From contig OZ024742.1 of the NCBI GenBank assembly GCA_964016885.1, positions 304,854,001-304,918,000 of the forward strand: DNA of 64,000 nucleotides, written 5' to 3'. The translations under genes were made by a program, and so were the position numbers. The notes under the pieces are model-generated. The model worked only from the letters and a program-made list of their open reading frames with translations. It was not told where the DNA came from and searched no databases. Within the stretch, counting starts at the first letter, position 1; each line of letters starts with the position of its first letter. The stretch comes from Eledone cirrhosa. Its lineage: Eukaryota. Of this stretch, positions 1 to 64,000 are shown one piece after another.

Positions 1-772
1 CCCCTTTCCACAAATTGCTGGTCTTGTGCCCAAATCAGGAGTTATTATTATTCATAGATTCCAAGAAGAGGACACAAGCAGATTTTGGAATCAATTTTTT
101 TTTCTAAAAATGTGCGTCATTCACGCCGGAAAGAACGGCATTCAACATTTCAGTATGCTCACAGAATTGAATCATCTGTTTATTTAGCTTTAATTGTTCT
201 GGCGGTCTACACGAAATTTGTTTGCCATAAAATACTTACAAAAGCTCCATATCAAATTCTCACTGAACCGTCCATTCCTGGTTCCGACACACGGAAGTGT
301 TGTCGGCGTGGTGTTATTAACCAATGACAAAAGTCAAAACACGTCCATTCTAAAAAGATTCGAATGGAAAGTTAGCAAAATATTTACTGCACCTAGGCTT
401 CGCCATCCATCATCTTAAGCTTTCATTAAGCGACATTATTATATACATTACATGAAGCATACGCGTGAGCACGCGTGCAGACTTGTACCCAAATACACAC
501 ATACACACAAATCCAGAAAAAATAGGCCCATGCATATGCAAATACAACTACACACACGCACACAGACACACACACACAAACATAGACACACGCCCGCATA
601 CATGATTAACTTTACTAAGAGATAGGGTAGTTTTCAAATAAGAAATTAAAAATACCTAAAACTTATTCATGAGTAGAAAAAAAAAAGAAGCCTTGTTATT
701 TCATTGGTACCGTAAAATAAATCTGTCACCAGAGCTAATGTAGCAACGAAGGATTCAGCAATAATTGTAGTC

Positions 773-860
<88 letters not shown>

Positions 861-889
861 TACACACACAACAAACACAGATATTTCGA

Positions 890-1538
890 CAACGAAAGTT
901 TTCTGCACCGCTCTCGTCCAGTATCCGTGAATTACTGATTTGTGGAGTTATGTCGAACAGCTGTTGTCGCGTGTAGAACGGATCCGGCTATCGGCCGAGT
1001 CCATAGTGATGATCGACCCGCCGCTATCTTTAGGCCAGGAAGGGCAGGCAATATTCCTCTGCCTGGTGGCAGTAGCGAAAGAGGTTGTTTGGTGGACCAG
1101 GTTGAAAGGACTGAAGACAGACACTTTTCTCTTCGGCTAATCCCTCATCAACTGTTTCGAATTCATTTGGAAAGGAAGGTGAGGGTGGAAAGAGAAGTGC
1201 TGTCCCCCCCCCCTCCCCCAGTACATTTGCTGAAAGGTCGGTGAATGTGGTGAGAATAGCCCGTGTGAGTGAGCAAAATCTGATCATGCGCCTGTAGGCT
1301 GGTGAATTTCAGGGGGAAAAGGGTACCCTTTCCGGGTGCCCTCGAAGCGTCGGGTGGTTTAGGATTGGTGGGGTACCTGAATCAACCCTGGGTGGTTATC
1401 CCCGCTATTGGGGAATTCTCGTTGTTGTATTTTTCTTGTTATTTATATTTTTACACGTTTTATATGTAAATTCCTACTGTCCCTGTCTAGTGTTTCGTTT
1501 CCTATATGTCGGCCGTTGTGGCCAATAAATGAAACCAT

Positions 1539-1540
<2 letters not shown>
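890..1540 (+). mobile_element. 5'-truncated 3' end of an L1/Tx1-clade LINE (different subfamily from the array), followed by (CTA)n
   Basis: ORF 940..1140 (WSYVEQLLSRVERIRLSAESIVMIDPP...KEVVWWTRLKG) is clearly homologous to the ORF2 C-terminus at 14987-15400 (WGYAEQLLSRVAPIKLTAESVMTIKPP...KEVVWWTRLKG). It ends GTGGCCAATAAATGAAACCATTA then (CTA)n. Confidence 0.9.
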
Positions 1541-2315
<775 letters not shown>

Positions 2316-2879
2316 GAAAAGCAAGAGGATAAGGGGGAAATACACTTGACACGCTATTCGGAGATAAGCGTTGCTGAGAAAATTGATCCAAGGAAGGCAA
2401 AACAATATTACACAAGTTGTCGAGAAAGAAAGAATGCAAAACAGGGAAAGTTGTGTTGTGAAAGAAGCACTTGAGAATATCAACTGAGTGAAATGTGTGG
2501 AAGTAATAATAACTTTGATAGCATCTGTTTCACAGTTCATTTTTACACTACATAAAATGGACGACCGTCTACGCTTTGGCACGTGACAGGGCTGAACCTC
2601 GACGCGTGTTATACATACGTACATACATGCATGCATACACACATGTATGCATGGATGCGTACATACATACATGCATGCATGCATACACACATACATGCAT
2701 GGATGCATACACACACGCATGCATGGATGCATATATGCATGCACACACACATAGAAACATAAAATACACACACGCATACACGTACACTCACTCACGTCTT
2801 CATACCTACATACACACATACGTACATACATACATACACACCAGCATACATACATGCATACATACACGCATACGTATTT

Positions 2880-3650
2880 ACAGGAGGAATGTAGCGTCTT
2901 CATAGAGGATTGCCGTCTCTTATTGATTCTTCGTGATCCTCCCATCTGTCTCCATGTCCTCGTAGATGACTTTGTGGGCCAGCTGTAGATCTACATGGGT
3001 TACGACACAGGTGACAGAAGAGTGTTGTGCTTTCCACGAGACCGGTGATGTCACTCTGTGGGACACAATCTTTATGTACCACCAAGTCTTTTTTATAATC
3101 CGGAACTAGTTCTACACACGTTGTTTCGCCAGGTCTTTGTTGAGCGGTGTTGCAGGTGGTTAACCTTTTGTGTGATTGACATAACCAGCCTTTGAGAAGA
3201 GTACATGTTAACAGAAATTGCATGTCCAATTTCTGATGACTTCATCAAGACTGAGCAGAGCCTTTCTGGAGTTGAAGCTTCACTTGTTTATGTTCTAGAC
3301 GACATTCCTCAAAGGTTTTGCAACTGCCCTTTATGTGCTTTCTCCACTCAGCCCTATTTAGAGCTATCTCCTCCCCGTTGTTTATATCAAATGCCAGCTC
3401 TTTGAGGTTGTTCTTGATGCTGTCCCTTAACCTCATTTTCGGTTTGTGTTGAGGCCTTTTTCCAAGATGGAGCTCACCGTAAACCAGGTGCTTCGGGACT
3501 CTGCTTTCTTTGATCCGGACGATATGTCCTGTCCAGTGCATTTGAGAAGATGTTACTTGGGACTCAATGCTTGGACATTCTGCTTTGATAAAGAGATGGG
3601 TGTCAGGAGTTTTATCTTGCCACTTGATGTTGAATATAAAGCAATTTGGT
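2880..3650 (-). mobile_element. RTE-clade LINE 3' fragment, decayed
   Basis: ORF 3245..3796 contains PSIES..QMHWTGHIVRIKESRVPKHLVYGELHLGKRPQHKPKMRLRDSIK..ALNRAEWR, typical of the RTE C-terminal region. Cys/His-rich remnant in 2900..3229; runs into a (TATG)n-like tract. Confidence 0.8.
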
Positions 3651-4603
3651 GAGTTTGCGGAATAACGTCCAGGTTTCGGCGGAGTATAAAAGAGCAGACA
3701 GAACACATGATCTACACACACACACCTTGGTATTGTTGGTAATGTTGCGATTTGTCTAAACTCTTTTTTCCAATTTTCCGAAGGCAACAGAGGCATTTTA
3801 GATGTTCAGATGTATTTCAGTATCCAAGGAGCAATCATTTGACAATATGCTACCCAAGTAGACAAATACATACCTACACACCTACATACATATATACATA
3901 TATGATGGCTGCAAACTCTGCTAAGATTATTGCAATCGCTTGTCAGATTATAGAGTATATTTTCAGAGTTTCCCTGCATACATATGTCTGTCGCATGAGT
4001 TAGAATCCGCACATTATCTATCATGAAGATGATTGGAATAATGTGTACACTAGCCCATAATTCAATTTTTTTGTGTATGGAGCAAGTAAAATGAAGTCCT
4101 AATGCATATGTTATTAATCCAACCATCCAACTTGTTACCTATATCAGTTAGTATAAAATGCATTGGAAATTTGGAAACATGCGTAGGACAATATAATTTG
4201 ATTTTGCGTTATATTTGCCTGCCTGTGTCTGTGTTTGTTTGCGCGTCAATGTGTTTTATGTATATATGTTTGTGTATGTATGTGACAGTAGGCAAATCTG
4301 TGAATGTGTTCCATTATATAGGTTCCAGCCTGTACGTCGTACTTTTTAAATCACCATTATTGGTACAAATGAGATAAAAAAGGTAGAATTTGCAATAAAA
4401 AAACAACAACCTCATGAATAATGAGAACAATAGTTATAAAGAATAAAGTAGGAAGAACATCAATAACAACCACTACAATCCAATAACAGCAATACCATTT
4501 GTAGTCTCAACAACAGCAATGCCAGAACTTAAAACAGTAAATAATAGTAGCATAATAAACATAAAAATGTAGAAAATTCAGTAGCAGTAATAACGGCTGT
4601 TAT

Positions 4604-4647
<44 letters not shown>

Positions 4648-5212
4648 CAGTAGCAGTAGCTGTAACAACGACAACAATTACAGAATGAAGAGGAAAAACA
4701 TCATCAGTAGCGACAGCAAATCCTTGTAGGCTTAGAGAAAAAGTGATAATTGTGTTGAAAATACAGTAAGAATCAATATATATCAACATTGTAAAAAGGA
4801 AACGAAAACAAAGTAAATAAAGAGACATCAAAACGTTTTCATCGGTTGATTGTCGTTATTGCTTTTAATGGTATTGCCATAGCTAGTGTTGTTGTTGATG
4901 TTATTGTTGTTGGCAATGGTGGTGGTAGAGGGGATTTTTCATCATCATCATCATCATCGACATCATCGTCTTTCTTCTTCTTCTTCTTCTTCTTCTTCTT
5001 CTTCTTCTTCTTCTTCTTCTTCTTCTTCTTCTTCTTCTTCTTCTTCTTCTTCTTCTTCTTCTTCTTCTTCTTCTTCGTTTCTGTTGTTTCCATTGTTGAC
5101 AATAATCTGGAGTTCCCATTTTCTTCCAATTTAAACACGAAAGCGGGTGTATTGTCATACACTCACACACACACATATATATATACATTTATATATATAT
5201 ATATATAAAGAG

Positions 5213-5252
<40 letters not shown>

Positions 5253-6357
5253 GCACACACATGTATTCATTTATTCATACCTGTGTGACTACACATTTCG
5301 GCTCCTAATATTCCTGCCAATCTATCTACATATAAATATTCCTACTTTCGGCACTATCAAAATAGTTATACTTTTCCCAGTAGTTTTACCTCCCACACTC
5401 AAGTCAGTCTGCTTCTTCTACTACCAAGCAATACCGACAAAAGTATGTTTCAATGATTGGTTCTGTTTAGGACAAAGGCCAAAACATTGATCGGTTACAA
5501 ACTTAGGTTTATTCAACCGAGAGACCTAACTTTTTATCTACTCAACCAGGGTGACCTCTGTGTTACCAAGAATATCAAACGTGCGGATATTAAACCAGCA
5601 CCACGGAATCAACGAGACATAAATTGGTAGTTTAAATTCTATGCAGAAAACTGTTTAGTATTTTGATTATAACTGCTTCTATAATAGTTCAACGCAGGGG
5701 TGTACTCTAAATGAATCCTGTCATATCTAGGAAATCTCATTTGGTATTCTCTCAACATTTATCTTTGAAAGGTAAATCATAATGATGTAATTCATAAACA
5801 GAATTATAGTACTCCATCTTTATAAAGTACAAATATGAAGTAAATCTCAGGTGGTAAATATGATACAACAACGAAACATTCTAAGTGTTCTTATTTCTGA
5901 AATTGATGAGATAGTTCCAATTCTCTAGGGATTTAATTTACCATGGAAATGGAAACAACAATGTATACTAAAATACGGCAAAATGCTCGATGCTGTGTCA
6001 ATGAAAATAATCTTTCCAATAATTACAGTGAACCAACTTTATCAATCCTCCAATATTTACACTCAGTTCGACATTTAGGAATATGTATAACAAAATTTGC
6101 AATTTCGCGGTCTCGTAACGACTTATTCTGAAGTTATGAAACAATAAAACATGAAAGAATATATCGAATAAGATTGGAGCTTTGATGTTTACAGACAAAA
6201 ATGTGAAAGTGACTTCATTTCCGATCTATATAAATTACTTAATCTTGAATCTAGTTACTCAATACATCCAGAAAATGCGCACACACGCACAGACGAACAC
6301 ACACGAACACTCATACGCAGTCACGCACCCCTGCTCGTATATATATATATATATATA

Positions 6358-6856
6358 TCACATAAGAAACGGAGAATCAGTGGTGCGACGAATTAGAAAT
6401 TATTAGACATATTACAATCGTTTTTCTGGCGACCACCTCGAGGTACGATCGAGGCGAGGATCGAACCCGACACTGAAATCGCAAGTTCTTCAGATACGTC
6501 TTTATCCCTCGAAGCAAAATTTCCAAATGTCCTCTTTATCCCGCCTGCCTTCGTTCGCCAGCATCAATCCTGTTCTTGTCGGTCGATGAGTGGTTTAGAA
6601 TTGAACAGGTCATCGGGATTTCTGACCATTCATGGCCGTATATGAAGAACTTATGATTTCAGAGTCAGGTTCGATCCTCGCATCGATCGTACCTCGAGCT
6701 GGTCGCCAGAGAAACGATTGTTATATGTCTAATAATTTCTAACTCGTCGCACCACTGATTCTCCGTTTCTTATGTGATATTATGCTCTGCTCTGTAAGAG
6801 CATCGAGTGCTCAAACGGCATACCGCATACCGACGCTTTTAAGCATCCCACTCCAA
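6358..6856. mobile_element. Foldback element in (TA)n with ~140 bp arms (6358-6498 / 6637-6777), a hammerhead-like motif in each arm, and an unpaired right-hand tail; probable non-autonomous Penelope-like element
   Basis: Left TCACATAAGAAACGGAGAATCAGTGGTGCGACG... is the reverse complement of right ...CGTCGCACCACTGATTCTCCGTTTCTTATGTGA. Arm consensus is CGTAT-CTGAAGA-(~60 nt)-GAAA-CGATTG-TA-ATATG. Confidence 0.75.
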
Positions 6857-6862
6857 TATATA

Positions 6863-6947
<85 letters not shown>

Positions 6948-6952
6948 GTGTA

Positions 6953-7043
<91 letters not shown>

Positions 7044-7048
7044 GTGTA

Positions 7049-7155
<107 letters not shown>

Positions 7156-7164
7156 CTACATATC

Positions 7165-7260
<96 letters not shown>

Positions 7261-7459
7261 CATTTATATATTAAAAAGTGTAAAAGTCAAAGTCGGTTTC
7301 GAGCCCAGAGTATCGTCAAGAGTAATGCGACTGAGGCTCATTCGTGTCTTGATGCGACTGTGAGTACAAGACTCCCCTCGGACAGGACGCAAGACAATCA
7401 CAAGATTAAACCCCGCCATCTTCAGTTGAGTATACGGAAGCAGCATGAAGTGTTTTGAC

Positions 7460-7499
<40 letters not shown>

Positions 7500-7500
7500 A

Positions 7501-7720
7501 ACGAAGGAAATGTGGCAAGGAACCAGGTGGACCATAACGCACCAAAGGTACTCAATACTTAGGGTAGTAGAGTGGGTAATAGGAACGAGAAGGATCACGA
7601 CGGGTGAGCTCAAGCCGTTTCTACGGTTAATTCTGGACTAAAAAAAATGATTTTTGTTTAGTCCACAGTTAGCCGTCGAAACGGCGTGAGCTCAGCCGTC
7701 GGGGTCCTACTCGTTCCTAT
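7501..7720 (-). mobile_element. Foldback (7579-7720) plus one-sided tail, in (TA)n
   Basis: ATAGGAACGAG...CTCGTTCCTAT imperfect palindrome. Tail reverse complement TATTACCCACTCTACTACCCTAAGTATTGAGTACC matches the tail at 53553. Confidence 0.7.
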
Positions 7721-7734
7721 ATATATATATATAT

Positions 7735-7973
<239 letters not shown>

Positions 7974-7983
7974 TATATATATA

Positions 7984-8067
<84 letters not shown>

Positions 8068-8096
8068 TATACATATATACATACATATATATATAT

Positions 8097-8153
8097 AAAT
8101 GTAAGTATGTATGTATACGTACATACATATATGTATACAGACGTACAGTAGCA

Positions 8154-8197
<44 letters not shown>

Positions 8198-8375
8198 CAG
8201 GTACACATACATATATGCACGCATCAGTTTAGCGGACGCTTATTATAACGCCGCTTTGTTCGTTTGTAAACAAACTGAACAGCCTGAATTTTACATATAT
8301 GTATGTACGTATACATACATACTTACATTTAAGTAAGTGCCATACTAAGAGTGAGAAATGAAATTTCGTTTTCAT
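8097..8375 (+). repeat. Short foldback plus tail repeat; second copy at ~31640-31745
   Basis: GTATGTACGTATACATACATA(C/T)TTACATTTAAGTAA..CCATACTAAGAGTGAGAA.TGAAATTTCGTTT occurs at ~8300-8375 and ~31670-31745, and 8097-8152 is an inverted copy of its 5' part. Confidence 0.7.
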
Positions 8376-8422
8376 TTTTTTTGTTCAACTTATATATATA
8401 TATATATATATATTAGGATTGG

Positions 8423-8737
8423 CGCTCTGAAATAGCGATGTATACATGAATGTATGTATAGTATATTTGGCATATACTATACATGAATGTATGTATAGTA
8501 TATTTGGCATATACCGTATGTTTAATTAAAAACATTTTGAAAAGCTTGCGCTATCATTTTAAGTATACATCGCTATTTCAGAGTGTTAAACATACACTAT
8601 TAGCTTCTCTCCCTTCTTTTGCCGAAAAAAAGAAGTACCTCACATAGTCACTACTTTAAAAATTATACCGCAATTTCTTCAAAATGTTTTTAATTAAACA
8701 TACGGTACATTACCAAATATATTATACATACATTCAT
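8423..8737. repeat. Interleaved inverted repeats (A-B-A'-B') with an internal 37 bp tandem duplication
   Basis: A 8423-8445 / A' 8563-8585; B 8483-8550 / B' 8669-8737; direct duplication 8441-8477 / 8478-8514. Confidence 0.75.
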
Positions 8738-8752
8738 ATATATATATATGAC

Positions 8753-9073
8753 CTGCAAATTGCAATATACTAATTAGTCTGCTGGAGTTAGTAAGACAAT
8801 AAATTTAGAGAAGTACACTTTCATTCATTCTAAAAGTGTCCATTTAAAAAAAAAAAAAAAAAAAAAAATGGATAAAATTCTGTAGATTTCCATAGAAGGT
8901 TGTCGGAACGTTTTTTTTTTTGTTATATAATTGTGAATTATGAATAAACATTCTTCCCTGGAAATCTCCAGCATTTTAGCTATTTTTCCAAAATGGATGC
9001 CTGAATGAAAGTATACCCTTCTAAAATTACTATTACAACCTTCATCAGACTAATTAGTGTAAGGCAAATTCCA
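8753..9073. repeat. Degenerate inverted-repeat (MITE-like) element
   Basis: TACTAATTAGTCTG...AGTACACTTTCATTCA on the left vs TGAATGAAAGTATAC...CAGACTAATTAGTG on the right. Confidence 0.55.
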
Positions 9074-10434
9074 GACCAGAATTTCTACAATACACATCTG
9101 AATATGTGGACTGAATCATTAAAGAAAACAACAATAGAAGTAATGATATTCTTGGCTCTAGAAGTTTAAAATAATTCTAATATTACATATATTAATCTAA
9201 AAAATATGAGAAAAAAATTCTTGCTCATATTGAAGCTCAAAAAATCTATGTAATGATATTGTTAAAGCATCACGTTCGACTCAGTTGACGGAACTAGCTT
9301 ATAGTAGATGTAGGTGAAACCATATTATTTATAATGTCTATTGCTGCGGATGCTGATCTTGCTGCACTTCATGATATTCTGTGCTGCCTTTGCTGCTGCT
9401 GCTGGTAATTGCATTTTGCTCAACAGCACCAGCAAAAACACCACCATCGTTAACTTCGGCTTCTTTCTCGTGCGGTGTCCTACATACTGTTCGCCTTATA
9501 GTTCTTTATCCCTAGAGAGGAATATATCAGATGTTGGGTGGTTGGAGGGGATAAGGGAGAGAGATACAATCAGGAAGGAATGGAATAGTTGAAAGTGAAG
9601 ACATAAAGACTAGGAAAGAGAGAATACTCATCTACAGTACATCTTCCTAAATTAATGATACATTTTAATGAGGATATATTTAATTTAGAGTGACTTCTTA
9701 TCTGCCGGCATCGGATCTTGTGTCGATTGTATGCTTATTTCTTCAACTATTTGTTCGCTCGTTCGTCTGAATGAGGGCATATATGTGTGCAGTGATAATA
9801 TATGTTGCAAATTTGACATATTTTAACATGGGTGTTCTGAAACAGTCTTCACAATTCAGTTAATTAATTCAGAAAAGTATTTCCTGTCAAAATCCCCACC
9901 TCCTCTCTCTCTCATAGGCGGGAACAATTGTATTGCCACATGTAGCCTCTTCTAATATTTGGTATGTAAATGAAATAAAGAATTAAAAGAATACCAAATG
10001 ATAATTGAAAGAGGCTTGCAGTTCAACTCATGTCTTGAGTGTTTTGGGGGCAAATATGAGAGGGACGAGCATGATCCGAGATTGCTTGCTCTGTGTATGC
10101 GCCTGTAAATTGGAATAAGACATCTGAGAGACGGCCCTTGCCCTAGCGGTCAGGTTTCGCCGTTGCTTTTTGTGGGCTTTCTCCATAAGTGACCCTTGAG
10201 AGTTCCACGCTTTTAGAATTTGTTGTTGATTTTTTTTAATGTTTATAAAAATTTCTCCCTCGAAACAGAAAAGAAAAAAAAAAAAACTCGGAGGAACCCC
10301 TTTTCGGTCGCTTGTATTTGCAATCGTATTCTTTCGATCATTACCCAAGATTCATGACCTTAGGTAAAGGTTCGCAGGAATACCAGGGAGACAGTGAGTT
10401 TGGCTTTTGAACCTACCTCCTTTCTTCTGATTAC

Positions 10435-10600
10435 AAGTGCTGAGGTCGGCGCATTACTGCATGAGCTCCTGCAATTCTTGTCCTTAATTCAGCCTCCTGC
10501 CTTCCATCACTTACGAACATGGCCCCGAGATACTTGAACTTCTCTACCTGCTTCAGTGGAACTCCATTCACATGTATAGGAATTTGAGCGACTTCTGCCC
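10435..10600 (-). mobile_element. LINE (RTE-like) RT C-terminal fragment
   Basis: IHVNGVPLKQVEKFKYLGAMFVSDGRQEAELRTRI matches the non-LTR RT V..FKYLG....DG....E...RI motif. Confidence 0.75.
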
Positions 10601-11280
10601 ATACATCCGTCACACAATGTGTGTGTGTGTATAAAAGTAAGGAAGGGGATACACTTATATATATATATATATATGTCTCTAACTTAAAAACGGTGATACA
10701 CACATGTCTCTAATTTAAGAACGCCGACAAACTCACGCGCGCGCACATACACACACTGTCCTATTACCACTTAAGAGCTTTGGCCCGGGCAAACATCCCC
10801 TCAATTTTACATACTCATACATATAAATGTATGTATATATGCACATACACACAGGCGCACACATACACATACACGTCAACATTTGGAAAAAACCTCTAAT
10901 CTCCTACACTTTCTCTATATATATATATGTATATATCTGCCACATAGTCACCCTACCTTTCTGTATCTCCCTCTTTATTTCTCACTCTGTATATATATGT
11001 ATGGTAGTTGAAGTGGTGGCGGCGATATACCGGAAGTATTGAAATTTGAAACTTTTAAAAGAAGTGAAACTTGAAATAAGCAATAATATTATTTATGCTT
11101 AATTCAGTGTTATGAAATTTAGTACATAAATTATATAATATGCATTCATTATTTATTCAAAGTAATCCAACCTATTTTGATACACTGGATTCTATTTTAT
11201 CAACTTTCGCCATCTCTTCAATTTGCTGGCCTTATGCCAAAAGTAGATAGATAGACAGATAGATCGATACATACATAGAT

Positions 11281-14200
11281 AAATTTCTTTATTAGCCACA
11301 AGGGCACAAAAGAAGGGGACAAATACAAATGGGGAGTTTACATAGAGGTATATGAAAATAAAACTATTAATACAATAACAAATAACAATTGAAATCCCCA
11401 ATAGGTGGGAGGTGTTACGCAGGTGTTTTACACACCCCGAAAAAATGTACAACCCTCATCTCCAGGAGCACCAAGTGTGAGTATTCCCTTCCTCTCTCCC
11501 TCTTTTTCCTTAACCTACAGGTTTATATAGAGAGAAGGCCCAACCACTTGAGCCATCTTTGCCACATTCACCCACCTTTTATAAAATTTGCTGGGGTACA
11601 GCACCTCTCTCTCCATCCTGATTCTTCTTCCAAAATGATATTTGAAAAAAACGAATCAGTTGCTCACTGGAGAGAAAGGTGTCTGACCTCTGCCCTTTTA
11701 ACCTCGTCCACCATATAACCTCTTTCACCATAGCCATAACACATAGTAAAACCTCGTTTTTGAAGGAGGGTGGCGGTTTGATCATGACAATGGACTCGGT
11801 GGTCAACTGGATTGATCCCTCCCGCGAGAATAGTCGTTCTACATAGCCCAACAGGTCGGTAACGCCCGGGAAGTGTACAAATGCGTGTGCGACGGTTTCC
11901 TCGTCACACACGCATCAAGGACAGATCTTTTTCGAAGGGTCCCTACCCGGACGCCCGTGTCTGTAGGGCTTATCTCTAGCTGGTAGAGCTCCTAGGTAGC
12001 ACTGCCAGGCCAGGGACTTTTGGAAGTTGTCCATTGGTCCCGGGCGGAAGGTCCTACCGAACAGACTGGCCCGTTCGTCCTCCTCTACGCCTATAATTTC
12101 TCCGAGCGTGTCGTCGCACTTGCTGCGGACCAACCCTCTAAAGAATGTCGAAGTGATGTCTCCACTGATCGCCGGCTCCGATTGCCAGAGGACTGTGAGC
12201 GCCTGAGCACATTCGATGTGCCAGTCGCCCATTTTCCACGGTCTTTGCTTGACCCAGGACTGAGGTTCGGTCAGTGAGACGAGTCGTGGGAAGGGTCGCC
12301 TCACGAACGGACCCCACACCCGTTGTCTGGTAAGGAATACGTGGAGGTGCCGCAGCCTGAGCGCGTGTTTGCGCATCGCCAGCCACGGTAACACCAGCCC
12401 TCCGTTTGAAGGGTGTTGGCAGCAGATGGATCTTCTCACCAAAGGAGCCCGTTTCTTTCAAAGAATTGGAAGAGCGCGCGCTCCATTTTGTGAGCATTTT
12501 GGCTGGACAAGGCACGACGGTCAAGCAGTAGTAGATGAGGGAGGCTATAAAAGTGTTCGCCACCTCCGCTCAACCTTTCAAGGATAGTTTGCACTCGGCC
12601 CACTTCTGGGTGAGCGCAAACACCTTGGCCGTCACCTCGTTCCAGTTCTTCTCCACCTGGAGGGCTGGACCAAACCAGACCCCGAGCAGCTTTAACGGTC
12701 CTTCCGTCCAGCGTCCGACGACGTCATCGGAAGGCATCGGTTTGCCTCTTCACGATCCGAGTTGCAAACCGACGGATTTGTTCCAGTTCAGCTTCGCTCC
12801 TGTGAACCTTTCGTATTCCTCCAGTAAGGTGTCGATCCCCCCGTTTTCCGAGGTGCTCGACACCATTACTGTCACGCTTTTCACAGTCCCGGTTCCAAAG
12901 GGATGCCCTGCAATAGTTGCAAATTCCGCAGTAGTGGCTCGAGAGTCAGTACGTACAGAAGGGAGGAGAGAGGGCATCCCTGTCGGATGGATCGCGTGAT
13001 ATGGAACGGCTCCGAGAGGTAGCCGTTCACCTTGACCCTTGAGCAGATGTTACTTCTGTGCATTGCAGCAATCCAGCCCCGGAACACGGGTCCGAAGCCT
13101 CTCGCGTCGAGCACCGCATCCAGGTAACGATGGTCAACCCTATCTAAAGCCTTAGACTGATCCAAGTTGATCAGGGCACCACCGAAGCCGGGTTTAAACC
13201 CTACCCTCTCTATAATGTATCGCATGAGGTGGAGGTTGTCGTGTATGGACCTGGTCGGGATTGCGCATGCCTGCGCTTCTCCCACCAGGTTTTCGACGAC
13301 AAGCGCCAGCCTCTTTGCCAACACCTTGGCCAAAATCTGTAACTCTGTGTTGAGCAGAGTTATGGGCCGGAAGTTGCCTATGTCATCCGCCTTGTTCTCG
13401 TCCTTCCTGACTAACGTGATTACGCCCTTGGTCACAGAACTGGGAATTCTCCCGTTTTGCTGCCAGTTGCAGTAGACCGCTTCCAGGAGACCGGAGAACA
13501 CATCCGGCATTGCTACGTAAAATTTGTAGGGTAGACGGTCGAGACCTGGAGATTTGCGTTTGCTGCATTGGCTCAGCGCGTCCCCTATCTCAGCGGCCGA
13601 AATCGGCCTTTCACAGAACTTCGCCTCGCTGTCCGAGAGTCGCGGTAGGCCGTCGAGGTATGAACCGAAGTCTATAATCCCACCCGGCGCGCCGCCCTGC
13701 CCGAACAGTTGAGCAAAGTGTCGCTGAAAGGCCGCGCACATTTGCTTCGGCTCACGTATCACGCGTCCGTCTCGATCCTTCAAAGACCGAATCGTGGACT
13801 TGTTGCCACTTTTCGCCTCCGTCACTCGGGCCCAGCTAACAGCTTTGGCTCCCTCATTTCCCAGAGCACGTATTTTGCTCCTGACAACGCAGCCTTCATG
13901 CTTTGCGTCGAAGAACTGGTCCAAGGCCGTTCTCGTCGCTAGCACGCTGGCTACGTTGCCACTTAAGTGCCTCTTTTACGTTATCTACAACTTCCTTTTC
14001 GGTCTTATTTGTATTTAACACTAATTCTTTACTAAAATCTATCGAGTCTAATCTAACTGCCCTCTTGAGAGAGTACCACCATCTGTTGTTGATAATGGCC
14101 CCCGTCAAGTGTTGCCCAACTAAAGTGATAATCTGTCTACCGTAGGCTTTGCATGTCGGTAACGACAAGTTCAGCTTCCAGTAGCCGGGTCCCTGTCTAT

Positions 14201-14626
14201 AGGTTTTGTCAAGGTTGACTAAGCAGGTCACTAATTTCTGATCTGAATAGGCAACCATGAACATTTGTGGACAGCTTAACATGTCCCTATCCTTCTTTCT
14301 AACTAGAACCCTATCTAGGTACGATGTAGATGTTCCGCTAAGATTAGTCCACGTCCACAGTGGCACAGCCTCAAACAGCTAATCGGCCGATTAACTGTCT
14401 ATCGGGACATGCTCCCACATAGTCCCAACGTGCATCTAGGATTCTATTCCAGTCCCCCACTAACAGCAGGGAGCGGGATGTTCCCAGAAAAGTCTCTAGA
14501 ATGTTTGAAGAAGTCTGGCCGCGGTGTCCCGGATGGGGCATTTGCGGCCACCAGCCTGAAGGTTCCACCTTCACTACCGTCAATGTCTAGGACCATCAGT
14601 CGACCCTCCGGGTCCAGATGTACCGT
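11281..14626 (-). mobile_element. Decayed, 5'-truncated Tx1-like LINE (copy E1), a sister subfamily of E2/E3
   Basis: Frameshifted ORF pieces 14371-14583, 13896-14366, 12881-13945, 11915-12442 and 11579-11911 align collinearly with ORF2. The YADD codons are deleted. The 3' end GTGGCTAATAAAGAAATTT runs into a degenerate (TCTA)n. Confidence 0.92.
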
Positions 14627-14702
14627 TTAGATAGATAGTTAGATAGATAGATAGATAGATATGCATTTGAATAATAGATTGGTAGATAGATAGATAGATA
14701 GA

Positions 14703-14727
14703 TTTCTTTATTTACCATAAAGGCATT
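14703..14727 (-). mobile_element. ~25 bp stub of the E2/E3 3' terminus, flanked by (TAGA)n
   Basis: TTTCTTTATTTACCATAAAGGCAT is identical to the start of the 3' ends at ~14772 and ~20670. Confidence 0.8.
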
Positions 14728-14731
14728 AAGG

Positions 14732-14772
<41 letters not shown>

Positions 14773-14986
14773 TTCTTTATTTACCATAAAGGCATAAAAA
14801 GAAGGGACAAATACAAAGGGGGAGTTTACATATAATCGAGTAAAAAGGGTGTAACATGAAAATAATCGAAAATAACCTCAAAAGGGAGGGGACGTGATGG
14901 GGGTTGCACACACCCCCGAAAAAGTGTGCAATCCTTTGCCCGGGGAGCACATGGAGAAGGTGCTCCCCTCTCCTTTACTTCTTTAC

Positions 14987-17900
14987 CTACAGGATGGTAT
15001 ACAGAGAAGGCCCATTTACACGAGCCATTCTCGCCACTATCACCCACCTTTCATAAAACTGCCTGTGGCCAAGCACCTCTCTCTCCATTCTTATCCTTCT
15101 TCCGAAGTGATATCGGAAGAAGTAGACCAGACTATGGCCAGAGAGGAAGTTGCCTGACCTCAGACCTTTCAATCGTGTCCACCAAACAACCTCTTTCAAC
15201 ATGGCTATTACGCACAGAAAAACCGCCTTTGCTTCCTTTGTGAAGAGGGGAGGCGGTTTGATTGTCATCACGGACTCGGCGGTCAATTTAATCGGCGCCA
15301 CCCGCGACAGCAGTTGTTCGGCGTAGCCCCACAGATCAGCCACGCCAGGACATTGCACCAATGCGTGCGCCACGGTTTCTTCGTGACGCACGCACCTAGG
15401 GCAAATCTTTTTTGAGGGATCCCTGCCCGGGCGCCCGTGTCTGTAGAGCCTCTCTCGAACGGGTAGAGCCCCTCGGTAGCACTGCCAGGCCAGTGACTTC
15501 TGGAAGTTGTCCATTGGTCCCGGGCCGAAAGTCCTACCGAACAGGCTGGCCAGTTCGTCTTCTTCCATGTCCAGCGACTCTCCAAGGGTGTCATCGCCCC
15601 TGCTAGCCACCAGCCCTCTATAGAATGATGAGGTGGATTCTCCACCGATGGCCCGGCCCGCTTGCCAGAGAGCCCTGAGCGCCTGAGCACACTCAGTGTG
15701 CCAGTCTCCCAGTTTTCCGGATCTTTGCTTGACCCAGGACTGTAGCTCGGTGAGTGAGACGAGTCTCGGAAAGGCTCGTTTCACGAACGGAGCCCACACC
15801 GGTTGACCAGTGAGGAATACCTGTAGGTGCCGTAGCCTTAATGCGTGCCTACGCATCATCAACCACGGCATCCCCAGCCCTCCTTTCGAAGGTTGTTGGC
15901 AGCAGATGGATCTTCTCACCATAGGAGGACGCTTCTTCCAAAGAAATTGGAAGAGCATGCGTTCCATGGTGGTGAGTGTTTCCTTAGGGCAAGGCACGAC
16001 AGTCAGGCGGTAGTAAGTGACGGACGCTATGTAAATGTTCGCCACCTCCGCCCTGCCTTTTAGGGACAGCTTACACTTGGCCCATTTCTGGGTTAGTGCA
16101 AACACCTTGTTCGTAACCTCGTTCCAGTTCTTTTCCACCTGGAGGTCCGGTCCAAACCAGACCCCAAGCAACTTTACCGGGCCCTCCGTCCAGTGTCCGA
16201 CGACACCGTCAGGAGGCATCGGTCTGCCTCTCCACGTTCCGAGTTGCAGCCCGATGGATTTTTCCCGGTTCAGTTTCGCTCCTGACAACCTTTCGTACTC
16301 CTCCAGTAAGGTACCGATCGCCTCGATCTCCGAGTCGGTTGATACCATTACTGTTACGTCATCGGCGTAGGCCGACACCGCTTTGCTCAATCCTGGTTCC
16401 AGGGGGATACCCTGCAACAACTCCAACTTCCTCAGTAAAGGCTCGAGAGTCAATACGTACAGAAGGGAGGAGAGAGGGCACCCCTGTCGAATGGATCGTG
16501 TGATTTCGAACGGCTTCGAAAGGTAGCCGTTCACCTTGATCCTAGAACAGATGTGGTTGCTATGTAGGGCAGTGATCCAGCCTCTGAAAACAGGACCGAA
16601 CCCAGCCGCCGCTAGCACCGCATCCAGGTAACCATGGTCGACCCTATCGAAGGCCTTAGACTGATCCAAGTTGATCAGGGCCCCACCGAAGCCGGGTTTG
16701 TTGCCAACCCTCTCTATGATGTATCGCATGAGGTGGAGGTTATCGTGAATGGACCTGGATGGGATAGCACATGTCTGCGCATCTCCCACCAGGCCACTCA
16801 CGACAAGCGCCAACCTCTTTGCTAACACCTTGGCCAAAATCTTTAACTCTGTGTTTAGCAGGGTTATGGGCCGAAAATTATTTATACTATCCCCCTTTTT
16901 CTCGTCCTTCCTCACCAGCGTGACTACGCCCTTGGCTACAGAACAAGGAATTCTCCCGTTCTGCTGCCAATTGCAGTAGACCGCTGCGAGGAGTTCGGAG
17001 AAGAAGACCGGCATTGCTAAATAAAGTTCGTAAGGTATACCATCGAGACCTGGAGATTTGCGTCTGCTGCATTGGCTCAGCGCATCTCCGATCTCATCAG
17101 CCGAGATTGGTCCCTCGCAGGACTCTGCCTCTTTGTTCGAGAGACGCGGCAGGCCGTCGAGGTATGGACCGAAATCCACGCCCCGGCCCGGACCCTCGCC
17201 TCCCCCGAACAATCGGGCAAAGTGCTTTTGAAAGGCCTCGCACATCTGCTTAGGCTCCCGGATCACTCGTCCATCTTCGTCTTGCAACGACCGGATGGTG
17301 GATCGATTTCCACTTTTAGCTTCTGTCACGCGGGCCCATCCAACGGCTTTGGCCCCCTCATTACCTAGAGCACGTATTTTACTTCGAATGACGCAGCCTT
17401 CATGCTTTGCATCGAAAAACTGGTTCAAGGCCGTCCTCGATGCCAGCACTCTGGCCACATCTTCGCTCTTGATTGCCTCTTCTAATTTACCTGTTAATTC
17501 TTTCTCGTTTCTATTCCTATTGGCAGCTAACATCTTGCTATAACTTATTGATTCTGTTCTAATCTCTCTTTTGAGAGATGCCCACCATCGGTTGTTGACG
17601 ATTGCACCCGTCAACCTCTCCTTAACTAATCTGCTAATCCGGTTTCTGTAAGTCTCTTTTGCCGGTAAAGACAAATTAAGTTTCCAGTAACCGGGACCCT
17701 GTCTATGTGTTTTCTCGAGATTGACCACGCAGGTCACTAATTTGTGATCCGTGTAGCCAACCGTGCGCATTTCTGGACAGCTTAATATGTCCCTATCCTT
17801 ACTTCTAACTAAGAATCTATCTAAGTACGATCTAGATTGACCACTGTGGTTTCTCCAAGTCCAGGTAGGCACAGTTGGAAAATCTAGTCGATATCTATCG

Positions 17901-18424
17901 ACCAAGTTAAAACGGTCGAGTAACCCCTTGAGGCTGTTACACCCCCCTCTATTAGGACATGCTCCTGCATAGTCCCATCGTGCATCTAGGATGTCATTCC
18001 AATCCCCCGCTAGAAGCAGGGAACGCGACGTTCCCAGAAAAGTCTCCAAACGCTGGAAGAAGTCGGGCCGTTCAGCTCCGAAAGGGGAGTAGACGGCGAC
18101 CAGTCTCAAGGCCGCACTTTCACTACTGCCAACGTCTAGCACCAACAAACGACCCTCCGGGTCCGAGTGCACAACCTGTACGGCAAGACCCAGGTGTTTT
18201 TGCAGCAGCACGACAACCCCACCCCCACCTCCAGGTTGACAGAGAGATGCATGCACCTCAAAGTCATCGAAGGTGGGGGCCAGCTGCCGCATGACGCTGA
18301 TTCGAGTCTCACAGATAACCATTACATTTATACTACATGACCTGAGGTCATTTAGAAGCTTTGCTTGCTTCCAAGTTGAGCCCAGGCCACGTGCATTCAA
18401 ACATCCTACTCTTAACACATCCAT
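14987..18424 (-). CDS. ORF2: APE endonuclease + reverse transcriptase + C-terminal zinc finger (1145 aa)
   Basis: APE motifs LNARGL, ICETR, GDWN, YLDRFL, TDHKLV; RT motifs SPGLDG, FRPITLLN, DQSKAFDRV, RQGCPLS, YADDV, LLGV; zinc finger CPRC..ETVAHALVQC. Confidence 0.97.
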   Translation of the reverse strand: MDVLRVGCLNARGLGSTWKQAKLLNDLRSCSINVMVICETRISVMRQLAPTFDDFEVHASLCQPGGGGGVVVLLQKHLGLAVQVVHSDPEGRLLVLDVGSSESAALRLVAVYSPFGAERPDFFQRLETFLGTSRSLLLAGDWNDILDARWDYAGACPNRGGCNSLKGLLDRFNLVDRYRLDFPTVPTWTWRNHSGQSRSYLDRFLVRSKDRDILSCPEMRTVGYTDHKLVTCVVNLEKTHRQGPGYWKLNLSLPAKETYRNRISRLVKERLTGAIVNNRWWASLKREIRTESISYSKMLAANRNRNEKELTGKLEEAIKSEDVARVLASRTALNQFFDAKHEGCVIRSKIRALGNEGAKAVGWARVTEAKSGNRSTIRSLQDEDGRVIREPKQMCEAFQKHFARLFGGGEGPGRGVDFGPYLDGLPRLSNKEAESCEGPISADEIGDALSQCSRRKSPGLDGIPYELYLAMPVFFSELLAAVYCNWQQNGRIPCSVAKGVVTLVRKDEKKGDSINNFRPITLLNTELKILAKVLAKRLALVVSGLVGDAQTCAIPSRSIHDNLHLMRYIIERVGNKPGFGGALINLDQSKAFDRVDHGYLDAVLAAAGFGPVFRGWITALHSNHICSRIKVNGYLSKPFEITRSIRQGCPLSSLLYVLTLEPLLRKLELLQGIPLEPGLSKAVSAYADDVTVMVSTDSEIEAIGTLLEEYERLSGAKLNREKSIGLQLGTWRGRPMPPDGVVGHWTEGPVKLLGVWFGPDLQVEKNWNEVTNKVFALTQKWAKCKLSLKGRAEVANIYIASVTYYRLTVVPCPKETLTTMERMLFQFLWKKRPPMVRRSICCQQPSKGGLGMPWLMMRRHALRLRHLQVFLTGQPVWAPFVKRAFPRLVSLTELQSWVKQRSGKLGDWHTECAQALRALWQAGRAIGGESTSSFYRGLVASRGDDTLGESLDMEEDELASLFGRTFGPGPMDNFQKSLAWQCYRGALPVRERLYRHGRPGRDPSKKICPRCVRHEETVAHALVQCPGVADLWGYAEQLLSRVAPIKLTAESVMTIKPPPLFTKEAKAVFLCVIAMLKEVVWWTRLKGLRSGNFLSGHSLVYFFRYHFGRRIRMEREVLGHRQFYERWVIVARMARVNGPSLYTIL

Positions 18425-18457
18425 GTGGGCGGCAGAGCCAAAGGAGAGTGTAGAGAC

Positions 18458-20338
18458 CTACCTTTCCGCTTCCCGGGGTTCGGGTTGCACGACTTCCATG
18501 GGGTCGGGGGTGTTGGGTGAAGGGGTGTCTTGTGGTGGTGTGGGGTCGTCGGTGTGTGGTGGGGTTGGGGTGTTTGGAGTTGTGTTGGGGAGGGGAAGGG
18601 GAGGGGGAAAGCTTTTTAGTAGGACGCGGTTTATGGGTTTGACAGAGGGTGGTCCTACGTCCTCCTTAAAATCCTTTTTTAGTTTTTGGTAGAGGTTCAT
18701 TGGGATTTTTATTAGTTTTAAATGTGGGTGGTTTTCTGATGAAACAAAGTTTACACCTTCGGTTTGTACCGAAGGATTATTGTATATGAGTTCATTTAAT
18801 TTATTATTGTTTCTGTTGATGTAAGTATAGTGTAATGTCTTTTTTTCCGATGGTGTGAGTGTTTCGAAGAGGGGAGGGGCAGGTTTGGTTTTGTTTGTTG
18901 CTGGAGGGGTGTTTTCTGTTTTGTTAGATTGTGTTGCGATTTGGGTGGGGGTTGTTTGTCCTTGTGTGTTTTGCACATGTTTTCTTTTTTTCCTTTTAAT
19001 CTGTCTGAAGGACTCCGTTTCTTCCTCCGAATTCGTTGGGTTATCTTCAGTGTTGGAGGGAAGAGGTATGTTTGCTGGTAATGTTTCCGTGTTGGTTTTC
19101 TTTGTGGGGGAGATGGATGTCACTATGTTAGACTGTGTTGTGTGTTGTGTCTGCGGTGGTTGTGTTGTTTTATTGAGTGAGAGGTTGGGTGGGCCTGTAT
19201 TTTGTTTTGGGGTAATGTGTTGTGACTGTTTGTGTTGTGGTGGTGTTGTGGTGTTACTGAGGGACGGGTTGGGTGGGACTGAGTTTTGTTGTTTGTTTAT
19301 CTGTTGTGGTGGTGGTGGTGGAGCTGGTGTTGGTAGCAGGGTTTTCTTTTTGTTGAGTTGGGGACAAGCGGCCTTCAGGTGCCCTCTGCCTGCACAGATA
19401 TGGCAGGACGGCCTTCTCCCCTCCACGCTAATGTTTATATACCCGTGGTCCTCTAATAGGATTCTGTCGGGTATTTGGGCGATGCGTTCAGGCTTCATTT
19501 GTACTACCAGCTCTATACCTGTTCCACTGAACGCATTGCCTGTGGTTTTCCCAATGGAAATCACGTTGTCATTCACTGGATCGATGAAGCCAGCTATGAG
19601 CCAGCAGTAGTCCACATCTGGCATCATTGCATCCAGCCATATGCGTTGAGTTTTTTTTCCCATATAAGATGGATAAAAGGTGAAATTTTTCGAACGAATC
19701 GGTGACAAAGCACATTTTTTTGCTGCCGATTCGTTCTTCATGATAATTGCTAGACTTCCATACAGTCTGTCTTTTCTTATGAAAGTTGTTTCATTCAGTA
19801 CTTCTGCGAGTACTGTTTTGATATCTGCTTGAGAAGGCTGTTCAGGTTTTTTTGTACTGTTGTTGATGGTCCGAAACTTGACCGTTCGGCTTTCAATGTC
19901 TTTCGTGAATTCTTGAGGCATTTTTACCAATAAAATACCATTCTCACCTTCACTTATGTATTGTTTTGCGTCCGTGATCCTTCGTACCACATCTGAAATG
20001 TTTTCCGCTATATAAGTCAAAGATTTCTTTGTTTTCTGTGCAAATGAAATCTGGTCGTCTGCTTTGTTTTCTGATATGATGTTATTTTCAACTGTTATTT
20101 TTTTGTTTGTTGTGTCTTTGTTTGTGTTATTAGTATTGTCATGCAATTTTTCAAATTTTTTTTTTTCGTTGTTTTCGTCATTTAATTTTTTTTCCTCCGC
20201 AGATTCGTCCGTTTTTATTTTCATTTTTCCTTCCTTCTCTATGACGTTAGTTGGGAAGGAAGGGAGGACTAAAGCGTGCGAGCTTACAACTCTTACCGCT
20301 GTCCCCCCACCACTATTTTCGTTCGCTGCGTTTAACAT
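18458..20338 (-). CDS. ORF1 nucleic-acid-binding protein with CCHC zinc knuckle and Pro/Thr/Gln-rich C-terminus (626 aa)
   Basis: CHICAGRGHLKAAC = CX2CX4HX4C; lies immediately upstream of ORF2. Confidence 0.9.
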   Translation of the reverse strand: MLNAANENSGGGTAVRVVSSHALVLPSFPTNVIEKEGKMKIKTDESAEEKKLNDENNEKKKFEKLHDNTNNTNKDTTNKKITVENNIISENKADDQISFAQKTKKSLTYIAENISDVVRRITDAKQYISEGENGILLVKMPQEFTKDIESRTVKFRTINNSTKKPEQPSQADIKTVLAEVLNETTFIRKDRLYGSLAIIMKNESAAKKCALSPIRSKNFTFYPSYMGKKTQRIWLDAMMPDVDYCWLIAGFIDPVNDNVISIGKTTGNAFSGTGIELVVQMKPERIAQIPDRILLEDHGYINISVEGRRPSCHICAGRGHLKAACPQLNKKKTLLPTPAPPPPPQQINKQQNSVPPNPSLSNTTTPPQHKQSQHITPKQNTGPPNLSLNKTTQPPQTQHTTQSNIVTSISPTKKTNTETLPANIPLPSNTEDNPTNSEEETESFRQIKRKKRKHVQNTQGQTTPTQIATQSNKTENTPPATNKTKPAPPLFETLTPSEKKTLHYTYINRNNNKLNELIYNNPSVQTEGVNFVSSENHPHLKLIKIPMNLYQKLKKDFKEDVGPPSVKPINRVLLKSFPPPLPLPNTTPNTPTPPHTDDPTPPQDTPSPNTPDPMEVVQPEPREAER

Positions 20339-20568
20339 TTCTGTTAGACGATTGAAATTTTTTACACAAAATTTTTTAAAACAGGTTTTTCACCTCTAGG
20401 AGGGGTAAAGATGAGCTGACCCACCGCCTGACAGTTCAGACGGAGGGTCAAGCTACACAATTGTATCAAAATTAAGTTTGAACTCACAAAATTTCCTCAA
20501 TAAATTTGAACAAAACTTCTGTGCGAAGTGAATGACATCCACACTGTAGAACAGACGACAGCTAGATT

Positions 20569-20632
<64 letters not shown>

Positions 20633-20884
20633 TGCATTTGAATAATAGATTGGTAGATAGATAGATAGATTTCTTTATTTACCATAAAGGCATAAAAAGA
20701 AGGGACAAATACAAAGGGGGAGTTTACATATAATCGAGTAAAAAGGGTGTAACATGAAAATAATCGAAAATAACCTCAAAAGGGAGGGGACGTGATGGGG
20801 GTTGCACACACCCCCGAAAAAGTGTGCAATCCTTTGCCCGGGGAGCACATGGAGAAGGTGCTCCCCTCTCCTTTACTTCTTTAC

Positions 20885-23800
20885 CTACAGGATGGTATAC
20901 AGAGAAGGCCCATTTACACGAGCCATTCTCGCCACTATCACCCACCTTTCATAAAACTGCCTGTGGCCAAGCACCTCTCTCTCCATTCTTATCCTTCTTC
21001 CGAAGTGATATCGGAAGAAGTAGACCAGACTATGGCCAGAGAGGAAGTTGCCTGACCTCAGACCTTTCAATCGTGTCCACCAAACAACCTCTTTCAACAT
21101 GGCTATTACGCACAGAAAAACCGCCTTTGCTTCCTTTGTGAAGAGGGGAGGCGGTTTGATTGTCATCACGGACTCGGCGGTCAATTTAATCGGCGCCACC
21201 CGCGACAGCAGTTGTTCGGCGTAGCCCCACAGATCAGCCACGCCCGGACATTGCACCAATGCGTGCGCCACGGTTTCTTCGTGACGCACGCATCTAGGGC
21301 AAATCTTTTTTGAGGGATCCCTGCCCGGGCGCCCGTGTGTGTAGAGCCTCTCTCGAACGGGTAGAGCCCCTCGGTAGCACTGCCAGGCCAGTGACTTCTG
21401 GAAGTTGTCCATTGGTCCTGGGCCGAAAGTCCTACCGAACAGGCTGGCCAGTTCGTCTTCTTCCATGTCCAGCGACTCTCCAAGGGTGTCATCGCCCCTG
21501 CTAGCCACCAGCCCTCTATAGAATGATGAGGTGGATTCTCCACCGATGGCCCGGCCCGCTTGCCAGAGAGCCCTGAGCGCCTGAGCACACTCAGTGTGCC
21601 AGTCTCCCAGTTTTCCGGATCTTTGCTTGACCCAGGACTGTAGCTCGGTGAGTGAGACGAGTCTCGGAAAGGCTCGTTTCACGAACGGAGCCCACACCGG
21701 TTGACCAGTGAGGAATACCTGTAGGTGCCGTAGCCTTAATGCGTGCCTACGCATCATCAACCACGGCATCCCCAGCCCTCCTTTCGAAGGTTGTTGGCAG
21801 CAGATGGATCTTCTCACCATAGGAGGACGCTTCTTCCAAAGAAATTGGAAGAGCATGCGTTCCATGGTGGTGAGTGTTTCCTTAGGGCAAGGCACGACAG
21901 TCAGGCGGTAGTAAGTGACGGACGCTATGTAAATGTTCGCCACCTCCGCCCGGCCTTTTAGGGACAGCTTACACTTGGCCCATTTCTGGGTTAGTGCAAA
22001 CACCTTGTTCGTAACCTCGTTCCAGTTCTTTTCCACCTGGAGGTCCGGTCCAAACCAGACCCCAAGCAACTTTACCGGGCCCTCCGTCCAGTGTCCGACG
22101 ACACCGTCAGGAGGCATCGGTTTGCCTCTCCACGTTCCGAGTTGCAGCCCGATGGATTTTTCCCGGTTCAGTTTCGCTCCTGACAACCTTTCGTACTCCT
22201 CCAGTAAGGTACCGATCGCCTCGATCTCCGAGTCGGTTGATACCATTACTGTTACGTCATCGGCGTAGGCCGACACCGCTTTGCTCAATCCTGGTTCCAG
22301 GGGGATACCCTGCAACAACTCCAACTTCCTCAGTAAAGGCTCGAGAGTCAATACGTACAGAAGGGAGGAGAGAGGGCACCCCTGTCGAATGGATCGTGTG
22401 ATTTCGAACGGCTTCGAAAGGTAGCCGTTCACCTTGATCCTAGAACAGATGTGGTTGCTATGTAGGGCAGTGATCCAGCCTCTGAAAACAGGACCGAACC
22501 CAGCCGCCGCTAGCACCGCATCCAGGTAACCATGGTCGACCCTATCGAAGGCCTTAGACTGATCCAAGTTGATCAGGGCCCCACCGAAGCCGGGTTTGTT
22601 GCCAACCCTCTCTATGATGTATCGCATGAGGTGGAGGTTATCGTGAATGGACCTGGATGGGATAGCACATGTCTGCGCATCTCCCACCAGGCCACCCACG
22701 ACAAGCGCCAACCTCTTTGCTAACACCTTGGCCAAAATCTTTAACTCTGTGTTTAGCAGGGTTATGGGCCGAAAATTATTTATACTATCCCCCTTGTTCT
22801 CGTCCTTCCTCACCAGCGTGACTACGCCCTTGGCTACAGAACAAGGAATTCTCCCGTTCTGCTGCCAATTGCAGTAGACCGCTTCGAGGAGTTCGGAGAA
22901 GAAGACCGGCATTGCTAAATAAAGTTCGTAAGGTATACCATCGAGACCTGGAGATTTGCGTCTGCTGCATTGGCTCAGCGCATCTCCGATCTCATCAGCC
23001 GAGATTGGTCCCTCGCAGGACTCTGCCTCTTTGTTCGAGAGACGCGGCAGGCCGTCGAGGTATGGACCGAAATCCACGCCCCGGCCCGGACCCTCGCCTC
23101 CCCCGAACAATCGGGCAAAGTGCTTTTGAAAGGCCTCGCACATCTGCTTAGGCTCCCGGATCACTCGTCCATCTTCGTCTTGCAACGACCGGATGGTGGA
23201 TCGATTTCCACTTTTAGCTTCTGTCACGCGGGCCCATCCAACGGCTTTGGCCCCCTCATTACCTAGAGCACGTATTTTACTTCGAATGACGCAGCCTTCA
23301 TGCTTTGCATCGAAAAACTGGTTCAAGGCCGTCCTCGATGCCAGCACTCTGGCCACATCTTCGCTCTTGATTGCCTCTTCTAATTTACCTGTTAATTCTT
23401 TCTCGTTTCTATTCCTATTGGCAGCTAACATCTTGCTATAACTTATTGATTCTGTTCTAATCTCTCTTTTGAGAGATGCCCACCATCGGTTGTTGACGAT
23501 TGCACCCGTCAACCTCTCCTTAACTAATCTGCTAATCCGGTTTCTGTAAGTCTCTTTTGCCGGTAAAGACAAATTAAGTTTCCAGTAACCGGGACCCTGT
23601 CTATGTGTTTTCTCGAGATTGACCACGCAGGTCACTAATTTGTGATCCGTGTAGCCAACCGTGCGCATTTCTGGACAGCTTAATATGTCCCTATCCTTAC
23701 TTCTAACTAAGAATCTATCTAAGTACGATCTAGCTTGACCACTGTGGTTTCTCCAAGTCCAGGTAGGCACAGTTGGAAAATCTAGTCGATATCTATCGAC

Positions 23801-24322
23801 CAAGTTAAAACGGTCGAGTAACCCCTTGAGGCTGTTACACCCCCCTCTATTAGGACATGCTCCTGCATAGTCCCAACGTGCATCCAGGATGTCATTCCAA
23901 TCCCCCGCTAGAAGCAGGGAACGCGACGTTCCCAGAAAAGTCTCCAAACGCTGGAAGAAGTCGGGCCGTTCAGCTCCGAAAGGGGAGTAGACGGCGACCA
24001 GTCTCAAGGCCGCACTTTCACTACTGCCAACGTCTAGCACCAACAAACGACCCTCCGGGTCCGAGTGCACAACCTGTACGGCAAGACCCAGGTGTTTTTG
24101 CAGCAGCACGACAACCCCACCCCCACCTCCAGGTTGACAGAGAGATGCATGCACCTCAAAGTCATCGAAGGTGGGGGCCAGCTGCCGCACGACGCTGATT
24201 CGAGTCTCACAGATAACCATTACATTTATACTACATGACCTGAGGTCATTTAGAAGCTTTGCTTGCTTCCAAGTTGAGCCCAGGCCACGTGCATTCAAAC
24301 ATCCTACTCTTAACACATCCAT
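20885..24322 (-). CDS. ORF2 APE-RT-zinc finger (1145 aa), intact
   Basis: Same motifs as E2 ORF2. I count seven amino-acid differences by eye (M/V, S/A, A/E, K/N, S/G, R/K, R/T). Confidence 0.96.
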   Translation of the reverse strand: MDVLRVGCLNARGLGSTWKQAKLLNDLRSCSINVMVICETRISVVRQLAPTFDDFEVHASLCQPGGGGGVVVLLQKHLGLAVQVVHSDPEGRLLVLDVGSSESAALRLVAVYSPFGAERPDFFQRLETFLGTSRSLLLAGDWNDILDARWDYAGACPNRGGCNSLKGLLDRFNLVDRYRLDFPTVPTWTWRNHSGQARSYLDRFLVRSKDRDILSCPEMRTVGYTDHKLVTCVVNLEKTHRQGPGYWKLNLSLPAKETYRNRISRLVKERLTGAIVNNRWWASLKREIRTESISYSKMLAANRNRNEKELTGKLEEAIKSEDVARVLASRTALNQFFDAKHEGCVIRSKIRALGNEGAKAVGWARVTEAKSGNRSTIRSLQDEDGRVIREPKQMCEAFQKHFARLFGGGEGPGRGVDFGPYLDGLPRLSNKEAESCEGPISADEIGDALSQCSRRKSPGLDGIPYELYLAMPVFFSELLEAVYCNWQQNGRIPCSVAKGVVTLVRKDENKGDSINNFRPITLLNTELKILAKVLAKRLALVVGGLVGDAQTCAIPSRSIHDNLHLMRYIIERVGNKPGFGGALINLDQSKAFDRVDHGYLDAVLAAAGFGPVFRGWITALHSNHICSRIKVNGYLSKPFEITRSIRQGCPLSSLLYVLTLEPLLRKLELLQGIPLEPGLSKAVSAYADDVTVMVSTDSEIEAIGTLLEEYERLSGAKLNREKSIGLQLGTWRGKPMPPDGVVGHWTEGPVKLLGVWFGPDLQVEKNWNEVTNKVFALTQKWAKCKLSLKGRAEVANIYIASVTYYRLTVVPCPKETLTTMERMLFQFLWKKRPPMVRRSICCQQPSKGGLGMPWLMMRRHALRLRHLQVFLTGQPVWAPFVKRAFPRLVSLTELQSWVKQRSGKLGDWHTECAQALRALWQAGRAIGGESTSSFYRGLVASRGDDTLGESLDMEEDELASLFGRTFGPGPMDNFQKSLAWQCYRGALPVRERLYTHGRPGRDPSKKICPRCVRHEETVAHALVQCPGVADLWGYAEQLLSRVAPIKLTAESVMTIKPPPLFTKEAKAVFLCVIAMLKEVVWWTRLKGLRSGNFLSGHSLVYFFRYHFGRRIRMEREVLGHRQFYERWVIVARMARVNGPSLYTIL

Positions 24323-24355
24323 GTGGGCGGCAGAGCCAAAGGAGAGTGTAGAGAC

Positions 24356-26232
24356 CTACCTTTCCGCTTCCCGGGGTTCGGGTTGCACGACTTCCATGGG
24401 GTCGGGGGTGTTGGGTGAAGGGGTGTCTTGTGGTGGTGTGGGGTCGTCGGTGTGTGGTGGGGTTGGGGTGTTTGGAGTTGTGTTGGGGAGGGGAAGGGGA
24501 GGGGGAAAGCTTTTTAGTAGGACGCGGTTTATGGGTTTGACAGAGGGTGGTCCTACGTCCTCCTTAAAATCCTTTTTTAGTTTTTGGTAGAGGTTCATTG
24601 GGATTTTTATTAGTTTTAAATGTGGGTGGTTTTCTGATGAAACAAAGTTTACACCTTCGGTTTGTACCGAAGGATTATTGTATATGAGTTCATTTAATTT
24701 ATTATTGTTTCTGTTGATGTAAGTATAGTGTAATGTCTTTTTTTCCGATGGTGTGAGTGTTTCGAAGAGGGGAGGGGCAGGTTTGGTTTTGTTTGTTGCT
24801 GGAGGGGTGTTTTCTGTTTTGTTAGATTGTGTTGCGATTTGGGTGGGGGTTGTTTGTCCTTGTGTGTTTTGCACATGTTTTCTTTTTTTCCTTTTAATCT
24901 GTCTGAAGGACTCCGTTTCTTCCTCCGAATTCGTTGGGTTATCTTCAGTGTTGGAGGGAAGAGGTATGTTTGCTGGTAATGTTTCCGTGTTGGTTTTCTT
25001 TGTGGGGGAGATGGATGTCACTATGTTAGACTGTGTTGTGTGTTGTGTCTGCGGTGGTTGTGTTGTTTTATTGAGTGAGAGGTTGGGTGGGCCTGTATTT
25101 TGTTTTGGGGTAATGTGTTGTGACTGTTTGTGTTGTGGTGGTGTTGTGGTGTTACTGAGGGACGGGTTGGGTGGGACTGAGTTTTGTTGTTTGTTTATCT
25201 GTTGTGGTGGTGGTGGTGGAGCTGGTGTTGGTAGCAGGGTTTTCTTTTTGTTGAGTTGGGGACAAGCGGCCTTCAGGTGCCTTCTGCCTGCACAGATATG
25301 GCAGGACGGCCTTCTCCCCTCCACGCTAATGTTTATATACCCGTGGTCCTCTAATAGGATTCTGTCGGGTATTTGGGCGATGCGTTCAGGCTTCATTTGT
25401 ACTACCAGCTCTATACCTGTTCCACTGAACGCATTGCCTGTGGTTTTCCCAATGGAAATCACGTTGTCATTCACTGGATCGATGAAGCCAGCTATGAGCC
25501 AGCAGTAGTCCACATCTGGCATCATTGCATCCAGCCATATGCGTTGAGTTTTTTTCCCATATAAGATGGATAAAAGGTGAAATTTTTCGAACGAATCGGT
25601 GACAAAGCACATTTTTTTGCCGCCGATTCGTTCTTCATGATAATTGCTAGGCTTCCATACAGTCTGTCTTTTCTTATGAAAGTGGTTTCATTCAGTACTT
25701 CTGCGAGTACTGTTTTGATATCTGCTTGAGAAGGCTGTTCAGGTTTTTTTGTACTGTTGTTGATGGTCCGAAACTTGACCGTTCGGCTTTCAATGTCTTT
25801 CGTGAATTCTTGAGGCATTTTTACCAATAAAATACCATTCTCACCTTCACTTATGTATTGTTTTGCGTCCGTGATCCTTCGTACCACTTCTGAAATGTTT
25901 TCCGCTATATAAGTCAAAGATTTCTTTGTTTTCTGTGCAAATGAAATCTTGTCGTCTGCTTTGTTTTCTGATATGATGTTATTTTCAACTGTTATTTTTT
26001 TGTTTGTTGTGTCTTTGTTTGTGTTATTAGTATTGTCATGCAATTTTTCAAATTTTTTTTTTTCGTTGTTTTCGTCATTTAATTTTTTCTCCGCAGATTC
26101 GTCCGTTTTTATTTTCATTTTTCCTTCCTTCTCTATGACGTTAGTTGGGAAGGAAGGGAGGACTAAAGCGTGCGAGCTTACAACTCTTACCGCTGTCCCC
26201 CCACCACTATTTTCGTTCGCTGCGTTTAACAT
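24356..26232 (-). pseudogene. E3 ORF1, split by a 1 bp indel in a homopolymer (real mutation or sequencing error)
   Basis: ORFs 25522..26232 and 24356..25612 together reconstitute the E2 ORF1. The T-run at ~25549-25555 is one base shorter than that at ~19651-19658. Confidence 0.85.
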
Positions 26233-26469
26233 TTCTGTTAGACGATTGAAATTTTTTACACAAAATTTTTTAAAACAGGTTTTTCACCTCTAGGAGGGGT
26301 AAAGATGAGCTGACCCACCGCCTGACAGTTCAGACGGAGGGTCAAGCTACACAATTGTATCAAAATTAAGTTTGAACTCACAAAATTTCCTCAATAAATT
26401 TGAACAAAACTTCTGTGCGAAGTGAATGACATCCACACTGTAGAACAGACGACAGCTAGATTGGATTGG

Positions 26470-26523
<54 letters not shown>

Positions 26524-27258
26524 TATAGATAGATAGATAGATAGATATGCATTTGAATAATTCCACCTTAACATTAGATCTACTTATACTATATATGATT
26601 TAATCTACTACATTGAACATCTCGGGTACACTTTGCTGCATCTCTGTTTTTGACAACCAGCAATCCAGCTCACCAACCAGTCGAATACATTTTTTTTTCG
26701 TTTCATATGATCAGTTTGTATTCATCCATACTTTTCTTTACTTCAACAATAATAATAAAACCCAAAACCATCAGCAACATCAGCAATAAAGCAGGAGTAG
26801 TGACATGTTGCCTAACATTAGTGTTCAATAACTGTAGTTTTAAAAAAAAATGTACATGAGCAACCCAGAGAAATTTCTTCCATGTTTACATGGGCGGTAT
26901 TTAGAGCTTTCGGCAAAGAGTTAAATCTAGATATTTCTTCATTTAATCTATCACCCTGCTGTTAAGTGAACAAAAAATAGTTAAAATTAATTCAACAATA
27001 TCAGATCATTAACTCAGAGAAAAGATGTTGATGGCGGCGGGGGTGTACATAAAGTAAGATATAAACATAATAAAAAGGAAATAATTAAAAAAAGATAAGA
27101 ACACAAGCGTTTTAATAAAAACGTACCGAAGAAAAGTATATATAATATGAAAACATGAACAAGAAAAAGGAAACAAATTTGGCTAAACGAAATATATTGA
27201 TTATGACTGTATTCTGTGTGTGCCTACGTGGGTGCAGTAAGCGTGAATGTAACTATGG

Positions 27259-27337
<79 letters not shown>

Positions 27338-27347
27338 GCATATATAT

Positions 27348-27427
<80 letters not shown>

Positions 27428-29792
27428 ATGTGTGTCTGCACGCATGTGTGTGAGTGTTTGTAGTAAACAGACACTCTCACACACATATAAACATATATAT
27501 ATACATATATAGCCTCGGGTATCAATCTATCCCAACTTCACTTAGACACATATACACACAATTACTGCGTGTCTCGATTCCATAACAGATTCAGTCTCTA
27601 ATGAATCCATGAAATTTTACTTCAAAGACTACAAAATGGAATTTCCTCTTTCCATCAAAAGTAGAAAGCAGCTGTAAAACCTATTCGAAATTTAGAACGT
27701 CTGCCACATCGCTTATCAATTTCATCGATATATGTGTATCGATAAACCTCCCTTGATTGACTGATCGTCTGTTCTCTGAATAGCATATGTGACATCAGTT
27801 ACACACGCCATATTAGTAACTGAGTTGTTGGTATGTTAATCAGTTTGTGAAGCCGGGATATTACTATTTCCATTTATGATAGTGATGTTATCCATACGTC
27901 CATAACAGCCCACTCATCTCTCTCATTACGAAAAAGAAAATATGCAATCAGCTACATCTACGAGCACACAAACCCATCCCCAAATAGACATTGACACCAC
28001 TTCTAAGTGTAAAAAGACTTCTTACTAATATATCGATTAGCTATCTTGTTGAAATCATCAGCTTCATTAACAACGCCGTTAATATCATCATATTTATTAG
28101 CTATACCAAGTTGAAAACCAAAGGCTGTTTTGAATACCGATGCCATGATGACATTACTCATCCACGCATATTCAATTAGCAACACCGCACCCAAATGCAA
28201 TAATACACCGATTATATACAGAACACAGAAACATCGATAAAATACACTATTCCAACCATTAACAACATATATGATGATCGTATTCAATAGAAACACAAGT
28301 AGGGATATATGTAACAACTAGACTGTTGACTTCCACACGCCATGTAACACAAATATTGGTTGTTCTTATTATTTCACCAATTTCGTCAATAGTATCATAT
28401 GCAATGTCAACTCATATGCCAAAGAGGTCTAGGGTGAGGTTTTCCAATGTATATGCTGAAATATGTAAAGGACCTCCGACATCATATAATCTACAGATGT
28501 TGTAAACGTTCACAGTTAATGTGAAATTAAGTTCAAACACTTTGGTGCCACATTAGACTATGGCCGTTTTAGAAGCAATATTGACTCTTGAACGTAATAA
28601 ATTTTTTCTTCAATATGCGCTAAGAAATAGGATAAACGTAATTAAGAATACTTATTCCTTGATTAAAAACCGAAATTGTTCAGAATTAAAAAAGAAATTA
28701 TAATAATAATATCAACTCCGTTGCTCAATAATATTGAATATTTCCTGAAGACATAGGAACAGAAACATCATGGGGAAGAGAATTGATAAATTTCAGTGTT
28801 TCAGAAAGTGACATCCGAGAAATCGGAGAATTCTAGGGTTCCACAAGAAAATATATAAGTTTATAAAACTTAATAGCAATTTATTACATAGAGGTGTGAA
28901 TATCCGGTAACTTTAACAAACGTTGGGCGAATTTGAAATTGAAATTGTGTGCATCCCAAAGAAAAGGACTTTAATAAGTGTAATTACTATAAATAATATT
29001 CAAGAATAAAAAGATTAAAGTACCATTCGAGCAAGCAAGAAATGAACAGATGTAACTTCGAGGAATCCACCTCGTATTCCTTGGATTTGCGGGCAGATCA
29101 TTAATCACTACGCTATATTATGTGAATAATTATTCTCTCCAACACAATTTTTGATTAACGTAATATCCTGTTATAATCGGGGTTAAGAACTTCTCCATAA
29201 GATATAGTATTCTCCACTGCAATTTTCGGAAAATTGTACAAGTGTTCTGCAACAAAATATGATTGAAAATCAATGATATAGTTTATCAATAGACACGTAT
29301 ATATATTTCGTATTATCATTCCCGAGAGATAAAAGGCATTGGACTCACTATAAGATGTAAAAACTAAATAGTATAACTTTGGAGTATAGTACTACAGTTT
29401 CTAAAACATTAACACATTTTGGGGAGTGGAAATAAAGAAGCATAGAATATATGTACGGATTTATTAGTTTTTCTGTGCAATAATCTGTCCTGTTTATTGA
29501 AAACACGCATATACCAATGTGGGTACCATCATATAACGTTTCATCTGTGAAATTATAATTACATTGTGATTGTAGAATATAAAGCGAAGAATATTACTAT
29601 AAAAAACAAAATAGTTATTAACTTTAAAATATAATAAACTTCTCATTGATGTACATGAATTATCAATACAAATGGATGAGTATTAAAATAATGAATAAAA
29701 ATATCAATAAATATCGTCACAATTTACTCGTACAAATGTTATGCACATATAAATACACACACATATAAATGTGCGTGTGTGTCTGTGTGCAT

Positions 29793-29886
<94 letters not shown>

Positions 29887-30004
29887 ATACAATTATATCA
29901 TTGAGTGGGTGAGGAAACAATCGAAGCTTAGTCGATTCTCCTCCCCTAGATTCCTATACCAATAACGTGGTCTACAGGAATGATCAGCAAAAGCCCTCAT
30001 CGAA

Positions 30005-30280
30005 CTCTGTGATTGTAAGGTAGTACGTTTAACTCCCAGGGTCACATTATATCCTTGAGAAAGACACTATGTTTCTTGTTGCAGCAATCCACTCAGATGG
30101 AAAAAAATGAGCTTTAATTTGTAATTCAAAGGTGTCACACTGCCTAGATGAATCAACCCTGAGAATTATTTTTATAATACACGTGTCTGTGAAATTCTCA
30201 ATCCCCTATAATTTAATTTCAAAAGCATGGTATGTTTTGAACAACTGTAACACTCATCGTCGGAACCGACAGAGGACCAT
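30005..30280 (+). mobile_element. Degenerate tRNA-derived CORE-type SINE (family B)
   Basis: TCCTTGAGAAAGACACT..TTGTTGCAGCAATCCACTCAG resembles the copies at 37160, 50405 and 60270. Confidence 0.55.
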
Positions 30281-30687
30281 TATTTAGTTTGATCAGAGTT
30301 TCATACACATCGTTATTTTCACCATTTACTTCTTCGTTTCGTGACGACCTCTTTTAACTTCAATTGCCAAAAGAGCAATAAATATTATATATTTAACCGA
30401 ACTACTATCTCTGATCTGCTTCGTTTAACATACTTTTACTTTACTTTTTTCTTAAATTATATATATATATATATATATACAAACACACACATATATATAT
30501 ATATACATGCATACGTTATACACGCATGCTCATAAATATACACACACACACGCTATATATATATATATATATATATAAATATATATATATATGTATATAT
30601 ATATTTATATATATATATAAATATATATATTTATATATATATATATATGCTCATACACACATACTTATATATATATTTATATATATG

Positions 30688-30740
<53 letters not shown>

Positions 30741-30788
30741 TGTATATATATGTATACTGTATAAATGTATACATACATATATATACAT

Positions 30789-30857
<69 letters not shown>

Positions 30858-31221
30858 CACACCATTATAATAATCCTTTTCATTTGTGTGTTTTAGTATG
30901 TTATCTCCTTTCATGAAAATTCTGATGTTGATGATTATGAAATGTTTATTGTTGCTCACTAAATTCTTATTTATGTTGTTGTAATTATGGTTGTTCTTTT
31001 CTTTTGCAGGTAAACACAGTTGTTTTTCTTTCTTTTTATACAATTATACTATTCAATGATGAATGGCGACAGAAGATAAGTGTCAAATATCATACACAAA
31101 TTTTGTTCATCTTTATTTTCTTGATTAAATTTGACATTAAAGTTTTGCATTAGATAATTAAGCTTTAGAACATCAACACGCCGAATGAACACACACAACC
31201 ATACATATACACACATATATA

Positions 31222-31301
<80 letters not shown>

Positions 31302-31345
31302 TATATATATACATACATATACGGATATATATATATATATAAATA

Positions 31346-31435
<90 letters not shown>

Positions 31436-31548
31436 TATATGTATATATATATATATATATATACATATGTACATATATATACGTATGAGTGTGGTGAAAA
31501 TATAAATATATACATTATTTTATAAACGTCTTAATATTTGTCTATATA

Positions 31549-31622
<74 letters not shown>

Positions 31623-32161
31623 ATGTATGTATATATATACATACTACTGTACGTCTGTATACATATAAGTATGTACGTATACATACATATTTACATTTAA
31701 GTAACTACCATACTAAGAGTGAGAAGTGAAATTTCGTTTCATTCTATTCCATTTATATATATATATATATGTGTGTGCGCCGGTGCTTCTACGTGTGTTC
31801 GGAAGATCTCGCACTCACGTACATATCTCTGTTTAGAAGAAAAACTTCAATATCCCTCCTGATTTTAAGATAGCACAATAGAAAGGAATGAAATAAGAAA
31901 AAGGATGTTGTAACGAGTAATACACGCTTTAACCGAAAGAGAATTTGATACTTGTGTGTATAATTTTACCTGTGCATTTGGATATTACCAATAAATACAC
32001 ATAGAGCGTAAGAATAATAGTTGCACTGGAAGCTATCCTGCCGGTATTTTCGGGTTATACATACATACACACACATATATACATGTGTGTGTGTGTGTGT
32101 GTTTGTGCGTATATATATATATCTACATACATATATATATACACACACGCACAGACTCACA

Positions 32162-32236
<75 letters not shown>

Positions 32237-32243
32237 CTATCTC

Positions 32244-32296
<53 letters not shown>

Positions 32297-32755
32297 TACC
32301 ACCTACATACTTAAAATACATGTTAGCGTGTACCTCTCTTAATGTGTGGTTTGTAATAATTGGGAGAATTGGCCGTCCCGCACTAACCCAGTCTGACTCA
32401 TTCTGTCCCACTCAGCCTACAAGATTATAATTGGATTGCCTGTGAGAATAAAATGGTTAATAATGAGCTCCTCTTGGTGAGTGCTGACCTTCGGTCAAGT
32501 ACTTAAGATCTGACTCAGGGAGAGTTTATTTTTATTTTGTTGTATATTTTATGTTCCTATACTTCCCCACCTTGCAATTTGACACCGAGAACATCTCTGA
32601 AACGAAAGTTTTGCTAATAAGTAACAATGAACCTCCTTCCGGAAGAGAAAACTTTGGCCGACAAGCATTATGGAAGTTGTAAAGAAATACAAGAAAAACA
32701 CGCATTCAGAAACACATGCACGCACATTTCTACACACACACACACGCACACATCT

Positions 32756-32822
<67 letters not shown>

Positions 32823-32895
32823 TTTATATATATATAAATATATACATATATGCGTGTTTGGTTATGCGTATGGATGTATATATATAAATATATAA

Positions 32896-33002
<107 letters not shown>

Positions 33003-33202
33003 TGTTTGTATACATTATACTATTGCTTTCTGGCTTTAATCATGTAGCACCGACCATGCTACAGAATGCTATTTTTTATCAATCATAACCCATGATGAAT
33101 TTTAGACACATGTGCATTCTGCACTTAAATACATTCAGGTATAGTAGGGGCCTTTCACGTATGGCTTGCATGTATGTATGCATGCATGTGTATATGTATG
33201 TT

Positions 33203-33274
<72 letters not shown>

Positions 33275-33431
33275 AAAGTTAAACAAGTTTCTATGAATAC
33301 ATCAAAGAATGAGTTTTCCAATAGATTGGAAGCACTCAACCAAAATGGTTTTCCAGAGTTTTTTATTAATTCAAATGATTATTAATTCAAATTTAGCCAT
33401 CTACTATGTCAGGGTATGTCATGCATCATCT

Positions 33432-33498
33432 TATTTTATCTGATGAGGACGTACTGTTGAACTTAACTCAGTACCTCTGAAATATGTATAATAAAATA
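33432..33498 (+). ncRNA. Minimal type I hammerhead ribozyme motif
   Basis: Stem I TATTTTAT/ATAAAATA (8 bp); core CTGATGA (33440-46); stem II GGACGTACTG/CAGTACCTCT; GAAA (33479-82); self-complementary TATGTA; UA cleavage site after 33490. Confidence 0.8.
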
Positions 33499-33550
33499 TA
33501 CTTGATCACAAGAATATCTATTTTGTTAATATTTTGAATTAATATATCTA

Positions 33551-33595
<45 letters not shown>

Positions 33596-33808
33596 CAGCC
33601 GACTGGCTAAATCCAACCTGCGGTACTGCCATTGTTACTACTCTTTCTATAGCTGACATTCCTTGTTTGGCCATTATGCATGACGGTGTTTCTTACTACT
33701 ACCCTAATTTTTGACATGTTGTTGGCCGTAGAAGCGCCACATTTTACTGTGTCAAGTTCTTCATGCACAGAATGAGACACACATATATATGTATTATATA
33801 TATATCTG

Positions 33809-33874
33809 TATTTTATCTGATGAAAGCGCACCAAAATTTGCCTTGTTTGCCCTTGAAATATATATAATAAAATA
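33809..33874 (+). ncRNA. Minimal type I hammerhead ribozyme motif
   Basis: Stem I TATTTTAT/ATAAAATA; CTGATGA (33817-23); stem II AAGCGCA/TGCCCTT; GAAA (33855-58); palindromic TATATA; UA cleavage site after 33866. Confidence 0.78.
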
Positions 33875-34004
33875 AATATGGTTTTATAAATATAGTTTCC
33901 ATTTATCAATATATTGTGTATTTACTCCACTAACATTTTGATTGCTTATATCAGTTATAAAAATGTTTAAGCTTGTTGAATCCCAACAAATTAAATATAA
34001 CCTC

Positions 34005-34068
<64 letters not shown>

Positions 34069-34077
34069 CCAAATCCT

Positions 34078-34178
34078 GATTTGAAAGACTTCGCAATATC
34101 GTGCTATTAAGCTAGACACGGCCTGCGCCAATACTGGCCGAAACCTATTAAACATATCAAAGTTCAAGTTATATATAT

Positions 34179-34213
<35 letters not shown>

Positions 34214-34305
34214 ACTTGAACTTTGATATTTTTAATAGGTTTCGGCCAGTATTGGCGCAGGCCGTGTCTAGCTTAATAGCACGATATTGCGAAGTCTTTC
34301 AAATC
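34078..34305. repeat. Near-perfect inverted repeat (~93 bp arms) centred on a (TA)n tract
   Basis: GATTTGAAAGACTTCGC...AAAGTTCAAGTT (TA)n AACTTGAACTTT...GCGAAGTCTTTCAAATC; one mismatch seen. Confidence 0.92.
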
Positions 34306-34316
34306 TATTACTATAT

Positions 34317-34374
<58 letters not shown>

Positions 34375-34898
34375 ATAGGATAATGAAGGAGAATGGTCTG
34401 GGACGTGTTGAACTGTACGCACAAGCCATCCCTATGTAACGGCAGACATAATGGAGAAACCGTAACCTGGAGGATAGGGAGAGAAATGCATCTCAGTTCC
34501 ATTTTCAACATTTGAAATGGAAGTTTCTTCTCACCCACATATACATGTTCACATTCATAATCATATAAAGTAATACAGAATGGCTCAGTTGGTTGGGTGA
34601 TTAGTCAGTGTATAATGGCGTACAACACTAGTACACAGCTTTTTCAATAAGATATGTTATTGTTTCATGATATCTCACTTATTTGAAACTGTATAAATTA
34701 GGTTTCTTAAACAGAAACGTCATTCCAGTGCTAAAATCTGGTAGACATTTGTGATCGAGCGAATTTAAAAATAATGTCTAATAACAGCCAAAGAAATAAA
34801 GGATAAATTTCATATTCAACACAAAATCTTGGTGCTTGTCAAGAACAAATCCTAAGTCTCTGTGATAATAGATATGTTACATTATTTACTAGTAAACA

Positions 34899-35082
34899 TG
34901 GTGGATTGGCAGTATCGGTAGAGGGTCGGACGATATGCTTTGACGCATAGAGTTACGGATCTTTCCATTCTGAGTTCAAATCCCGCCGAGGTCAACTTTG
35001 CCTTTCATCCTTACGGGGTCGATAAAATAAAGTACCAGTAATGTACTGGATAATTGCTGGCCTTGTGCCAAAAGTAGAAACA
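34899..35082 (+). mobile_element. tRNA-derived SINE (family A) with an 18 bp target-site duplication
   Basis: A-box-like TGGCAGTATCGG and B-box GAGTTCAAATCC; body GTCAACTTTGCCTTTCATCCTTACGGGGTCGATAAAATAAAGTACCAG; ATTATTTACTAGTAAACA duplicated at 34881-34898 and 35083-35100. Confidence 0.9.
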
Positions 35083-35433
35083 ATTATTTACTAGTAAACA
35101 GAGAGGGGGGACTGACACGCACACACACACACAAACACAAATGCAAACTTATTTCCATACATTTGTATATACATATATATATATACACTTGTATATATAC
35201 ACACATGTATATTGTGAGAGAGCGATCAAATTGTGCCCTAGCCAATAGGTGTAAGGAAGAATATAATATATATATATATATATATACCCTATCTTATATT
35301 CTAATTTTACTTTTTACATCTGTAACCTCTCTACCTTTTTACCATACATGTATTATTATTGATGTTATTATTTTAATTATACGCTATTTTTCTATATAAG
35401 TCTTGCCCCGAGTGAATTATTTTCATATCTACA

Positions 35434-35542
35434 TACACTGATGTGTTGATCATAGGTGAATAATGTATTTGAGATCGAATAACGCAACATCAAGCGATTA
35501 GCGAGCTCTAGACCCACATGATCAACGAAACAATTGTCAGTA
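35434..35542 (+). ncRNA. Degenerate type I hammerhead motif with an enlarged stem II
   Basis: CTGATG(T) at 35438-44; 9 bp stem GTTGATCAT/ATGATCAAC; GAAA-CAATTG-TC; imperfect stem I TACA/AGTA; AATAAA downstream. Confidence 0.6.
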
Positions 35543-35595
35543 CTTTAAATAAAGCCGTTATTGATAAAGCTGTGTACTAGTTAATCTTCATTCTT

Positions 35596-35679
<84 letters not shown>

Positions 35680-35738
35680 CTTCATATATATATATATATA
35701 TATATGAAAGTATGTATATATATATATATGTATATACA

Positions 35739-35770
<32 letters not shown>

Positions 35771-37122
35771 CATACTCTCTCTCTACTCCCCCCCCCCTCA
35801 ATCTCCTCTGCAACTCTCTTTAAAAGGTTACTGCCTCCGTCTACTACCCTATCAACATTACAATTTAGAACGACAAAACTTCTTTTGAAGGAACGCGACA
35901 CAAACTTTGAAACCTAAGCAACAACCATAGCTTTACTCTCCTCGTCGCTCTTCCCTACGTCTATATGAATAATATATAATTTTAATCAGTTTTTCATTAC
36001 AATTTCTCATAATGTGAAAAAAGTTTTAGAATATTGAGCATATGTATATTTTTGATATATTACCATGTTTTAAGAAAGAAATTAGATTTTAAAGAAAATT
36101 ACAACTAAACGCCGCCACGACACTAAATCGATCAACCGTCATTGATTTATGCAAGCAGACATGAATACGGATTTACCCTACAACGAATGTATATATAGAA
36201 AATATATGTTTAGAGAGATATCCAAATACCAGCTTTCCTTTATTTTCTACCTGCCATTAAAATAGTAGATCTATTCCGGCTTAAATAGTCCTAGACTAAA
36301 TGTTAATTAATTAAACTGCATTCGTACAACGGTCTGAATACTCGTTAAAGACCGACTGAAATGCACTCACATATACACACATAATGATTGTTTCTAGTTT
36401 TGGCATAAGGGCAGAAATTATCTCAATGCATTACTGGTACTTTATTGCATTGGAATAATTTTCTGGCCTTGTGCCAGAAGTAGGAACAATTATTATGTGT
36501 GTATGTATACATAATAATGACGTAGACGAATGGACAGTAATTTTGCATAGACAATTTTAAAAATTCAATATAATGTATGAATATAAAGTAGAATTAGATA
36601 ATTTGTGTGTAGGAAAAATGTTACGTACATGATTATTTTTGCTCAATTTATATGAAGAATTCGTGTATAGTTTAAATATATTTGTTAATATACAGGTCCA
36701 GGTGGGAAGAAATGAGTTATTTCACCTAAAGCATGTCTGCTATTCAGACAAACGGGAAAAAAAGAATATTATAAACACTGTAGAAGGTTTTACTAGAAGA
36801 GACACAACTCTTTCAACTGCCGGATATCAATTGAGATTAGTAAGAGGGGGGGGGGGGGGGGGGGGTAGATCTTGCCTTCCATTATTTGAGTCAAAATGGC
36901 AGATATATTACTGGTCTATCATAGAGTGGATAACAAATAAACTAAAACTTGTTAAAAACACAATGTTGTTATACATGTGATCCAACTGCTTTGCAATTAA
37001 GATACAACGGAATTTGGAAGACAACAATTTTGTATATTTACACACACACACACACACATACACATAAATTCATACATACGCGCGCACACACATATAAAGA
37101 TGTATATATTGTTTTATATATA

Positions 37123-37159
<37 letters not shown>

Positions 37160-37160
<1 letters not shown>

Positions 37161-37409
37161 TGAATGGTTTAGTAGTGATGAGTTGTGTGCTTGAACAAGA
37201 CACTTTATTTTACGTTGCACCTGTTTACTTAGCTGTAGAAATGAGTTGCGACGTCACTGGTAACCTTTCCCTTGGACATCATCGGGGACGTGGAGAGGGG
37301 AGACTTGTATGCATGGGCGACTGGTGGTCTTCTTCAAACAACCTTGCCCGGACTTATGCCTCGGAGGGAAAATTTCTAGGTGCAAATCACATGGTCATTC
37401 GTGACCGAA
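37160..37409 (+). mobile_element. CORE-type SINE (family B), head missing
   Basis: GTGCTTGAACAAGACACTTTATTTTACGTTGCACCTG..TAGCTGTAGAAATGAG resembles the CORE domain; homologous to 57715-57995 on the minus strand. Confidence 0.7.
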
Positions 37410-37436
37410 TATATATATATATGTGTGTGTATATAC

Positions 37437-37562
<126 letters not shown>

Positions 37563-37566
37563 ATAC

Positions 37567-37605
<39 letters not shown>

Positions 37606-38213
37606 GACGCATACACATAAGTACATAGCGAAAGTGATAGAAATGCCTAGATAAATAGACGTATGTGTGTGAATTTATGTATGCGGGTATCCGTTTTTGG
37701 CTTATATGCATTGTTGAAGCAAGTAAATATCGGTGAGAACAATTTAGAGAAATTGTTCTGCCTCGACTTACTGTTGCCTTCAGAATTACCATGAACCTGT
37801 AAGACACTCGTTGAAAACATGAAGTGAATACCATCAATGTTCACAAATTGCCATTTAAAAGTTTTAAAAACTATTTCGTATTTAGCGCATTATGTCATAG
37901 GAGTAAAGAGACTGGGGTACTCAGCTTACAGAAAAGGTATAATTGATGCATTTCAATTCACATAGAAACACATATATTCCTGATGCATGTGTTCGTGTTT
38001 TCCTATATATATAACGCCAGGCATAACAAAATCAATGGAAATATTCTACAAATCACAACATGGTCACGTAGGAACATCGCACACAACTATAAATACATGC
38101 AAAAATATGTATGCATGCAAATACATCTTGCGAGTTCGTATATACACATCACACACACATACAAGCCTCTCATCCTTCTCTATCCTTTTCGCTCAATGTA
38201 TCTATGTGTCTTG

Positions 38214-38315
<102 letters not shown>

Positions 38316-38566
38316 TCCTAGCGGGTCCGGGTATGCATTTTACATTCATTTAATTTATTGAATTATTGATATTTTTTATCTGAGTGTCCCGAATCTTCCG
38401 TTATCGTAATTTTTCGATCGTGTGGTTGATTGTAGACTTGTTCTATGTGTGACGGTATTTTAACGATAGTTATAGCTCTGATTTATCTAAATCAGCGAGC
38501 ACTCTGCCGCTCATATCGAATTTTGTTTATCGTGAACTCGTACGCCGATTTTTCGATACTCGATCA

Positions 38567-38647
<81 letters not shown>

Positions 38648-39330
38648 GCATTTGTGTATAATTATATATGTATATATAAATATATGCGTGTTTATGTGTA
38701 TGTGTGTCATTTGTGTGTGTTTATGTGTGTCTGTATCTGTGTCTCCCTGTGTCTGTATCTATGTGGGTGTGTATCTGTATGGCTGTGTATATATATATAC
38801 ACACAGAACAGAAAGAAAAAGGCGGCCTACACTTTAGTGATTCTTCAAATCTGAGACTGTTTTAAGAGCTCTAGCAATTTTGTAGGGTCCCCTAGACTGA
38901 ATTCCGGTTAGTGAGATTTCGGCTAATTAATTTTAAGCGGGAAGTAAGATGACAGAATAAACAGAATGGGTTTATGTACGTTCGTACATATTTGTGTACA
39001 TACACATATGTACGTGTGTATTGTCATTATTGCTGTCTGGTACAAGAGTGATGTTGCTGGTGGTTCTTACTATGAAGAGAAAGTATATTCTTGCTAGTGG
39101 TAGGTTAGTTGGGGGGATGGTTTGTTAACATCTAGGTCTGTCGGTACGTGTGTACGTATGCGAGCATGCGCAGTGGTATGGTGAAACAAGAGTATAATGA
39201 CGTTCTAAAAATATAGCAGCTTGCAGTTTGTTCATCGGTTGAATGAGAGCTAACGACGTCCCATCCTGTGTGGGGAATCAAGGCTTACAGAAAGTTGTCA
39301 GTTCCTGAGTGGACAATAGAAGGTCAAATG

Positions 39331-39370
<40 letters not shown>

Positions 39371-39371
<1 letters not shown>

Positions 39372-39520
39372 GCTTTTTGGAACGCTTCAAAAGGCATGCT
39401 TGCTTGGAACGGCAAGAACCCTCCGATACGTCCTGAATATCTGAGGCTGCAGGTAGTGGCTTGATATTCAATCCAACGGACTTTCCAGTTAACCAACATC
39501 AATGACTGAGATTCAAGGAA
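39371..39520 (+). mobile_element. 3' end of an R4/Dong-like (restriction-like endonuclease) non-LTR element in (TAA)n
   Basis: 39385-39444 translates to LQKACLLGTARTLRYVLNI*, resembling the R4-clade C-terminal motif QK..LLGTA.ILR.VL; (AAT)n lies on both sides. Confidence 0.75.
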
Positions 39521-39530
39521 TAACAATAAC

Positions 39531-39570
<40 letters not shown>

Positions 39571-39572
<2 letters not shown>

Positions 39573-39755
39573 TGTTTTTACGTTAGGCGCAAGGCCATCA
39601 ATTACCAGTGCATTACTGGTACTTTATTTTATCGACCCCGTAAGGATGAAAGGCAAAGTCAACCTCGGCGGGATCGAACTCAGATCGTAAAGGGACGTAA
39701 CTATGCTGGAAAGCATGGCGTCCGACCCTCTACCGATACTGCCAATCCACCGCCC
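39571..39755 (-). mobile_element. SINE family A, full length, embedded in (AAT)n
   Basis: Reverse complement of the 34899 and 46090 copies. Confidence 0.9.
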
Positions 39756-39801
<46 letters not shown>

Positions 39802-39814
39802 GTAAATGGGTCGG

Positions 39815-40423
<609 letters not shown>

Positions 40424-41695
40424 TGACAAAGAATGTAAAAGTAGAACCCACAAATTGCAATACTATACAAGAGAGCAGACGGGATGTATGGAAAATAGAT
40501 AGGTGTCAGATGGGCGCATATATCTGGCAAAAGCAAAACAGGAAGTTGATAAGCATGTGTTCATTAATTTGAATGGGGTAAAGTTTGTTTTGTGACAGAT
40601 AGAAATAGGTCATCAGAATGAGAGTGTGTTTGTGAGTGACAGATGAGGGGGAGAAAAATGAAAGTTAATGGAAGTATTGTTTTTCTCTGTGCGCTACCCT
40701 ATTATAATATCACATACTTTTAAAGTTAGTGCACGTTTTGTAAGAACCCTGTTTAAAACCAATGCTATGTTTTATCATCTCCCTTTGCGATCTGGATCTG
40801 TGAAAATGTGGGCTTGAATTTAGCGTTTATCTCACTTGCAGTTGAGATAATACTTTCTATGTATGGGCTGAGCTTCCATAGGACGGTCATATCTTGTGTG
40901 ACCTTGCACCAATAATGTATTACAAAATGAACTGTGATTAGACTGCAGTGTAGGAAAGAAGCTCACGTTTAGCCGATTCTGCATCACGCTTTCGATGTTT
41001 TGTTTTCTATTATTGAGTGTTCTTGCGAAAGTCATGAGCAGCTTACAATTCCCTTTAGAAACTTTAATCTTGAAACTATTGAATGAATAACCTATCACTA
41101 GTGACAGCATTCAAGGTGTTTATAAGTCAGCTATCATTCTACTAATTCCCCGTGTTCGATTCTGTTTTAATATTTCTCCATTAAATATGGCCGCTGATGG
41201 CTATTTAAAAATATTCTTTATAATAATCCTTTAAAATTGATGATATCTATTGTCTTGCCATACACGGCGTATTTGAATGAAAATATGTTCAAAAGGAAAA
41301 TATTTTTTGAAAGATCAGGTGGATGCGCGTAACATTTGTGACTAGGTGACTAGGCAACATATAATACAAGAGAAATAAAATCAAAGCACATAACACCAAA
41401 CAGAGAAAATTACTTATAAAAAGCTATTGTTCATAATTTCCAAAGAGTAATACATGGAGTAATTTAATATGAATAGCGTAAGGAAAAAAAACTATGCAAG
41501 ATCTGTTTAAATTCGAATAAACATTTATTATGCAATAATTATTGTATAATAGATATTTTATCGAATTTCAACAAATCGTGTCTGTTATCTATATATGAAA
41601 TCATTAGGAATATATAAACATATTCACTACTGCTATATTGAGTGCCTTATTAAACTAGTTATTTCACTAACCCCTTCAGGATAGCATTCATAACC

Positions 41696-41785
<90 letters not shown>

Positions 41786-44348
41786 ATTAATATACTTGAA
41801 GATATCTATATATATAGCATGTGGTTCATGTGGCATAAAATAAATATAATTGCTTAATTGGAGATGAGAAACAATTGTTTGAATGTTATGGTGATAATAT
41901 AAAATCTCGCCGCCTAATGACTGAAACATTCTCATAAATACACTTGTCTATGATATAAATAAAGACCTTAAACGAAATAAAATGTTTTATTTTAACAAGA
42001 AGTTACCTATTATTAATTAAGAACATATTTACAGTTACGTATTTCATATCTAGTTCTATTGCATTCGAACCAAAAGTTGCTGAGTCACTGAGCTTCTACA
42101 CTGTCACTCAATCTGCTAGAAATATGCGACAAATAGTTGCTAAACATACATACTATTGTATTAAACAGAGAAATGTACATTCGAAATATAGTCATCAGGC
42201 GCTTGACGAGTTTGGAGATACCATTAAAAATACTGTGTCAAACGCTTCTTTATGAAAACGTAGCATAACAAAGGAAAATATCTCAAATATATAAAATAGA
42301 AATGGCTATGTTAGTATTCGTGTGTTAGTGCAAACGCAATGTACCAGATTTATTGTATTATGTGGTGGTATATAATATAGAGATGTTTATATTTATTAAG
42401 CTATAGAGTTGAATATTATTGTATTATGCAAGAGTAGTAAACGAAAAGTTAATAAGAAATTATAGAAATCAATATCAATGTCTTTGAAAACCATTTCAAT
42501 TCATTGGGTGTTTCCACTTAGCAAGGAGATGGCCTTTGCAGTTGTAGACACCCTATAAAATGTTGTACTTATAGTTCAAACAATAATTGTTCGCAGACGG
42601 CGAACCTTGTAATAAAATATTTTTCAATGAGGCAGTGACAACACTTCTTGGTATCGTTAGTATAATGTCTGGATCTTTCAAGTACCTTCCAAATAATCCC
42701 ATATGGGACGCCTTTCTCCCCTAATTTCTAAACCATTTTAAACATTATCTTCTAACTCGTCTAACCGTATGATCAGTAGATTACAATTTTGATCGCTCTC
42801 ACAACCTGGAAAAATGGTCAACATTGGATCATGAAACATTAGGCAGCGCTTTTGGTCTGTTTATGAATATAAAGAAATAATATAATGTATCAGCACTGGT
42901 ACCAGATTAAGTACAATTTTTTTTTTTTTTTACATTCACTGGTATTTTACTACACACACTCACTGACACACACACCCACACACACACACACATATATATA
43001 TATATGTGTGCGTGTGTGTGCGTGTGGACGTGTGTGTGTGTGTATGTATGTGTCTGTTTATGATTATATTCTCTCACAAACTTACATCTTCATTACTCTA
43101 CAGATACATAGCCACATACAACTTCATTGAAGTTATCACCCCATAAAATATTTCGGATACATAATTGGGAATAAGGTTCAAATATATGGTTATGTTACAT
43201 CTACCCAAACCAACGGGATAATATAAATGAAAGAAATATTATTCATTTAGGCAATGTAACAGAATAGGTAAGAAGGGAATACAATACCTAGATCTCCTTT
43301 TCAACATACATCTCCCTCTCTCTCTCTCTCTCTTTATTTCTTTCTTTTTCTCTCTCCCTCTCTCTACCGTTTGGTATATATATATACAAATAGAAAGAGA
43401 GATAAACGCATATATGTATATATATTACTTATATAATTCATATATATATATGTGTGTGTTTGTTTGTGAGTGTGTGTGTCTGTGTGCGTGTGTGTATGTG
43501 TGCGTGTGTGCGCGTGTGTGCGTGTGTGTGTGTCTGTCTGTCTGTGAGTGTGTGTGTGTGTATACATGTATGTATGTCGTAGTGTCTTTCCGCTAAATAT
43601 ATGGACATAAATTTCTATTTATGATCTGATATTCAATCCGATAAATATTCATTTACCCTACATTATATTTTCAAAATATTCTCAAATAAATATTCATAAA
43701 GAATTTAGATTCCTGCCCTATTGTATCCCTACATATATAAATTGCGAGAAGGGGCATGAAGACAGATAGATATTTTTATAGCGGGAGAGTGAGAGAGAGA
43801 GAGCGTGGTGTGTGTTTACCTCTAGCTGTGTCTGATTGTGTGGTAATAAGAGCAAGAGAAACTGCTAGTTATACAATTAGGAGTCATATATATATATTGT
43901 ATATATATATATATATATATATATACAAAATGTATATATATATATATGTATGAATATATATATATACACACACACACATATATATATATACAGATAAATA
44001 CACCAATTAATGGTAGGATCCAAGCCGTATGAAGAACTCAATGTAATCTGTATGTAGAAGATGTCGTGAAGCAAAGTTTAAAATACAAAATTTCAACGAC
44101 ATAATTCATTGGAAGCAGAGTCAAAATAATACAAATAATGAAAACAATGAAATTAAACAAAATACGGGTAATTCATAGTAAAACTCATTATTTTACGATC
44201 GTTCCTGGGGGGTAGTTCTCCGTATGTTCATTCTATTAGGGATCTATGTAAAATATATTACAAATTATCAAAATAAGAAAATATACATACGTCTTCACTA
44301 CCCGCCGTCTTCAGAAATAATTATTTAGGGAAGACGTATATATATAAT

Positions 44349-45215
44349 ATAAAACGAAAAATCCGTGATGCATCTGAACTCAATTTATTGTGTGTTACAA
44401 TTGTTTCGCCGGCGGACAGCTCAAGACGCGATCATTGTGTGGATCGGTCTGATTCTGGACCCGCAGGTTCGACGGACACGTCTAATGATTTCTGAGCATA
44501 TTCATCCGCTGGGGTATCTGACCCTTTGGGCCAGTACTGTCAAAAACTTCATCCTCTTCGCGCGTCCAGTGATTGGCCGCTGGTTGCCTACGTCATCATA
44601 AATTCTGACCACAGGTATTATTCCACTGTCTCATGTCTGCTACACTTCAATGAATTACTGCTGTGCTTGGTAGTCCACACATCCACGCGCGCACTCACAC
44701 ACACACATACACACACACACATACATACACACACATACAACCACATATATACCGACAGTCGTACGCATAGGCGCCCGCTAAACCCACACATTAAGGATAA
44801 CATATAAACATATAAACATATAAACATACGCATACCTTCACGTATATACATAGACACATTCCCACACACATGCTCATACACATGCATACGCATATGTATA
44901 CACGCACACACAAACACGTGTGTTTGTGTGTATGTGTATACATGCGTATATACATCTCACTGAGTGAGAAAATTTGCTCCGAACGAATTACCCGTGTCCG
45001 AAAGAACATGCAGCCGTAGAATCAGCCAGATCCATACAGTGATCATGTCTCGAGCTACCTGCCGGCGAAACAATTGTAACAAGCAATAAACTCAGTCCAG
45101 ATGCATCACTGATTTTTCGTTTTTTTATACTATCCACACTCTACTCTGTATGAATATTGAGTGGTAATTTTGGCATACTGCCTATGGAAGCACCATAGCT
45201 ACCATTATACACAAG
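44349..45215. mobile_element. Foldback element (arms ~44349-44510 / 44960-45129) with a hammerhead-like motif in each arm and a right-hand tail
   Basis: AAAACGAAAAATCCGTGATGCATCTG.. vs ..CAGATGCATCACTGATTTTTCGTTTT. Motif GTGT-CCG(TC/AAA)GA-long stem II-GAAA-CAATTG-TA-ACA. Tail CACACTCTACTCTGTATGAATATTGAGTGG. Confidence 0.7.
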
Positions 45216-45259
45216 TATATATATATATATATAAATATGTTATATATATATATATATAA

Positions 45260-45323
<64 letters not shown>

Positions 45324-45331
45324 TATATATA

Positions 45332-45368
<37 letters not shown>

Positions 45369-45568
45369 CACACATATATATATATATATATATATCAGAA
45401 AGGTCATCATAATTGGGTTAATGTGCATGATACCACATAAGATTATTTCCATCCACCTAGTGTTTCTAATATATATATATGATTATTTCATTCGCATGTC
45501 GAATACTTCGCTATTCTTATGAATCACATTATTTAGTAGAATAACTTCATCAGAGAACATGCAAAATG

Positions 45569-45607
<39 letters not shown>

Positions 45608-46049
45608 TTCCTATTTCTAAAGTACCAGTAATGCACTGAATGATTGCAGGCATTCTGCCAAATGTAGAAACAATTGTTATAGGTGTTATAACCGTTTCAA
45701 GTCGAAGTTTCAGCCACCACGTTTTCTCTGTAGGCATATAACTACGTCTTTCTCTCATGTCGAATTTTATAGTTCTGTACATTTGGTACAGTCATGGATC
45801 GGATTAAAACACTCCTGAGAAATTATCCGGTGTATGACTGCTTTCGACGGGAGCTAAGTTCTGAATATCCTGCACTACAGACGCACATGTTTTCTCACCT
45901 TTATCTGCTTCTTGAATGTATTTTCAGCCCTCATCATTCATCCACCATGGCTTCCCATAGTTATTGGCGCTAGATTTTCCTTATGTTTTTTTTCTCGTTT
46001 CATGAAATTCCATATTAATACATCTGAATTATTTCCTGTGAAAATTACA

Positions 46050-46089
<40 letters not shown>

Positions 46090-46278
46090 GGGCGGTGGAT
46101 TGGCAGTATCGGTAGAGGGTCGGACGCCATGCTTTGACGTATAGAGTTACGGCCCTTGTCATTCTGAGTTCAAATCCCGCCGAGGTTAACTTTGCCTTTC
46201 ATCCTTACGGGGTCGATAAAATAAAGTACCAGTAATGTACTGGGTAATTGCTGGCCTTGTGCCAATAGTGGAAACAAT
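46090..46278 (+). mobile_element. SINE family A, full length, in (TTA)n
   Basis: GGGCGGTGGATTGGCAGTATCGG...GAGTTCAAATCC...GCTGGCCTTGTGCC..GAAACAATTATT. Confidence 0.9.
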
Positions 46279-49066
46279 TATTATTATTTAATTTGGCGCG
46301 CAGTATAGATGGAAAATACTTCGGACAATTTAGTCATCTATCAATTCAAAACAAGGATATCCGACAAATACTACTTTCCTTAAAATGTGCGGGGTACCTA
46401 GAAAATGAAATAGTAGATGTACAATTATATCTACGTCACCATTTTAGGTTAAATTAATTCATCAATACTGCCATTTGAATTTACAACCGCTATATATTTC
46501 ATATAAAAATAAGCATAAGATTTTGCTCATGAATCCTGATTGGTTTCGTCAACATGACAAAATTGTTTCATTTCATATTTATTGTTTGTTACATTAAGTC
46601 GTATGTATGCTATTTCGAATATTCAGAGAGAGGATATATGTATGTGAGTCGGTGCGTGTGTGTGTGAGAGAGAGAGATAGAGAGAGAGAGAGAAAAAGAA
46701 AGAGAGAGAGAGACTAACAGGCAGAGAGACCTGTGTGGAAGGGAGGAAGAACAGGAAAATATAAGGAATGCCTAAAATATACTTGTAATCAATTCTTATT
46801 TAAGCTGGACCAGAAATATTACAGAGAGATTGACTGAAATTCTTTCAAGTAAATGGCTTGGTAGAAAGTGCAAATGTGTCAGAAGAGTAGAATCTATTTA
46901 GAATCTACAGTTTCTACGCTTCTAACAAATCTAAATTTTAGATCTATTTCACTCCACCTACACGATTATATTTTAGTTACTTTGTTTACTTTCAAAATGA
47001 TGTTAAAATTGTATGATTATTAAAATGTATACTTTGCATTTAAAATTAATTTAAGTACTGATGTGTAGTGGACTTTAATATAGTATCTCCAAGTTGTCTG
47101 TACTCACGATTTTGTGAATATAGAAGAAAAAGTAGATAGCAGTTTTTTTATTCACTCTATGTTTACGAAGTAGTTATGGAAACGTGTTTTATTCTGTTAT
47201 GTGGTGTAAAACGTGTGCAACACAAGTAGAAAATACTATTATTAACAACCGATTGTGTTAGGAAGAATTGAGAAAATTTCAAATTTGCAGTGTAGTCGTG
47301 CCAACACAAGTCACCATGATATTTGGCATTAAAATCGGCTAAATTAGACCTGGAGACGGAAAAAGTATACAGAAACGTCTTCGAGGAATCGAACTCAGTT
47401 GTTTACACTTCTAACTAAAGGTTTAAAATCAACAGCAGCAGTAGGAGTATTAGAATGGTAGAAAGACGATCACGCGAAAAGCTAACATCTTAACGATATT
47501 GTCAACACTTAAAATGATGTTTCAATGATCATCAGCATTTCTTCTTCTTCTTCTTCTTCTTCTTCTTCTTCTTCTTCTTCTTCTTCTTCTTCTTCTTCTT
47601 CTTCTTCTTCTTCTTCTTCTTCTTCTTCTTCTTCTTCTTCTTCTCATTATTACGACGATCATTATCACCTTCGACAACAGCAACAACAACAACAATGAAA
47701 TCAATCCGCCAATTGGTAATGTTAGCAACAACATTGTTCCTACATAATGACATTCTTTCCTGGCAATAAACAGCAGTAGGTCTTTAGGAATTCTCTGATT
47801 TATCACTAACTCCAACACCTTTGTGCCGACAGTATCCTCACCGACATTAATTTCTTCCAGAGAACAAACACCATCATCGCCAGTGCCAGCTTGTCCATTT
47901 TTTCCCCAACAACATGTCCTCCACCAACATTGATATTATCATTATCATCACTATAACCGACAGTATCAACATTATCGTCATTATTCACACTACACACAGA
48001 CTTCTCGTATATCATCGATATTCGAAAACCTGCAAATTCGCACAACAGTGAATATTCCTAGAGAAGAAGAGAAAAGATAATAGTAAATAATTTCACTCCA
48101 TCACAGCATGGACTTTATTGAGGCCACATGCAAATCATGTCGGTACCAAGTTCACAAATGCTTGATTCACTCTTAATGACACCGTTCCCATTGGTAAAGT
48201 CATATAACACCGCCAAACTTAGACACCCAAACTGTTCCTACATTAGCATTACTTATCTCAATGCAAAATTTAATACGCCAGCAATTACAACCGACAACTA
48301 TGCAGATATCACAAAAAGAATCCGCATATCCTAAGCGGACAACTGAAGAAAGATTAGTAAAAGCAAAAGTTTCCCCATGACCTTTACAACGCAATCGAAT
48401 AGAAACAACATCGACAAGCATTAGCATTAATTCATCCTACATCATCTAATATCACAATTGAAAACACAAACAATAACAACAACATCACTATTACCACTAT
48501 ATATAAAAATATTAACAAAAAGGAAGAATAATACATCTCATTTTTGCTAAAATCACCACTGACAGAAGAAGTAAAAACACCACTCTCACCGCTGTCGCTA
48601 CCACCACCTCCACACCTACAACCACCACCACCACTATCATTTTCACGTCTGAAAGTAACAATAAAACAGCTTTTCTTCCATCACTCTATTCCTGCTTCTA
48701 TACAAATCACATATCCCATTCCAAAGCGAAAATCCATTGCACCACAACTAAGTGGGAAATTGCAGTGTCCAATCGACTTCTAAAGAATTTGATGAGACAT
48801 AAGGGAGCAATGTCCAGTAGAGTGAAGTGGAAAAGAAGGCGGAGGTCAATATATCAAGACCACAAGAGATTTTAGTTGTAGCCATTTGAGATTTAAGAGA
48901 ATTGGTGGAATAATAACAAAGAGAGTACCCGTCTAAATAGGATAGCACAATCGAGATCTTTGTTGGGAAGTATTAATAACTTGGATCTTTGGTGCTAGCT
49001 TCTAGAGCAGTTATTAATGTGCACGCACTACTAAATAATATCGATTCCAATTGGCTGCATATGTAT

Positions 49067-49176
<110 letters not shown>

Positions 49177-49177
49177 A

Positions 49178-49359
<182 letters not shown>

Positions 49360-49538
49360 CACCCCTATATGTATGCATTTATATATATACATATATATGC
49401 ACGTATACAGTATAGATATATATGTGTGTGTGTGTATGTATGTATGTATGTACATACATATATGTACAAATACTTGTTCGTGTTATTGAGTTATATATAA
49501 AGTATATATTATTTGTATACACAATTATATATATGGAG

Positions 49539-49585
<47 letters not shown>

Positions 49586-49838
49586 AAATGGGAAAGAGAG
49601 AGAGTGAGAGAGTGACGTACATATATGAACATATGTATGTATGTCTCCTCCTTTGTAGTGAAATATTTGACTCCGCTTCATCCATTGCAGAATGCGTGAA
49701 CGCTACTGCCATTCCTCCACTACGAGAAGTCAATGGGTCTAATTACCATTTGATGAATATTCATAATCATGAAAGGACAAAGAATTCTCTACTTTGATCT
49801 AACTATATTAGATATATACGTTGTCTTTTATGTTTGTT

Positions 49839-49916
<78 letters not shown>

Positions 49917-50404
49917 GAATCGGTACCTCTTTATTGGACACCATCTGTATACTTATGAAATCAGACCCAATTTCTTACATAATTTCATGAGTTTAGATAT
50001 TACATTTTGATTTATTGTATTTTAATGCACGCCATTGAAGTATCGTGTAAATAATTAATTCAACATTTGTAAGTTTCCAGGCCAAAGTTAAGAATTTATT
50101 CTCGACGTAAATACGTACGTCCTATCATGACATAGTATTGCAATGTAGACATACAATTATTTATTTAACTAGACAGACAATTACTTTCCTCCAAGGAGAA
50201 ACTTTTTAATTTATTTATCTATACTTAAAGCTGTCGTTTCCTCGAATGGAGTCTTTCTTTTTTGATAAAACGCATCAAATTTACAATGTCAGCAGGCAAT
50301 AAAAATTTAAATGTCAACAATAATTTCAACCTCGTCAGGTAGAGAGTAAAAGGTAACCAGTCTATTGACTCGTTTCGACTACTTCATTAACCATGTATGC
50401 TTGG

Positions 50405-50700
50405 TTGTGATGGCCTGGTACTGAGTGGTTAGCATTTATATCTCACGATTTTAATATCGTGGTTTCGATTTTCGGTTTCACATTGTGTCCTTCAGCAAAG
50501 CACTTTATTTCACGTTGCTCCAATCCACATTGCGGATAACAATCTTTTGTACCAGTGCTTGTAACATATTGTACCACGCTGAATTTCCCTGACAAATACG
50601 TTAAGGTGACACGTGCGTATGAAATACTCAGTCGTTTGCATAGTAATATCATGTGTAGGCTCTTCCGTGTATCAAACAAATGAACACTTGGATGTCCAAT
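50405..50700 (+). mobile_element. Degenerate tRNA-derived CORE-type SINE (family B)
   Basis: TGGTACTGAGTGGTTAG A box, GGTTTCGATT B-box-like, GTGTCCTTCAGCAAAGCACTTTATTTCACGTTGCTCC. Confidence 0.7.
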
Positions 50701-52031
50701 ATTCTGAAGCTTAGTGGAAACGAATGTTTATAAATTATAAATTCGGAAGATGTTTATAGAGTATTTTCATTTTTTTGTTTTTTCATTGTCACAGATATAT
50801 TTTTTGCTATTTACACATATAATATTATGTACAAGTTGCCCTATTTCTAAAGGATAAAATAATTGAACTTGACATTATTTGGAGTCAGAAACTTATAAAA
50901 ACTCCACTATTACTCACCATGAAAGTCAGGTTGGAACTTTCTACCTGAGAACTAACATTGTTACATATAAAATAAAATGTGTCTGATTAACAAAGGTGCT
51001 GTATTGGTAAAAATAAGACTGTTATATGAGATAGGCAAGGAGATAGGCGTCAGTAGGATGAAGAAAAAACAGAAAAAGAATCGTGTGTAGAGTAGATAGT
51101 GTCTGCCTAGGGAGACATAATCAATGTTTATTACGGATGACTTGGGAAGGATTGACCATATCTCTGAGACGTGACTTACACTAAATGTAATTGAAAAACC
51201 GATGGGAAGAGGAATTATTTGACGCGAGAAAACATCCTGGATAGTACAATGGTGAGTATGTATGTATATATGCATGCCTCTAATTATATATATCTATGTA
51301 TAATTGTATGTATATATCTCGCTGCCTGTGTGTATGTATGTATATATGCATGTATGTATGTATATATTCATGTATATCTCTATATATATCTGTAGATACG
51401 AATGCCTGTATATATGTATGTGTATGAATGCGTATATATCTGTATATGTGTGTATGTGTGTACATATTTATATGTGTACATATGTATGTGTATGTATGTA
51501 TATGGGTATGCCTATGTGTATGTATATTATGAGTGTATCAGTGTATACACAGAAGTAGAATATTATTTGAATGAACTTAATAGAGATCTGTCCATGTAAT
51601 CATACATACATATATAATACATACGGTGCGTGCAAACACAAACAAATACATTCAAACTCACGCATATACACGCACATATATATATAGACAGACATACATA
51701 ATTACCTAAATTATTTTGTTTAAATTACAATGAACGTCTATTGTTTCTGTGTTAGAAAACATCCCCCTCCCCCCTCTTTCTCTCTCTCCCCTTCTCGCTG
51801 TATTGGTGAAAAATTAAGGAAAATATAGAAAAAAACTAGAACATACATGAATACATACATAAATACATACATACATACATAAATACATACATACATTAAG
51901 AATGTGCAAGTACAATCCATTAAGGGAACTATAAAAGTATGTAAAACATTCTAGAAGTTTACTATGTAATATTTGCATATATAACTACTAAAATACAGAT
52001 CCACACATGTAATTATATATATACCTGCATT

Positions 52032-52067
<36 letters not shown>

Positions 52068-52679
52068 CATACACACACACACACATACATACATCGATCA
52101 TAATTACTTAGTTGGTTTCGTCTGAATACCAATAGATGATACTTTATAAAGAGATGAATAACGCCGAAATTGTTAATGGCATGAAACTGTATAACTTAGG
52201 TATTGTTTGTGTCTGTTTTTAAAGAGTTCGCATCACTAAAATTAAGTCCCGAGTTCACGTCTAATCCTTAGTATTTTCGGCTAGCGTCATTTTCCATAGA
52301 CTCATGACAGCCCCTACTTTGTAAATAAAAGGGAATCGTCGTAAACTGTGAAAGTTCACTTCAAAGGAAATGTTGTCTCATACACTGTGTCAGGTTAAAT
52401 CCCTCTGAGACCTGCGTAAATTGTACATTGTAAATTGTATCGGATGATGATCAACCACTTACAGCTTAATTCCATTAGCAATCTGTCCGGTGATCAAAAC
52501 ACAGCAACATTCGTTATTGATACAGACGAAGATCCAAATATTCGTTCGATCAAAGTTCAAATGAAATTCAAATGATTTCAATAGAAACTGAATGTCGTAT
52601 AACATCATTTTTACACATAGACAAACCTCGATCCCTCTACCTATTAATGAGCATCTAACTAACTAATATGCATACACGT

Positions 52680-52820
52680 ATACACGGGCACACTAGAAGA
52701 AGGAGACCGAGGTTGACATATATTGAAGCCTTAAGGACAGACACTGGTCTCTGGGAGACGCAGGACATGGCGGCAATGATGAAGGATAGAGACCGCTGGA
52801 GAGAACTCTTCCATGGATCT
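52680..52820 (+). mobile_element. RTE-like LINE extreme 3' fragment
   Basis: HGHTRRRRPRLTYIEALRTDTG..MAAMMKDRDRWR matches the RTE C-terminal G.R.RGRP..(Y/W).....D......DR..WR pattern. Confidence 0.7.
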
Positions 52821-52835
52821 CGGGAGTTTTACCCG

Positions 52836-52900
<65 letters not shown>

Positions 52901-52907
<7 letters not shown>

Positions 52908-53107
52908 GTGAGGTTTTTTTACAAAATGAAAAGAAAAACCGAGGTGCCCTACACGAGTGAAAGTATAAGGAAAAAAGATGAAATAAAAATGCAAGTGACG
53001 TCTTTTTATAAAAGAATATATTTATTTGGTTACTTCACCGGTTTTGCAGTTCTTGTGCTTTTCAAAAGTAGAATGGAGATGGAGGGTTTGTGGTTTTTCT
53101 CACATTG
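52901..53107 (-). mobile_element. Single-arm copy of the 63215 Penelope-like element, with a mutated U3-A8 hammerhead
   Basis: Collinear with 63215-63427. Minus strand reads TACTT-TTGAAAA-GCAC..CTGC-AAAA-CCGG-TG-AAGTA. Confidence 0.75.
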
Positions 53108-53109
53108 TC

Positions 53110-53190
<81 letters not shown>

Positions 53191-53207
53191 CATACATACA
53201 GATATAT

Positions 53208-53390
53208 ATATTTATTAAAATAACAGATTAAAGTTTCAGAAGATCCCGTTAAGGGTGAAAGCAGCGATTCTTTGCTTAAACTTTAATCTGTTATTTTAAT
53301 AAATATTTGCTCTACGGTTCTTATATATTTGATATATATTTATCCTTATCGAGCCCTCTTTGGATTTTAGTCTTCAAATTCATTATTATT
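53208..53390 (+). mobile_element. Short foldback (29 bp perfect arms) plus tail, in (TA)n
   Basis: ATATTTATTAAAATAACAGATTAAAGTTT (53208-36) / AAACTTTAATCTGTTATTTTAATAAATAT (53278-306); tail TATTTGCTCTACG...TATCGAG. Confidence 0.65.
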
Positions 53391-53434
53391 ACTATATATA
53401 TATATATATATATATGAGACAAAAAAATATATAT

Positions 53435-53630
53435 ATATGAAAAATTCGGGACTCCGACGTCTGAACTTCCACCGTTTCAACAGCTAGATCAAAACTGTGG
53501 ATCTAGCAGTTGAAACGGTGGGTGCTCTGCCGTATGGGTCACGAATTTTTCATATTACCCACTCTACTACCGCAAGTATCGAGTACTCTGGTGAGAAATG
53601 ATCTAACTGGTTTTTACCCCTTCCATTATG
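53435..53630 (+). mobile_element. Foldback (53435-53555) plus tail, same family as 7501-7720
   Basis: ATATGAAAAATTCG...CGAATTTTTCATAT with inner CCACCGTTTCAAC/GTTGAAACGGTGG; tail TATTACCCACTCTACTACCGCAAGTATCGAGTAC. Confidence 0.72.
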
Positions 53631-53727
<97 letters not shown>

Positions 53728-53766
53728 CATATACATAAACTAGTATAAAATGTTTATATATATATA

Positions 53767-54115
<349 letters not shown>

Positions 54116-57100
54116 TTATATATATACGTCCATATATATATGTGTGTATGTGTGCGTGTAGACGCCGTTGTTTTTATCTATGTGTGCATACGCCGCATAG
54201 GCATATAAATAAATATGAGAAATATTCAATATGTTGTATTCATCTTCACGTTATTACGCCTTTGCTCATATATATATTTGTTGTATCTCGGCCGATATGT
54301 CTGTTTGTTCATCAAATTATCAAACTGAATATGTGTCTAAAGAAAAAAAATACACTCAGGTTTTATGAATAATTTGTCTGCTGCATGTCACTATATATCT
54401 GCATTACACATCTGTGTATCCGTCTCTATGTTTGTCTATCCTTCCGTCTATACTCTCCCGCTCTCGATGTTCAGAGGATTGTATGCCCGTATGTCTCTTT
54501 ATTTATCTAAATATAATCAATAGCAATTTTTTCTATTTCTTCATCTCTGCAGCCAGCTAACCCACCGCCATCTCTAGATGATGGAGACAGCCGGGCAGTC
54601 AGGCCACCTTGTAGTCAGGCAGACAATTGGACATTTAGCGGTGGCTGTCAGTCTTCCCATTAATCTGCGACTGTCATTTGGCTCAGACAAATCGTCTCTT
54701 CTCTCACTGACCACCACTTAATGCCATTACACAGGATACCTATATTGACTGCAAATGAATGTTTACAAATTGTCTGCTCCATTCGGCTGAGCTCAGATTC
54801 GCCTCTCATATCACTCCTCATATGATTTTCAATATCTTTATCAATTGCGTGAGACAAAATATTTGCGTGTAGAATATACATTTGCGTGCATTAACGTATA
54901 CACAAATATGTGTATTTCTGTTTGTTATCTAGTATCACCTTCTCATATATCATTTCACCATCGGAGCCCCTACAACTTCATTAAAACAATCATATTCATT
55001 GAAACCATACAAATTCAAGGGATAACTAAATTCTGCGTTACTATCGCCCTTACCAGTATCATTCTAACACAAATCATATTTCCAGCACTCATGTAATGGT
55101 CATTATTACTACGACTTCCACTCAACACAACCTTCGGCAATTATTCCAACTGCAACAACTACTAACGCTAAACATCTCTCCTCACAGCTACTGTAATACA
55201 CACACTCACTCACACACACATACATACACACTCACACACATGTATATATTTATATATATATATATATATATATAAATTCAGCGAGAATCGCATTTCGGCG
55301 GGTAGAAAAAGCGAAACATAACGGAAATTCAGAGTCATGCTAGCAAGCGCTCCTATGGCTAAAAAACCAGAGCTATAAACATAGGTTATAAACGCCATAC
55401 AAGCTGAGAAGGCGGTGAAGAAGGCATTAACCACCTATATATATATATATATGAATAAAAATTTACGAGTAAAATTTGTTGGTGTAGGTAATTGTACAAA
55501 AAAAAATAAAACATGTTATTGCTTACTAACGTATTTTTCTCAACATTGTACTTGTAGGTTACAGAAATAGTCCAATAAGAGGGATAATAATATTAGTAAT
55601 ATGAGACCAGCACTATACAGCACTATGTAGCAATGTAGCACTATATACACATATATTGTATTGAAACATATGTTTAAGAATGAACTTTTGATAAACTTCT
55701 TCACTTTTTTCTATACTCTACGCCTAGTGTTTGAGATTGCCTTTCATGCGTTGAAATATCTATGACCCCCAGCAGACAACTGATGAAGGAAAATGTTCTC
55801 CCTTTCTTGCTTTCCTTATTTATAAGTACACCGTATCCGGCAATTACACAGCCCCTGTTTCTTCTTCTTATATATATATATACATATCATATGCAATATA
55901 TGTATATACATATATATTCGTGTCTGTGATATTGACGAACGTATTCAATGTCGAAGTAGAGTTAAATATTCTTTATTATGTCTAAGTGGTGAGACATGAT
56001 TCTCTGGAGTTTCACCTGTGCAATCACAGGATCAACAGACAAAGCTTTTCTGGTTATCTTGCTGCAGATATTCAGTACATGGATGTGTGTATCTATATGG
56101 CAATGTATGGAAGGATGGGTGGATGAAAATATATATGTATGGGCGGGATGTTCTCTGCAAGACGAGTAATCATTCACGTATATATGTGTTGATTTTCTAC
56201 AGGACAGAGCCTGTCCATGGAAATAAAGTTCAATACATCTTACCACCAGTATATATATATCTATACACACACAGAGGTATATATTTGTATATATGTGTGT
56301 GTGTGTGCATGTGTGTGTGTGTGTGTGTGTATGTGTGTGTGTGTGTGTGTGTGTGTACACAGAGAGAAAAAGGGGAGAGAAAGAAAAAGGGTGAGAAAGG
56401 AAGAGGGAGAGACTTAGAGATAAATTTAGAGAGAGGGGTATGAAAGACAGAGAAAGACAAAGAAGGAGGAATCAGCAGCAGAATCGATTACCTATATGAA
56501 AAGGAGCCTGGAATTTTTTCGTTCTTTTTCGGGTTTACAACGTTATAAGTGTGCGTCTAATATTAAATATAAATTAGATTCATTTAAGTTTTTTGCAATA
56601 ATGGAGGGCTACCACAAACGTCGCTTTAATAGCAGCTCTCTAAAATTAATAAGTTGTTTGTCTATAATTAAGAATGTGTTCAATAGTTTAGAAATTAAAA
56701 AGAAAATGAGAGATGATCAAATATGGCAGCCATCTCATCATATATAATATGTAAATGTTAGTATGTGTGTGTTTATGAGCAGGAATGTGTGCATGTATGT
56801 GGTATTCGTTAGTAATTACATTCCTTCGAACTGTCTTTTCCAACTATTTTCCAACTATTATATATATTAAAAAAATCCATACATCTAGGTGTTTCTCTCC
56901 TTCTCTTCAATCTCGTTGCATTTCTCAGATATATAAACAGAGCCACAGACATGAGAAACGAACGAAACTGGAATTAGAAAGAAAATCAAATAAATGGATA
57001 AAAGATCGAAATACATATACACACACACGCACCTACATGCCAACATATATATGTTATCTCTATATAGAGATAATTACACATACACACATGCATATAGCTT

Positions 57101-57405
57101 CCCACCTTTCCTCCATATGTAATGTTTCACATGGGCACTAGTATGTTCCTTCGTTCTGAAGATTTGTTGTTGAGAAACATTATTCAATGATGTAGCGTAA
57201 GTGTGAAAAGAGTAAATATTTGCCAGCTGATATGACTTGGAGCTACGAGAAAAAATGTTGTCTTGCTTAAGAACAACACACCACTGTTAATCGAAATCAT
57301 GACCTTAATATCGTGCGTAGAAACAATAACGACTACGTCACGCGCTTTCACAGATAATTAATCCTATACCTATATTTAGTTGGTGGTAATTTCACAGTTT
57401 ACTTC

Positions 57406-57588
57406 ATAATAATTGTTTCTACTTTTGGCGCAAGGCCAGCAATTACCCAGTATATTACTGGTACTTTATTTTATCGATCCCGTAAGGATGAAAGGCAAAG
57501 TTAACTTCGACGCGATTTGAACTCAAACCGTAAAGGGACGTAACTATGCTAGCAAGCATGGCGTCCAACCCTCTACTGATACTGCCAA
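57406..57588 (-). mobile_element. SINE family A
   Basis: Reverse-complement match to the 46090 copy. Confidence 0.88.
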
Positions 57589-57714
57589 TAATAATCTTCA
57601 TCTCTTCCTATAGTACAAAATATTCATATTCATAAAACATGTCAATACTTACTTTCTTGAGCTAAAGAGAGTACATTAATTGCGTACTATGCACCTTAAA
57701 TTGGTAAACAGGAA

Positions 57715-57995
57715 TGGTGAACATGGTGTTGTTTCTTTTTTTTTTCTGGAAGACCAGCAGTCGCCAATGCATAAGAGTTTCCGTCCTCCACGACACCGAT
57801 AGTGGCAAAGAGAATGGCAAAGGCCGTTACAGTTTCCCACCAGTGAAGACAGAACTCATTTCTACGGCTGCATGAAAGGGGAGGAACATGAAATGAAGTA
57901 TCTTGCTTAACGACACAATGCATTGGTTGGTCGGAGGATGAAACTCTGAAACTCAAGATTGTAAATCAAACTCTCTAACCACTAGACTACACGCC
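57715..57995 (-). mobile_element. tRNA-derived CORE-type SINE (family B)
   Basis: Minus strand GGCGTGTAGTCTAGTGGTTAGAG A box, GAGTTTCA..TCC B-box-like; body homologous to 37160. Confidence 0.7.
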
Positions 57996-58012
57996 TACAC
58001 ACACACACACAA

Positions 58013-58049
<37 letters not shown>

Positions 58050-58102
58050 TATTATATGACTAAACATACACGCAAACACAAATGTGTGTATGTGCGTGTA
58101 CA

Positions 58103-58154
<52 letters not shown>

Positions 58155-59059
58155 TATAATATATATATATATACATATATATATATTCAATATAAAAAGT
58201 ATGTAGGAAATTTGCGTGCATGCCTGTGTGCATACATTCTTATTTATATACTTAACATTCATGCATGCAAAAAGATAGAGAGAGAGGACGGAGAGAAAGA
58301 CAGAGAGAGAAAGAGAGAAAATGATTGTATGTATCTGTGTGTACGTAAGTGCGCATATGTCAGCCGGTCTCTTGTTGATCTTTTTCTTTTTCTTTTCATT
58401 GTTGCCTTATCTCTCTGTTCAGTTAAGCAATCAGATGCTTGCTCACAACAAGCAAAACAAGCCGGCCTAGAGAAACGCACAAAAACAAAGTAACAAGAAA
58501 AACAACACAGCCCCCTCCCCTGATATTGGATTCATAGATTGATCTGTTTGTTGTGTGGCACCAGCATATGTTAGACATAAGGATTGATGTAACTCACACG
58601 CAATCCGACCTGATCTATTATCGGACGCTCGACAGATTGGTGCGAGATTGCAGAATAAACGTGGCAGATTGCAGAAAAAACGTGGCGAGTATATGTGTGA
58701 GTGATTTTGTGTGAGTCTGTCTACGTGTGAGTGTGTGTCTAAGTGTGAGTGTGTGTATGTGTGTACGTGTGTACATATATATGTGTATGTGTGTGTGTGT
58801 GTGTGTGTGTATTTGCACTAGAGACGAACACATTCAGAAACAAACACACACTTCTTTCATCCTTTCCTCTTTCTCTTGATTTTCCTTCGCTTTAATGCTC
58901 CTCCTTCCACTTTACCCTTCTTCTTCACTCTTTCAGTTCACCCTTCTCCTCTCTCTCCTCTATATTATACTGACCTGCTGTCCTCATTCCAGCCGTCACT
59001 TCCAACACACCATCTACATAACGTCGCCATCATCCTGGTACTTGGAACTCTTCTTTCCA

Positions 59060-59510
59060 GCAAACCAAGGAACCAGCCAGCCAGCCAACCAACTAACAAA
59101 ACAAATAGCCAGCCAATCAACCAGCCAACAAGCCAACTAGTCAAATAAGCATTCAAACCAAAAACCAACCATCCAGCCAACCAAGCAAGCTACCAGCCAA
59201 CCAAGCAAGCTACCAGTCGATTAAACCAACTACCAGCCAACCAAGCAGGTTTCCGGTCGACCTAGCAATCTACCAGACAAACAACCATCAACTAGACATC
59301 CAACCAACTAGCCAACCAACCCACTAGTTAAACAGCCAACCAAACAATAAACCGGTAAACGAACCTAGCAATCCAATAAACAGCCAACCAGCTCACCATC
59401 CACCTAGCCAGCTAAACGATAAACTGATCGCCCAACCACATAGCCAGCCAACCAACCGCTCCATCAATCAACTAGCCAAGTATCCGATAAACCAACCTAC
59501 TATTCCAACC
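59060..59510. repeat. Degenerate (AACC/AGCC)n tetranucleotide tract, followed by (CT)n
   Basis: Directly visible. Confidence 0.85.
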
Positions 59511-59533
59511 ATTCCATATGGTTTCTTATGTTT

Positions 59534-59638
<105 letters not shown>

Positions 59639-59782
59639 TCCCTCTTTCTCTTGTTATATATGTATATATATATATATTAATGCAATGAAATACCTATGAC
59701 CGTTGGTAAATCACTGATGAGGGACTCATTTTATAACATGTTATCCATGTGCAACCATGCAGTATTCTTCTCCCCATTTTTT

Positions 59783-59858
<76 letters not shown>

Positions 59859-60103
59859 ATTAGTTAGACACACAAACACACATGCACACACACAAACAAA
59901 CACACACACATATATATCTATCTTTCTCGACGACAGCTCTTATTAGCTTTATTACTTTCGTGGTAATCAAAACCTGGTGTTTTCCTTTTCTTTTGCTCCA
60001 ACTATCTTTTACATATCCAATCAAACATCCTCGTTGTCAGTGTCTTATTATCTCACTGTAGTTTCTCTTCATTTCACTAATTTTCATAATATCTATATAC
60101 GCA

Positions 60104-60156
<53 letters not shown>

Positions 60157-60269
60157 TTCTATCTCTCTCTATCTATGTTTATCTCTGTACCTGTTTGACT
60201 ATTTATCAATTTGCATATCTATGTATCTATCTCCCTATCAGCTTATTTATCTATCTATATACCCATTAT

Positions 60270-60390
60270 GAAGGGGCATGGCAGAGTGGTTATAGAATTG
60301 GTTTTGCAATCGTGAGGTTGTGAGTTCGATTCTTGTACCAGGTGATGCCTTATGTCATTGAACAAGACACTTTATTTCACATTGCTCCTT
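60270..60390 (+). mobile_element. SINE family B head plus partial CORE domain
   Basis: TGGCAGAGTGG A box, GAGTTCGATTC B box, TTGAACAAGACACTTTATTTCACATTGCTCC. Confidence 0.78.
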
Positions 60391-60589
60391 CGACCTGGAG
60401 TTATGACCGATAGATAGTATTAGCAATTGGAAACACCAATAGAAACATTGTTTCCTCGGTCCGATTTGAGGAAAGTCGATCGACTGTCGATATCCATCTA
60501 GCTATCAACTTATGTGGATCGTGTTCGCATTGAGGGATGGGTGGTCAAACGTTATAAGCTAACCAAGGAGGTTTAAGAAAGTTTTTTTG

Positions 60590-61450
60590 TTTGTTTTGTC
60601 ACTGCAGTTAATAAAGAAACCAGAGGACTTATTGATTATATGGAGCCCTGCCTTTGTAATTTCTGTGGCTTTCGTGGAGCATATATCAGAACCACTCATA
60701 AAACATCCACCCACATCAGGATCTGCAATTGTAGCCACGACTTTGTGTATTGTGTACTAAGCCACAATATAAGTTTGTGTATTGTGTACTAAGCCACAAT
60801 ATAAGTTCCGGTAGTTCCGTGCTTCCACACTTGTCAATTATATTATAAGAGTGGTGATGGCTGTACCACCTGCCCTTAAAACAGGTCGCTGTGGATGTTA
60901 TGTACTTATAAGTTCGGTCACTAGCAATAACCCCACACATCATATACGTTGTTTCTAAGGAGGCATCTGTTGTGCATAGGTTGGCTTGCTGGATTTCTGC
61001 AGTTACAGTCACTATTGGTTGTATGAGTTGTGTCGGAATTCTGTTTATTAGGGCAGTTAAAATCCTAATCCGCATTAATTGAATTGTCTATTACTATGGC
61101 TGTTATTTTACCCTAAGGTAGCAATGTCATTTGCAGGCTTACGCTCTAGTGTACTCATATTCTGTTTAGGTTTCCGCCCCAATTTCCTATAACTGATCTT
61201 GGCTATGTTTTGCGCTATATCTGTTTTTAATTATATATAGAGGACTATGATAACAGTATGCTTATTAAAATTTCTGCTATATTTATGGGATCTGGGGAGA
61301 CAATTGTCAAGTACGTTACAAAAGTCGAGAAACATTGGCTATAAACCAAACTGAATTGTGGTGAGCAGATTTTGTTACATCGCTGTGTTGTGTCATTATA
61401 TGTTATGTAACTAAGCGTGGACGGGGGGTTCTTGTAGTTTGGAAATGTCC
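60590..61450 (-). mobile_element. Decayed Penelope-like element: RT thumb/linker and GIY-YIG endonuclease remnant
   Basis: Across frameshifts: ..NYKNPPSTLSYI.., DCNCRNPASQPMHNRCLLRNNVY, KYITSTATCFKGRWYSHHHSY..STEL...LWL, DICSTK..EI..IINKSS..INC. These resemble the PLE GIY-YIG pattern CNCR..CP..CL..NVIY / YIG.T..FK.R...H..SF..STELS..IW / C.LC..EK..I..LNKR.E..C. Confidence 0.65.
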
Positions 61451-62141
61451 TGAAGGCCACGGAGGGTGCGTTTGATCTAACGTTCTGACTAGCGCTAGTA
61501 AGGTTATTGTTGCTAGGAGTTGCTGTGTCGATGTTAGACCCATACATATATATATATATATATATATATAAGTATAGTGTATGTATGTCTGTATGTATAT
61601 ATGTATATATGTATGCATGCATGTGTGTATGTGAGTGGGGGGTGGGGGGCGGGGTGTGCCAGTGTATGTCTGCATTCATTTAAAATATATTACATTTATT
61701 AAGTCTGAATTAAATACCTTCGCAAAGTATATAATTTCTCTCCCTTTCTAATATTAATCCTCCCTTTCACACTTCCTTATTACATTCGCCCGATCTATCT
61801 CACTCTCTCTCGATCTCTCTCTCTTACACTTTCACTCTCTCTTTCTCTTTCTCTTTCTCCCTCTCTCCTTCTCGTTCTCTCTCGACCCCTCTCTCTCAGT
61901 CTCTGCTTTCTCACTCTCTGCTTCTATTCGCCAGTGTGTTCGTTTATGACTAAGTAACCGAATAAAAACAGGAAGACCTAAAATAATAATAATAATAATG
62001 ATAATAAAAATAATTATAATAATAACGGTAATGAATATAAATTGCGATAATGATAATACTTAAATAATAAATAATATATTGAAAAATATATATAGCAAAA
62101 TAGCTCAGTATCGAGAACAATAGTCCTGATAATGATGACGT

Positions 62142-62178
<37 letters not shown>

Positions 62179-63157
62179 GATAATGATGATGACGACGAGG
62201 AAGAGGATGAGGAAATGGAAACGTAAATAATTTACGTAATAAATAACATAGAAAAGAAAATTATCAGAATTAACACTAAATGGGGGAGAGGCGGGGCTGA
62301 TACATGTGAATATAGGACCACCATAATGGCAGATATGGTGGGGCGTCTGGAGTCTCCATCCGTCTGTCTGTCTGTCTCTAGGACGGTAAGAGAAATGAGA
62401 TATCATTTGTGTGTGAGTGAGTATGTGTTTGGGTGTGGGTGGGTGTTAGTGCGCGTGCGCATGCATGTGTGCGTGCCCTTGTGTGAGTCTATGCATCTGT
62501 GTGATGATTGTGTATATGTACGCAACTTTATCTCATGAGATTTTGTATATGTATGCCTGGTTATATACATAACATTGGAGTGAAATTGTGCGTATATTAT
62601 GCATATATGTGCTTCTGCATGTATGTAGACGTGTTTTTATTTGAGTATATATCTGCGTGTGTGTACATGCATTAATATATGTATTGTAAAGATGGAAGTG
62701 AAGAGGCAGCAGTGTAAATGTGAGTGTGGACGGTAAGGTGTATGCGTGATATGCTGAGGGTTGACCGTGCTGGTGTGAAAGGAGAGTAAAGGTTGGCAAT
62801 TAGAAGAGGACATGATACAGTTATTTCGACATTAATTTCTATTACAACCACAGGTCGGGATGAAAGGAGGGTGTGCGTGAAAGATATGTGGGAGAGATAT
62901 AGAGATAGTAATGACGTATAACATACACGCATACATACGGGTATTCATTCATTCACAAACGCACACATATAGTTACATACGTATACATGCAAATATATTT
63001 ACATACACGTACATGCAAACATTCATCAATACAAACATATATATATGCATGTATGTACAAACATACTAAAATACATTCTCACACATATGTACATACTTCA
63101 TAGACAAACAGACACACACATTCTCTCTTTTTCACACACACACATACACATATATAC

Positions 63158-63214
<57 letters not shown>

Positions 63215-63221
<7 letters not shown>

Positions 63222-63575
63222 GTGAGGTTTTTTTTTACAAAATGAAAAATAACCGAGGTGTCCTACACGAGTGAAAGTATAAAGAAAAAGAGATGAAATC
63301 GAAAATGCAACTGGAGTCTTATTTTTTTTTTAAATATATAGATTTATTTGGTTCCTTTACCGGTTTCGCAGTTCTTCTGCTTTTCAAAAGGTGAGTTGAG
63401 ATGGAGGGTCTGTGGTTTTTCTCACATCTGAGAAAAACCACAGACCCTCCATCTCAACTCAACTTTTGAAAAGCAGAAGAACTGCGAAACCGGTAAAGGA
63501 ACCAAATAAATATATATATATTTTTTTTAAATAAGACTCCAGTTGCATTTTCGATTTCATCTCTTTTTCTTTATA
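63215..63575. mobile_element. Young foldback (arms 63278-63424 / 63429-63575) plus ~63 bp left tail in (TA)n, with a hammerhead in each arm
   Basis: Near-perfect ~147 bp arms around the loop CATC. Confidence 0.85.
63354..63391 (-). ncRNA. Minimal type I hammerhead, U3-A8 variant (mirror copy on + at 63462-63499)
   Basis: CCTT-TTGAAAA-GCAG-aagaa-CTGC-GAAA-CCGG-TA-AAGG: stems I and II are perfect, stem III is palindromic, and CUGANGA has become UUGANAA, which preserves the 3-8 pair. Confidence 0.75.
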
Positions 63576-64000
63576 TATATATATATATATATAAAGAATT
63601 AGTATATCTACCAACATATATATACAGATGCATACCTATGCTAGCAAATATATAGGTTTTGTCTTAGTAACTTTGTGGTTCAATGCAAGGGGTTGCAGAA
63701 CAATAATATGAAAGACGTAAAATAAGAAAATTATAAAAATTAACTTATTACTAAAATTTCACTCCAACTAATTAGTTTCTGAAAGGGAATAAACATGGTT
63801 TCCGAATGGAACAATATGGAAAAATCCTTTCGTCATCAGGGAAGTCTATTCTCAGCTAAGTTCCCAGGCAATGCGTGGACACAGGGAACTTATACAAAAA
63901 TAATTCAGTGGATGGAAAAAAGCAAAGCGTGGACTAAGTTCCAAGACATTGAAAAAATCACTGCCTACTTGGTCGGTGGCAAATTCAAAAGAATCAATCA

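What the first reader, a model, noticed from the sequence alone, without database searches (positions are those of the whole stretch)
33432..33874. Two canonical, co-oriented hammerheads whose cleavage sites are 376 nt apart
Seen: both have an intact core (CTGATGA/GAAA/UA) and an identical 8 bp stem I. Their stem II sequences differ, yet both pair and both have a C-C mismatch at position 4. Their stem III hexamers (TATGTA, TATATA) are cross-complementary. Established: minimal hammerheads with palindromic stem III act as dimers, and tandem hammerheads release circularisable retrozyme RNAs of a few hundred nt. Inference: a transcript through here could form a heterodimeric double hammerhead and excise 33491-33866. 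The intervening (TA)n and dissimilar flanks suggest two independent insertions.
Basis: partly seen in the sequence, partly recalled or inferred. Interest (0 to 1): 0.72.

Follow-up and report, generated by a model that had tools for sequence, protein, structure and literature searches.

The report
Two truncated Penelope-element ends with hammerheads
The two hammerhead ribozyme motifs are real, but each is the cut-down tail of a different, very abundant Penelope-like jumping gene that landed separately in a (TA)n stretch, so this is an ordinary member of a known kind and their joint release of a 376-base RNA would be at most an accidental by-product.

Summary
Two co-oriented minimal type-I hammerhead motifs lie at 33432-33498 and 33809-33874. 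Both have intact cores, an identical 8-bp helix I, different helix II sequences that share a C·C mismatch, and predicted cuts 376 nt apart.

They are not a dedicated unit. An exact pattern for the motif occurs 31,915 times in this 3.0-Gb genome, against 0 for the reversed control. HH1 and HH2 belong to different families. Each family forms the 3' end of a different Penelope-like retrotransposon (PLE), 1.6-2.1 kb downstream of an RT/GIY-YIG-type ORF, followed by a short arm and (TA)n. The window holds only the last ~150-200 nt of each. One copy carries an inverted fragment upstream, which is typical of PLE insertions. The ~190-nt spacer between them is not part of either element.

Across 82 distinct copies, 7 of 9 helix II pairs show compensatory changes, so the fold has been under selection. 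This matches the published minimal, dimer-dependent hammerheads of PLEs. It differs in a conserved C·C at 10.4/11.4, an A-U or G·U pair at 10.1/11.1, and an 8-bp helix I. Cleavage is untested and no RNA data were available. HH2 carries a copy-specific mutation that weakens its fold. Verdict: a new member of a known kind, of low to moderate interest.

The parts
33205..33271 (.). (TA)n microsatellite flanking the family-A insertion on the left
   Evidence: Sequence read; repeat families.
33268..33381 (-). Inverted fragment of the distal 3' arm of the family-A element. It has no hammerhead. It is the part that the forward copy lacks.
   Evidence: alignment. In one search, 11 of 16 BLAST hits cover >=70% of the query, with median identity 83.6% and maximum 88.8% to the long-form 3' arms of other family-A copies.
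33393..33543 (+). 5'-truncated family-A Penelope-like element end: about 39 nt of leader, hammerhead HH1 and the proximal 3' arm ending in GAATTAAT
   Evidence: In one search, 33 of 37 hits cover >=70%, with median 92.4% and maximum 98.0% identity. Family A lies about 2.1 kb 3' of an EN-type ORF in long copies.
33432..33498 (+). HH1, a minimal type-I hammerhead motif with its predicted cut between 33490 and 33491
   Evidence: The helix I+II fold scores -8.5 kcal/mol, and the MFE structure (-10.1) contains both helices.
33544..33593 (.). (TA)n-like tract at the 3' end of the family-A copy
33594..33803 (.). Spacer that belongs to neither element. Its first ~118 nt resemble an old low-copy repeat, and its last ~25 nt are TA-rich.
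   Evidence: In one search, 33596-33785 gives 12 matches including itself; the other 11 are 73-81% identical over at most 118 of 190 nt. In one search, no contigs from other copies cover 33572-33791.
33804..34007 (+). Family-B Penelope-like element end, 5'-truncated about 5 nt before helix I: HH2 plus the long-form 3' arm
   Evidence: In one search, 77 of 83 hits cover >=70% of 33802-33925 (maximum 95.9%), and 23 of 27 hits cover >=70% of 33926-34005. In one search the arm is 95-96% identical at 39 other listed places. Family B lies about 1.6 kb 3' of an EN-type ORF.
33809..33874 (+). HH2, a minimal type-I hammerhead motif with its predicted cut between 33866 and 33867. The T at 33846 is copy-specific; nearly all other copies have G.
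   Evidence: The hammerhead fold scores only -1.5 kcal/mol against an alternative MFE of -5.8. At 33846, T>G accounts for about 130,416 of 130,890 depth units in run X1.
34008..34065 (.). (TA)n tract at the 3' end of the family-B copy

Best explanation
The two motifs are real minimal type-I hammerhead motifs, each the 5'-truncated 3' end of a different family of Penelope-like retrotransposon (PLE) that most likely inserted independently into a (TA)n-rich spot.

Shown:
- The motif anatomy.
- Membership of two repeat families that together belong to a superfamily of about 32,000 exact-pattern copies.
- The position of both families 1.6-2.1 kb downstream of an RT/GIY-YIG-type ORF in long copies, followed by a 50-150-nt arm and (TA)n.
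- The PLE-typical inverted 5'-truncated partners.
- Compensatory change in helix II across families.

Inferred:
- In full elements the hammerheads would pair through their palindromic 8-nt helix III (AUAUAUAU or AUAUGUAU) and cut PLE transcripts. This is what has been proposed in print for PLE minimal hammerheads.
- The window copies are dead-on-arrival fragments.
- The inverted piece next to HH1 comes from priming on both target strands.
- If a transcript runs through the locus, HH1 and the weakened HH2 could form a mixed double hammerhead, but only by accident of their placement.
For: Anatomy and abundance: (31,915 matches against 0 for the reversed control).

Families and boundaries:
- One search aligns 9 family-A and 10 family-B copies.
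- One search gives identities of up to 98.0% and 95.9% to other copies.
- One search shows contigs from other copies covering only 33264-33571 and 33792-34011.

PLE link for family B:
- RT, middle and EN pieces are collinear on the + strand at 5290-6548 of the joined stretch, with HH_B at about 8150.
- The 1,981-nt stretch from the EN coding end through HH_B matches 22 other places end to end at 83-93% identity, among 54 listed matches. 40 of 4,024 candidates were scored.
- The ORFs carry YRDD and a GIY...YVG-type motif.

PLE link for family A:
- Two independent copies share 3,671 nt at 93% identity from the RT coding region through EN to the hammerhead.
- N-terminal, RT, middle and EN hits are collinear, and HH_A lies about 2.1 kb after EN.

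PLE nature of the ORF: the nearest Atlas clusters, scoring 0.96-0.98, carry HTH_animal, RVT_1 and GIY-YIG.

PLE insertion signatures:
- 16 of 29 family-B copies chosen only by their 3' arm have an inverted copy directly upstream, and 7 of 29 are truncated in or next to the hammerhead.
- Among the first 100 pattern hits, 13 pairs lie within 1 kb of each other, where about 0.4 are expected. 9 are divergent, 3 co-oriented and 1 convergent.
- These features match the published description of PLEs: inverted 5'-truncated copies, tails and (TA)n targets (PMC8557442, passages read), and cleavage and extension of both strands with internal initiation (PMC11167929, main text part 1).

Selection on the fold:
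- In 96 copies, 10.2, 10.3, 10.5, 10.6 and 10.9 switch between A-U/U-A and G-C/C-G pairs, and C·C at 10.4/11.4 is kept in 89 of 96.
- On 82 distinct sequences, 7 of 9 helix II pairs change on both sides and 93.4% of cells are paired. The covariation score is 0.322 against 0.211 +/- 0.007 for shuffles (0 of 500 reach it) and 0.063-0.105 when partners are slid.

Published precedent: minimal dimer-type hammerheads in PLE flanking repeats, mostly found as single truncated copies or as pairs on opposite strands 100-700 bp apart (PMC4209133, parts 1-2 of the text read).
Against: - No cleavage assay and no RNA evidence. No RNA run is listed, and the runs that were laid are of unknown kind and cover only the repeat parts.
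- Pfam does not recognise RT or GIY-YIG in the ORFs. The PLE assignment of the ORF rests on tblastn collinearity, motifs read by eye and Atlas neighbours.
- The G10.1-C11.1 pair, reported as highly conserved in PLE and canonical hammerheads, is present in only 3 of 96 copies. Every family also carries a C·C mismatch in helix II. Either feature could lower activity or point to a non-catalytic role.
- The published activity of PLE minimal hammerheads in vitro is low (PMC4209133).
- The copies used for covariation were picked with a pattern that fixes the core, the 5' strand of helix I and GAAATAT. Only helix II and the 3' strand of helix I were free to vary.
- The sequences are related by descent, so the number of independent compensatory events is smaller than the cell counts suggest.
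- Truncated family-B copies do not pile up at the predicted cut. At most 1 of 7 does, and that one is ambiguous. The genome therefore holds no fossil trace of in-vivo cleavage.
Confidence: 0.88

Rival explanations
1. One reading: the pair is a working heterodimeric double hammerhead. It would excise 33491-33866 from a transcript and yield a circularisable, retrozyme-like RNA of 376 nt.
For: Both cores are intact and co-oriented. Helix I is identical. The helix III stretches can pair with one G·U, at a duplex energy of -3.2 kcal/mol. Dimeric constructs of weak-helix-III hammerheads cleave far better than monomers in salamander repeats (PMC7229834, passages read).
Against: The two motifs come from different PLE families and separate insertions. 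The spacer is not a repeat unit. HH2 has lost distal helix II pairing, and its hammerhead fold (-1.5 kcal/mol) is less stable than an alternative (-5.8). Helices I and III are pure A-U. Only 3 of 13 close pairs in the sample are co-oriented. Transcription is unknown.
Confidence: 0.06
2. The conserved block (helix I, core, helix II with C·C, palindrome) is kept in these PLE families mainly for a non-catalytic job. For example, it could be a structure recognised by the PLE reverse transcriptase or used during priming at (TA)n targets. Under this reading, self-cleavage would be weak or irrelevant.
For: The 8-nt helix III stretch is itself (TA)n-like, matching the preferred target. The G10.1-C11.1 pair is absent in 93 of 96 copies, and the invariant C·C looks like a recognition feature rather than a catalytic need. 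The published in-vitro activity of PLE minimal hammerheads is low, and authors leave other functions open (PMC4209133). Naiad PLEs proliferate without canonical hammerheads (PMC8557442).
Against: All 11 core positions plus U16.1-H17 are those needed for catalysis, and they are kept between families whose flanks share no similarity. Fungal PLE hammerheads cleave well (PMC4209133). No protein-binding data exist.
Confidence: 0.2
3. The motifs are chance hammerhead look-alikes in AT-rich, microsatellite-rich DNA.
For: The bare pattern CTGATGA-N15-45-GAAA is not enriched in the window: 3 matches against 1.09 expected. No Rfam hammerhead model matches.
Against: There are 31,915 genomic matches against 0 for the reversed pattern. 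Helix II shows compensatory changes. The position at PLE 3' ends is conserved.
Confidence: 0.01

Closest known systems
Minimal hammerheads (min-HHR) in the flanking repeats of metazoan Penelope-like elements (Cervera & de la Pena 2014, PMC4209133; text parts 1-2 read)
   Same: Type-I topology, an intact core, a long helix II, almost no helix III of its own but a palindromic 15.x-16.x stretch suited to dimers, and no loop-loop contacts. They are located in PLE terminal regions. There are thousands of mostly solitary truncated copies, with pairs on opposite strands 100-700 bp apart and many families per genome that covary.
   Different: Here helix I is 8 bp (4-5 bp reported). There is no unpaired base between A9 and 10.1; instead a C·C mismatch sits at 10.4/11.4 in 89 of 96 copies. 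The 10.1-11.1 pair is A-U (54), G·U (34) or G-C (3), rather than the reported conserved G-C. The copy number of one exact pattern (31,915) exceeds the ~9,000 reported for the richest genome in that paper.
Animal non-LTR retrozymes (Cervera & de la Pena 2020, PMC7229834, passages read; Li, Clavereau & Pollet 2026, bioRxiv 10.64898/2026.07.22.740005, abstract and Results part 1 read)
   Same: Short AT-rich units of a few hundred nt bounded by type-I hammerheads, some of them dimer-dependent. They co-occur with PLEs and are proposed to derive from them.
   Different: Retrozymes are tandem repeats of one unit, with canonical hammerheads that have loop 1-loop 2 contacts. Here the two hammerheads belong to different families, the sequence between them is not a repeat unit, and the motifs are of the minimal PLE type.
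Newt and salamander satellite hammerheads that cleave as double hammerheads (as summarised in PMC7229834, and PMC4209133)
   Same: A weak helix III with a palindromic loop, and activity as dimers formed between neighbouring copies.
   Different: Those have a short helix II and conserved tertiary contacts, and they sit in homogeneous ~330-bp tandem arrays.
Penelope-like elements of the C-terminal-EN type (Craig et al. 2021, PMC8557442, passages read; Frangieh et al. 2024, PMC11167929, main text part 1 read)
   Same: An ORF with RT followed by a C-terminal GIY-YIG-type EN, a hammerhead near the 3' end, heavy 5' truncation, an inverted 5'-truncated copy at the upstream side, and (TA)n targets.
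   Different: The clade of the families here was not determined. The 3' UTRs are long (1.6-2.1 kb between EN and hammerhead).

Membership tests
Hammerhead ribozyme, type I | Conserved core C3-U-G-A-N-G-A9 ... G12-A-A14, with U16.1-H17 at the cleavage site | tested here: met
   Both window copies have it. 95 of 96 sampled copies have CTGATGA and 1 has CTGAGGA, but the sampling pattern required the core.
Hammerhead ribozyme, type I | Helices I and II around the core, supported by covariation, with open ends in helix I | tested here: met
   Helix II: 7 of 9 pairs change on both sides and 93.4% of cells are paired. Helix I: 96.3% of cells are paired, but with only one-sided (G·U) changes and none compensatory.
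Hammerhead ribozyme, type I | A helix III that closes the three-way junction | tested here: inconclusive
   As a monomer only 2 bp plus a 4-nt loop are possible. An 8-nt palindrome (AUAUAUAU in 44 copies, AUAUGUAU in 51 of 96) would give an intermolecular helix in a dimer at -2.2 to -3.2 kcal/mol. Dimer formation is inferred.
Hammerhead ribozyme, type I | G10.1-C11.1 pair at the base of helix II | tested here: not met
   A-U in 54, G·U in 34, G-C in 3 and unpaired in 5 of 96 copies.
Hammerhead ribozyme, type I | Match to the curated Rfam hammerhead models | tested here: not met
   No hammerhead family matches at gathering score in the window or at E<=10 in 33380-33920.
Hammerhead ribozyme, type I | Site-specific self-cleavage | not testable with these tools
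   No RNA run is listed. An in-vitro assay is needed.
PLE minimal hammerhead (min-HHR) | Location in the terminal non-coding region (pLTR / 3' UTR) of a Penelope-like element | tested here: met
   Family B: EN through hammerhead is contiguous at 22 other places. Family A: 3,671 nt are shared at 93% from RT to hammerhead in two copies.
PLE minimal hammerhead (min-HHR) | Long helix II and a palindromic 15.2-16.2 stretch | tested here: met
   Helix II is 9-10 bp. The palindromes are listed.
PLE minimal hammerhead (min-HHR) | An unpaired nucleotide between A9 and 10.1, and a short (4-5 bp) helix I | tested here: not met
   Position 10.1 pairs directly with 11.1 in 91 of 96 copies. The irregularity is instead a C·C at 10.4/11.4. 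Helix I is 8 bp.
Penelope-like element | A single ORF with a reverse transcriptase followed by a GIY-YIG endonuclease | tested here: inconclusive
   tblastn hits for the N-terminal, RT, middle and EN pieces are collinear. YRDD and GIY/YIG-like motifs were read in the ORFs. Atlas neighbours carry RVT_1 + GIY-YIG + HTH_animal at 0.96-0.98. However, Pfam gives no RT or GIY-YIG hit, and many copies are frameshifted.
Penelope-like element | Insertion signatures: 5' truncation, an inverted 5'-truncated copy upstream, and (TA)n targets | tested here: met
   16 of 29 copies have an inverted partner and 7 of 29 are truncated at the hammerhead. (TA)n lies at the ends. The window copy has an inverted arm at 33268-33381.
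Non-LTR retrozyme | Tandem copies of one 150-450-bp unit, each with the same hammerhead | tested here: not met
   The two hammerheads differ in family and flanks. The spacer has only 11 weak partial matches elsewhere.
Non-LTR retrozyme | Expression as linear and circular monomer RNA | not testable with these tools
   No RNA holder is listed.

The most novel reading that the evidence does not exclude
All the hammerhead families of this genome's Penelope-like elements keep the same 8-bp helix I and the same (UA)n-type helix III palindrome, while helix II drifts. Hammerheads of different families may therefore pair with one another. If so, closely spaced co-oriented PLE stumps such as this pair would act as accidental cross-family double hammerheads, cutting host transcripts and shedding small circularisable RNAs at many places in the genome. 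Under this reading the invariant C·C in helix II is a lineage-specific functional element.
Probability: 0.1. Interest if true: 0.55.

Novelty: new member of a known kind. Interest (0 to 1): 0.25.

Why it matters
The locus itself matters little. It is two dead fragments of common retrotransposons.

At genome level it gives a very large natural data set of PLE-type minimal hammerheads: about 32,000 exact-pattern copies in several families with compensatory changes. Three features depart from the published consensus: a C·C at 10.4/11.4, no G10.1-C11.1, and an 8-bp A-U helix I. These could be used to test what these low-activity ribozymes do for Penelope-like elements.

The result also shows that the Rfam hammerhead models miss the whole class here.

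Tried and rejected
1. Rfam scans gave no hammerhead hit. This reflects model scope and is not evidence against the motif.

2. RNA evidence. No RNA holder is listed. I laid the three runs of unknown kind, which come from one sample. Their short contigs cover only the repeat parts. The listed joints of about 33498 to 33874-33883 come from 60-90-nt contigs with 21-nt sides, in motifs that the two families share. I do not read them as excision.

3. Fossil trace of cleavage. I asked whether 5'-truncated family-B copies begin at the predicted cut. Of 7 truncated copies among 29, the break points lie in the helix II loop, at 11.8, at 11.5, at G12, about 6 nt before the cut, about 10 nt after it, and one is hidden in (TA)n. 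There is no pile-up, so this is inconclusive.

4. First PLE candidate next to a family-A copy (L031). That ORF belongs to another PLE family, which has 52,133 first-look EN candidates. Its 3' end carries a different hammerhead-like block, so it did not link family A to an ORF. The link came later.

5. I first read families A and B as short SINE-like units from 4 to 10 copies. Searches corrected this, because many copies extend for kilobases upstream.

6. Thermodynamic folding of dimers. The MFE dimers are not the textbook double hammerhead, and the energies are small. This gives only weak guidance.

7. Pfam on the ORF pieces gave no RT or EN hit.

8. The search of earlier findings near the locus and by sequence returned nothing.

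Full report
**Observation**

Reading 33300-34000 confirms two co-oriented motifs on the + strand.

- HH1 (33432-33498): TATTTTAT / CTGATGA / a 32-nt helix II hairpin / GAAA / TATGTAT / A / ATAAAATA.
- HH2 (33809-33874): the same helix I strands and core, a different 31-nt helix II, and TATATAT in place of TATGTAT.

In standard hammerhead numbering, the 8 nt from A15.1 to U16.1 are ATATGTAT and ATATATAT. Both helix II stems have three pairs, then a C·C, then more pairs.

The bare core pattern is not unusual for this window: 3 matches against 1.09 expected. The 15-mer shared by both sites is exact twice. No Rfam hammerhead model matches, at gathering score or at E<=10.

**A huge repeat family**

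The pattern TTTTATCTGATGA-N20-45-GAAATAT occurs 16,089 + 15,826 times in the window's own 2.996-Gb genome. The reversed control gives none. The listed matches fall into several helix II families.

- HH1 belongs to one family (A: GGACGTACTG...CAGTACCTCT). HH2 belongs to another (B: AAGCGCACC...GGTTGCCCTT). Each family has its own flanks.
- Window copy 1 (33393-33543) is up to 98.0% identical to other family-A copies. Copy 2 (33804-33925, continuing to 34007) is up to 95.9% identical to family-B copies.
- The sequence between them is different. 33596-33785 has only 11 other matches, 73-81% identical over at most 118 nt.
- Contigs from other copies in three public runs cover 33264-33571 and 33792-34011, but nothing in between.

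The 376-nt piece is therefore a composite: the family-A 3' arm, a (TA)n tract, unrelated DNA, and the first 63 nt of the family-B fragment. It is not a repeat unit.

**What the families are**

From a few copies I first took them for short SINE-like units. Larger samples corrected this.

- Family B. In one long copy, RT, middle and EN pieces are collinear on the + strand, and HH_B follows about 1.6 kb after the EN match. The ORFs there show YRDD and a GIY...YVG-type motif. The 1,981 nt from the end of the EN coding region through HH_B match 22 other genomic places end to end at 83-93% identity. This is among 54 listed matches, with 40 of 4,024 candidates scored.
- Family A. Several of 29 copies chosen by their leader extend more than 1.5 kb upstream. 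Two independent copies share 3,671 nt at 93% identity, running from the RT coding region through EN and a ~2.1-kb non-coding stretch to the hammerhead. N-terminal, RT, middle and EN tblastn hits are collinear.

Pfam does not recognise these ORFs. The nearest ESM-Atlas clusters of a 628-aa ORF from a related family, scoring 0.96-0.98, carry HTH_animal, RVT_1 and GIY-YIG. That combination characterises Penelope-like elements (PLEs). EN-type ORFs of this kind are extremely common here, with 52,133 first-look candidates.

**Insertion signatures**

I chose 29 family-B copies only by their 3' arm.

- 22 hold the whole hammerhead, and 21 of those have both core boxes intact.
- 7 are truncated inside or next to the hammerhead.
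- 16 have an inverted copy directly upstream.
- The ends abut (TA)n.

Among the first 100 pattern hits on contig 1, 13 pairs lie within 1 kb of each other, where about 0.4 are expected for random placement. 9 are divergent, mostly of the same family and 82-209 nt apart. 3 are co-oriented, each pair from different subfamilies. 1 is convergent.

These are the published hallmarks of PLEs: heavy 5' truncation, an inverted 5'-truncated copy at the upstream side, tails, and (TA)n targets (PMC8557442, passages). Cleavage and extension of both target strands with internal initiation is also described (PMC11167929, main text part 1).

In the window, copy 1 fits the pattern. An inverted fragment at 33268-33381 corresponds to the distal 3' arm, which is exactly the part the forward copy lacks because it stops at GAATTAAT. 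I read this as priming on both strands during one insertion, which is an inference. Copy 2 is truncated about 5 nt before helix I.

**Is the fold selected?**

In 96 copies:

- The pairs at 10.2, 10.3, 10.5, 10.6 and 10.9 switch between A-U/U-A and G-C/C-G.
- The C·C at 10.4/11.4 is kept in 89 of 96.
- The 10.1/11.1 pair is A-U (54), G·U (34) or G-C (3).

On an alignment of 82 distinct sequences, the named structure gives:

- 7 of 9 helix II pairs with changes on both sides;
- 93.4% of cells paired;
- a covariation score of 0.322, against 0.211 +/- 0.007 in shuffles (0 of 500 reach it) and 0.063-0.105 with slid partners.

Helix I is 96.3% paired but shows only G·U variation.

Caveats: the sampling pattern fixed the core, the 5' strand of helix I and GAAATAT. 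The copies are also related by descent, so the independent events number a handful of family splits.

Even so, the only blocks shared between families A and B, whose flanks are otherwise unalignable, are helix I, the core, the base of helix II with its C·C, and the palindrome. This argues for purifying selection on the motif in the active elements.

**How it most likely works**

The anatomy matches the minimal hammerheads described in the flanking repeats of metazoan PLEs. Those have a long helix II, no real helix III but a palindromic stretch suited to a double hammerhead, and no loop-loop contacts. They occur as thousands of mostly solitary truncated copies, or as pairs on opposite strands (PMC4209133).

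That paper reports no cleavage for single motifs and low cleavage for dimers, and proposes processing of PLE precursor RNAs. I adopt that as the likely role in full elements. It remains inferred.

For this locus, folding gives HH1 a plausible hammerhead fold: -8.5 kcal/mol for helices I+II, with an MFE structure that contains both. HH2 is weak, at -1.5 against -5.8 for an alternative. The reason is that the T at 33846 replaces a G found in nearly all other copies. The intermolecular helix III would contribute only -2.2 to -3.2 kcal/mol.

A mixed double hammerhead on a read-through transcript is therefore possible, but not favoured and not evolved. I give it about 6%.

**Comparison and novelty**

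This is a new member of a known kind. It differs from the published PLE min-HHR consensus in three ways:

- an 8-bp all-A-U helix I;
- no unpaired base after A9, but an invariant C·C at 10.4/11.4;
- almost no G10.1-C11.1.

It is not a non-LTR retrozyme (PMC7229834; bioRxiv 10.64898/2026.07.22.740005). There is no tandem unit, and the hammerheads are not of the canonical type.

Earlier notes of this scan on other windows of the same genome reached the same class for other hammerhead families. I treat them as leads only.

**What stays open**

Nothing here shows cleavage or transcription. No RNA holder was listed. The truncation points of family-B copies do not mark the cut site.

Noticed in passing
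L008:1823 (-), L017:215 (+), L030:960 (-), L033 (about 641 in ORF orientation): A second, unrelated hammerhead-like repeat: ...CAGTCA CTGAAGAG GTCACA-GAAT-GTGTGAC GAAA GAAC... It has a short G-C-rich helix II and turned up in 4 of the roughly 60 loci fetched for other reasons.
   Followed up: no
L123:360-480, L124:60-130, L125:100-170 (orientation of the ORF): The very abundant PLE family found first (52,133 EN candidates) ends in a hammerhead-like block with CCGAAGA in place of CUGANGA (C at position 4). The block has an 8-9-bp helix II, GAAA, the palindrome CAATTG and then TA. It lies about 100-250 nt before the terminal (TA)n.
   Followed up: partly
window 34078-34305: An almost perfect palindrome (113-nt arms, 99% complementary, 2 nt apart) whose centre is a (TA)n tract. 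Part of it (34100-34187) is repeated elsewhere, judging by contig cover. It looks like another tail-to-tail or head-to-head element pair.
   Followed up: no
window 19050 (-) and 24948 (-): Two identical copies, 5.9 kb apart, of CCCTCCAACA CTGAAGA TAACCCAACGAATTCGGAGGAA GAAA. They are probably two copies or terminal repeats of another element, picked up only because they contain the core words.
   Followed up: no
window 33973-33989: A small hairpin (TTGTTG / AATCC / CAACAA) lies about 18 nt before the 3' end of the family-B element.
   Followed up: no
L129, L130, L132, L141, L142, L145, L154 (family-B copies): 7 of 29 copies chosen by their 3' arm are truncated within about 45 nt around the 3' half of the hammerhead, while none is truncated in the ~75 nt of leader before it. 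This may reflect reverse-transcriptase stops at helix II.
   Followed up: partly
L005:8-1456: A ~1.4-kb array of short AT-rich repeats (read as ...SHIYI... in all frames) lies next to a family-A copy. (TA)n, (CA)n and (GA)n tracts are extremely frequent around all the elements inspected.
   Followed up: no
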